This document shows positions 1 through 64,000 of a stretch of 64,000 nucleotides of DNA, in pieces (within the stretch, counting starts at the first letter, position 1; every line of letters starts with the position of its first letter). A program made the position numbers and the translations under genes. Below the pieces are notes generated by a model. It saw only the letters and a program-made list of their open reading frames with translations, made no database searches and had not been told where the DNA came from. Location of the stretch: positions 157,604,001-157,668,000 of the forward strand of contig NC_091476.1 of the NCBI RefSeq assembly GCF_036971445.1. The letters run 5' to 3'. The DNA comes from Narcine bancroftii (Eukaryota).

Positions 1-329
1 TAACCTTTAAATATTAAATAGAAGGTTATGGGTTTGAAGCAAGGAAAAATTAGATTCTTGTGGATTAAGTTTATATTGCTCAGCACAACATTGTGGGCCA
101 AAGGGCCTGTACTGTGTTGTACTGCCCACTGTTCCATATTACTCTGGACTTTAAGACACCTCCCCATTTCTCATGGATCATAAAGCCTTTATGGGCAAGA
201 ATTTTTAATATATAACTATTTAACAGAAACAAGTCAGACCTTCAGATAAAAGATGGAGGAATTGTGTGGAAAGTCATCTGGAGAGCAGGATGATTATTTA
301 TGGCTGTGCCTATGATCAGACACGAGGGG

Positions 330-890
330 TTGCAGAGTCCAGGGAGGGGGAGGCACCAAAAAAACAGGGAGACTGCCCCATATTTGAGAAGGAGAAGTAG
401 AGAAGATGACCCTGTGGGGTGGTGACCATGGCAGCACACCAGTGAGAGGGTCTGAGGTTGAAGAATACACAAGCGGCGGACGGTTAGTGACTAGAGGTCA
501 GGAACCCCATGTAGGCTGTGGGTGACTGCAGTCAAGGGACTCACGCCAGGCTGCTGACTGCTGAATAATAATGGCAGAAGGAGTACCAGGTATCAGAACT
601 GGAATGAAAGAGGGTGCTGGATGCTTCCTGATCATGTCAGAGGTGTGCATTTGGAGCTTGGGTTGCTGATGGTTTGGACTGAAGTCTGTGTGGCTGCAGG
701 ATCGCTGGAGGTGAAGCCATGGACATTCAGTAACTCAAAAGGGACTCTCTTTTGCTTCTCTTTCTCTAGCTGTAAGGGGGTGCTGGGCAATTTTTGCTGA
801 TAGTAAATCTTTGCCTTACTGTAAAGGAAATTTTGTGTAATATCACATTTTCTGTTTTATTACATGACAATAAAATAATCTTGAATCTTA
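330..890 (+). mobile_element. Non-autonomous retroposon-like repeat with a ...catgacaataaa..tcttgaatct tail
   Basis: Similar to 7400-8195 and to the reverse complement of 28420-28915 within this window; the tail resembles the Rex1-type 3' end at ~48680. Confidence 0.55.
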
Positions 891-924
891 ATTCAGACTA
901 TTTCTCTGAGCTGTATTCTCTTAC

Positions 925-1047
925 CGGATAGACAACTCCAGCTATCAGTTGGAAGATCAGCCATTGAGGATATATCTCCAATGTGTTTTGATGAGCTCGT
1001 TGGATGCAGTTAAATATTGGATCTTTATCACTGTACATGTTTGGATA
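925..1047 (-). CDS. mgst3b: Microsomal glutathione S-transferase 3b, coding exon 2 (gene continues beyond the left edge)
   Basis: ttctttccag|TAT...CCG|gtaaga; 123 nt translating [41 protein letters not shown], which contains the MAPEG/MGST3 signature [13 protein letters not shown]; phase 0 with exon 1. Confidence 0.95.
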
Positions 1048-2410
1048 CTGGAAAGAAATTGGGAGACATTATCACTAAATTTATGAGTAGTTTTTGTGAA
1101 TACCTTGGCTTCAAAATTACATTTCCAACGTAGGCGAATGGAAAGTGAATCCACAAAAATTCCCATTTCAAATAAACAGATCCTCGCAAAACCACAGATA
1201 CTGGAATCCAGAGTAAACAATGAGATGCTGGAGGAACTCTGACAGTATCTGTGGGGATAACTGGCCAGTCAATGTTTCGGGACAGACCTTTTATCAAGAC
1301 TTGCCCCAACTGTTAAAGAATGTTTTGAATGACTTAGCACAATAATGTGCAAATGGAGTATAGATTTTGATGAGGGAGTAGTGGCAACAATGTAGCTGTG
1401 CATTTAACGTCTTAAACAAATTAAAATACATGAATTATTAATCAATATATCACCTGCCCTGGAGAGATCTCTTGAAATTTACAAAATTGCTAAAGGTTTT
1501 AACGGGTGAGATGCAAAGAGCATGATTTCCTCTGATTTAGTCGGGGGGGGGGGGGGGGGGGGGGTGGTATCCCACAATTTGACATCAAGGTATAAGTGGT
1601 TTGAGACTGAGACCAGGAATGATTTCTTCATCCAGGGAATGATAAACCTTTGGAATTCTCTCGTCCAGATGACTCAGTCTTTGAGTTCGTTCGAAACAGT
1701 GATCAATAGATTTCTGGGCATTAAAACAAATCAAGGGATATGAGGTCATGATCTCAATGAACAACCGAGCAGGCTTGAATAGAAATCTGGTCTAATCATG
1801 GTTTCTATCCTTACGACCCTAAGTACAGAGCCTTGTCCCATCAGGTTTAGATCATGGTCACCGAGGGCAGAATGAAACTAACATATGAGACCTCATGATC
1901 GATCACTGGCTTAATTACTTCCCCGCTGATTGCAAGATCCTGGGCAATCCCTTTAATTTAATGATACAGCACAGTAAGGGGCCCTTTTGGCACACGATCC
2001 CATGCTATCCAAATACAACCATGTAACCAATTAACCTACTAACCTTGTACTTCTTTGGAACACCAGAGGAAACTGGAGTACCTGGAGGAGACCCACATTC
2101 TTTCCCACAGCCTTAAAACTAAAATTCCTATGAAAACTAGAGCAGCTCATACATCAGACCGTGTGGCATCCACGACTAAAACAATGGTCTTAGTTATAAA
2201 GTATAAAACTTTAAAAAAAAACCCCAACAAATCAGCATTAACTACTTTGAATGGTTTCTTGCAGGCCAATGTTGTAAATGCATCGATGCATTTATTCAAC
2301 CTTTGATTAATCTGTCAATCAGTCCCTAAAGGCCTTAAATAGGATGAGAAAATCTTGAAAGGAAATCAGTTGTTGCTATTGAGGAAGTTTGTTACCTCAA
2401 ATAATAGCAT

Positions 2411-3446
2411 TGTTATGAGCCCAAAGAACCCCAAAACCCAGGAGCAATAGATATTCACCACGACAAATGGTTACTTAAACAAAAGTTGTTTTTAATTATC
2501 TTTAAACATGAAAACAGAATCAAACTTTAACTTATCACTGTTAACTTAATTAACCTAACTTAACCCCCTTCCAATTCTAAGTGCATGTGTATGTAATGTG
2601 TGTGTAAATTTAAGAAAAGTTCTTTGGTTCACAGTTCAATCTCACTTCTCATTCTTCCAAGTTCACTGGTTGCAGGCAATTCTTATACTGTGCACAGAAT
2701 TTAACATGTATTAAGTTCACCAGGCTTTGGTGGTTGAAAGGTAAATGGTTACCACTCAGGAAGGTTCATGTAGGTTTGCAGAGAGAGATATGTGGTTCTA
2801 GGGATTTCCACAACTGAGGTACCACCATTAGTCACCTCAATGTCTTGCTGATGAAACTGGCCCCATCAGGGTTCTCCAGATGATAACCTCTTTCTTTCAG
2901 GTTATCACAGAGTTCCTTTCTGTTCCACTCATTCCAAGAGAAACATCAGACAGATAGCACTTCCACCTATCTGCCACTCTGAAGCTTCTGTTTCAGTTCC
3001 AACAACCTGTCTTGTTACAGCATTCTGTGTCGCACACAGTCCAAGACTCCCTTCTGTCTCTCTCTCCTCAGATATAAACTCCCAGAAAACCCATGTGACT
3101 CTCTCACTTGCAAAACACCTAACCTTTTCCAGCAAACAATAGGAGTTAGTCTTCTGATCCATCTGTGGTTTTTAGGTGAACAAGAACCTCTCGATGACCT
3201 CTGAGTGAGCACTTTGCAGAGAGGACCAAAGCCTTGCAAAAAGGTCCAAAACGGACAACCTGGCTCTGGCTGTTCTTCCAAAACATGACAATTCATGACA
3301 TCATTTTAATTAGCACCTACTTGTGAAATGTGCATAGCATTCCTCACAGCTCCTCTTCAAAGTACTGTGGATATGAATTCTCCAATATTTTAAATAAAAT
3401 TTCTTTTAAACTGTGTGTATGTAAGTGACATACTTTTTCTATCACA
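2411..3446. mobile_element. Solo LTR-like element (about 1036 bp)
   Basis: Begins TGTTATG and ends ATCACA; flanked by a 4-bp direct repeat GCAT (2407-2410 and 3447-3450); no coding capacity. Confidence 0.7.
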
Positions 3447-3659
3447 GCATCAATTCCAATAATCATCTTTACTTTATAGTTTACGTGTAAAAAATAAACT
3501 GAGGCAATATTGCTTTATTAAAAGCAAAGTTCAAAGTTCAGATTTATTGTCAGAGTAAACAAAGAATCACTCGCCATGAGCATTGCCTGGCGCCCCTAAC
3601 AAAAGGAAACAGAAAACCAAAAGAGAGCCATTACAGCAGCTCCGGCACCATTCCACATT

Positions 3660-4200
3660 TTTTATAATACCTTGGTTAGATGCCACTTAGAATATTATAT
3701 TCAGTTCTGGTCACCTCATTGAAGGAAAGATGTGGATGCTGTAGAGAGGGTGCAGAGTGATTAATAAGAATGTTGCCAGGTTGGAGGGCATGCCTTCTGA
3801 GGAAAGGTTAAGTCAACATGGACTTTTCTCCTTGGAGTGACAGAGAATAACGGATGATCTGATAGAGGTGGGCAAGATGATGAGAGGCATTAATGATGTG
3901 GATGGTCAGAGGCAGTTTCCCAGGGCAGAAATGATTAACATGAGGGAGCATAGACTTAAGGTGCTTGGGAGTAAATACGGAGTGGGGGTGGGTGTAAGAA
4001 GCAAGTTCTTTTCATAGAAAATGGAAGGTACATGGAATGCGGTGCTGACACTGGTGGTGGAGCCAGGTAAGAATAGGATCTTTTATTAGATAGGTATATG
4101 GAACTGAAATAAATGGAAGGTTATGCAGAAGGGAAATTCTAGGCAGTAGATACAGTAGGTATTAGGTCAGCACAACACTGTGGGCTGAAGGGCCCGTTCT
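3660..4200 (+). mobile_element. CR1-clade LINE 3' fragment (decayed)
   Basis: Degenerate CR1 ORF2 C-terminus (..LEY.IQFWSPH..KDVDAVERVQ..) followed by a 3' UTR shared with the other CR1 copies in the window. Confidence 0.75.
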
Positions 4201-4450
4201 GAGATGTGGATATCTACAAACATACATGTCATTACATACAACTCTGAAACTGTCCAAAATATGAGCCCTGATTGTTTGTCTTATTCATTTTAACTGAATG
4301 AGCCTAAACTCCAGGTGTTGTTCCCCCACCAAAAGATTTTTACATAATCAGCAACATATGCCATTCTCATGATCTTTTATGAACTGTGAAGACCTCCCTT
4401 TGAGGAGATGGACCCAATGGACCTCTCCTTCAGAGGAAACTTCCTCACTT

Positions 4451-5245
4451 CTTACCTCGACGTTGCACCCCTTACCTTGACGTTGCACCCCTTACCTTGA
4501 CGTTGCACCCCTTACCTTGACGTTGCACCCCTTACCTTGACGTTGCACCCCTTACCTTGACGTTGCACCCCTTACCTTGACGTTGCACCCCTTACCTTGA
4601 CGTTGCACCCCTTACCTTGACGTTGCACCCCTTACCTTGACGTTGCACCCCTTACCTTGACGTTGCACCCCTTACCTTGACGTTGCACCCCTTACCTTGA
4701 CGTTGCACCCCTTACCTTGACGTTGCACCCCTTACCTTGACGTTGCACCCCTTACCTTGACGTTGCACCCCTTACCTTGACGTTGCACCCCTTACCTTGA
4801 CGTTGCACCCCTTACCTTGACGTTGCACCCCTTACCTTGACGTTGCACCCCTTACCTTGACGTTGCACCCCTTACCTTGACGTTGCACCCCTTACCTTGA
4901 CGTTGCACCCCTTACCTTGACGTTGCACCCCTTACCTTGACGTTGCACCCCTTACCTTGACGTTGCACCCCTTACCTTGACGTTGCACCCCTTACCTTGA
5001 CGTTGCACCCCTTACCTTGACGTTGCACCCCTTACCTTGACGTTGCACCCCTTACCTTGACGTTGCACCCCTTACCTTGACGTTGCACCCCTTACCTTGA
5101 CGTTGCACCCCTTACCTTGACGTTGCACCCCTTACCTTGACGTTGCACCCCTTACCTTGACGTTGCACCCCTTACCTTGACGTTGCACCCCTTACCTTGA
5201 CGTTGCACCCCTTACCTTGACGTTGCACCCCTTACCTTGACGTTG
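4451..5245. repeat. 20-bp tandem array, about 40 copies, spanning the mgst3b exon 1/intron 1 junction
   Basis: Unit cgttgcaccccttaccttga repeated essentially without variation; the reverse complement is CAACGTCAAG|GTAAGGGGTG. Confidence 0.98.
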
Positions 5246-5391
5246 TACTTCTTCCTGGCGATGCCCACTTTGACTCCCAGGTAAGCCAGCATGACCCAGC
5301 TGTAAATGAACACCAGGATGACGTAGCCGAACTGAGGGGGGACGAGGTGAGTCGGGTGGGGGGTCGCGCTTTGTGGCGGCACGTACTGCAT
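5236..5391 (-). CDS. mgst3b: Microsomal glutathione S-transferase 3b, coding exon 1
   Basis: gccgccccgATG in good Kozak context; 156 nt = MQYVPPQSATPHPTHLVPPQFGYVILVFIYSWVMLAYLGVKVGIARKKYNVK|gtaagg; resembles the recalled fish Mgst3b N-terminus (FGYVI..YSW.ML.YL.VKVG.ARKKYNVK). Start codon less certain than the exon 3' end. Confidence 0.92.
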
Positions 5392-5619
5392 CGGGGCGGC
5401 GGGTGACCTGGAAGATGTACGCCCTGCAGACTCCGGTACAGACCGAGGCCGCTGATCCCTCCGCGGGTCAAAGGAGCTCGCGGAGGCGCGACCTCCCAGC
5501 GCAACTCCCCCTGGCGTCTCGGGAGCTGGTCATCACCCACCTACATTCCTGCTGCATCCACCCCTCCTGCACATAACCTGTTGGACTTCATTCCTCTTAC
5601 ATGAAAATTATTGCTTTAC

Positions 5620-5960
5620 TTTCTCTTGTGGTTTTATTTTGCTGCATCTTTCTTTCTGGGTGAAAATTGTTGCTCTCTTCTGCAAAAAATTAAATGTTTA
5701 TCCTGTATTTCTACACAGTGAGTTCTGGTTAAAGATTTGTTTTCCATATTGTTGGAAAGTTCTGAATTCTGATACAGTTTCCCCCTCAAAATTCTTTCAT
5801 TTCCATCTCCATGGGTAAACATTGGTAAATCCTTTCGCTCTGTGGATGAATTGTTTGCTCTGGTTGGATATAAACTGTTATTTGAAAACTATTATCCTTC
5901 TTTCCCCTCTATATCATTTAAAAATTCTCTACATTGATGAAAATTTGTTTTTTTTTCTTT
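5620..5960 (-). mobile_element. L1/Tx1-like ORF2 fragment (decayed)
   Basis: Minus-strand remnants such as PMEMEMKEF*GGNCIRIQNF resemble post-endonuclease L1 ORF2; heavily degraded. Confidence 0.4.
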
Positions 5961-7084
5961 CTGTGTGCTTCTCATGTTTTCTTTCTTTTTCAATTTTGTT
6001 ATTTTACTATTGAGAAGTTTAGATTAGTTTATTAAAGGTTACGTTGCTCAGGTAATAAATTTAGTCATCTACTCCAATGTTGCAGTAGAAAAATGAACCA
6101 TTTGGCCCAACTGGTGTATCTGCATTATTGATTCGTGTATATATTCTTGTGTCCTGGAAAAATAATTCTTCCTAATTCCTTACTGGAAATAATTGCATTT
6201 TAATCATATTTATGTCTCTTAGTTTTAATCTTCCCTGCAAGTGGAATTATCCCTACAAACTGAATGCTCTAGATTCCAGCACCTGTGGCTTTTGTATTTT
6301 TCTTGTCTAAATCTTTTCATATCTATTTAGAAAATGATTTTTTTCTTGGAGGCAGGGAAGCAAGTATTAAGTATAGTTAGATGAAATATTCCCCATGATT
6401 GGAATTATTGCAGTCTTCCATTCTTTTCTGTTTCTTCTAAAATGGAGGAACACTTATTTTATTTCAGATGAAAGAATCATAGTTGTTTTAGTACTTTTGC
6501 TTTTATAAGATGTCTACATGTTTGTAAGAATTCTTACTCTGGGCAAGATAAAAGGTGAGTGACTATTGCTGTAGCCGGGTGTTTCTCTAATTAATCACAC
6601 GCTTATGTCAAGGGCTTACTAATTGCATTTCACTTTGACAACAATGGACATGAACCCTCGCAGCCACAGTTAAGAGTTGGTGGTAAATGCTAAGAGGATT
6701 ATTTGCTGATGTTTGACCCGACCTGAAGAGATCTTGTGGAATCAATGTTGAAGACTGTCACAACACTACCCTTTGACTAGAAACAGCTGAACCATCCCTC
6801 ATGGAGGATCAAGCAGAAGATGATTTTTTTTGAGTTCAACTATCAGCCAGTCTCTGGACTAGTCTTTGGGATATTTTTGGCCAATTTGGATAGTCGTCCT
6901 AGACATTTTGGAAAAGGATTTTGGAAGGTCAAGTAGAAGAACTTCCTCATGTCTGAACAGGTTCCATGTGCACTGTTCCTTCCATTTTTATGTAAATTTC
7001 AAGTTCATTATCTGACTGTACATATTACAACCCGAGAGAGAAAGAGCAATATCAAAGCTAGGAAACAATCATACATTAAGTTTT

Positions 7085-7400
7085 CATAATAGTAGAACAC
7101 AAAATTCTGCAGTCACCGCGATTGAATTAAAAACACAATGCTCGAGAAACTCAACCCATCAAACAGTGTACTTTATATAGTAAAAATAAAGGTACATAAT
7201 CAACATTTCAGACGTGAGCTCCTTATCAAGATATAAGCAAAATGTAGGCAGGCACCATGTACTTTATAAGGCAAAGATAAAGATAAATAACCCACATTTG
7301 GGCTTGAGCCCTTCAAGGTATGAGCAAAATGAACCTGAGCCTACCTACATTTTACTCATGCCTTGATGAAGGACGCAAGCCCGAAATGTTGTTATGTAGG
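7085..7400. mobile_element. Penelope-type terminal fragments in direct and inverted arrangement
   Basis: ctcgagaaactca.. and gggcttgagcccttca.. motifs shared with 30530-30810 and 46450-46825; 7201-7253 is inverted relative to 7339-7391. Confidence 0.5.
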
Positions 7401-8195
7401 AAAATGGCAGTGCTTCTGGAACTGCTCTAACAGCAGCCCTGCCATTGGTGCGTCCCACGGAGGTCGAAGAGGAGTCACAGTTCTCTCGCAGGATCTGACT
7501 GCCCATTCAGACCGCCGTCAGTTCCACTCAGACTTCAAATAGTCTATTAAAGGAGCCGTCGGTGCTTTTATTTGAAAATCCTGTGACCGCGGGATCTGGC
7601 CCAAGATGGCAGTGTCTCTGATTGTCAGCAGAGTCCGTGGAAGGAGAGGTCACCAGAAAAATTGGGAAACCACACCATTTGAGGAGAAGCAGAAGAGACG
7701 ATCCACGGGACGGTGACCTCAACAGTGAACTAATTCTGCAGCTGAAGAACACACAGGCGGCAGGCAGTTGGCGACTCAAAGCGAGGAACCCACACAGGCT
7801 GCGAGCTGCTGGCAACTGCGATTTAGGGATTCACACTGGGTTGCAGACTGCTAGGACTGGCTGAAGGGTAACCAGGTGTTAGGACTGGGATGCGAGAGGG
7901 TGCCAAAGGACCTGAGGGGTCCTGATCATGTAGGAGGATCAGATCTGGAGCACGGGCTCCTGATGATTTGAACTGGACTCTGCATGGCTGGTGGGGCTTG
8001 CGGGAGTGCTGGAGGTGAAACCGTGGACACATGGTGACTTTGAGGAGATTTTCTTTTGATTCTCTTTCTCTGACTGTAAAAAGTTTTTTCAGGCAATTTC
8101 TGCCGATGGCGAATCTGTCTGCTTTATGGCAGATGATATCAAAATTTCATGTACTATTGCACTCTATTACATGACAATAAATTGAATCTTGTATC
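7400..8195 (+). mobile_element. Non-autonomous retroposon-like repeat (same family as 330-890)
   Basis: Internal similarity to 330-890 and 28420-28915; ends catgacaataaattgaatcttgtatctt. Confidence 0.55.
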
Positions 8196-8499
8196 TTCAT
8201 CTGTTTGACCTGCTGAGTTTCTCCAGCACTTTTTTAAAAAAAAAATTCTCTTAAATAAGGACAAAATGTTGATGATGTTTTAACCAAGGGCTTCACACAG
8301 GAAATGGTGGTAACTCTGATTAGTGTTTTGAGTTGAAGCCTCTTCATCCAGAAGATTCCTTCGCTCCAGCCCATAGACGCTGACCGACCCCGGTCAAGTC
8401 TGACGTTGCTTCTCCTTGACTGGGTTTGTCCTTGATTGACAGGTACTCTGTCCAATTGTGCGTCGAGATGGCAGAAATCAGGCGGGTACGGAGCTTTGA

Positions 8500-8700
8500 C
8501 TGACGACCGCCTGAACCAATCATAAATTCTCTGGGCGAAGCTTGATAGGTTAGAACTGCTGTCTGTTGTCAAAGAAGCCAATAGGCGTGGCGGCTGACAG
8601 CAAAGAGCCAGTCAGAATAGAATAAAGGCGGGCCTCCGCGTCCCACCGCTTATAAAAGGAGGCAGCGACGGCGTTTTGCCGCAGTTGACAAGATGGCGCT
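8500..8700 (+). promoter_or_regulatory. RSRP1 CpG-rich promoter: CCAAT boxes, TATA box and a YY1/TISU-like motif over the ATG
   Basis: CCAAT at 8516-8520 and 8578-8582; TATAAAA at 8651-8657; CAAGATGGCG at 8689-8698; local CpG enrichment. Confidence 0.75.
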
Positions 8701-8766
8701 AACGGAGGGGAAGGGGCGTAATGGCGGCACGGAGTCGCAAGGGAAACGAGGCCGTAACGACAAACT
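8693..8766 (+). CDS. RSRP1: Arginine/serine-rich protein 1, coding exon 1
   Basis: ATG in caagATGGcg context; MALTEGKGRNGGTESQGKRGRNDK(L); donor CT|gtaagt; stays in frame through exons 2 and 3. Confidence 0.7.
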
Positions 8767-9323
8767 GTAAGTTCTCCGGCGGAGTCGAGGGCTCTGGGTT
8801 CATAATCGAAGGGGCTCCCGGTGTGTTTAAAGACAAGCAGTTTTAATGCCGCGTGTTTGGGGGGGGGGGGGGGGGTGACGCAGTCTCCCGGTGCAGATGG
8901 CCGAGGGTTGAGGGTGGGCTCGTCACCGTCCCAGCCGAGCTCTCTACCCACTCTGCCTTTTCACGGCTGTCATCGGCACCAAGTTGTGGGCAGGCCTCGA
9001 GTGGTGGTGTCTGGCCATCGATGCGAAGGTCAATGTCGATGGGTGGGGTTCGTTCGGGTTCAAAGTACTGGCAGGGGGAAGGGTTGGGTTAGATGTCACT
9101 GAAATGTGGTTAACTTTTTGTTTAAGATCATCGGCTAATAATTTCCATCACTTCAGGAAGCAAAGGTCGGATCTCTGAACGAAGGTTGATCTGATTGATC
9201 CCCAAGGGCGTTTGACTCCTCACTCATCTAGGGCAGTTCTCCCTGCCCCTCCCTCTCGTCGTATGAGTTTGGTGAACTCCACACTACAGTAGTCTACAAT
9301 CCTGAATCCCCTTTGGATGGGCG

Positions 9324-9378
9324 TTGATTTCTTGAAAACCTTATCCTCAAGATCAAGTGACAAATGTGGATGCCCCTA

Positions 9379-9409
<31 letters not shown>

Positions 9410-11242
9410 CACAGCACGAATTCAAAAGGATCCCCCACTTCCCAAATAATGTGATATAAACTGGGTGCACAGCCGATGCCGCTTTAGTTGCCCATTCAGA
9501 GCCAGCTCTTCAGCGCTTGACGTCCTGCTTTGCGGAAACTGCCAAAATGTTTGGCCTGGAAGTCAGCCTGAAGAAAACTGAGGTCCTCCATCAGCCAGCT
9601 CCCCACCATGACTACCAGCCCCCCCACATCTCCATCGGGCACACAAAACTCAAAACGGTCAACCAGTTTACCTATCTCGGCTGCACCATTTCATCAGATG
9701 CAAGGATCGACAATGAGATAGACAACAGACTCGCCAAGGCAAATAGTGCCTTTGGAAGACTACACAAAAGAGTCTGGAAAAACAACCAACTGAAAAACCT
9801 TACAAAGATAAGCGTATACAGAGCCGTTGTCATACCCACACTCCTGTTCGGCTCCGAATCATGGGTCCTCTACCGGCATCACCTACGGCTCCTGGAACGC
9901 TTCCACCAGCGTTGTCTCCGCTCCATCCTCAACATCCATTGGAGCGCTTTCATCCCTAACGTCGAAGTACTCGAGATGGCAGAGGTCGACAGCATCGAGT
10001 CCACGCTGCTGAAGATCCAGCTGCGCTGGATGGGTCACGTCTCCAGAATGGAGGACCATCGCCTTCCCAAGATTGTGTTATATGGCGAGCTCTCCACTGG
10101 CCACCGTGACAGAGGTGCACCAAAGAAAAGGTACAAGGACTGCCTAAAGAAATCTCTTGGTGCCTGCCACATTGACCACCGCCAGTGGGCTGGTATCGCC
10201 TCAAACCGTGCATCTTGGCGCCTCACAGTTTGGCGGGCAGCAACCTCCTTTGAAGAAGACCGCAGAGCCCACCTCACTGACAAAAGGCAAAGGAGGAAAA
10301 ACCCAACACCCAACCCCAACCCACCAATTTTCCCCTGCATCCGCTGCAACCGTGTCTGCCTGTCCCGCATCGGACTTGTCAGCCTCAAACGAGCCTGCAG
10401 CTGACGTGGACTTTTACCCCCTCCATAAATCTTCGTCCGCGAAGCCAAGCCAAAGAAAAAAACAGCCAATGGTACTGATCAAGTGACAAATGTGGATGCC
10501 CCCCCCCCGTCACAGCGCGAATTCAAAAGGATCCCTCACTTCCCAAATAATGTGATATAAACTGGGTGCACAGCCAATGGTACTGATCAAGTGACAAATG
10601 TGGATGCCCCTACCCCCCCCCCCCCCCCCCCGCTCTGTCACAGCATGAATTCAAAAGGATCCCCCACTTCCCAAATGATGTGATATAAACTGGGTGCACA
10701 GCCAATGGTACTGATCACTTGTCACCTTTTTGGCTGTAACATTAACAACTAGTGATTCCATTTAAATAAAAATTGTGACACCATTTTATATTTTTGGACA
10801 TTTCATTTAATGCAGAAAAGATTCTTCGTGGGGCGAATCTGAACATGAACGTCGCATCTTCTACATGTAGAATGGGTAGTTGAGAGCGGTGTTCAAATGA
10901 GTGAGGCCAATGGGATGGATGGTTTAGGACTATTTTCCATTGTGTCTAGTTGGAATGGAATAAGACAGTTTAAACCAAAGGGCAGAATGCACTGCTGCAG
11001 TGAAGTCGCTTGGAACAATGGTTTGGATTTTGTGGTTTGCAGTCATGACGCAGTGAAATTGCCAACATCTTTTAGGAATGTTTAAAGACTAGCTGGAATA
11101 TGGCAGTATAATTGGTATGCACCTAGTTTATATAACATTATTTGCGAAATTGGGGATCCTTTTGAATTCGTGGTGTGAGAGAGGGGGTAGGGGCATCCAC
11201 ATTTGTTACTTGATCTTGAGGATAAGGTTTTCAAGAAATCAA
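9324..11242. repeat. Inverted-repeat structure: left arm in three tandem copies (about 110-130 bp each) and one inverted copy at 11112-11242
   Basis: ttgatttcttgaaaaccttatcctcaagatcaagtgacaaatgtggatgcccct..gaattcaaaaggatcc..ataaactgggtgca occurs at 9324-9474, with units repeated at ~10478 and ~10586, and in reverse complement at 11112-11242. Confidence 0.85.
9475..10461 (+). mobile_element. RTE-clade LINE, 5'-truncated, young
   Basis: Uninterrupted 295-aa ORF covering the RT C-terminus/thumb (FTYLG, RLAKANSAFGRL, QLRWMGHV, PKIVLYGEL); 3' end gaagccaagccaaagaaaaaa; TSD ACAGCC at 9469-9474 and 10462-10467. Confidence 0.9.
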
Positions 11243-11249
11243 TCCTCAA

Positions 11250-11885
11250 TGCTGCTGTTCTGACTGCTGTATCAAATATGGTAGAGTTAATGGGCTGGAA
11301 AAAAGTTGATTTTAGAAGAAACGAGGTTTTGGATGGAACAAGGAGCATTTTTAGAACTTGTCACTAAAGTTAAATTTTGTCAAGATCCAGTGATTTTCTT
11401 ATTGGGTTATATATGTGGGACAAGGGTGAAACTTAACGGTTCAAAAGAAATTTATGAAAATTGCAGTACCAGGGTCAAGAAAATTTATAGCAGTTACACT
11501 TTTGGGAATGGACAGATGACGTGCTGAACGTGAAATACATAGTTGTATACCTCTTCAGAAAATTACTTAACAATTTAAGAAATAAGACACTTTAAAAAAA
11601 AAATAAAAATTTGGTGCCCATATTTACATATTGTAGGTGTTATTTTATGAAAGCTATCCCAAAACCACAGAACCTCATCAACACCTTAGAATTAGTATAT
11701 ATTTAATAATGTAAAGGCAATACTTAACAGAATGTATTGAAATTTTAGTAACCAGGTGTCTTTTTTCTCTGGGTCATTTGCTGGGAAGGGGTGAGGGGTT
11801 GGAGCACGTGCTACTGATTTGAGACATATGAGGGATATTTTCTGTATCTGGATATTAATGCATGTATAGAATATTTAAAAAAGAA
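11250..11885 (+). mobile_element. L1/Tx1-like 3' fragment (decayed)
   Basis: Remnants of the ORF2 C-terminal region (DPVIFLLGY) similar to the end of the L1 at 62900-63400. Confidence 0.55.
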
Positions 11886-12246
11886 GCAAGGTCATGACTG
11901 AAATTAATTTTGAAGCTCCAGTGCATGTGGGGATCAGAAGGTAACAGTAGAACATGGAAGGTTCCACAGATTAGATAGCCTGTTCCCACTCCTAGTTCTT
12001 GTAACAGCATTGGAATAATGAAATGTACACAGAAATAGTTGTTAGGAAGGGTTTTGCGGCAGATAGATTAAGATGGAGACAGTTAATTAGGTTCATTTTC
12101 TATGATCTGTAGATTAAACCTTTGGATAAGAGCTGGGAGTTAATAATGCCTGACTTATTCTCTTCATTTTTAACATGGGAACTTTAGAATAAATGGAACA
12201 ACTGTACTAAATGTCCATGTTTCATTTAAAATTTGTTCTGTTACAG

Positions 12247-12299
12247 GCTAAATTCAGTTGATTTATCCTGCAAACTGACGAAAGAGAAATCCAATATAG
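12247..12299 (+). CDS. RSRP1: RSRP1 coding exon 2
   Basis: ttctgttacag|G...ATAG|gtaagt; 53 nt, phase 2 to phase 1, linking exon 1 and exon 3 in frame (LNSVDLSCKLTKEKSNIG). Confidence 0.7.
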
Positions 12300-12510
12300 G
12301 TAAGTGTGGACTTGAGGGTTTTTTCATCATTGCAGAGAAATGTAACTTTTCATGGTTGTATTGATAAGAAAAGTTATAGTCTCATGTTTATTAACTAGAG
12401 TACAATAATTAAAATTAATTCACACAAGAACCAGGGGAATATTGAAAATAGTTTTGTGCATTGAGATATTCTTTAGATTTTGTTGCTTGAAAAGAAAATG
12501 GAAACATGTA

Positions 12511-13210
12511 CAATAAAACCCACGGCATCTGGCAGCTACGGTATTGGTAGATGTTGGATATGCAACTTTTCCAGTTGCTTGAGGCTCACTCTTACAATGC
12601 CTATTATACCAGCATTAAGAATAAACAGCTTAAAAAACAGAAGACAGTGCAAAATGTAAAGTCGTTTGGGGGGAAAAAAAACCTATCAGTATTGTAGTTC
12701 TTAATTAGTGTAAATTTCACTGTAATCAGGTAATTCCTGTAATTTACAAAATTTAAGTTTAAATTCGAACCCTGGTCACTGGCACTGTAACTGCATTGTG
12801 CTAACTATGCTTCCATCATAATTAGCTCCCTTCTCCCAGGTTTACAGCTAAAGCCTTAGACTTGCTAGGCAGGAATAGGGAGACACTTTGGGAGAGTCAC
12901 CCCAGCGGGAGAGTCACCCCAGCGGTGAATGGCATCTGCCAGCTCTTCATCCTGTGTGATGCCATTTTATTCCAACTTTATTCAGATGGTTGCTGCGGAT
13001 GGAGCATGACTGGGGTATTCTGCTGGCTGAATGTTTACTCCCATCTTCAAGGGTTTGGGTGTTTTGTAAACAATCTATTTTTACAATTTTAAACTTTTAT
13101 TTCCATTTTTATCTATTATTTATTTTAATTTTATTTATTTCCTCCATTTTTTTTCTGCTTGCTTGGGGTTGTCGGTTTGCTTGAATTCTGGAAAACTGGG
13201 ATTTTACTTC
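12511..13210. mobile_element. Decayed Tc1/mariner (Tigger-like) non-autonomous element
   Basis: Left end ta|caataaaaccc..; right end ..ctgggattttact; imperfect terminal inverted repeats. Confidence 0.4.
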
Positions 13211-13471
13211 ATATGGAATTGCCTTTAAAGGGAATGGAATCTATTACTTAATTGATAAGGAAATTATTCAGAGGAATGAACAATTGAATTTAAAGAGTCA
13301 ACACAGCTGGAATGTTTCTTGCTCCTTGATTCAAAGAAATGGAGTTGTATTTAGTTTTATCTCTGAATTAGTATAGTACTGTAAAAATAGCAGCCGTTGA
13401 AATTTGGCTGTATTGCACTATATATAGTTAAGTTCCTGTGTTCAATATAATTAAATGTAATTTTATTTCAG

Positions 13472-14302
13472 GTAAAAATAAATTGCACAAAGATCTGGAA
13501 CATGAACAAATGTTTAAAATGGATGTTGGAATGAAATTGGGAACAGATAGATCCAGTGCACAGAAGCAAAAGGCTGAGAAAATAGCTGCTGGCATGGATG
13601 AATTAAGGCTTGCTTCTCCTGATAAGATTCAAAAAAATAAGAGACCATCACGGTCCAGGACTCCTGGTTTCCTGAAATCTAAAATCTCCAGGGCAAGTTC
13701 AGTATCATCTTTGGGAAGCTCTCGATCGTCCTCTGCCAGCTCACGATCGGACTCTGTTTCGTCCTCTTCCAGTAGTTTTCGATCCGATTCAGTGTCCTCT
13801 TCTGGTCGTTCTCGATCAAGTTCTGTTTCTTCAGCTAGTTCTCGATCCAGTTCTGTATCATCATCATCATCTGAAAGCTCCAGATCAAGTTCTGTGTCCT
13901 CTTCAGGCAGTTCCCAATTTGATTCATTGCCCTCTTTAGAAAAGAATCACCCAAGTTCAAATTATGCAACTTTGACTTCAAGGCCCAGATATTCATCACG
14001 AGAGGAGAAATACAGAAGATCAAGGCAAATCCGTTCAAGGTCCAGATCTCGAAGCTTGTCAAAGTCTTGCTACCGACAATCCAGGTATCGTGTGTCCTAT
14101 CGATCACCATTCAGGTACAGATCAAGATCCAGATCTAGATCAAGGTCCAACTTGAGACGTAGAAGATCCCGGTCAGGGTCAAGGTCAAGTTATTCATCTC
14201 GATTTCCGAAGAACTGCCATAATTCGGTGGACAAAACCCAACCATTACACAGAAGAAGTCGAAGCAGATCCTGGGAAAGATCTATTCACTTAACACAAAA
14301 AG
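13472..14302 (+). CDS. RSRP1: RSRP1 coding exon 3 (Ser-rich and RS domain)
   Basis: tttatttcag|GT...AAAG|gtagga; 831-nt open frame with SRSSS repeats and an RS-dipeptide region ending ..RSRSWERSIHLTQK. Confidence 0.93.
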
Positions 14303-14636
14303 GTAGGATATGTTGAAATGGGGATGTGGAGAAAGTAAGATCATAATAGGAGTGGGAGTAACTATTGCCTTGATTTTTGGACTTCAACTAGATTACTATT
14401 AATATTCTGTCTCAATGTTTTCCTACTGGAATGGATCTTTTCATTTGCAAAAGTTGAATGAATTCACTAACTGAGCTGAATGAACTTTCAATTAGTGTGA
14501 GATGATGCCTTGCACTGTAATTACTTTTCCTTTTAACACCATCTACAGTTTTTTATTGCAACACACTTTATTCTTCCACTGCCTTGCTGTATTGTGTAAA
14601 GGTTGAATTGGCTGGATAGCATACAAAACTCAGTTA

Positions 14637-14865
14637 CAGGTACACAATCCTTTATCTGGACATCTAAAATCTGGAAAGCACCAAAATCTGGCAAGTAGGG
14701 ACCGGCGGTTGGAGGAGGCGGCCAGGGGACTGGCGGCCGAGGGACTGGAAGAGGGTGGGGGTGGATGCGGTAGCACAATTCGGGTGGGCTTTCCGAAGTC
14801 CGGAAAAATCCGAAATTCGGAACACACCGTCCCCCAAGGGTTCCGGATAAAGGATTGTGTTCCTG
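14637..14865. mobile_element. Tc1/mariner (pogo/Tigger-like) MITE
   Basis: TIRs caggtacacaatcctttatctgga / tccggataaaggattgtgttcctg with a TA target-site duplication on both sides. Confidence 0.85.
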
Positions 14866-15558
14866 TATTGCATTAATTTGTAATCTAAATCACTTTGATA
14901 GTGTTAAATTTTATTTTCTAATTTTGGATAGAAACTATTTTGCTACACATTACTAAACAATTCCTTCCACAATAATTTGTAGTTTGTAGGTCTAAAGATT
15001 CACCACCCTTTAAACTGAGGAAATTCTCCTTGTTTTGGGACAAAATGACCAAATGTGAATGTTCTCAGCTCAGGGAGCATCTCCAAAATGTACCCATTAA
15101 GCCTTTTAAGAATTTTGTCTGTTTCATTAAGGTTGTCTTGCTCTAAATTCCTAAAGGCCTAGCCTGTTTGACTCTCCAGTCATTCAAGGGATCAGTAAAT
15201 GCAGTAATTTGTGCTCATCCTCCACATTCCAGTTTCCTTCCATTTGCCTGCTACATCCACATCTTGACTTTTAATGGCTTGTGTTCAAGGCATCCAGATC
15301 CCTTTAAACACAAGCACTTCCAGATTTTTATTTTATTTTAATACAATCTGCCATTTTATTTTGCCAACTGAAGTAATTAATCTTGTATTTTCCACATTGC
15401 CATCTGTCACGTAGTTGCCCTCAAACTCGGGTCATGTATACTCTGCTAAAGCCTCTATACATCATTGGAGCAGGAGGTCATGTGTCCAGTCAAACATGCT
15501 CCTCCATTTAATTAGATCAAGGCTGAACCTAAAATTCATCATTTTGGTTTCCTTTCAG

Positions 15559-15707
15559 ATAAAAAGACGTTGCTAGAAATAGCAAAGGCAAATGCTAGCA
15601 AATTATTTGGAAAAGACAGCATCCAGTTGCCACCTAGCCTGAGGTCTACCAGTCTCAAAGATGAGAATTTTAATTTTAACATTGCAGCAAAAGAGGTGAC
15701 GGGAAGG
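15559..15707 (+). CDS. RSRP1: RSRP1 coding exon 4
   Basis: cctttcag|AT...AGG|gtgagt; DKKTLLEIAKANASKLFGKDSIQLPPSLR matches the RSRP1 motif LLEIAKxNAxK...LPxSLR. Confidence 0.95.
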
Positions 15708-17404
15708 GTGAGTGATTATTGTTTTAATATAATTCTAATGTTTTTGCATGTTGGAATATAGAGGGAGGCTACTTCTATCCAAATTTTTGAACACCAATTC
15801 TTGCATATTGGTTGGTCTTGATTATTAAGTTGCTGTATCTATTTAAATACATTTTGACTCTTTTGCAGACTGGTGTTCCTGCGGTGGGGTAGAATAAATT
15901 TTGTGAGTTGTACTCCTTTTCTAGCTCAACTGTTGTTGCACTGGTTTGTTATCCAAATTACTTTGATCAAGTTCAATTTATTCTCTAATTTCTGATGGAA
16001 ACCAAATATAAGAAGCTTGCAGGTGTAGTCATTCCTAATAGACCATAGTAGAAATGTTTTGCTCTCTTATGCTGTAAGAAAATCTCACGTAGTTCTTTGC
16101 AAACTCTGGACATTCCCTAAAGTGCTTAACTCTCAACTAAGTGCTTTCAAGTGTATTTACTGTTCATAAATTGGAGATTGTAATATGCAGTAATGATTCA
16201 GCTAGCTTTGTAGTTTTAGTCAACTTGTCATTCAAACACTTTCCAGATAAAAGCTTTAAGTTTAGTTTGTATGACTTGATTTATTTCTGTTTTATAGAAG
16301 CCTTGAAATGGACTGCTCTTCTTGGAAGATGTGAGGTGGTATTTTTGTATCTGTATGTGTGCAGTGATTAGGGGCAGTTTAGCCAAAGTACATTTTAAAA
16401 ATACAAAAGGTGTGATGTAGGTGAACCTAGCTATTGTGTATCACCAAAAAAATCTATAAATGGAGGTGTATTTTTGCTACTAAAAATAATTGCCTTTCCA
16501 CATCTATACTTTAGGGGTGAAGCATTGTCTTTTTTTTGATCAGGAAGTTTGTGACCTCTTAGGCCATCTAGAAGTATAGGGAGAATGGAGAAACTTGTTG
16601 TATTTCTTCCCTATCAAATGCCAAGACATTGCAAAATGTGAGTTTTCACTCTTTTGTCTCCTAAATAGGCTGGTCACAATGCATCTTAATTCAGACTGAT
16701 TTTTAATACACTAGTGTTAATAGAAATTAAAGTGGAATGTGAGCCATGTCCATTTTCTGTAATATAAATTTATAAAAGTAGCTGCTTTAATAACTAAAAT
16801 ATGGTGTAACTATAGCTCAAACAGCCCCAACAGAAAGGTATATGTGCCTCTTTCCATTCATCTACTTCATTGTGGCCTTTCAGTGTACTTCCCCATTTTC
16901 CCCTTTTTATCTTCTGAAAGCTATTTCACTTGACTACTTCTGTGGCACTAAGTTTCACCTAGTAATTACTGAGTAGCCAATAGGTTTTGTGTTCTATTTA
17001 TGGATTTCTAATTTGATTCCCAAACTCCCAAGCAATCTCTACATAATCTCTCCAATTCATCCATACTTTAAAAATGTCTTGAGTCTCCCCTCTGCCCAAA
17101 CTGTCATCAAACTGTATCATCTTTCCTCTCTTGCACAGACACAAGTGATTCCATATTCTGTCTCCAGGATGGAGACCAAACTATGCACTCAGCCCCAGCA
17201 GGGGCCTTGTATAAACTTGGGAAACAAATTGTAACTAGCATTTTTAAATTATTTTAATGACTTTTTTTGTGCATTGTTTATCACTTTCTAAGGTGGAGTA
17301 ATACTTTTTTGATTGGAGTGAATTGCAAATTTGATGAATTTCATTTGCCATTTAACTGTTCAACTTCCAATATTACACTCCTGTGTTGGGTGATTTTAGT
17401 ATTT

Positions 17405-18075
17405 TTTCAATTTTTTTATTAATATTGAAATTTCACATCCAAAAATACATGTTAAAAGTCAAAATGATACACTTAAACCATATCATTTCATCCAAGGTAC
17501 TCCACATGTTAAACAGAATATATTGTATTGATATTTTATTATTTTTAAAAAAGAAAATCTAAACCACTACCAAAAGTAAGCTGTTTGGCCAAAAAAGACA
17601 GATCAGTGATAAATTACCTCATTAGTCGATATTTCTATCTTCATTACAAATCAAAGATTATAAAAGTAATTCAAAAAGGTTCCCACAGTGTTTGAAAATT
17701 TGAATTCAATCTGAAATTAGCATCTAATCTTTAAATTTAAACATGACGTGACTTCACATAGCCATCGAGCCTGATTAGGCGGGATATTGTCCCTCCATCT
17801 GAGCAACACAGCCCACCAAGCCATAAGAGAAATTAAAGGTAATATCTGAAGCTCAGATGCCATTAAACTAAATAAAGCAAGGATTAGGTTTAAAATCAAC
17901 TTTAAAAAGTATAGGGAAAGTTTTAAATACTTCGTTCCAATATTTCTCAAGACTCTGGCATATGAATTAATGAAATATCTCCATTGTTGCATTTATCACA
18001 ATGAGGAGATACGTCTGCATAAAAGTGAGCTGGTTTGACTTTGGACATGTGAGCCATATGGACTACTTTAAATTG
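17405..18075 (-). mobile_element. L1/Tx1-like 3' fragment
   Basis: Minus-strand ORF2 C-terminal remnants (LLRWRDNIPPNQARWLCEVTSCLNLKIR); T-rich tail at ~17410. Confidence 0.7.
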
Positions 18076-19452
18076 TACTTTAATATTGATGTTTCTTGAA
18101 ACCACCTTGACATTGTTTTTAAATAGTGGTCAAAGTAGAACAGTTTTCTAACATCTTTATCAGATAACTGCATTGTCACTTCTAACTAACCTACTTTTAT
18201 TTGTCCCCTTATTCCATTTCTTTAAGACCATCGTGTCACTATTGTAGATTTATTTGTTGGTGGGAAAGAGGCTATTTTTATACTTTCAATTGAACCCAAG
18301 TATTAAAACTACTTTGAACATGGCAAACCCAGAAAGGCCATTATAATGAGAGAAGGTTTTTGTTGTGAATGATTATAACAGAATTTGGGCAATGTGTTGT
18401 GAAACAGTAGTTTTACACCAAGTACTGCTTGTCAAGAGTTCAACACATCTGGTAATTTTCATACTTTTTGCCTACAAAATTATTCTTTTTGACATTTCAC
18501 TAATAATTAGGTAATTTGTGGGTATAATCCAACAATTTATATTGCCAAAAACTGCTTTAACCATTTCCTTTTACTTTATTGGTAGCCACAAGTATTGATT
18601 GGTTTCAAAGTAACAAGCTACAAATCTCGAAAGACCCATTCTTAAAAAGAACAATGGCAGCTACTGTCTCTTGTGTGTGGGGTTGAGTCATGAATAAAAT
18701 ATTGCACCTTTCAATGTGTCACAACCTCTACTTTGAAAGCCATTGATCTTGGGACATTTTCCCCTTTCAGCACTTAGTTTTCTAAATTGAATCCTTGATG
18801 TTGAGTTTGAACAGAGCTCAGATAGCCCATCTTTTGTTTTCTGGTGCAGCTTTGATCAGAGCAGTAGTGTACCCACATCAGGCATTGGTTTGATTATCTC
18901 GTTGTGTAATGGTGATGTGAGTGGAATTGTTTCTTGAATTTGAGATATGATGCATAATTGGATGCAGTATGGAGGGAGCTTCACTTTGCATATTAATACT
19001 GAGCTTGCCCTTGGAGAGCCAGATCTGATATTGGGTTAGAATGCCCATTTGTTACTCAATAAGCAAAGAGAAAATGACTTTTATTCCATGTTTTGTGCAG
19101 AAATGCTATGTGATATGGAATAGAATTTGATTTGCCATCTAGTCTGGAACACAGTTAAAGCATTAAGAACTTCAAATAATAATAATTAATTAAGTCTGCA
19201 TAACACAGATCAGTTCTTGAAACTTACTATCTAGCATTGCCCATTGATAAATAGACTTAATTCCTTCAAGTGCACGGAGGCATATGAAGCAGAGGTTTGA
19301 CTGACTGCTGTTGGATTTGGTATTGTCCATGCATAAACTTTGTTCCAGGATTTTCTTGTCCTCCTAACTTATTCACTGTGTTCCAGGAGGTTTTGAATAT
19401 CAGATCTTTGCCGAAGAAGAGGCCAACGTTTTTTGAAGATAAGTCCATTGGC

Positions 19453-21114
19453 TTTAATAGCCTAGAATATACCGTATCAACATGGCTGCATACAGTAGTA
19501 CATTTCTCCAGTCACTTTTAATAGCCTAGAATATACCGTATCAACATGGCTGCATACAGTAGTACATTTCTCCAGTCACTTTAATAGCCTAGAATATACC
19601 GTATCAACACAGCTGCATACAGTAGTACATTTCTCCAGTCACTTTTAATAGCCTAGAATATACCGTATCAACATGGCTGCATACAGTAGTACATTTCTCC
19701 AGTCACTTTAATAGCCTAGAATATACCGTATCAACATGGCTGTATACAGTAGTACACTTCTCGAATCACTTTTAATAGCCTAGAATATACCGTATCAACA
19801 TGGCTGCATACAGTAGTACATTTCTCCAGTCACTTTAATAGCCTAGAATATACCGTATCAACATGGCTGTATACAGTAGTACACTTCTCGAATCACTTTA
19901 ATAGCTTAGAATATACCGTATCAACATGGCTGCATACAGTAGTACATTTCTCCAGTCACTTTAATAGCTTAGAATATACCGTATCAACATGGCTGCATAC
20001 AGTAGTACATTTCTCCAGTCACTTTAATAGCCTAGAATATACCGTATCAACACAGCTGCATACAGTAGTACATTTCTCCAGTCACTTTTAATAGCCTAGA
20101 ATATACCGTATCAACATGGCTGCATACAGTAGTACATTTCTCCAGTCACTTTAATAGCCTAGAATATACCGTATCAACACAGCTGCATACAGTAGTACAT
20201 TTCTCCTGTCACTTTTAATAGCCTAGAATATACCGTATCAACATGGCTGCATACAGTAGTACATTTCTCCAGTCACTTTAATAGCCTAGAATATACCGTA
20301 TCAACATGGCTGCATACAGTAGTACATTTCTCCAGTCACTTTAATAGCCTAGAATATACCGTATCAACATGGCTGTATACAGTAGTACACTTCTCGAATC
20401 ACTTTAATAGCTTAGAATATACCGTATCAACATGGCTGCATACAGTAGTACATTTCTCCAGTCACTTTAATAGCTTAGAATATACCGTATCAACATGGCT
20501 GCATACAGTAGTACATTTCTCCAGTCACTTTAATAGCCTAGAATATACCGTATCAACACAGCTGCATACAGTAGTACATTTCTCCAGTCACTTTTAATAG
20601 CCTAGAATATACCGTATCAACATGGCTGCATACAGTAGTACATTTCTCCAGTCACTTTAATAGCCTAGAATATACCATATCAACATGGCTGCATACAGTA
20701 GTACATTTCTCCAGTCACTTTAATAGCCTAGAATATACCATATCAACACGGCTGCATACAGTAGTACATTTCTCCAGTCACTTTAATAGCCTAGAATATA
20801 CCGTATCAACACGACTGCATACAGTAGTACATTTCTCCAGTCACTTTTAATATCCTAGAATATACCGTATCAACATGGCTGCATACAGTATACAGTAGTA
20901 CATTTCTCCAGTCACTTTTAATAGCCTAGAATATACCGTATCAACATGGCTGCATACAGTATACAGTAGTACATTTCTCCAGTCACTTTAATAGCCTAGA
21001 ATATACCGTATCAACATGGCTGCATACAGTAGTACATTTCTCCAGTCACTTTAATAGCCTAGAATATACCGTATCAATATGGCTGCATACAGTAGTACAT
21101 TTCTCGAATCACTT
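19453..21114. repeat. 63/64-bp minisatellite, 26 copies, in RSRP1 intron 4
   Basis: Unit tttaatagcctagaatataccgtatcaacatggctgcatacagtagtacatttctccagtcac with recurrent variant units. Confidence 0.97.
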
Positions 21115-21532
21115 GACACATTACTGAAAATTCTCAAAAGCATTTTCAGTTTAAATTGGAATTATGTGAACTAAATGTTCATGGTCATTCTTTTTTTTAA
21201 ATGTAAATCATATTTTGTGCTGTAATTTTTTGCCATTAATCTGGAAGGTCAAAATTTCAAATCTCAATCCAGTATCCTTGGTTGAACATTAAAATAAGGT
21301 TTGATGTTATCTAAATTGTTGGCCATCTTGTAACACATTTGTAAAGTTAAATAGTACCAAGTTTCAAGAAGTAATAGCAATTTTTTTTGCAGATTCAATC
21401 ACAGCAGGTAGAATAATAGGGATGTATGATTCAAAAATAATAGGTTTGTCCAGCCAGTGCTACAAGGGTTTTTATGGTGAATGTTGATCAAAATTTTCAT
21501 TGGATTGGCTGTTTTCTTTTTTTCTAATGCAG

Positions 21533-21631
21533 AAACACATCAATGAATCGGAAGATGAAGAACCAGTACAGAAGTTACAAAGTGCCCCTACAAGATTAGA
21601 AACAAACCATTGGATAGCTTTCAGCATGAAA
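21533..21631 (+). CDS. RSRP1: RSRP1 coding exon 5
   Basis: ttttttctaatgcag|AAA...AAA|gtaagt; 99 nt = KHINESEDEEPVQKLQSAPTRLETNHWIAFSMK, containing the IAFS motif. Confidence 0.9.
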
Positions 21632-21881
21632 GTAAGTCGATATTTTTATATACAATTACATTCTATTCTTCCCCTTTGACCAATTTAAATTTTGGATTGA
21701 TACTTGTGTCTTTATCCAGTATTTAAAAAAAAAAAAAAAAAAAAAATTACAAAAAAGAATCTTATGGAGGGTTATGAGCAGGGAGCAGGTAGGTGGAATT
21801 AGTGGAGTTTCAATTAAATCGTTGCGGACTAGAAGAGCCGATTAAGGCCTTTTTCTGTACTGTAATTGTATATCCAAATAT

Positions 21882-22250
21882 ATTGTATATGGCGAGCTCT
21901 CCACTGGCCACCGTGACAGAGGTGCACCAAAGAAAAGGTTCAAGGACTGCCTAAAGAAATCTCTTGGTGCCTGCCACATTGACCACCGCCAGTGGGCTGA
22001 TATCGCCTCAAACCGTGCATCTTGGTGCCTCACAGTTCGGCGGGCAGCAACCTCCTTTGAAGAAGACCGCAGAGCCCACCTCACTGACAAAAGGCAAAGG
22101 AGGAAAAACCCAACCCCAACCCACCAATTTTCCGCTGCAACCGTGTCTGCCTGTCCCGCATCGGAATTGTCAGCCACAAACGAGCCTGCAGCTGACGTGG
22201 ACATTTACCCCCTCCTTAAATCTTCGTCCGCGAAGCCAAGCCAAAGAAAG
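21882..22250 (+). mobile_element. RTE-clade LINE 3' fragment
   Basis: Near-identical to 10072-10460; flanked by attgtatatgg / attgttatatgg (TSD plus microhomology). Confidence 0.9.
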
Positions 22251-22774
22251 AATTGTTATATGGTTAACAAATGTTTCTCCTCATCTGATGCAGGAGATTG
22301 TGTACTATTAATAGCATTAAACTGAAATTAATATAACTGTTTTCTGGCCCCTAAGGTGTTTCTCTTCTATTAGAATATGGCACATTTGTGGGTATAATCT
22401 GATGTAAGGCTTCTTTTTTTAAAATTTTTTTTATTTTTCACACTATAAACCATACTGACCAAGATACATACAGACATTTTTTCTCTTGAATATATACAGT
22501 ATCATTTTCTCCCCCTTTTTCCCCCCCTCCCTTCCCTCCCTCCCTCACCCCCTTTCCCATTTATTTGAAGTTCAATCTATAAGATACTTGAAGTAATTTT
22601 AAACTTGCGCTAGTTATTCTTGCATTTCTGCTTGTCACTGTTATAGCTAGCTTGATTTGATACATTTTGTTTGAATAAAGCTGACAAACTCCTGTATTTA
22701 AAATTTTAATTGAATTAAGATAACTTTACAAAAGCTCTTTGGCATTTACTTACATTTAGCCTCTTATTTTACAG

Positions 22775-22921
22775 AATGCAGTGGCAAAGCCATTGAATCA
22801 AAAACCATCAAATGGACCAGTAAAAGGGTCTCCAGAGAATAAACGTAAAGGAAGCCCATATGGACAGTGGATACTGGTACAGAGTGGTTGCAAGAATGGT
22901 GAAAAAACCAAGGCACGATGA
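22775..22921 (+). CDS. RSRP1: RSRP1 terminal coding exon 6
   Basis: ttattttacag|AAT; NAVAKPLNQK...KGSPYGQWILVQ...KAR*; contains the conserved NxVAKP and SPYGxW motifs; TGA at 22919-22921. Confidence 0.93.
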   Translation, partial: NAVAKPLNQKPSNGPVKGSPENKRKGSPYGQWILVQSGCKNGEKTKAR

Positions 22922-23094
22922 AGATAAAGAAGGGTATATTTAAAAAAAAAAAATTAAGTCAGCACACAGTGTAGCTGAGCAAAATGTTATGTTAATATTT
23001 GGCTTGATTTGTAACATATATATCATTAAATTTGAAACTTGGGAAGAATTTGTAGTTTTGTATAAAATTAAGCATTTATTTGGATTAACACTTT

Positions 23095-23278
23095 AATAAA
23101 TGTTAAGCAGATGTACTGGCAATGTTCAGGCTGATAGATTCATGCCCAAGCCAATCGTCTGAAATAACACTTTTTCAGGTAAGATAAGTAATTTACTAAG
23201 ATATCACATGCGACTTAGTTTATGCAAATAAATACTGAAATTTGTTTTGTAAATCCAGTTTTTACAGAATTCAATAAA
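23095..23278 (+). terminator. Candidate RSRP1 polyadenylation signals
   Basis: AATAAA at 23095-23100 and 23273-23278; the second is followed by a GT/T-rich downstream element. Confidence 0.55.
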
Positions 23279-23547
23279 GATGGTTTGTATATCTGATTTT
23301 TTTTTGTTTCCTTGTAATTATTGAAGATATAGCTTGAATCATGTTTTAAGATTTTTCTGATATGAAAAATGGTCAAGCTGATTGATGTCTATAATTGTCA
23401 AAGCTTGTCTGAGAGCATTTGTTCATGATGACCAATAATTTCTCAATTTCATTATATAATTTGCACCATTTAAAATGTGAACTTCCACCATGGATATTCA
23501 CATTGCGACCTGGAGCCTTTTTGCTGAATTTCCCAAGGCTAATAGAA

Positions 23548-23775
23548 TGGCGCCGTTAACATAAGGGTTAGAGCAATGCTATTACAACAGGAGCGACCTG
23601 GGTTCAGATCTGGCACTGTCTAAGGAGTTTGTAGTTTTCCCAGTATCTGAGTAGGTTTCTTCGAGGTGTTTGCATTCCTCCCACCTTTCAAACCTGTTGC
23701 GATTGTAGATTAATTGGGGAATTTGGGTGGCACGAAGGGGCTGTTACTGTGCTGTATGTCTAAATTTTTAAAAAT
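23548..23775 (+). mobile_element. tRNA-derived SINE (V-SINE-like)
   Basis: Box A/B-like head (gggttagagc..ctgggttcagatc) followed by a ..taaggagtttgta.. core; related copy at 44095-44295. Confidence 0.6.
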
Positions 23776-23859
23776 GAACATTCAATTAAGTAGTGTAAAC
23801 TGCAACAAAGGCTTATGCTTGTCAAAATTCACTGTTGTATCTCTATTGGTTCAGATACA

Positions 23860-25300
23860 TTTACACAAACTTTTCTTGAATATTTAAAAGAAAAACTACC
23901 ATGATTACAAGAATAATACAATATATTTTAATTCTATATATAAACCTAAAAAAAGCTAAGAAAATACACCAAAACCCCCTCCACCCCCTACCCCTACAAA
24001 TATACCCCACCCTTGTTAGGTCTGCTTTGTTCATGAATGAGTGAGACAAACACCAGGCTGAGTCGAAATCAGGGTTCTTTGTTCTTTATTACCGGATTGT
24101 AACACTTGCGACTAACCATGTTAGTCGGAGAATGCATTCTGCCGTTATCAGCAAAATGGTGATTTTTTTATACCCTTGGATACATGCTTAGAACATCATC
24201 ATATCATTACTTGTCCAATGACTAAAACTGTTGCTATCCTTTCCCTGCTAGCTTCCTGCCTCTCAATCCATCAATGTCTCTCTTATCTTGTAAGTACAAG
24301 GATGCATTCACATCTTGTTACAGCCCTGCACATTCCCATCTCATGATGTTTTACCTAACACCCTCCAAACTTACCCCTATTTAAAAAAAAAAGTAAAAAG
24401 AGAATACCAAAACACCAATTCTTGTATTGTGGAATAAGGAAGCCCCATTATAACCAGATCACTGTCTTCAAATTTTCCAATTGAAATATCCAAATATGGG
24501 CTTCAAATCTTTTTAAAAACATAATATTTATTCCTTAAGTTGTACATTATCTTCTCCAATGGATACAAGTCCTTGATTCTGAATGCCATCTTTGTAAATT
24601 GAGTTTCACCTGGTCTTTCCATGAAATAACTATACATTTCCTCGCCAATGCCAATCTCAAAGCTATTTGAAATTTATCCAATTTAAAAAGCAAACCAAAC
24701 TCCCTAATATCCCCAATTTAAAAAAATTTTTTGATCTAAAGAATTTTATTTTCAAAATATTCTGTTAACAATCCTTAACTCGAGGCCAAAAGAGTTTAAC
24801 CTTATCACACAACCATACTGACAATTACATCAAAAACACAAATCAGAAATACTCAAATTATAACTTTTCAAATGCTCCAGAGTCGAGTATAATTGATGTA
24901 TAGGTTACAAACCTATACCTAACATTTATAATTTTTGTCATGCAAATAATTTTATCCAAATCATCTCCCAAATCTTTCTCCCATTTAAGTCTTGATTTAT
25001 GCAAATCAGTTTTAGGCATTTTCTGTTGCAATAATTTATACATCTCAGAAATAAAATCTTTCTTCCCTCCATCATGAACTAACATTTCAAATTTCGACTC
25101 TGGGTAAAAACAAATTCTTCCCAAAATAATCATGTAACATTGATTTAATTTGATAACAAAAAAAGAGTTTGAATGGTATTTGATATCTTTCTTTCAAATG
25201 ATAAAAAACTGACTTAATTCATAACAATTATTTATCATCTTAATCCCTTTCTGATCCCAAATCTTAAGAAGGTAATTATTAACCATAAAAGAAAAAAACT
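23860..25300 (-). mobile_element. L1/Tx1-like 3' fragment interrupted by a solo LTR
   Basis: Minus-strand ORF2 remnants (KFEMLV..KDFISEMYKLLQ..KSRLKWEKDL) homologous to 62476-62922. Confidence 0.75.
24014..24360. mobile_element. Solo LTR (347 bp)
   Basis: TGTTAGG...CCTAACA terminal inverted ends; 4-bp TSD CCCT at 24010-24013 and 24361-24364. Confidence 0.8.
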
Positions 25301-28300
25301 GAAGTATTTCTGCAATTGTGTTTCAAGTCTTAGTGTTTTGCCATTGGTTAATTTCACTTTTGAATACTGTGAGCTCTTCAAAGAAAAAGGATACTGAAGC
25401 TCTCAAATGACAGCAGTCCCTAATTGGCTATCTGGAAACCGAAATCACAATTGTCATTTCTATAGCTTTCAAAAATCAGGATTTTGGACAATTAGTCTTC
25501 AAGGCAGGAAAGGGCTGAACAATGCTTTATTGAAAAGTACTATTTGTGGACCTGTTTATTGAGGATGGTGTTTGTGATCAAGGTTGTATTGACTCAGTGA
25601 AAATGCAAATAGAATGTAAGAAAGATGTTGAAATTGGACAAGTACGGTGGGCATGTGATGTTAATTTGTTGGAATAGTATTGATTAGCAAGTATGGTGTA
25701 AATGAAAAATGCCACAATAGCAATGTTTGATGTTTTCCATTACCTGAAGATTTTTTTTGCCCAAAAAGTTGACAAGATCAGTAATTTCACAGAAAGACAA
25801 AGAAAGCAACATGTAAGCTTCCACCCCAACTCCATGTGCTCCAAATATATTAACATGCACAGAACTGTTTAATGTGTACAAATGGAGATGTATCCTATAT
25901 TAGAACTGTAAACAATGTTTGGAAATAATGGTTTGAATATGAAGGATGTGGGTTGTGATGTAGTTTCAACATGCACCAACCACATTGTTCCTTGGCAGAA
26001 TACCTGAAAACTGGTATTGAGTGTACACTTTATTAAATAAAAGCTTTGCCACAAGCTTTTAGTGGGATATGCATGTACCTTGCAAAAATAAAGCTTGGAC
26101 CAGTAGCTGCTTTTATTATATCTGACTTCTCTACATTAGCTGTCGTGTTCATCAATTAAGGCATTTGAATTGCTGAGGTTTCAATAAGGTCCACATGGAT
26201 TGCTGTGCTTGGAGTGCACCTTATGACTTGGGCAGCACTATGGCACAACCTGGCTCTACCACTTGGATAGAGGTTACACATGACCATGTGAGTTTTCTCC
26301 ACAATCTTAAAAAAGGGTTGGTTGATTGGAACTAAATTGTCCCAATTGTGATGGTAGAATCTGGGGTGCGTTGATGGGAATGTGATCCAAATTAAAAAAA
26401 AAGCTGATTGTAAATTGATAATTATGTGCATTTGGGCCTGCTTCCATTCTGCATGACTGAGATAACCTGAACTGCATGTCCGGAAACTTTGGTTTGTCCA
26501 TTCATTGCTAGTTTTCCACTGGGCTCCATCAAAAGCTTTGCTTTGGAAGCAGTGTAATATTTTGAGTTAAAAGCTGCAACCTTCCTGCATGTTAATGAAA
26601 CTTAGCATCCAACTTGGCGCTGAAATGTGTTGCCCAATAAGCAATAGAGTTGATGTTTCTGAGTAAATTTGGGGCATATTAAGAGCTTTGCCATTGCTCC
26701 TATTGTGTCCTCGTTTCTTCTGTGTCCCCAACACCAAAAAAGGATTAAAAATATGCTAGCATTTTATGAAAGTGCGGCCTTGAATGTAATATGTCAATCT
26801 TACAAGGGCAAGATGTGAAAACTTTGTTCACATGCTCAGGCATCCATAAGTGTGAAATGACGATGCTGTTTGAATCAAGATTTTTCCTCTTAATTTATGA
26901 AGTGCTTGGTACCATGGATTCCACTAGTATTTCCAGCTTCTACAGATGGTTCTGTGTAGATGTTTGGGGTAAATTTAATAGTACCAAAGTGGTCACTTAC
27001 ACAAACTTTATTGACATGAGCTTGGAGCCATTTTGATTGCAATTTGATAAGGATATTTGGTTCATGGATTAACAATTCAGGAGTACTTCTGTACTTGTGT
27101 GTTGTTTGGAGTGCTGCTCTATTTACCTTGATGATTTTGATGTTTCTGCATTAGGTGGATTTGAATTTGACCACTACTTTTGGCTAACAGCTACCCTCTT
27201 TTTGGAGCTTTCAGCTGGGCACCCTGGATTCCCACAAGATGGCAGTAACAGTACAGTACACTTTCCAATGTGAGAGGCTCATTCACTTGGTTTGGAAGCT
27301 TTATCTATTTGAACATCACTTTTTAAAAATGTTGGATTGCAATCAACTCATTGAAAATGCAATTCATTATTTCATATTACTTTGTTGCCTAGGGATAGAG
27401 TAATACAGCACCTGGACCTTTGTGCTGATCATTGTCTATTCCTACCTACCACACTTGGCCTCTGGCCTATGCTGTGTAATTCAAATGCTCATTCAGATTC
27501 AATATTGTGAAAGTATGTCTCCTTCATCTTCGCAGGCCCTGCATTCCAGATTGCCGTCACCCACTGCTTAAAGAATTCTTACTTTGATCCCCTTAAACAT
27601 CAGCCCTCTTCTCATCGACACTTATTTTTTTTACTATGTATTCTATGTCCCTCCTAATGTTGAATACGTCTAATAAGAGGTTCTGCCCTCAGCCTCTGCT
27701 CCAAAGGAACTTAACTACCCAGTGTTTCTTAACTGAACAGTTCCATCCTGGTGAATCTTTGCCTCCTCTGGGACAATTACTCTTGAGAATAAGAGAGTGT
27801 TCACTATTTGAGTTGTGGCTAATCATTGTTTTATAGTGTGAAGTACATGCTCTTATATTCTATGCTCTAATGAAGGCCAATATCTTGTGTTCTACTCTCA
27901 CCACTAACAGTACAAAGAGATTTCAAGGATTTGGATCAATGATGCAGGAAGTACATTTCAATAGAATATTTACCAAAGCTACAAGTACACTATTAAAGAA
28001 TCTCAGTCCTTTCTGCTGTTGGTAATTTTATTTGACTGGAGGTACTTGTCACCGTCTTCTATTCCAGTGGTTGGCGAGGTCTGTTGAGCTGGTTTATAGC
28101 ACATGCATATAGTACTAAGCTTGTGCTTCTTTCCCAATATACATGCAATCATTGATAATATTGCAAAGCTAATTTGCCCACCATACACAAAATCACTTAC
28201 AGCACTGGGTTTATCAGCTACATATTTTAGGTCAGATGTTTATTCTCAAATAATCAAAAGGAAATGTCATACTAAGGCAGACAAAGATTTGCCATTAACA

Positions 28301-28419
28301 TTGACCAGTCCCCTTGCAATCAGAGAAAGAAGCAAAAGGGTCCCAGTGCTCACTAGACTCCAAATTATTACCAACTTGAGCCCAGATCCAAACCGCCGAC
28401 ACAATTAAGTCTTTGGCAC

Positions 28420-28915
28420 CCTGGGCCCTTCGGAGCTCTTCTTGCACTCTGCACCCTCTCAAATATCTGGTTCTCATAAGTTGGTCTCCTGCCGCCTGGT
28501 GGGAGTCCGCTGATCTCAAGTTGCCAGTGTGGTTTCCTCATTGCCAACGGCTTGATGCCTACGTGGGTCCTTCAGCAGTGAGCCCCTTGCTGATCTGCCA
28601 CTGGGGTCATTGTCCATGGGGATTGTCTCTGCTTCTCAATGGAGGTGGTTTTCTCTCTCTGTTTCTGGCTGTCTGCTGTTCACCTGGAGTTGGCAATCCC
28701 TTGTGGCCACTGGCAAAGACGGGTGCTGACATCTTAGGCCCAAATCCCATGGCCTCAGGTTTTTAAATCAAACCCTGTCTGCTCCTTTAACAGGCTGTGT
28801 AAAGCCTTTGAGTGATCAGCAGAAGGACCCTTCAGGGGAGTGAGTGCTGTGTCACCACTCCCTGGGTCAGCACTCGCAGTGTGCTGCAGTTGTAGCAGCT
28901 CCAGCAGTGGCATAA
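28420..28915 (-). mobile_element. Non-autonomous repeat of the same family as 7400-8195
   Basis: Reverse complement shares ggcctaagatg.cagcacc and ..agagagaaaaccacc.. segments with 7590-7930. Confidence 0.5.
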
Positions 28916-29072
28916 CTCAAGGCCTTGAGGTTTTTATTTATTTATTGTTTTCCCCAGGCGTGTGTGCTGTTGGCTAACTCTTACAATATATTAAAATCAT
29001 TACCTCTGTTGCTATTTTTAGGGAGTAATGGACTTGTTCACCAAGATCCCTCTAATCGTCAGTATTTTGTAG

Positions 29073-29258
29073 TCTCTTCTTTGGCTTGGCTTCGCGGACG
29101 AAGATTTATGGAGGGGTAATGTCCACGTCAGCTGCAGGCTCGTTTGTGGCTGACAAGTCCGATGCGGGACAGGCAGGCACGGTTGCAGCGGCTGCAGGGG
29201 AAAATTGGTTGGTTGGGGTTGGGTGTTGGGTTTTTCCTCCTTTGCCTTTTGTCAGTGA
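29073..29258 (-). mobile_element. RTE-clade LINE 3' end
   Basis: Reverse complement of the 3' end of 9475-10461. Confidence 0.9.
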
Positions 29259-29419
29259 CCTTCACTATTCATGTGTGTTCTATTCTTATATGACCCACCA
29301 AAAACGCATTAGCTTACACTTAACCAGAATTAAATTCCACCTGCTGAACTTACTAGTTAATATTATTCTTCAGGTGAACACCCACCCTCCTCACTATCAA
29401 CAATATTATCAATTGCAAA

Positions 29420-30365
29420 GAGAGTGGTAATGGATGGTTACTTCTCAGACTGGAGGCCTGTGACTAGTGCCTCAGGGATCCGTGTCGAGACCGTTGCTGT
29501 TTGTTGTCTACATCGATCTGGATGATAATGTGGTAAATTTGCTAGGAGGCATTGTGGACAGCAAGGAAGATTTTCAAAGCTTGCAGAGGGGTCTGGACCA
29601 ACTGGGAGAATGGGCCAAATAATGGCAGATGGAGTTTAATGCTGTCAAGTGTTGCATTTTGCAAGAGCAAACCAAGGTAGGTCATACACAGTAAATGGAA
29701 GGGTGCAGAGGAGCAAAGAGAGCTGGGAATACAGATACATAATTCCCTGAAAGTGGTGACAGGGTTGTAAAAAAAACTTTTGACATCCGAGCCTTAATAA
29801 ATCAAAGTATTGAGTAGAGGAGTTGGGATGTTATATTAAAGTTGTTTAAGACATTGGTGAGGCCAAAATTGGAATATTGTGTGCAGTTCTGGTTGCCTAA
29901 CAACAGGAAGGATATCAATATGATTGAAAGAGTGCAGAGAAGATTTACTAGGATGTTGCTGGGTCTTCAGGAGTTGGGTTACAGCGAAAGATGAAACAAG
30001 TTAGAACTTTAATTCCTTGGAGTGTAGAAGAATGAGGGGAGATTTGATAGAGGTTTACAAGATTGAGAGGTATAGACTGAATGCAAGTAGGCTTTTTCCT
30101 ATTAGATTGGGGGATGGGGGAGATAAATACGAGAGGTCATAATTTTAAGCTGGAGGAAAGGTTTAGGGAGAACATTAGGGGGAAGTTCTTCACTCAGAGT
30201 GGTGGAAGTGTGGAATGAGCTGCCAACTGATGTGAATGCAGGCTCTATCTTAAGTTTAAAGAATAAATTGGATAAATACATAGATGGGAGAGGACTGGAA
30301 GGTTATGGAATGATGGTTGGCACAGACTAAAGGGCTAAATGGCCTGTTTTCTTTGATACGGCTTT
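29420..30365 (+). mobile_element. CR1-clade LINE 3' fragment (decayed)
   Basis: Remnants of PQGSV.GPLLF, WA..WQMEFN..KC and LEYCVQFW, plus the 3' UTR. Confidence 0.8.
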
Positions 30366-30529
30366 CTATAGTTCTAATCATATTTTCTAATATTAACATC
30401 TAAGTCAATATTGAAAAACAATATGGGTCCATGTGCTACATTACTGGCTACAGTCTTTCATTCTCAAAAACAACCCTTTTCTGTCACCCTCTGCAAACAA
30501 TAAAAAGCCATTTTTGATTCAAAAATAAA

Positions 30530-30810
30530 ACATGAAAGTCTGAGACATCGTGGTTGAAGTAAAAATGCAATGCTGGAGAAACTCCGGTCAAACAATGTCC
30601 TTTATATAGAAAAGATCAAAATACATAATTGATGTTATGGGCTTGAGCTCTTCATCAAGGTATGGGAAAAATGTTGGCAGGCATACAAATAAAAGGGTAA
30701 GGGGGAGGTAATAGGTGGAGAAGGGAGGGAGGACACAGCAGCAAGCAAGGGGAGGAGGGATGGCTAGGTGAATAGAGAGGGAAGGGGGTGGAGAGCTGAG
30801 GGGAAGGGAA
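30530..30810 (-). mobile_element. Penelope-like element terminus
   Basis: Reverse complement of the tail that follows the GIY-YIG remnant at 46465-46825. Confidence 0.55.
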
Positions 30811-33800
30811 GTTTTGGCAGGTGGTGGTAGAGGGTGACTGGTTGGGTCTCAGGCCCAGAAAGTGAAGTGCTTTAAAATCTTCTGTGTGGGGGAATGGAAG
30901 TATAAAAAGATTGGATATTCATTGTTAAAATTAGGTGGTCCAGTTCAGGGAATTTGAAGTCATTGAAGAGATGGAAGATATCTGAGGTATTTTGCCTTCC
31001 CTCTAGTGTTTTTTAGACAGCAATGTTGGAAAAATCTGAAAAATGTAATATAAATGAACATAATTACTCCCTTTGTGGTCATATACACTGTGCACCCTAA
31101 GTTCCTGTGCCCCTTTGTCCCAGTGCTTTTACGTGGAGCAACATGGCCTGAGTCATCAGCTGGATGTCAGATTCATGATGTGAGTTTTGCGGTGCAATTT
31201 CGACTGCAGGCTTCCCCCTAAAAGTAGTAGGGGTCCTGCAGAATAAATCAGGGTGCAGGAATTAACTTCCTGAACTGTCCTTTTTAGATTGCCCATGTAA
31301 CAGTTGATTGTACCATTACATGCCTAGAGTCTAAAAACCCTATCTGTCTTCTTTCCCTCAGCTTTCCACCCCCTTCTGTTTACCTAGCCTTCCATCCGTT
31401 CTCCATCTATTAGTTCCTCCTTTTGTGAACATGCTCCTCCCCCTTCCTATTTTATGCAGATACATGCTAACATTTTTCCAAACTCAATGCAGGGTTCAAG
31501 CCTGAAATATCAGTTATGTATTTTATTCTGTTCTAAAGAGCACTTGACCTGCTGAGTTTCTACAGCATTGTTTTTCTTTCCCATTTTTGGAAATAATTTG
31601 CTATGGTTCACTTGGGCTTTCATCTTTTGGATCAGCCTTACATTTGGAACTTTGTCAAAGGTCTGACTCAAGTCCATGCAAACTATATCAGCTGCACTCC
31701 ATAATATATTTGGCCAGCTATTCAAAAAAGATGAATCAAGTTAGATAGGATCTCCCACCAAAAGTTTTATCCCCATCTTTCTTGGTGTAGATTAATCCTC
31801 CCCACTCCTCCAATTTTTTTCACAAATTTCACTGTAAATTGCATTAGACTGGCTTTAATTTCCTGCATTATTGCTGCTGTCTATCTTGAATAAATTTATG
31901 CATCTCTCTCATCTTTCAGTCACCTGGTGTGTCACTTGTGGCTAATGAAGATTTAAATATTCCAGGAACATAGCAATCTGCTGCCTTACCTCCCATAGCA
32001 ACCTGGAGTTTATCTCATCAGGTCCCAGGGATTTACACATGCTAAAACATCTGACACTTACCAACTCCAACTACAATGTCTTTCTCCTAAGGGATGACAA
32101 GTGAAAACTATTCTTTAAAGAGCTTAGCCCATGCCATTCTGCTTATTTAGGACACTTTATTGGCAAGTAATTTACATTTCTGGCTTGCAGATGCTGGAGA
32201 CGTTTTGAAGGTATCAGGGAAGATCCTGATTAAGCAATAGAGAAAGGAGATCCTATTGTTTTTCCAGCTGCAATGTTTAGATGGCGGGCCTATCAATCAC
32301 TGAATTTCTTTATCACATCTACTTTCTGAAACTCTGTCGGTTAGATTTCAATCTTTCTCTGAACATTGATGCTGTAGGTCATCTAACGAGGAAGCCGTGT
32401 TATGCAAGCTGAACATTTTTTAAATTGTCCATGCACCTGTTTTTCCAGCAGAGGTCAGGAGCTGGCCAACCTTGCTTGATGCAGAATCACATTTCACAAC
32501 AGATCTTGTCCACGTCATTCAAATGAAGCAGAAACAATGAAAAATAAATGAGTGTGTGAACGACAAAACATCAAGGATTGGAAAATTGACATACTCCACA
32601 GGCCACCTTAAGCCAACATTCACAGATGTTCATTTCTCAGCAAATTAAAGATCAGAAACACTGCCTTACTGATTCTCTACCTTCCCAGCCCAGATTTAGA
32701 CATTTCTATTCACTATAATTAGAAATTATAATGAACTTCCCATTTTTCACTTGCCCCTTTCCCAAGTTCTCAACTGTGATGATCTCCACTGCTAATTTCA
32801 ACAGTTTTACAGACTACTTGTCTTTCCCACCCAGAAAACCTTTCCTGGTCCTCTGACCTCTATATTTGAGAGCATTCTACTGGTCGCACCAAACACATCA
32901 CCCAAAGTTCCAAAAGGGCATCCACCTGGGTCTACTCTCTTCATTGCACATTGATTGTGATCCAATACAGCCCCTCTCCTCAAAAGCAGTGTTCCAATAG
33001 CCACCAGCCTGCTTGGGAATGATGCTAGTGAGATCTGAAACATGGACTTGGGGAAGGAGGATGAGATTGCCCACTCATAAGTGAATGCATGCAGTGTCTC
33101 GGCTTAAAGTGAACTTGAGTCTTTAAGGGGTAGGTGCATTTGATTTCTTGGTAAGACTACCATGAACAAATAAAATGCACCTTTACCTTCATGATGTGGT
33201 GGCAGAGTTGAATTACAATTCTATAGGGAATAAGTTAGATCACCACTATTTTGTCCTTAACCAGAAGCTAATTGGTGGGTGGCTCTGCATTTCTCATGAA
33301 CCCATTTTCAAAGTGCAAGCCCATTAACAGATGTTGCAGCCTTAAATTAACCATGGTCTTCACTATTAGTGTTGTAGGTTTTAGAAAGGCTGAAGAATTA
33401 TAGGTTTTAGAAAGGCCAAAGAATTACAGATTAGAAAGTTTGACCACTGTTTAATATCTAAATGTGTAAATAGCAGGGAAGTTTTAAAAATGAATTTTAT
33501 TTTAGCTCTATAACATGCACAAGGTATTTAAATATTAGAAAAAACCAGCTTTAGCTTGATGTGGTATCCAAATGATCAGTTTACCAACTGATCAAAATCT
33601 TCTCAGAAACCATACATCAGATTACCAACCTGCAAAATAAACAAGCAAACATCCTCTTGCATTTTATGTTTGAAGTAAAAGTTTCACTGTTATAAATGTT
33701 ATCTGAGCAGTGAATCTTAAATCTTTGAGAAATGCATGTGTCAGCATCTAAGGGAGTGAAACAATTAATCACAATACTTGGGTTCTCCAAAATAAAACTC

Positions 33801-34028
33801 TGCTTGGAGCTTTTTTTAATCCACCAAACAAGTTATAAACTTCCAAAATTACTCAGAACATTGCACAGGATTTTTATCAAAGATGGATCCATCATTGAGA
33901 TCATTGCACAAAAGATTTTGCAGGTACATTTCTACTGAAAACCCTATTTACACAATACAAAGGTATAAAACATCACAACCCCTGCATCACCTGGGAGGTT
34001 GAGCTTTTGAAGTAGTCACGAAAACAAG

Positions 34029-34194
34029 TTAAACAGCTGTGCCTCTCTCCAAATTCTGTTTGATCTCGGCAGTATATTTTCCATAGAAGCGCTCTGCCTT
34101 CTTGTTGAAGTTGGCATTTCTCTCATTAATATAGTCAATATCAGCATCATCGTTGTAACGGCGGCGTCTGCTGTACTTGGCACGCTTCTCAATT
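34029..34194 (-). CDS. SYF2: Pre-mRNA-splicing factor SYF2, terminal coding exon 7
   Basis: ttttgcag|A; [54 protein letters not shown], the conserved SYF2 C-terminus. Confidence 0.97.
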
Positions 34195-34204
34195 CTGCAA
34201 AAGA

Positions 34205-34585
34205 TTCAGAGTACATACGTACATTATATACAACCCGCTTTCTTTTTCCTGCGGGCGAGGCCGAATGTCCTCTTATTGGTAGTGCAAAGAACTGTACTCA
34301 ACTTACATATGTAAACTGACTGTGCCACAGAGAGAGAGAAAAAAAATCAATCTAGTGCAAATGTAAGAGTCCTTAAGTGCCTCACTGATTGAGTTTGTTG
34401 TCGAGGAGTCTGATGGTCCAGAACCTTGAGGTGTGCGTCTCATGGCACATATACCTCTTTCCTAATGGTAGTAGTGAGAGCAGAGCGTGTGCTGGGTGGT
34501 GTGGAGCCTTGATGATTGCTGCTGCTCTCCCACAACATCGTTCCCTGTAGACATTCTTGATGGTGGGGAGGGTTTACAGGTGAGA
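34205..34585 (-). mobile_element. Rex1/Babar-like LINE 3' fragment
   Basis: Homologous to 49980-50250 and 48680-48780. Confidence 0.65.
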
Positions 34586-36402
34586 TGGAAAGGAATTCAA
34601 ACCAGAGACTGTTGTCTTGCATTTATACAGTGGCTGTCATTTCCCCATCCAGCATGTATAAAAGCATTTTGCAGGTAACAAATTATTTGTTTTAAACTAG
34701 TCACTGTTGAAATATGGAAGAATAGATCTAACTCACAGCTCTAGCGGACTCCTACAAACTTATGTTGCAGCTCCACTTGTTTGCTATGGCACAGCAAGAT
34801 AAGTTGCACTGTAGGATGCCACTTAGCACCCATCTGTAAAGCAGAGGAGGCTGTACAAATGGCCTTTTACTGCTCTAAAGGGGTTATTTCATTATTTTAT
34901 ATGTCCCAGATATTCAGAGGCTTTTAAAAGTTTAAACTGATTTTAAAAGATTTATTTGCAAAATAACATAAGCAATAAATTTAGTTAAAATATATTGGAA
35001 TTGAAAATATAAATACACTGTACAATAAAATCAAAACATTTAACAACTTATTTTTTAAGGGAAGTCAAATGGTAACCATGACTGGTGCAGAACTGAAAAC
35101 CAGATACAAATGCACTTGCTCCCTCCACTTTGTACATTTTTCTGGAACCCACACTGGACTTCATGGCAAAATGTGGAAGTCAAAGATGTATCGGAGGCAG
35201 GAATTACAAATCTGATTCAATGTTTTTGCACTGTTGATCAAGTGTAAAATAATGAGTAAAACAAAATAATAATTTTTTAAATATCCAAAGAGGCAGTCAG
35301 GATCTCCCATAAGATGGCATTCCTGACTGTGTAATGCTTCCACAGTAATGGACTGAAGCATCAGCCTAGATTTCATGTTCTATTTTCAACCCACATTGAT
35401 GGTGCCACCAACATAAATGTTAGCAACAACCCTAGAGTAAGTTATGCTTCTTCACTAAAAACATGTAATTGATATTTTCAAAGATTTTATCTTTCCATAA
35501 TTATTTTCACTATTTTAGAGATACATAGGGACTTGAGGCTGTGGTATCCCAAAGAAATGTTATTTCCCACTGGCTACTGATAGTTAACTCAGACTGTCCA
35601 GCATGTCTGATTGTCTTATATTCTGACAGGCTGTTTAGCCATTGAAGTCTGAAAGTGGAAGTATAAAAGGGTTGACATGCAGGAACTTTGTCATTCTCAG
35701 AAAAAGTTCTCCTCTCAACAAGACTGTAAAATAACAACTTTATTTCCGTTCAGTAACAAAGTCAAGGAGGCCCTCTGTGCTGGGTTTCTTATCCAGAAAA
35801 AAAAATCTTATTTGGATAATATATTCAATGGATTTATTTCTTGACAGCTAGGATATTAGCTCCTTCCACATTTTTGGAGGCTATTCCTGGCATCAGAAAA
35901 CAATTACATCATTCAGAATTTACCAACAGCCCCACAGGGTCCATTCAGAAATTTGATGCACATTCTTCCATGGTCATATACAAGAATAACTTGAAAATTG
36001 GAATTCTTCCAGCAAAAGGACACACTACAGGCATGCAATTTAATTAGAAGTACAGTCATCATTAAACCCTTGTATCATCTTAGAAAATATAAATTATTAC
36101 AATAAACAGCTGGAATTATCTAGTAATTGTTGTAGTACAGATTCATCTGTTTAATACTAATAGGAAGACATTACAAAATGATTGATATAAGGTGCTAGCT
36201 GAATAATCAAAGCAATTTCTTCATAGGTTTCCAGCTAGGCATTATTACAATTTTGCATGGTAAATAATAGTTTCTATCAGCAGTAGATGGTTAAAGGAAT
36301 GTTTGCACTTCTATTCCTTCGGCAGGATTAATTAATCTTCTCTGTTATGCATATTTTACAACAACATAATACATAATGATGGATTAAAAAAATAACACTT
36401 AC

Positions 36403-36501
36403 TGTTTATCGACATCAGCCACTAGTCTGTCCACACCTTCTTTGGTAGGAACATGCGTACCATGAAGAAGACTATTTGCAGTTGCATAGAATTCCTCTCC
36501 T
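36403..36501 (-). CDS. SYF2: SYF2 coding exon 6
   Basis: ggacag|A...CA|gtaagt; GEEFYATANSLLHGTHVPTKEGVDRLVADVDKQ. Confidence 0.95.
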
Positions 36502-37581
36502 CTGTCCATAAGAAATATAAAAAACCCTGAGCGTGGTTGAAAGACGCTTTATATTTCCAGTATTCAGAGCAGAAAAATATATAATGTTATCAGTGATTGT
36601 CCTACATGAAAGAGATGCTCTTTTAAGCCAAGGAATCCAAATACAAGTGCACCTTCAACCTTGAAGAATTATTCCTTAGAAGGAATGCTCCAAATAAAAA
36701 TATAAGCAATCAGATATTTGCATGTGGCTTTTTTATATGGGGGGGGGGGAAGAGAGAGAGAGCGAGAGAGAGAGAGAGAGAGAGAGAAAAGCAGAGCGGT
36801 GGGATCAGTGGTAGGCTATCGGGGGAGCGGGACCAGTGCGGGGACCGACAGCAGGCTGCCAGGAGAGTCTCCTGACAGGCCGTTACCAGGCCCCACAATG
36901 ATCCCACTGCCCCGTTCCCCTACCCCCACCCTGACAGCCCTCCTCCATGATAGATGGTGGTGATACTAGTGAGCCACACAGCGACGATGATCACTCTTGA
37001 TATTTCTCACCATCACCCTAATTTCAACTTCGCATACCAGACTAGGGGATATTTTTTAGTGAATAAAGTGGGTCTTGCATGTCATCTAATATGGTAAGAT
37101 GAGGCAACACTGATATGTAAAGTACAAATTATGTTAATCCAATTTGATAGAATTATTTGATGAGTCTTGACGTAGATAATGTTGTTTATGGAAGTCATAT
37201 TATCAAAATCTTAGCAGCTATTTGCCTTTTGACCCTTTTGAACATTATACAAACAGGACTGTGATAGTTATTTGATCAATATTCACAAACCTTTTGACTT
37301 TTAACTAAATTTGACTTCTTAATCAATACCAAATCTAAAATGGGCAGTTCCAAGCGTTTAGAGGCATTTTAGCAATTAACAAAGTGGCATATAAAGACAG
37401 CTCTATATTATAAAGTCCAACACAGGTCAGTGTCAGTGGATATAAAACTCCTTGTTTATGTCTAAACAAAGTGGAAATAATCAATTAATTAAACAATTGA
37501 TTCTAGGCCATTCTCACATTCCAGTTTTACTCTTGCACTGAATAGATAGATTGGAAAGTGTATTTTTAAATAGCAACTCAC

Positions 37582-37672
37582 GTATCATTCTTCTGCTTCT
37601 TATATTGCTCCATGTCTGGTTTAATCTGCTTCACTAATCTTTGATACTGCCGGAACTGGGCAGCTGCAAAAT
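37582..37672 (-). CDS. SYF2: SYF2 coding exon 5
   Basis: cctttcag|AT...AC|gtgagt; [31 protein letters not shown]. Confidence 0.95.
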
Positions 37673-38315
37673 CTGAAAGGGACACATAAAAACATCTAAC
37701 AAATATCTTACCATCAGAATTGTCATCTCCAGTTTAGAAATGTACAATTTTAATTAAATAATATTTCTTTAATTCCATGTGAAGATGTATTTTCCTAGCA
37801 AAAAGGCTTAAAATGTTCAAACTGTAGCACTGATTATGTCATCTTAGACCAGTATCTTAGCTTGGATGAGGTAGTTGGACGGGTAGGAGTGAAAGTAAAG
37901 CCTGGGTTTCTACCCCTGATTCTATCACCAGCCTCTATTCAGTGAGCACAATGTTATGCAAGGTCTCATTCCGGTTCTGGAAATATTCACTCCACAGGTT
38001 CGTATCAGAAAATGTCAAAATATTGACATTGTATCAATCAATTTTTAAAACAGAGGGAACACTGGGAACCACAAAGTTGCCTTCTGGCATAATACAATCG
38101 GACATTTTTAGTTACATTCGATCCTTTGGAATACATTAAAAAGTGGTGGCCATGAACGTGGAGCCACAGTTACTTTACCTCATCTCACTTGCAACCAAAT
38201 GACAAGATAATTCATACGAAATTAAGTATTCTTAATATGATAGCACAATCGACTGATGTTCAGCACACACTTGTTGAATTTCTAGCATTGCCTGGATATT
38301 AAACAAACTGAATAC

Positions 38316-38433
38316 CTGAAAATCCAGGATCTGCATTTTTCTTTTTCTTCTTTCGTTCCCAACGCTCTGCATCTTCAGCACCAATTTCTAACAGCTTAAC
38401 TCGTTCATAATCTTCTCCCTTTTCTAGACACTC
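38316..38433 (-). CDS. SYF2: SYF2 coding exon 4
   Basis: cctttag|GAG...TCAG|gtattc; [39 protein letters not shown]. Confidence 0.95.
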
Positions 38434-40069
38434 CTAAAGGTCAAGACAAACAAAAAAGGAAATTGCAACTCCCGAATTGTAATACACATTTTCAGCCTCA
38501 TACTGAGGTCCAAACAAATATGTTGTGATGAGTTATAAGAAAAATTAATCAAAATTTATATTCAAATTAAATAATAGACTTGATTCTTTTTGCTGAACCA
38601 TTCAATGATTCGAATTTAATTTCATCCTAATTGCTAAAACTGATGGTGCCAATACCTGGTACAAAATTTCTTCTTTTAACAAAACCGTATTCATTCTGAG
38701 TTCTGGGTATACCAACAACAGTATCTGTAACAGCCTTATTTATTTTCAAGGAGTGAACTGCCTTCCTGCTGAAGGTGCTCCACAATGCTGTTAGGAAGAG
38801 TATTATGCCTTGATAATTTGTCTTGACTCAAGGTGTTGGCTATTCCTTTTCCTCCTCAGACGCTGAGTTCATCCAGCAGTTTAAAAAAATTTCTTTTAGG
38901 TTCCACCATCTTCAGAGTGCAGGCCTTTTTATGGTGAAAACCCACATTAAAGCTGGCTGAAATTTAAATAAAAGGCAATTTTATCTTTTATGGTGACGAC
39001 CTATAATGAGGATCCTGCGTTGCCTTTATGAAGAACAGAGTTGGGAGCTGGCTTCCAGTGCAGAGGGACACAGGGCAAGTGGTGCAGCAGTGCCGCCCGC
39101 ACCGTGATATCAAATATATGCGCCGGGAAGTGAAAGTGTAGAGCTTGCAGATGGGTACAGCATTGTGTTTTTACTATATTGACCTGCAGTTTCTCCAGCA
39201 TTGTGTGTTTTCACTTTAAAAATTGTGCTTGGGTCGAGGGCTGATGGCATCGCGATGACATCATCAGCCCTCCCCTTTGCAGCTGCTTTCAGTGATATTC
39301 CTTTCATGGAGGAGATGGAGCGACTATACTCCACCTTTAAGTGTACCCCCCCAGGCTGATGTAAGCTGGAGCATATTCCAGCAGTCCACCCGCCTTCGGA
39401 GCTTTTCTGGAGGTAAGTGCAGCAATGTAAAGATGGCGAATCTCTGTCTTTATATTTGCCTTTTATTTCTTTATAAAATGGACTTATGTCATACAATCAA
39501 ATGATACTTTGATGTCAAAGCATTTCAATTCCCCTCTGGTTTTCAGCTCCTTAATCCATGGTTGGACGAGGCTGTGATGAGTATGAAGCTGAATTGTTCC
39601 AGCAAAATCTAAACTGGAGATCAGAGACTAGGTGGTTAAGTGTTATTTGATGGCATTGTTGTTGGTGTCTTTCAGTCCCTTTGCTAATGACGGGATGGTA
39701 ATTTGTTCTGCTTTTTATAAAAATGATATTCTGGAAAGTTTTCCACAGTACTGTGTAAATGCTAGTGATGTAAATGCACCGTAAGGGTTTGGCTTGAGAT
39801 ATGGCTAGACCTGGACCTTAGATCTTCATTAGTATTGCTCAGTGTTTCCCTTGATGCCCATTAATTTCAGTTTTACCATAGCTCCTTGCTGACATATTCC
39901 GTTAAATGCTGCCTTGCTTTTGAGAGCAGTCACTTTCATTTCCGATGTAGAATTCTGCTTAAACAAATAGAAGCACATCCATCTCATTTGCTGCACATCA
40001 ATGACGTACTGAATCTATCATAAATATCCTGATGTCTCACGTTATGTAAAATGTCGAACAAAAATAGAA

Positions 40070-40295
40070 CATGACAGCACAGTACTGGCCCTTCAGCCCT
40101 CAATGTTGCACCGACCCATATATTCCTTAAAAAAAACCTAAACCCTTTCTACCCCTGAGGCCCTCGATTTTTATTTCATCCATGTGCTGTCTAAGAATCT
40201 CTTAAATGCCCTTCATGTTTCAGCCTCCACCACCATCCTTGGTAAGGCATTCCAGGCACCCACAACTCTCTGTATAAAAAAACTTACCCCTGATG
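40070..40295 (-). mobile_element. CR1 3' end fragment
   Basis: Similar to 43635-43950 and to the reverse complement of 56560-56780. Confidence 0.7.
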
Positions 40296-41306
40296 AAGTA
40301 TTCAAATACACATCAAGATGCCCTATTTCAGCAGACATGATAGGCAAGTTAAATGGCAAAATATTTAATGAATTGAGATGAAAACAGGGCATAACCAGTC
40401 CAATTTTGTACCTGTAAATGTATTGTTTCAATTGATGGAGTACCTCCAAATATACTCTGGACCTTTGTGTTTCAAGATCTTTATCTATATCTCGGATATT
40501 GCATATATTATGAATTTACTACTACGTCACATAGTATGAATTTCTTTGAACAATAATGAAACCATATCAGCAAATGTAGGAATCATTTTGTGTTTAAAAG
40601 GTCCATCAGTAATTTTAGTGACACCCAATGGGTATTGTTGATCAGTAGTCCAATCTTTATGGAAAGTTAATGCTCATTAGAAATGCAGCCCTTATGTGAT
40701 ATCACACCCAAATTGTCCCAACTTTGAGAATTGCTGAGAAAGATCAATCTCTAGTAAGTCAAGTGTAACTAAATCAAAACCTCCTTATTCAGAGAGAATA
40801 GATCAAACTGAACCAAACAGATGCATTGCTATTTCCTTACCATGTGACATGTTGCAATAAGTTATAAGAAAAAGATTTTTAAAATAACATACAAATTAGA
40901 CTTGATTCTTTCTGCTACACCATTCAATTTAATTTCATCCTTTTTGCTGAAAGAGATGGTGTCAACCCTTGGTGCAAAACTGTCAACAAGCATGTTGCTA
41001 ACAATATTAACTTGCTAATTTGAATCTTTAAACCTTTAAATAATATTTCAGATTAAAATAAATGATGAGATCTGTTTTACTGCTTATTAATTCAAAAATC
41101 TATTAAGTTTCATTATTTAAAAATTATATTTAAGGGGTAATCACATTGTCTAACACAGAAAAAGGCAACATTTTATTCAAGATAGAGGGTTAACCATTTA
41201 TTTCATTTAAGGAATCTTATTTCTGAATTTCCCATTTATAAATTGCTACAAAGAATTCTATTTTATAGCAAGTTTGGAATCAATTTTTACAAAATACTTC
41301 AAAAAC

Positions 41307-41432
41307 CTTTTTTTTCTCTTCCACCTTCAGCTCCCATTCTAATCGTGCTCTTTTGGACTCCCAGTTAGCTGGTAGCTTCAAAATTCTGTCCTCTTCTGCC
41401 ACTGCCTGGTGATTCAATTTCCGAGATTCATT
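41307..41432 (-). CDS. SYF2: SYF2 coding exon 3
   Basis: ttgcag|AAT...AAG|gttttt; [42 protein letters not shown]. Confidence 0.95.
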
Positions 41433-41532
41433 CTGCAAATAAAGAGTATAAATCCAAAATGTCTCAATTAATCTAGCACAGTGATAGAAAAGATACATCT
41501 TCGGAATCTTTAACAGGAGAAATATTTCTCAC

Positions 41533-41637
41533 TCGTTTAAGATGGAGATCACGGAACTTCTTCAGTCTTTCTTCCCGTTTCTGTGCAGCTGAGGTCTCAC
41601 CCTCTGCATTGGTACAAGGGGCATCCAGCAACTGTGT
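41533..41637 (-). CDS. SYF2: SYF2 coding exon 2
   Basis: ttctctcaacag|ACA...CGA|gtgaga; TQLLDAPCTNAEGETSAAQKREERLKKFRDLHLKR; an in-frame alternative acceptor lies 6 nt downstream. Confidence 0.92.
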
Positions 41638-42037
41638 CTGTTGAGAGAAAACAAAATTCTTACACATTAAAATTTATTTTCAAAAATGAAAATTTCCATG
41701 AGCTTTGATGCAGAAGAAAATATGGACATAAAGTTAATATGTGTATTGAAAGAAACATCTAGGTGTTGAACAATAAGAGGAAATTTGAGGGAACATGGCC
41801 GAGGAAGAAAAAAGACAAGATTTTTAAAAAAGTAACCTGAGGTGGATGGAGAGAGGTTGTCATTTGTTTGAGGAAGTGGCTGGAATGCCACAGTTGGGGT
41901 CTGAAGACTGTTTAAGGGGTGGATAAAGTTTCAGAGGTAGGAAGGATGAGGATCTGGGCCACACTTTAACCTTATGATAAATCTATTTATTACCAATCTC
42001 TCCAGCACCAAATATTTACAAGCTTGGGGTTGCAATA

Positions 42038-43625
42038 ATAGAACCACAGAACAGAGACAAGTCCCTTTGGCCTTTCTAGTCTGTGCTGAACCATTTTTTG
42101 TTTAGCTTAGTCCCTCTAACCTGCACCCATTCCATAGCTTTCCATACCTCTCCCATCCATGTACCTGTCCAAATTCTTCTTAAATGTTAAAATTGAGCCC
42201 ACATACACCATCTCTGCTTTCTACTAGTTCCACACTCCCTCCACTCTCTGTATGAAGAAGTTGTCTCTCATGTTCCCCCTAAACTTTTGCCCTTTCACTC
42301 TTATCCCATGTCCTCTGGTTTGTATCTCACCTACTCTCAGTGGAAAAAGCCTAACTACATTAACTCTGTCTATCCCCCTCATAATTTAAAATACCTCTAT
42401 CAAATCTCCCCTCATTCTTCTATGCTTCGGGGAATAAAGTCCTGATCTGCTTAACCTTTCCCTGTTACTTGGTTCCTGAAGTCCAGACAACATCCTAGTA
42501 AATCTTCTCTGTACTCTTTATCTTAATGATAAACAGCACCTAATAGCCTGAATACACCTGAGATTGTCTGATCTCGGAAGCTAAGCAGGGTCAGGACTGG
42601 TCAGTATTTGATGGGGAGGCTGCCAAGGAACACCAGGTGCTGGAGGTTTCTGTGAGGGGCACTGGATAAAGTGGTGACTCTCTGCCTGCCTTGTGGTAGC
42701 CAAAAGTCACAGAATTTCATGTATATTACATTCTAAATGTAGTCTTATGTGACAATAATGGAACCTTATTTTTCCTGTGGTTAGTTAAGGTCACCAAAAC
42801 TGCACACAATACTCCAAATTTAGCCTCATCAATGCTTTATACAACTTTACCATTACATCCCAGCTCTTATACTCAATACTTTGATTTATGAAGGCCAATA
42901 TGCCAAAAGCTCTCTCTACAACCTTACCCACCTGTGATGCTACTTTCAGGGAATTATGTATCTGAATTCTCAGGTCCTTCTGTTCTACTGCACTCCTCTG
43001 TGCCCTACCATTCTTTATTGGTTTGTTCTTCCAAAGCACCTCACATTTGTCTGCATTTTTACCGCTGGTCCAGATCCCTCTGGAACCTTTGAAAACCTTC
43101 TTTGCTGTCCACAATACCTCCAATCTTATGGTCATCTGCAAACTTGCTAATCCAATTGACCACATTATCATCCAGATCATTGATAAAGATGACAAACAAC
43201 AATGGTCCCAGCACTGATCTCTGATGCACAACACTAGTTAAGGTCTCCAGCCTGAGAAGCAATCATCCACCACTATTCTCTGGCTTCTCCCATCCAGTCA
43301 TTGTCAAATCCAGTTTACTACTTCACCATGAATACCTAGCGTCTGAATCTTCCTGACTAACCTCCCATGAAGGACCTTGTTAAAAGCCTTACTAAACTCC
43401 ATGGAGACAACATCCACAGCATTTCCTTTGTTAACTTTCCTGGTAACCTCGTAGAAAAACTCTATAAGATTGGTTAAACTTGTCCTACCACACACAAATC
43501 CATGTTGACTATCCCTAATCAGTTTCTGGCTATCCAAATAATTGTATATCTGATCTCTTAGAACACCTTCCAATAATTTACCTACTACTGATGTCAAGTT
43601 CACTGGCCTATTATTTCTACAGTTA
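42038..43625 (-). mobile_element. CR1-clade LINE fragment covering RT and 3' end
   Basis: LTSVVGKLLE, QHGF..GRTSLTNLIEF, FSKAFNKV, SVLGPLLFVIFINDLD, KFADD and LEYCVQFW in shifted frames. Confidence 0.9.
42532..42767 (+). mobile_element. 5S rRNA-derived SINE (SINE3-like) or 5S pseudogene with tail, inserted into CR1
   Basis: gtctgatctcggaagctaagcagggtcaggactggtcagtatttgatggggaggctgccaaggaacaccaggtgctggaggttt aligns with vertebrate 5S rRNA; followed by about 115 bp of non-5S tail. Confidence 0.85.
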
Positions 43626-43634
43626 CTTCATAGA

Positions 43635-43950
43635 TAGAACATTATAGCACAGTAGAGGCCCTTCAGCCCTTGTTGTTGTATTGAAACCCATGTAGACCTT
43701 AAAAACATACTAATCCCTTCTAACCCCTATCCCATAACCTTCTATTTTTCTTCCATCCATGTGCCTAAGAATCTCTTAAATGCCCTGAATAATTCAGCCT
43801 CCACCACCATCCCTGGCAACTCTCTTCTGTGTTTAAACAAAAAACCTTACCCCTGATGTCTCCCCTAAACTTCCCTCCCTTCACTTTGTACGTATGTTCT
43901 CTGGTGTTTGCTATTCCTGCCTTAGGAAAAAGGCAATGGCTGTCCACTCT
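43635..43950 (-). mobile_element. CR1 3' end fragment
   Basis: ORF2 C-terminal remnant (TREHTYKVKGGKFRGDIRGK) plus 3' UTR. Confidence 0.75.
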
Positions 43951-44094
43951 ATCCTTCAGCCTTAACTATCGATGATTTATTAAATAATTTTTTTCTTTTA
44001 AATCAACTTTAATTTCACTTTCTGAACTTCACTTGACACTGAATTCAATAGTCTTATTTATACACAGCACAGACTGTTAGCAATTTTGCACATT

Positions 44095-44295
44095 GGGTGG
44101 CATGTTAGGCAAATCACTAGAGCTCCATCAATCAGGGTTTGAAACCGGAGCTGTCCATAAGGAGTTTGTACATTCTCTGTGTCTGCATGGGTTTACACCA
44201 GGTGCTCCAATTTCCTCCCACCCTTCAAAAACTTACTGATGTTGTAGGTCAATTGGGTGGCACCGGCTTGTGGGCCTTTCACTGTGTCGTCAGTC
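44095..44295 (+). mobile_element. tRNA-derived SINE (V-SINE-like)
   Basis: Related to 23548-23775 (ctgtccataaggagtttgtacattct..gggttt..ggtgctcc..tttcctccca). Confidence 0.6.
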
Positions 44296-44529
44296 AAAAA
44301 AAATGTCTTTTTACCTGTTACAGGATTCACCTGCTCAAAGGCAGACATTGGTCATTTTCATATTCTATTTGCAGCAATTAATTTGCTTGCACAAATTGCA
44401 TTTTCTTGTCACCAATTGCTTGTGGGACACAGTCCAAACAAAGAATATTTGCAAACTACCATCCTAAAAGATCCTGACTTTTTTAAAACTTTGCTCATTC
44501 TTGGCCCTACTTCATTTTTCTCTGCCAAA

Positions 44530-45870
44530 TTTTTTTTTTTGAAAGTTTTATTTATTAAATCATGGTTAAACATACAATAATGGATACAGCTTAGAAAAAC
44601 AAAATACATACATGATATTTTTTATGTAAATAATAACCCCTACAACTCTCCATCACCCAACCCCCTCTAATCTACCCCCAAAAAGAAAGAGGAAATCACA
44701 TAACATAAAATTCATCAATTAATTACCATGGTTCGGAACAACACCACTAACATGTGGAAAGAAGATTTAATAATTCAACCCCATGTAATCCAAATATTGG
44801 CTCCAAGTTTTATAAAAAAAATGGAATAATTATTATGTAAATTATAGTTAATCTTTTCCAATGGAATACAAGATCTCATCTTCATATACCATCTCTGAAT
44901 ACTCTAATTTTTCCAAGTAATTGCCAAACATTTTCTAACCACAGCTAAAGCCAGTCGCAAAAAAACAATTTGAAATTTATATAATTTTAATTTCAAACTT
45001 AATCTTTTAATATAACCTAACAAAAATACTAAAGGATCTAGTGGAAGTTTCAATTTAAAAATATCTAAGAGTTCCTTAAATCTATTCCAAAAGATGGTTT
45101 CACCATCTCGCAACCAAGTAGAATGTAAAAAAAGAGTCTATTTCCTTATGATATCTAAAACATAAATCTGAGGAAATAAACTTATATTTCCTTAATTTCT
45201 CTGGAGTTAAATATAATTGATAAATAAAATTATAATGAACATTACATTTAGAATTTTAGTAATACTATCCAATCATCCTGAGAAATAGATATAGCTAAAT
45301 CTTTTTCCCATTTTTATCTAGATTTATGAATATCCAGTTTAAGCATTTTATTCTGTAAAAGAGCATTCATCTCATATTTAAATCCCTTCTTGCCACCTTC
45401 AGTAAGTAAAATTTCAAACTTAGATTGTCTAGATAACTGTAAAGTACATCCAAAATTATCCAACAATAAGGCTTTGATTTGATAATAAGAAAAAGTATGA
45501 GAGGATATATATTTCTTTTTCATTCTTTGAAAACATCCTGCTTCTTTACATTCTTGCACCAATTTAATACCCTTTTGATCCCATAATTTTAAAAGTTGAT
45601 TATTAAGTGTAAAAGAAAAAAGCTCATTTTGATACAGATCCATCTTCTTCTCACCAAACTGAGATAACACCACATCAGCCCATATCAAAGGTTTATCCAC
45701 TTCAAACATCCTATTAATAAATTTCAACTGTGCTGATTCATAATAATTTTGAAAGTTAGGGTGTTTCAAGCCTCCTAATTCATAGTTCCAAGTTAATTTC
45801 TGTAATGATACCCTTACGATTTTATCTTTCTATAAAATTTTCCTCACCAAAGCATTTAAAACTCTGCCAA
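44530..45870 (-). mobile_element. L1/Tx1-like 3' fragment
   Basis: GGLKHPNFQNYYESAQLKF and LPLDPLVFLLGY, homologous to 62080-63250; poly-T tail at 44530. Confidence 0.85.
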
Positions 45871-46134
45871 ATTCTTCACCTGCATTTTTCTTTATGCACA
45901 ACTGGCCTCCAAAAGCGTTCATCCTTGAAATGAGCCTGTATGGTAAGTCAGACCATGACAATAACTGATTCAGTATTACAGGTACTCTAAATCTATTTTT
46001 ATCTATTGCTTCACATCTCTAACTCCTAACCTCTGCAACTTCCCATTCATCGCAACCCATTTTTGCTATATTTTTTCTCATTGGTTCAAGTTTGATCATT
46101 GTCCTCATTCCCCTTCTTTGGTTTTATGGTAACC

Positions 46135-46336
46135 TTTGTCAAATTACTCTATTACCTTGCCTCTGGATATTTTTTTTACCGCATTATACACATTGAGCTG
46201 TTAAAAAGTGTGCTGAGAATCACAGAAAGATCAGTGTTTGTCAAATTACTCTATTACCTTGCCTCTTGATATTTTTATTAACCGCATTATACACATTGAG
46301 CTGTTAAAAAGTGTGCTGAGAATCACAGAAAGATCA
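46135..46336. repeat. Tandem duplication of about 102 bp
   Basis: tttgtcaaattactctattacc...cacagaaagatca at 46135 and again at 46237. Confidence 0.9.
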
Positions 46337-46449
46337 TTGCAGTTTGTCAATCTTTAATTCATAATACACTTCAAGCTGAGTGCAGTAGCCAACCATTTCA
46401 GTTCTGTGTCACACTCTCACGTCTGTTCATGGCCTCGTACTATCCCACC

Positions 46450-46825
46450 AACACCACCTGTACATTGGGGGAACAACACTTGCTTTTCCGTCTGGGCACT
46501 CTCCAACTAGATGGCATTAACACAGGCTTTTCGAGTTTCTGCTAACCTGCTCTCCTTGTGTTCACCCCCCCCTTCCTTCCCTTTCTATTCACCTAGCTAT
46601 CCCTCCTCCCCATCGCTTGCTGCTGTCCCCTTCCTCTCTTCACCAATTACCTCCTGACCACACCTCTTCTCCACCCCCCCCCCCACACCCACCCCTTACT
46701 CTTTTGTTTGGTTGCCTGCCGACATTTTTCCATAATCGATGAATGGATTTAAACCCAAGAGGTCGGTTCTGTATCTTTACCTTTGCTATTTAAAGGACAC
46801 TGTTTGACCTGCTGAGTTTCTCATT
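46450..46825 (+). mobile_element. Penelope-like element 3' end
   Basis: Remnant LGEQHL.FRLGTLQLDGIN, typical of the C-terminus after the GIY-YIG domain, followed by the terminal repeat. Confidence 0.6.
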
Positions 46826-47308
46826 TTCAGATTTTCATGGTTTACTTTTGCCGAAGAGTGGGATGAGGGTGAATTACAGTTTCTTTCAGGCTCTTACAAC
46901 GTGCCGAATAAACACGATCTGCGTCAGAATTTCTCCGAGTTCACTTCGAGCCACATTCATACCCTTAATGACGCCCACTTTACTGGGGGGGGGGGGGGGG
47001 ATAAAAACCGAAAGAATGGTTCCAATTTACGGTCAAGATGATTTTCTTCAGGACGACTTTCTCGCTTAGTTTACTGAACTTCCTCGGTGAGATGGCCTGG
47101 CTTTTGGATACATTTATTAGGCCTGACCGTTCGGGGTTCATAGGACATGGAAAGCCTCTGAGCTCCGCCGACTCAACAAACACCCAACGTCTCATTCATC
47201 AAGCCACCCCCCACCCCCCACCCCCCACCCCGATTGCACGACTCACCGAACACCCAAAGTCTCATTCATCAAGCTAACCCCCCCCCCCTCCCCGATCGCA
47301 CAGCTCAC

Positions 47309-47326
47309 CTCACAGAACTCCGCCAT
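47309..47326 (-). CDS. SYF2: SYF2 coding exon 1
   Basis: aaagATGGCGGAGTTCTGTGAG|gtgagc (MAEFCE) in a CpG-rich region; phase 0 to exon 2; total CDS 723 nt = 240 aa. Confidence 0.8.
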
Positions 47327-47470
47327 CTTTCTCCCGTCTCCAGGAGTGCCGGAGTGACGCAATAATCAGGCGTCGCCAAGTGAACCGGGCAAGGTTTGAC
47401 GCAGTCGACTGACGTCACTGCGCGGCATCTGAGGCACGGAGGTCGGGCCCGTCGCCTTCAGTTCTATCTT
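47320..47470 (-). promoter_or_regulatory. SYF2 CpG-rich promoter with CRE/ATF sites
   Basis: Palindromic TGACGTCA at 47410-47417; TGACGCAAT at 47355-47363; YY1/TISU-like AAGATGGCGG over the ATG. Confidence 0.65.
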
Positions 47471-47837
47471 GGTGCGTGCTGCAAGGGTCCAAGGCGTTGA
47501 GTGGTGCGACCACCTCTTGTGACAGCCTTCTGAACTAAAGGTGACAAGGGCTCATGCTGGAGAACGTCGGCCGCCTCCGTTGCACTCGACCACAACCATC
47601 TGCAGAACGTGCTGGTTGAACCCTTGAGGTGCTGAAGTTGTCTGAACAGAGAGTGCTGGAAGTGCCCAGCAGGTCAGGCAGCGGCTGGAGGGTGGGGGTT
47701 GCTTCCTGACCAAAACAAATTGGGGATTATGATGGACAATTCCAAGCTGAACGCAAAGTGTTGCTGCCTCACGTAGGAAGTTGGAGAGACATTCAATGAA
47801 CTTTTATTGAGTTTAGTAGGTTTAATGTGATGCTGAT

Positions 47838-48640
47838 GTCAACCAGTTTACCTATCTCGGCTGCACCATTTCATCAGATGCAAGGATCGACAATGAGATA
47901 GACAACAGACTCGCCAAGGCAAATAGCGCCTTTGGAAGACTACACAAAAGAGTCTGGAAAAACAACCAACTGAAAAACCTCACAAAGATAAGCGTATACA
48001 GAGCCGTTGTCATACCCACACTCCTGTTCGGCTCCGAATCATGGGTCCTCTACCGGCATCACCTACGGCTCCTAGAACGCTTCCACCAGCGTTGTCTCCG
48101 TTCCATCCTCAACATCCATTGGAGCGCTTTCATCCCTAACGTCGAAGTACTCGAGATGGCAGAGGTCGACAGCATCGAGTCCACGCTGCTGAAGATCCAG
48201 CTGCGCTGGGTGGGTCACGTCTCCAGAATGGAGGACCATCGCCTTCCCAAGATCGTGTTATATGGCGAGCTCTCCACTGGCCACCGTGACAGAGGTGCAC
48301 CAAAGAAAAGGTACAAGGACTGCCTAAAGAAATCTCTTGGTGCCTGCCACATTGACCACCGCCAGTGGGCTGATAACGCCTCAAACCGTGCATCTTGGCG
48401 CCTCACAGTTGGCGGGCAGCAACCTCCTTTGAAGAAGACCGCAGAGCCCACCTCACTGACAAAAGGCAAAGGAGGAAAAACCCAACACCCAACCCCAACC
48501 AACCAATTTTCCCCTGCAACCGCTGCAATCGTGACTGCCTGTCCCGCATCGGACTTGTCAGCCACAAACGAGCCTGCAGCTGACGTGGACTTTTTACCCC
48601 CTCCATAAATCTTCGTACGCGAAGCCAAGCCAAAGAGAGA
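47838..48640 (+). mobile_element. RTE-clade LINE, 5'-truncated, young
   Basis: Near-identical to 9658-10455, with one frameshift near 48410. Confidence 0.9.
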
Positions 48641-48677
48641 GAAGATGTATTGCATTAATTCTACTTGCCTAAAATGT

Positions 48678-50810
48678 TTTGAGTTCAGATTTATTGTCCG
48701 AGTATATAAATGACACCCTAAGATTCTTTTTTTTTTGTGTGTGGGCGAGGCACTTATTAATAGTGCAAAAAAAGATTGCACTATTGTTATGCCTCACCAG
48801 CAGCAATTGAAAGAGATATAAATAAATGGGTTAAGTTTAACTCAAAAAATTTATTAGCAATTGGCCATAATATGATTATCTCCAACCTAAGCCGTTATGG
48901 CAACAATATAGTAACAATGTGTATGTGAAAAAAATACTCAGACCATTACAGTCTAAGCCCAAAATAAACTCCCAAAACAAAACCTCAAGTTAGTCTCATC
49001 AAGTAAGTCAGTCAAAAGAACAGTCCACAGAATCTGCTCTCCAGGTTTTAATGTGTTAGTTCAGTTGTGCACTGGTCTTTGAGTTGAATGTGGAGAGAGA
49101 TGACTTATCACTGAGCAGACTTACAACCTTGGCGGGTGAATACAGGAAACTTTCCTTAGTTTCTCGTGTGGTAGCGACCACCTTCAGTTTTCTCTCAAGG
49201 GAGTTTCTCACTAGTCAATAGCATGAAGTCTGCATCTCCGAAACCCTCTTTGGGGTTAGATCAGGTGACCCTCTGCCATACGGACTGTGTTAGTTCAGTT
49301 GTGCACTGGTCTTTGAGTTGAATGTGGAGAGAGATGACTTATCACTGAGCAGACTTACAACCTTGGCGGGTGAATACAGGAAACTTTCCTTAGTTTCTCG
49401 TGTGGTAGCGACCACCTTCAGTTTTCTCTCAAGGGAGTTTCTCACTAGTCAATAGCATGAAGTCTGCATCTCCGAAACCCTCTTTGGGGTTAGATCAGGT
49501 GACCCTCTGCCATACGGACTTCTCTGCCAAAACCCTGCCTTGGGTTATACCAAATAACTTTTGTCACACAAAGTCCTCTTCTCGAAAGGGGACTGGAGAA
49601 GCATAGGTTAGACACACACTCTGGAAATTAGAGTGTAAAATTTGCTGTCAGAGTAGCAATGCTGTCACTGCAAATAGAGCAGCTCAGCATCTTGCCTTTT
49701 GGCTGAAGCTGCCAGGTGAACACACTGATAGCTTGTTCCTCAGTGCGTTGGATTGTTTAACTACCACAGCACGCGTCTTCAGCACTCCTGATTGGAGGAG
49801 AGGGGTAGACAACAGCGGGCGAGCCCACTGGTTTCAACGTGCGGCTCTCATGTTCCACACAGTTGTTCACTCTCCCAGCTTGCTACTCTAGTGTTCCACA
49901 CAGCACATGCTCCTTTCTCCCGCTGCACAGTCAATCACGACCCCTGGTCAGAAATAAAGCTGACCATGGTCCATAACTGTTTACATGTAAACAGATAATG
50001 AATGTAAACAAACCAACTGCAATACAGAGAAAATTTAAAAAAAAGTGCACAAGTAAGAGTCCCTATTGAGTTTGTCATTGAGGAGTCTGATGGTGGAGGG
50101 GTAGCAGCTGTTCCTGAACCTGGTGGTGCAAGTCTTGTGGCACCTGTACCTCTTTCCTGACGGCAGCAGCAAGAACAGATTATGTGCTGGATGGTGTGGA
50201 TCCTTGATGATTGCTGCTGCTCTCTGACGGCAGTGTTCCCTGTACATTTTACCTGTGATGTCATGGCCTGTGTCCACTACTCTTTAGAGGGCTTTACACT
50301 CAGGGGTATTGTTGTCCCCATACCAGACCATCATGCAGCTGGTCAGCCTACTTTCCACTGCACATCTGTAGAAATTTGCCAATGTTTCTGGTGCCTTTCC
50401 AGAAACCTCTGCCAACTCCTGAGGAAGTAGAGGCACTGATGTGTTTCATGATCCTCCGAGATAGTGACTCCCAAGAACTTAAATTTGCTCACCCTCCCCA
50501 CCTCTGATCCACCAGTAATCACTGGATTGTACACCTCTGGCTTTCTCTTCCTGAAGTTAACAATTAGCTCTTTAGTTTTGGTGACATTGAGTGCAAGGTT
50601 GTTAGTGCACCATTCAACCAAGTTTTCAATCTCCCTTCTGTGTGGTGACTCATCACCTTTCTTTATACAGCCCACTACAGTGGTATCCTTGGCAAATTTG
50701 TAGATGGTGTTATTGTCATACTGAGCCACACAGTCGAAAGTATAAAGTGAGTAGAGCGGGGGCTAAAAATGCAGTCCTATGGTGTTCCGGTACTGATGGA
50801 GATTGCTTGA
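48678..50810 (-). mobile_element. Rex1/Babar-like LINE fragment split by an LTR-like insert
   Basis: NTIYKFAKDTTVVGCI..DES..RREIENLVEWC..NLALNVTKTKELIV and LLPSGKRYR..TTRFRNS.YP; the 3' end lies at 48678-48784. Confidence 0.8.
48785..49977. mobile_element. Solo LTR-like insert with an internal 234-bp tandem duplication
   Basis: Starts TGTTATG and ends ..CATAAC; interrupts the Rex1 3' UTR; 49052-49285 is duplicated at 49286-49519. Confidence 0.6.
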
Positions 50811-51387
50811 CACTCCTCATTGATGGTGATTTTCATGATCAGCAACTTAAAATCCATAAAATGCACCCATAAGTGTTCAGGAAGAAAATCTTTGTTGTCC
50901 AGTGTTATTCCTCTGTACTGGGCAAAATGAGCAAACTGCCAAGAGAAAGGACTGAGGAAGGGAGGGATCGTGAAGAATAAAGAAATTATACCTATTAGGA
51001 AGGAGTCCAAAGTTGTCGAGGTGGTACAATGCTAGTGGTGCAGTCTAACCACTGAGGACAATTAGAGAAAGAAAACAAAACAAACAAGGTAAAAGAGGCA
51101 GGTAGAATTTCGTTTGAAGAGAGAAGCGATTTCCTTGGTTTATTTTTCATCTCTCTGCTGCATTCTTTTATCTCCATCCTCACAGAATGTTCCCATGCCA
51201 TGTCTTTGATTGAGTTCATAACATTCTGGAGGTGGAGGGTGAGCAATGACATTGATAGAAACAGGGATGAGGTCTTGGAGGGAATATAGGGAGTTAGGAA
51301 AAAAGTTGAAAAGCAGGGCCTCAGATGTGGTAATCTTGGGATTGCTGCCTGTGCTACATGCCAGAGAGGATAGGAATAGGAAGTTAT

Positions 51388-54300
51388 GTGTGGTAAACCA
51401 CTATTACACTATGATTGGCCACTGCCGGCTGGGCATGCCTCCCGAGACTGATCCTACCCATTACCCCTTGCATTCTTCCCAGTCTTCCAACCATGATCAG
51501 TTGATGAGGTTGGTTGGTGCTCCAGTTTATAGTCAATAAAAGCCTATCAGTTTCACAATCTCAGTTTTTTGTGGTAATCGACGGTGCATCAATTTTATTG
51601 ACTATAATTTTTCAAAGAAAATGGATCAATAGCTGAAGGCAGAGAGATTCTACATAGACCCTTGATGCTCTGGTGCTCAGAACACGTTCGAACTCTGGCT
51701 ACGTTGCTTTGAGGACTTCTAAATGGTGATCGTGAACGTTGTTAACATGGACGAGGACAGACTGAAACTCCTCTCCTCACGAGTCAGATGCCTGGCCGTC
51801 CCAATGATCAACAACACCAAATCATATGTGGAGTCTATGAGCACACTGAAGGTCCAGTATCGCAGAAGGGTGAATAAGGTCTATGCATGACACCTCTTGA
51901 CTACCAGTAAGCAGTGACCCAGTGAGTACCTACGGGCCCTCTGCAGAGTGTGCAACTGTAAAGCTGTGACGGCCACCCAGAATACAGAGGACCTCATCCA
52001 GATGCCTACGTGGCCAGCATCTGGTCTGGAATCATAAGACAGTGACTCCTGGAGCAGAAGGTACTTGACCTGCAAAGGGCAGTTGAATTAACAGAGATGC
52101 TGGAGATGGCCCTCCAAAACTCGGACGACTACTTGGCTGCCGCAATCCTAGGACAGGACCATCTCACACAGTGAGCAAATGGTCGCAAGCATCACCACAC
52201 TTCTCCAGCGACCTGACCTTGGCAGCCATGGTGGGTGATTGCCCCAAATGTTTCTTCTGCAGGCAGGGCAAGCACCCGAGGAAATGCTGCCCTGCCTAGA
52301 AGGTGGTATGTGCAAGATGCGGGAAAAGAGGACATTACACAAATATCTGCAAGTCTAACTTAGCCACGAAGCCTAGCAGCACCGCGTAGGGACAGTCAGC
52401 ATGATCAGCGCCAGCCCCCCGTGGACCAATGACGCCACATGCAAGACACATGGGGGGCCATCATCTCGGACTGCTCAACTGGCACCATCTTGAGCCTATG
52501 GCAACACAGGGGAACAGTGAGGGCAGCCATCTTGGGAACTTGGGCCCTGATCAGATTTGGACAGTGAGTGACCACATGAACTCGCCAGATCCATGATGGA
52601 TGTCCAGGTAAATGGGTGCATAACAAACTGTTTGTTTGATAGCAGGAGTATGGAAAACTTTATTTACCCCCAATACAGCTAAGCTCCTATCCCTCGTAGA
52701 GCAGCCAGTCAACCATAAGATAACACTTGCATTCATATCCCAAATGGCAGATATCTACGGGTCCTGTACGATGACTTTGACCATTAGAGGCACAGTTTAC
52801 AAGCACTTCAGGTTCCTCGTCATGCCATAGCTCTGCGTCCCCTTGCTACTGGGGTTGGACTTCTAGTGCCAACTTAAGAGCATTTCATTGGAGTTTGATA
52901 GGCCCCCTTCGCCCCCTCACCATTTGCAACAAACAGCTTCTAGATGGCCCTCTGTGCATGACCTGTAAGCTCTTGACCTTCAAAGTCACCACTCCACTGC
53001 TGTTCGTGAACCATACTCCTGACTGCAAGCTGGTGGCCACCAGGAGCAGGCAATACTGGGCCGCAGACAGAGGATTCATCAAATCAGAGGTGCAGTATTT
53101 GTTGGGCGAAGGCATCATTGAGGCTAGCAATAGTCTCTGGAGAGCTCAGGTGGTTGTTGTAAAGAACGGGGCGAAGAACTGGATAACCATATAACCATAT
53201 AATAATTACAGCACGGAAACAGGCCAATTTGGCCCTTCTAGTCTGCACTGATCCAAGTACCCTCCTCTAATCCCACTTACCAGCACTCTGCCCATATCCC
53301 TGCAACCACCTTAAAAAATAAAGTCACAATGTTTGAACAAATTTGGGAACCATACATGGATCATAACAGAGAGAGCTTGCCTATGACTTCCAACCCCTAA
53401 AATGAGAATGAAAATGATAAAAAGACAAAACGACTAGATTCAGTGTGTAATAAATAGATGACATATTTTTCTCGTTTATTTTCCTTTGTGTGAAAATATT
53501 GTTTTATGGTTTTATTGTATTGTATATGTTGAATGTTTATGGGTTTTGGAGGGGGATGGGTAGAGGGGAAGGAGGGAAGTGGGGGGGGGAAGGGGAGAAA
53601 AGACCACTGTGTAAATTTAATGAGATACGTTTGTACATATTTTGGTTGATATGGTTCACAGTGTTAAAAATTTTAAAAAATTAAAAAAAGGACAACATTG
53701 CCAAGGCGGCAATGCATACTATAGATGAGTTCATGCCATTCCAGATGGAGAGCAATGCACCTGACTTCACCCTGGCTGCCACACTCAACCAAGCAGACAG
53801 ACCCATCGCCTTCTCCTCATGCACCCTCCAAGGCCCTGAAGACTGCCATTCCTCATTCGAAAAGGAGCCCCAGGCCATCATGGAGGCAGTATGCCTCTGG
53901 AGGCCGTACCTCGCTGGCAAACGATTCACCCTCCTCACGGACTAGTGGGCGGCCACTTTCATGTTCAATAGTAAGCAGAAGGGCAAAATCAAGAATGATA
54001 AAATCAAACTGTCCATATCCTGTACAGGCCTGGCAAGCTTAATGAGCCCCCAGATGCCCACTTCTGCGGGACATGCTAGTATGCAGATGGACAAATTGCA
54101 GACTCTCCACAACAACCTCTGCCACCCTGAAGTGACTAGGTTCTTCCATTTCATTAAAGCATGGAACCTACCATACTCTTTCTTTTCTTTTCCAATCTTT
54201 TATTATTATTATAATTTATAAACACATACAGTTCAAAGAGATATGAAAAATACATAGTAAATAACAAATTAATACAGAGATATTAAACAATAATATTGCA

Positions 54301-55740
54301 GAATAAAAATATATCATAAAATTTTTTTTTAGATCAGTTTAGAGTATGAACTATCTCTAAAAAAAATGATATAATTAATAAAAATATATAAAAAAAAGAG
54401 AGAAAAAAACCCCAAAAAGGAAGAAAAAACAAATCTGAATTAAAAACTTTAAAAAAAACCTACCGATATAGTTAAATCACGCCGATCACTCCGATCTCAT
54501 CTAACAGCCCAATTATCATACATAATCATAAAAAGAAAACAGAGCCAGATCAACTCACCACAAATGAAAATATTGAATAAATGGTCGCCAGGTTAACTCA
54601 AACTTAGAAGGGGATTCATAGACAGAGTTTCTAATTTTCTCTAAATTCAAACATAGTATAGTTTGGGTAAACCATTGGAAAACAGTGGGAGGATTAACCT
54701 CTTTCCAATTCAATAGTATAGATCTTCTAGCCATTAGTGTAAGAAAAGCAATCATACGATCCGCAGGAAGAGATAAATAAGTCAAATCTATCATAGGTAA
54801 TCCAAAAATTGCAGTAATGGGATGTGGTTGTAATTCAATATTCAAAACGGTAGATATAATGGAAAAAATTTCCTTCCAATAATTCTGTAAAGAGGGACAG
54901 GACCAAAACATTTGTGTAAGGGAAGCTATTTCCAATTGACATTTATCACATATAGGATCGATAGGAAAATAAAAACGATGGAGTTTATCTTTAGACATAT
55001 GAGCTCTATGAACAACTTTAAACTGTATCAGTGAATGTTTTGCACATAGAGAAGAGGAGTTTACCAGTCGCAGAATTTTATTCCAATTTTCATTGGAAAT
55101 ATGAAGGTTGAGTTCTCTTTCCCAATCATTTTTAAACTTTCCAAAAGTCCCAGAATTTATTTTTGTAATTATATAATTTAGATATCACAACTTTTGGAGG
55201 GAATTTTGAATATAGTATATCCTCTAAAACAGTCGTAGTCTCCCGATTGGGAAAAGAGGGTAAAGTCGAAACTAAGAAACTCCTAATCTGCAAATATCGA
55301 AAGAAATGAGATCTAGGTAAATTATATTTCATGGATAATTGTTCAAATGACATGAAAGAGTTATCCAAGAATAAATTGGAAAAGCATGTTATACCTTTAA
55401 CTTTCCAGAGTAAATAAGCTTGATCAATTAGAGAGGGATGAAAAAAGAAATTTAGTACAATAGGGGTTTCCAAGATAAAATGACTTAGGCCAAAAAATCT
55501 CCGGAATTGAAACCATATACGTAGTGTATGTTTAGCCATTGGATTATCAATTAGTTTATATAGTTTAGTAAGAGTAAAAGGGAGAGCTACCATACTCCAT
55601 TGAGGAAGTCAGAACAATGACCAAAAACAGCCAGGTCTGTGCTGAGTGCAAACTGGACTTCTACCGTCCAACAAGGTGCACATGATCAAAGCTACTCACC
55701 CCTTCGAGCACCTGAGCATCAATTTCAAGGGGCCAGAGAG
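51388..55740 (+). mobile_element. Decayed Gypsy LTR retrotransposon with nested insertions
   Basis: 5' LTR TGTGGT..AATAAA..CATCA (51388-51590); gag zinc knuckles (CARCGKRGHY..IC); protease-like LFDS; RT start (GIIEASNSLWRAQVVVVK); RNase H (LAATLNQADRPIAF..RFTLLTD); integrase zinc finger (HNNLCHP..C..C). Confidence 0.85.
54179..55586 (-). mobile_element. L1-clade LINE, 5'-truncated, inserted in the Gypsy integrase
   Basis: ORF2 C-terminus with a cysteine-rich motif (CDKC....SLTQMFWSC); 11-bp TSD CTACCATACTC at 54168-54178 and 55587-55597. Confidence 0.92.
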
Positions 55741-55859
55741 GTCACATGACTCCACAATACATATCCTCACCAGATTCCAGACAGAATGGCCACATTATCC
55801 TGACAAGCCACACTCCCACCAGTTTACAGAAGGAGAAGCCACATGACCCTCCACAATAC

Positions 55860-56780
55860 AGATCTTTGCTCTTTGTGATTTTAATAAATGACCTAGATGA
55901 AGAGACAGAAGAATGGATCAGTACATTTGTGGATAATATAAAGGTTGGAGGAGTTGTGGGTGGTTCAGAAGTTTGTCGTAGGTTACAAAAGGATATAGAC
56001 AGGATGCAGAGTTAGGAGAAAAAGTGGCAGATGGAGTTCAATCTGGATAAGTGTGAGGTGATGCATTTTGGAAGGCCAACCCAGAAGGTTGAGTACAGGT
56101 CGGTAACTTAAGAGTGTGAATGAACAGAGTAACTTGGTGTCCAAATCCATACATCTCTCAAGGTTGCTGCACAGTTTTTAAGGATAAGTTAAGAAAACTG
56201 CTAGGATGTTCGGCTTAATTAATAGGGGGATTGAATTCAAGAGCAAAGAGGTTATGTTGCAACTCTATAAATCTTTGTTGAGACTATACTTACAGTATTG
56301 TGTTCCATTCTGGTCACCTCATTGTAGGAAGGATGTGGAAGCTATGGAGAGGCTGCAGTGGAGATTTACCAGGATTCTGTCTGGATTGGAAAATAAGTCT
56401 TATGAGGCAAGGTTAGCAGAGCTGGGATTTTTCTCTTTGGCATGTAAAAGAATGAGAGGCAACTTAATCGAGGTCTTCAAGATTATGAGAAGCTTTGATA
56501 AGGTGGACAGCCAACACCTTTTTTCTAAGGGCAGGAATAGCAAAGTCCGATGTATATATGTACAAAGCAAAGTTTAGGGGATACATTGGGTTTTTTGTTT
56601 TTGCAGAGAGTTATGGGTTCCTGGAATGCCTTGCTAGGGGTGGTGGTGGAGGCTGAAACATTAGGAGTATTTAAGAGGCTCAGAGAGGAGAAATAGAGAG
56701 TTACGAGTACGGAGAGTTTAATACTTTTTTTTAAAGGAATATATGGATCTGCACAATGTTGAGGACTGTGCTGTGTGTTC
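55860..56780 (+). mobile_element. CR1-clade LINE 3' fragment
   Basis: LLFVILINDLD and LQYCVPFWSPH..KDVEAMERLQ.RFTR, plus the 3' UTR. Confidence 0.85.
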
Positions 56781-57559
56781 GACATTCCCTTCCCATCATC
56801 TTGGAACAGAAACAGACCTTCCAGATGGAGTAGCATTTCAATTGCTTTTCTTCGAATTTAATGTGCTTGTTTTGGTACCATAGCATGGTGTCTTCTGCAT
56901 TTTGCTTCTGATTTCCATCAGTTGCTATATTTGACATCTCACAGCCACAGAATGCTCTTTATTTATTTTGTCTCCTGATTCTCAGCCACTTGTTACTACC
57001 ATATTGAACACCAAAAACATTGCACAACCGTTGGTCTCCAGCCAATGATAGATCTTCCCTTTTTCCACTCCATTTATCCCTTTAGAACGATTCATCTCCT
57101 GAGCCCCTCATTTTTTTTTGTGTCTTAACTAATTGTTTGAAAGGCTGCATGTGGAATTTCCACGACAGCCATTGAGATGCCTCTGAGACGTAGATGGAAA
57201 AGAAACGCAGGTGCTGAAAATAAAATCCAAAAATGCTGGCAGCACTCAGCAAGGCCGGCAGAATAGTTGGAAAGACAATCTGAGTTCACATTTCGGGTCC
57301 GAGAACCTATGTCAGTCAACCTGGAGGTTTTTCCATTTCGTATGTCTTTCAATACCTGAACATGATGATGTACAGATTTGAGATGGATCACTGGCTATTT
57401 CTCTCCACTTCAACCTAAGAACATGGAGGAGAGTAAATCCTTCAGAGAAAGATTTCTCCTTTCATTCATTTAGATCATCAGAGAAAGTCAGAGAGAATCC
57501 ACTGAAAACAATAATCCATTTTTATGGATAATATTTCAGTTACAAAAAGTGAGAGATAT

Positions 57560-60500
57560 GGGAGGTGTGGCAAGATGGCGTAGAGGGAAGACGTGTAGTT
57601 CCACCTTTCCCCAGTTAGACTTATACATATCCAATTTTAAAACTTGTAAAAGTGGTTAAAAATAGTTTTTACAGACTTTGGAATAGTGGAGGATTGAAAT
57701 GGCTACAAACGTGAAGAAATCAAAAGCTCAATTGCAAAAGAAATGACCTTATATAAGTGTTGAAAAATCGAGGCCTACCTACCAAGTTGAAGCCATGGAG
57801 TTATCGATTGGAGCTCCCAAGCCTCAGAGGACTCCTGCCCGGCTAAGTATTATGCCGGCGCCGATCACGCGTTCGCAAGATAGTGCCGGTTCAGTGACAA
57901 GCTCAGCCAGCCCTGACCTCACATGCCTGTGAACCCAGGTGCGTGGGCGGATCAGCTGAGTGAGGACAGACTCGTGAGCCCGCAGTAATTCCTGGTGGTC
58001 CAGGGGCGCGCAGTATAGCGTCAGAAGACGCACCTGTGCGGTCAGTGACTTTGCCGGGCATGTGCGGTGCATCGCGGGTCTGTGAGTTATTGGAAAAGGT
58101 GTGGGCTGTGGGGGAGCCCGAAAGATGGCGGGCTGATGAGGTCGCCGCACTGTCGATGGGTGTCCAGACCCGCAGCTTCACTGGAAGAGGAGCCACTGCG
58201 TTAGGGGAGGAAGAGAGCTCAACGATACTGGAATTAACACAGGAAGAAATGGGGACTGAGACTAGAGAAGGTAGGCCTCAAGGGGAAGTGATGGAACCTG
58301 GACTGTATTTTGTGTTTACAATATTGGAAGGAATTGTTCATCAAATGGAAAACATGTCAATGCAGATGTCTATTCAGATAAACCAAGGATTTATGGAAGT
58401 GAAAACTAAACTGAATAATGTGTGAAGAAATGACTTCTATGAAGAAAGATATGACTGTAGTTAAAAGTGATGTTAGCAGATGTATAAAAACAGTAGATAC
58501 TGTACAGGATAATCTTTTAAAAATTGAAGAAGCTTTTTTTGAATAAGAATTAAGCAGAGCGAAATAGAGAAAAAGTGGAGGACTCTTTCGTGGACTAGGG
58601 GGATTCAGAAGAAGGAATTATTGTAGATTGATTCATTAGAGAATCAAGATCGAAGAAAAAATGTAAAAATAGTAGGTCTTCCAGAAGATATGGAAGGCTC
58701 AGATCTGGTAAAATTTTAAAAGAAATAGATTCGTGAGGTACTGGGCAAGGAATTTTTTCCGGATGGTCTCGAGTTGGATCAAATGCATAGAGCATTGAGG
58801 AAAAAACCGTTTCCAGGTCAACCACCGAGGGCAGTTCTGATTCATTGTTTGAAATATCAAGATAGAGAAATGATATTACGAGTTGTGGTGCAGAAGCCAT
58901 GGCAAAATCAGACTCCAATGATGGTTCAAAATAACAGAGTGTTTTTCTATGCAGATTTGAGTCAAGAAATTTTTAGAAGGCGCCGAGAATTTAATTCAGC
59001 TAAAGAAATGTTGTGGCGAAAGGGTTACAAGTTTGCCTTTCATTACCTGGCTGTACTTAAAAGTTTTTTATGGAAATTTTCAGTCTCAACTTTTTGAAAA
59101 TGATCATAATGCATTAATTTTTGCTAATTCGTTGCCAGATTTGCGAGGAAATGGTCGGTCACCATTATTGTCGGAAACACGGAAAGAAAGGAAAGAAGGT
59201 TGAATTTACGCAAAGTCTTCTTGATATTGAAGACCCGGAACAATCAATGGGATTGGAATCACTGTGTTGAATATGTCTGAATAATTACTTTGTGAAAGTC
59301 TGATTTGATGGGGGGGGGGGGCGGGGCGGGGTGGATGACACTGAGACCTGTTAGTCATCTGCCACTAGTGGGTTTTACCACACCCAGATTTTTAGGGAGT
59401 TACTACTTTTTAGTAGTTTACTGAGGGGAAGTTTATATATATTTATGTTTTTGTGGTATTTTTATATTGGGGGAGGGTTTAGAATATTTAGGGAATTAGA
59501 AAGGGGAGTAATATTTTATAGTAAAGTTTTTACTGAAATGTCTAATTTGAACTTTGCAACTTTTAATGTGCAAGAATTGAATAATCATGTTAAGCGTAAA
59601 CGGGTATTGGCTTATATAAAAAAAAATGGAAGTCGATATTGCTTTTTTTCAAGAGACACATTTGTCTGAAAAAGAACATATGAAATTGAAGAGAGATTGG
59701 GTTGGTCATGTATTTTCTTCTTCTTTTAATTCCAAGGCGAGAGGAGTAGCAATCTTAATTCATAAGAAATTACCATTTGAATTAGAATCCTTTGAAGGTA
59801 ATGCAGGGAGGGTTTTGAAGGTGAATTGTAAATTTTTTGCTGAATCATGGACTTTGTCAAATATCTACGCACCAAATGTGGATGAAGAAAGGTTTATGTC
59901 GGAGGCTTTTTTTCTTGTTAAATCAGGCCAAGGAAAATATTTTGGTTGGGGGAGATTTTAACTGTGTTTTAGACTCTTTGTTGGAACGGTCTCCGAAAAG
60001 TATAATGAAATCAAAGATGGCAATACAAATAGGGGCCTTGATGAAAGATTTGAATTTAATTGATATTTGGAGGATAGTAAATCCTACAGAGAAAGATTTC
60101 TCCTTTCATTCATTTAGACATGATTCATTTTTAGAATATATATTTACAAGGTAGAGTACTCCAAGCCAAATATAAAAGCCGGGTCATATCGTATTATTCT
60201 AATTTGTTTTTCTCTTGGGCAAGTCTGGAAGTCATGCAATTGTCTTATAGATGGTGGCTTAATACAATGCTGTTAAAGAACCAGAATTTGTTACTTTTGT
60301 TAAGGAGCAGATTGCTTTATTTCTGGCTGAGAATATTAATACAGTAAGTAGTACTTTTGTATTATGGGATGCTTTGAAAGCATATTTCTGTGGGCAAATT
60401 ATTAATTATACTACGAAAGTTAAAAAAAAACAATATGTGGTGGAAAGCTTAACATTGGAGAAACAAATTACTGAGTTGGAGAAGGAATTTCAGAAAGATG

Positions 60501-63407
60501 TTACAGAAGATAAAAAGGCAGCTTTAGTGAAGCTGAAACTACGTTATGATACACTACAAACCTATCAGTATGAGCGTTTAATCAGTCGATCTAAGCAACG
60601 TTATTATGAATTAGGTGAGAGGGCTCATAAGGTGTTAACATGGTAATTAAAAACAGAACAGACATCGCTAATTATTAATGCTGTTAAAAAGAAGTCAATA
60701 GTTACTGATAAACCTCAGGAAATTAATGACCAGTTTTATTCATTTTATCAACAATTATATACTTCTGAGGGAAAGCAGGAAGCTGGTTCTATTGATTCTT
60801 ATTTATCTAAATTAAATTTACTTGTTTTAGGGGAGGAGGAGGTTAGGGAATTAGAAGCTCCGTTTACAGATTTTGAGATTAAAGAAGCTATACAAGAGAT
60901 GCCGAATGGGAAGTCACCAGGGGATGATGGATTTTCAGCTGAATTTTATAAAGTATTTTATGAAGATTTATCCTCCGTATTTGGAGATGTTCTACAGCAA
61001 ATAACTGAGGATCAGGTGTTACCAGAAACTTGTTCGAGTGCTATAATTACTGTGATTTTCAAGAAAGATAGGGATCCATTGAAAATATCTTCATATAGGT
61101 CTACTTCTTTACTAAATGTAGATTATAAAATTATGGCGAAAGTATTAGCGAATAGACTTGCTAAATATTTACCTCAGTTGATACATGTAGATCAAGCAGT
61201 TTTTATTAAGGATAGAAATGCATGTGATAACATTCTAAGATTGATCACATTGGTCAATGCATCTAGACAGCAACCCAACCACTGGTTGCACTAGATGCGG
61301 AAAAAGTTTTTGATGGGGTTGAATGGAATTTTTTATTTAAGGTGTTAGAGAAGAGTAATTTTGGCCCTTATTTTATTGGCTGGGTTAAAGCTTTATATAA
61401 AAACCCAATTGCTAGGGTGGTGGGAAATGGTCAAACTTATTTACCATTTAAATTAACGTGGTCAACTCGGCAAGGTTGTCCATTATCACCAGCCTTGTTT
61501 GCATTGGCTATTGAACTGTTAGCTTAGACAATACAACAGAATGATAAGATTAAAGGGATGAGAATTGCAGATGATGAATATAAGTAATTTATTTGCGGAT
61601 TATTTGTTGGTCTATTTGACAGAACTGGAGCAGACTTTGAAATATTTGCAAGATTGCTCACTGAAATTTGGGAAGTTATCTGGATATAAGGTAAATTGGG
61701 ATAAGAGTGAAATATTACCAGTTGGGGAAGGAGACTATTCGGAATATAAAAATATTATAAAATTGAAATGGTCAGATAGAATTAAATATTTGGGAGTAAT
61801 AGTAAGTGCAGATTATCAATCTTCATATAAATTAAATTATGCTTCTTTATTAAAAAGGATTAAAATGGATTTCATTAAATGGAAAGATCTTCCGTTAACG
61901 TTAATTGGTCAAGTAAATTGTATTAAAATGAATATTTTTCCTTGAATCCAATATTTGTTTCAATCGATACCTTGTTTACTTTCAAAGAGTTTCAGGATTT
62001 GAATAGAGTGGTACAGGAATTTTTATGGAAGGGGAAATTAGCATGAGTAGCTTTACATAAACTTACATGGAAATGTGAATTAGGTGGTCTTCAATTACTT
62101 CATTTTCAAAATTATTACGAAGCAGCTCAGTTGAAATTTGTTAGTAGATAGATGGATATGGACCAACCTCCGAGTTGGGCGAAGGTAGAAATGGCTTGTA
62201 TTTCTGAAGTTGAGGTACAACAGTTTATATCTAAATGGAATATGAATTTATTGCGGGAATGTAATATGCCAGTATTAAAACACTTATTAAAGATATGAGG
62301 TAAAAGAAATATGGTTTTAGGGTCGAAGGGTAACCTATCAATTCAAACTCCATTATACCATAATCAACTTATTCCCTTTTCAATGTTTAATAATCATTTA
62401 AAGAGATGAAATTTTAAGGTTATAAGGATAGTTCAGGATTGTTTTAAAGAAGGACAGTTCCTTTCCTTTAATCAATTGAGGGAGAAATTTGATATATCTG
62501 TAAATTCTTTATTTGTATACTATCAACTCAGAGCTTTGATAAAAGATAATTATGGTAAAGAGATGAATTTACCTATGTTGATGAAATTTGAGTCTTTGAT
62601 TTCCTCTATACCAAAGAAAGGTTATATTTCGGTAATGTATCAATTTTTACAAGATAGTATGGATAAACTGGAATGGGAGAAATCTAGGCTTAAATGGGAA
62701 GGTGATTTAACTTATATTTTTCCTGAAGACAATTGGGAGGTTATGTGTCACGACGGTGTAACTAAATTGATGAATGTAAGCTATGGAATGGTTATTTATA
62801 ATTTTTTACATCAGCTATATTTGACTCCAGAGAAATTTAAAAAATATGGGTTTAGCAATTCGGACTCTTGTTTTCGATGTGGACTATGTACTGGAACATA
62901 TTTACATTCTGTTTGGTCTTGAGTTAAAGTACAACCATTTTGGGAAGGAATTAGATTGGTCTTGGAAAAATTATTTAAGATTAAACTACCACTAGACCCA
63001 TTGATTTTTTTGTTGGGCTATATGATTTCTTTGAAGGGATTGGGGTTGGATAAATTTCAAATTGCATTTGTACGTTTAGCGTTATCTGTAGCATGAAAAT
63101 GTGTAGCCAGTACTTGGAAAGATAATGTGGAGATTAATATAGTACGTTGGTATAATGAATTAAGAGCTTGTATTCCGTTGGAAAAAAATTACATGTAACT
63201 TGCATGATAATTATTGCTTCTTTGTTAATATGTGGTCTTCTTATTTGGAATATATGAATTTGAAAATACTTTGAAATATTCTATATATTCTATATATTCT
63301 GTTTTAAGGGTAGGGAGGGTTTTTCTTTATGTATCTAAAAATTTCTTGCTGTTATTTGATTGTATTTTGTTTTTACAAAAATCTTTTTAATAAAATTTGA
63401 AAAAAAA
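57560..63407 (+). mobile_element. Full-length decayed L1-clade (L1/Tx1) LINE, about 5.85 kb
   Basis: 5' gggagg..CAAGATGGCG; ORF1 remnants (DQMHRAL..PRAVL..DLSQE); ORF2 from 59538 with APE endonuclease (FQETH, NIYAPN, GDFN), RT (KSPGDDG, TRQGCPLSP, LFAD) and C-terminal C-x2-C; A-rich tail; TSD GTGAGAGATA at 57549-57558 and 63409-63418; many stops and frameshifts. Confidence 0.93.
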
Positions 63408-64000
63408 TGTGAGAGATACAAGATAATGCAGATGCTGGAGTATGAAGTGTGGAACAATCTCCTGGATGAGTAACTTCAGTGGAAGATGAAGAATTTTTGC
63501 ATCGAATCTTGAATGGTATCTTTGATTGTTAATCCTATCTGCATTCTGGATTCAGCTATTCATCATTTAACTCCAGTATTTAAAAAAAAAGAAACAAGAT
63601 ATTATAGATAGGTATGTTGTTGATCTGCTTCATCCTAGAATTGTCTCACTTACATCCAGATTATGAGCTGTGAATTCATGTAAATTTTGTGATGACTGAA
63701 GATACAGCATGTTTATAAAATGCCATATCAAAGATAGCTTTGTACCAAATCCACAATTTTCTAAAATGACCCAAAAAGTGATGATCTGCTTTTAAAGATT
63801 AGTTCTCACTACAGACTTAATATGAACAGAAATTGGGGAGAATGAACAGCATAATGCAAAAAAGATCAGATTACAAAATATGGAAAATGAATAATTATTA
63901 TTATTGAGTAAGTAGTCATGGGGAAAGCGATTTCTATGGTTGTAGGGAATGAGTGAAACTGGTACAAATAGGATAGATCTTTTAAAATTCAGACATGATG

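Follow-up and report, generated by a model that had tools for sequence, protein, structure and literature searches.

Forty reiterated splice donors at the first exon of mgst3b in Narcine bancroftii: assembled transcripts leave the exon at the most upstream one

Introduction

How is one 5' splice site chosen when forty stand in a row? The question is raised by mgst3b of Narcine bancroftii, in which the border between exon 1 and intron 1 belongs to a 20-bp tandem repeat that carries a splice donor in every unit. The locus lies in a stretch of 64,000 nt (NCBI RefSeq assembly GCF_036971445.1, contig NC_091476.1, positions 157,604,001 to 157,668,000 of the forward strand), hereafter the window, to which all positions refer; the gene is read from the minus strand, and donors are numbered from the exon. 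A sequence-only reading of the window had proposed that the array might act as a copy-number rheostat on splicing and nonsense-mediated decay (NMD) or as a U1 sink, or else that the gene is crippled or that some mechanism enforces use of the first donor. Here we ask which donor is used, what the others would encode, whether the array is real and how it might have arisen.

Results

On the minus strand, 5245-4451 reads as 39 identical copies of CAACGTCAAGGTAAGGGGTG followed by the variant CAACGTCGAGGTAAG (Table 1), and TRF reports a period of 20, 39.8 copies and a 99% match. The earlier description of the unit as the end of exon 1 (10 nt) joined to the start of intron 1 (10 nt), giving 39 identical donors and a terminal variant, was borne out on the sequence. 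Its extent was only partly right: the 39 identical units stand, but the last unit reaches 4446, which makes 40 full units, and the terminal donor 9-mer occupies 4458-4450. The 40 GT donors have their last exon base at 5236, 5216 and so on to 4476 (AAG/GTAAGG), and at 4456 (GAG/GTAAGA). Searching the 3.33-Gb assembly for the unit returned 39 matches, all at the mgst3b array, and none for a reversed control; a transposon or dispersed origin was rejected, as the unit is present at this locus alone. A canonical G-quadruplex was likewise rejected: each unit holds one GGGG, the gaps are 16 nt and the pattern is unmatched.

Table 1 Features of the mgst3b locus in window coordinates (a slash marks the exon/intron border)
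Feature	Position	Strand	Details	Evidence
mgst3b exon 1	5236..5505	-	5' UTR to at least 5505; coding 5391-5236 (52 codons, ends in phase 0)	
Authentic donor 1	5230..5238	-	AAG/GTAAGG, used in assembled transcripts	contigs of X5, X6
Likely slippage seed	5247..5253	-	AAGAAGT just upstream of the array	flank comparison
Identical 20-bp units	4466..5245	-	39 units; 38 pseudo-donors the same as donor 1	
Diverged last unit	4446..4465	-	3 differences in 20 (17/20 match); donor GAG/GTAAGA at 4456	
In-frame TAA	5212..5214	-	included by any of donors 3-40	
mgst3b exon 2	925..1047	-	123 nt; acceptor ...tttctttccag, donor CCG/GTAAGA	
TGA reached via donor 2	957..959	-	105 nt upstream of the last exon junction	

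The gene that carries this array is intact and single-locus. It has four exons with GT-AG borders, two of them in the window (coding 5391-5236 and 1047-925) and two more to its left. Splicing from donor 1 rebuilds a 150-aa protein exactly (P0001, labelled by its source as microsomal glutathione S-transferase 3b of Narcine bancroftii), to which the frame 5391-5236 is 100% identical. P0001 contains a MAPEG domain (PF01124, E 1.9e-22) and shows 81-88% identity with seven proteins from sharks and rays that their sources label mgst3b; the lysine that precedes the exon 1 junction is conserved in all seven orthologues. An exon-by-exon genome search (E <= 0.001) found the four mgst3b exons and neither a second nor an intronless copy, the copy count from such a search being a lower bound. 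The proposal that the gene is crippled is contradicted by its intact frame, by the identity to the orthologues and by deep spliced contigs (below). We also considered exon 1 as an internal exon, given acceptor-like text near 5330, and rejected this because the orthologues have the N-terminus in common and, in X5, the contig extends without splicing to 5505. As a side observation, in the CIQRAH motif near residue 69, P0002 and P0004 carry Leu or His, while P0001 and the other eight proteins listed carry Arg.

Donor 1 alone yields the intact protein; as had been predicted, all downstream donors lead to premature stops. Translation confirmed the arithmetic for donor 2, use of which adds 20 nt and shifts exon 2 into the TGA at 959-957. 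It also confirmed that the TAA at 5214-5212 is in frame for donors 3 and beyond, on the basis of six of these 38 donors (3-6, 39 and 40), the others containing the same prefix. An in-frame stop thus lies upstream of donors 3-40, whereas donor 2 has none upstream.

Of 15 listed sequencing runs, four were compared at the level of contigs with 5196-5555, a segment that includes 2.5 repeat units. The sequence-only reading had asked whether raw reads would reveal an assembly artefact, and word depth in the DNA run X1 indicates that the array is real. In X1, the repeat collapses into two loop contigs, one of 47 bases at a depth of 147.1 and one of 33 bases at a depth of 150. The contig that enters the array stops at 5216 (depth 4.5). 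The exit contig, with a depth of 4.3, holds the variant base together with downstream flank, and this loose end is all that shows of the array's far side. The assembly leads one to expect a ratio of loop to flank depth of 37.85; the observed ratio is 32.7-34.9, or about 33-35 passes, summed contig depth being a rough measure of copy number. That the array, or most of its length, was created by the assembler might be argued from the perfect identity of 39 units and from the possibility that X1 is the source data of the assembly. Against this stand the word depth in X1, the match of the entry and exit contigs to prediction, and the closed repeat loop that recurs in X5, X6 and X15. We therefore regard an artefact as excluded for practical purposes, its probability being close to nil.

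X15 comes from a different study and bears a different organism label. It contains a loop contig of 50 bases without differences (depth 22.4) and 102 bases of the upstream flank, again without differences (depth 3.3). Its loop-to-flank ratio is about 7, compared with about 34 in X1, although the flank depth is low with holes and exon 1 is uncovered. This hints at an array of at least about three units in the differently labelled organism, and perhaps of far fewer than 40. Its presence there means that the unit survived some split between lineages, an outcome that neutrality permits but does not predict.

Two further runs, X5 and X6, are two samples of one study that we presume to be RNA, a guess backed by a spliced junction. 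In both, the main contig (depth 1287.8 in X5 and 1271.9 in X6) fits the segment up to exactly 5236, and its loose letters past that point belong to exon 2, bases 1-30; the X5 contig spans 5236-5505 and continues into exon 2. The junction from 5236 to 1047 was present in the contigs of both presumed RNA runs examined. Altogether, assembled transcripts splice at donor 1 into an intact message, as shown at the contig level, in line with the earlier alternative that first-donor use is enforced. The general expectation, also raised earlier, that competing donors closer to the acceptor are frequently used does not hold here, the contigs leaving exon 1 at donor 1.

The contigs also limit what the other donors can contribute. 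All that X5 and X6 show of the array is a closed loop of 50 bases, at depths of 21.7 and 35.9. Since a transcript using donor n contributes n-2 passes to loop depth, donors 3-40 jointly account for at most 1.7% and 2.8% of the steady-state message if all of it used donor 3, and for 0.09-0.15% if use is spread evenly; this ceiling covers donors 3-40, as a donor 2 message contains no 31-mer that lies entirely within the array. The loop depth is fully accounted for by 0.045-0.075% unspliced RNA or DNA. Contigs drop rare forms, and steady-state RNA hides message removed by NMD.

What might distinguish donor 1 from the others? Predicted pairing with U1 is identical for donors 1-39 (-10.0 kcal/mol), and 8 of the 9 consensus positions are matched. 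Predicted openness is 0.03-0.05 for donor 1 and 0.09-0.15 for internal donors, with donor 40 highest, and the folding z is 0.30. We therefore rejected masking of the downstream donors by RNA structure, because donor 1 is predicted to be less open than the internal donors; predicted folding does not favour donor 1, which fits a rule of position. Donor 1 is also preceded by real exon sequence that includes GAAGAA, an enhancer motif, whereas later donors are preceded by GGGG.

The flanks suggest how the array may have grown. The word AAGAAGT upstream of the array recurs at 4453-4447 in the last unit, in the 20-base register. In our model, an ancestral single border would have carried AAGAAGT at both ends of a 20-mer, and slippage between these words, 20 bases apart, would have duplicated the border. 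The two copies would then have diverged at three bases, and the exon-side copy would have been amplified recently and homogenised to give 39 identical units. The last unit is probably what remains of the original second copy, which homogenisation passed over. This scenario predicts that an ancestral single unit at the start of intron 1 would begin GTAAGAAGTG.

The genome of Narcine bancroftii holds many near-perfect minisatellites whose units resemble donors. A pattern of three AGGTAAG words gave 1,555 genome matches against 7,895 for the reversed control; the control being commoner, donor-like arrays are therefore not enriched. Among the 1,555 matches, 100 were listed, falling in 13 loci, and 8 of the 11 loci fetched are arrays of at least 10 units, three of them at a 99% match. 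At none of the 11 did inspection of short open frames by eye find an evident coding exon upstream of the first donor-like site (the true start excluded for L016 and L022). This suggests that the genome readily makes donor-like arrays and that the one in mgst3b may have happened to begin on a real donor. Minisatellites of 18-22 bp with donor-like AG/GTAAG and 19-55 copies were seen at L016 396-1433, L018 630-969, L019 624-1143 and L020 630-1699.

Other features of the window deserve mention. A 63-bp minisatellite of 26 copies at 19452-21114 (plus strand) holds an acceptor-like TTTCTCCAG in each unit and begins inside a 44-codon frame, without a Pfam match, that follows an acceptor-like ttccag at 19386; the frame is perhaps the last exon of a neighbouring RS-rich gene. 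At 13432-14316 (plus strand), a 294-codon open frame rich in Ser/Arg repeats, also without a Pfam match, is probably an exon of an RS-domain gene that lies head to head with mgst3b. A perfect 234-bp tandem duplication at 49052-49520 and a 97% duplication of 103 bp at 46135-46336 may each be either recent or an assembly artefact. The open frames at 9460-10404, 47826-48608 and 58729-62922 presumably resemble pieces of LINE retrotransposons.

Discussion

We consider it very probable that the array is a minisatellite that grew from the exon 1/intron 1 border, that the first donor is the one spliced, and that the enzyme is likely little affected. In this model, modelled on human F7, donor 1 would be made first and would be the sole donor beside real exon sequence, so that exon 1 would commit to it, and the other 39 donors would be removed with the intron. 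Any leak to donor 2 or beyond would carry a premature stop and would presumably be cleared by NMD; the array may be tolerated and persist because such clearance lowers its cost. Counting against so neutral a reading, the donors with their 8/9 consensus come near the range in which competition appeared in F7, and a leak at donor 2 is plausible.

Were such a leak sizeable, donor 2 and its followers would take a substantial share of splicing, NMD would degrade their messages, and the output of MGST3b would be set by stress or by the length of the array. Every downstream donor does give a premature stop, and the donors are near consensus, with the predicted U1 duplex given above. In the parts of the literature available to us, CBS and 6-16 splice at additional donors (PMC1557585), the title of a cited paper connects reduced activity with the CBS VNTR (PMC2630376, reference list), and stress activates latent donors behind in-frame stops (PMC3510495); copy number may also differ between X1 and X15, a weak point. 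However, donors 3-40 are confined to the small steady-state share given above, the main contig is unbroken from donor 1 to exon 2, and in F7 the choice of donor did not vary among constructs of 1-6 and of 8-12 repeats, as far as the accessible part of that paper goes (PMC1557585). Such a rheostat is therefore unlikely. The narrower idea that donor 2 and later donors are used before NMD acts, in a manner sensitive to stress and length, such that array length tunes the glutathione transferase between related rays, appears to us improbable.

The array might instead act on the promoter side, its U1 sites and CpG-bearing units, less than 1 kb from the start, raising transcription or blocking early cleavage. 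U1 sites can affect transcription; the array extends a CpG-rich first-exon region (observed/expected 0.86, against 0.23 in the remainder of intron 1), and the intron contains four AATAAA words farther along. Yet one donor suffices in ordinary genes and the array bears no sign of selection, and we hold this to be very doubtful. A U1 sink, as the sequence-only reading had suggested, is implausible, because the U1 snRNP is very abundant and the array offers only 40 sites per nascent transcript.

On the preferred reading of a border minisatellite spliced at its first donor, mgst3b is a clean natural substrate for the rule of the most upstream donor, and a harsher one than F7 given its 40 copies, 8/9 consensus and 20-nt spacing. 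With a stop upstream of donors 3-40 and none upstream of donor 2, one minigene could separate choice by position from suppression based on stops. The array adds another vertebrate lineage to a known class and opens no new question; beyond F7, it offers the modest extras of stronger donors, tighter spacing, visible traces of a probable slippage origin and a unit shared with a differently labelled organism. It would matter more if copy number or stress altered the enzyme level, for which CBS is already a reported precedent in the sources available to us. Our literature search found no paper joining any two of mgst3b, Narcine and minisatellite, and this instance seems undescribed in the literature searched, while the class is already in print.

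The class is that of border-spanning minisatellites, known in human F7, CBS, 6-16, LMNB2 and PDGF from the part at our disposal of Borensztajn et al. 2006 (PMC1557585). The mgst3b array shares its hallmarks: the units run head to tail, the first contains the border that is used and the donor is reiterated unchanged; moreover, the authentic site dominates and a homogenised core ends in a diverged border unit. The closest parallel is the 37-bp VNTR of F7 intron 7, in which the first unit likewise spans the border and identical pseudo-donors follow. According to the accessible sections, F7 minigenes always chose the most upstream intact donor, although the pseudo-donors are functional, and this choice was unchanged by 1-6 or 8-12 repeats, mutated G triplets or predicted structure; competition came solely from perfect-consensus sites, and the authors argued against stop codons as the reason for first-donor use (PMC1557585). 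The mgst3b contigs show the same preference for donor 1. The two arrays differ in unit and copy number (20 bp and 40 copies against 37 bp and 5-9), in donor strength (8/9 against 6/9) and in setting, the first exon of a cartilaginous fish gene against an internal exon in human.

In donor number, mgst3b is nearest to 6-16, with which it shares a long ladder of reiterated donors: the introduction of PMC1557585 lists 25 pseudo-sites in intron 2 of 6-16 and 15-20 units in intron 13 of CBS. As described in that same excerpt, CBS and 6-16 use one or two extra donors, whereas LMNB2 and PDGF use none (PMC1557585). The mgst3b contigs, unlike CBS and 6-16, show no extra donor, donor 2 lying beyond contig resolution. 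For CBS, a title in the reference list of PMC2630376 ties the VNTR to lower enzyme activity. More broadly, human repeats that alter splicing have been catalogued as spl-TR, to judge from the portion available (PMC10078293). Latent 5' splice sites that lie behind in-frame stops, the subject of "suppression of splicing", are reported in the available text to be activated by stress (PMC3510495); donors 3-40 of mgst3b likewise follow an in-frame TAA, whereas donor 2 does not. Finally, the amphioxus "mirages" of Adh3 and the globins BflGb6 and BflGb9, as reported in the part available, leave splicing undisturbed, are unstable in length and have border units spared from homogenisation (PMC3087553). 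Like mgst3b, they are tandem duplications of a border, with units from 10 bp up and concerted evolution that spares the border units; length instability, shown for the mirages, is for the mgst3b array a hint.
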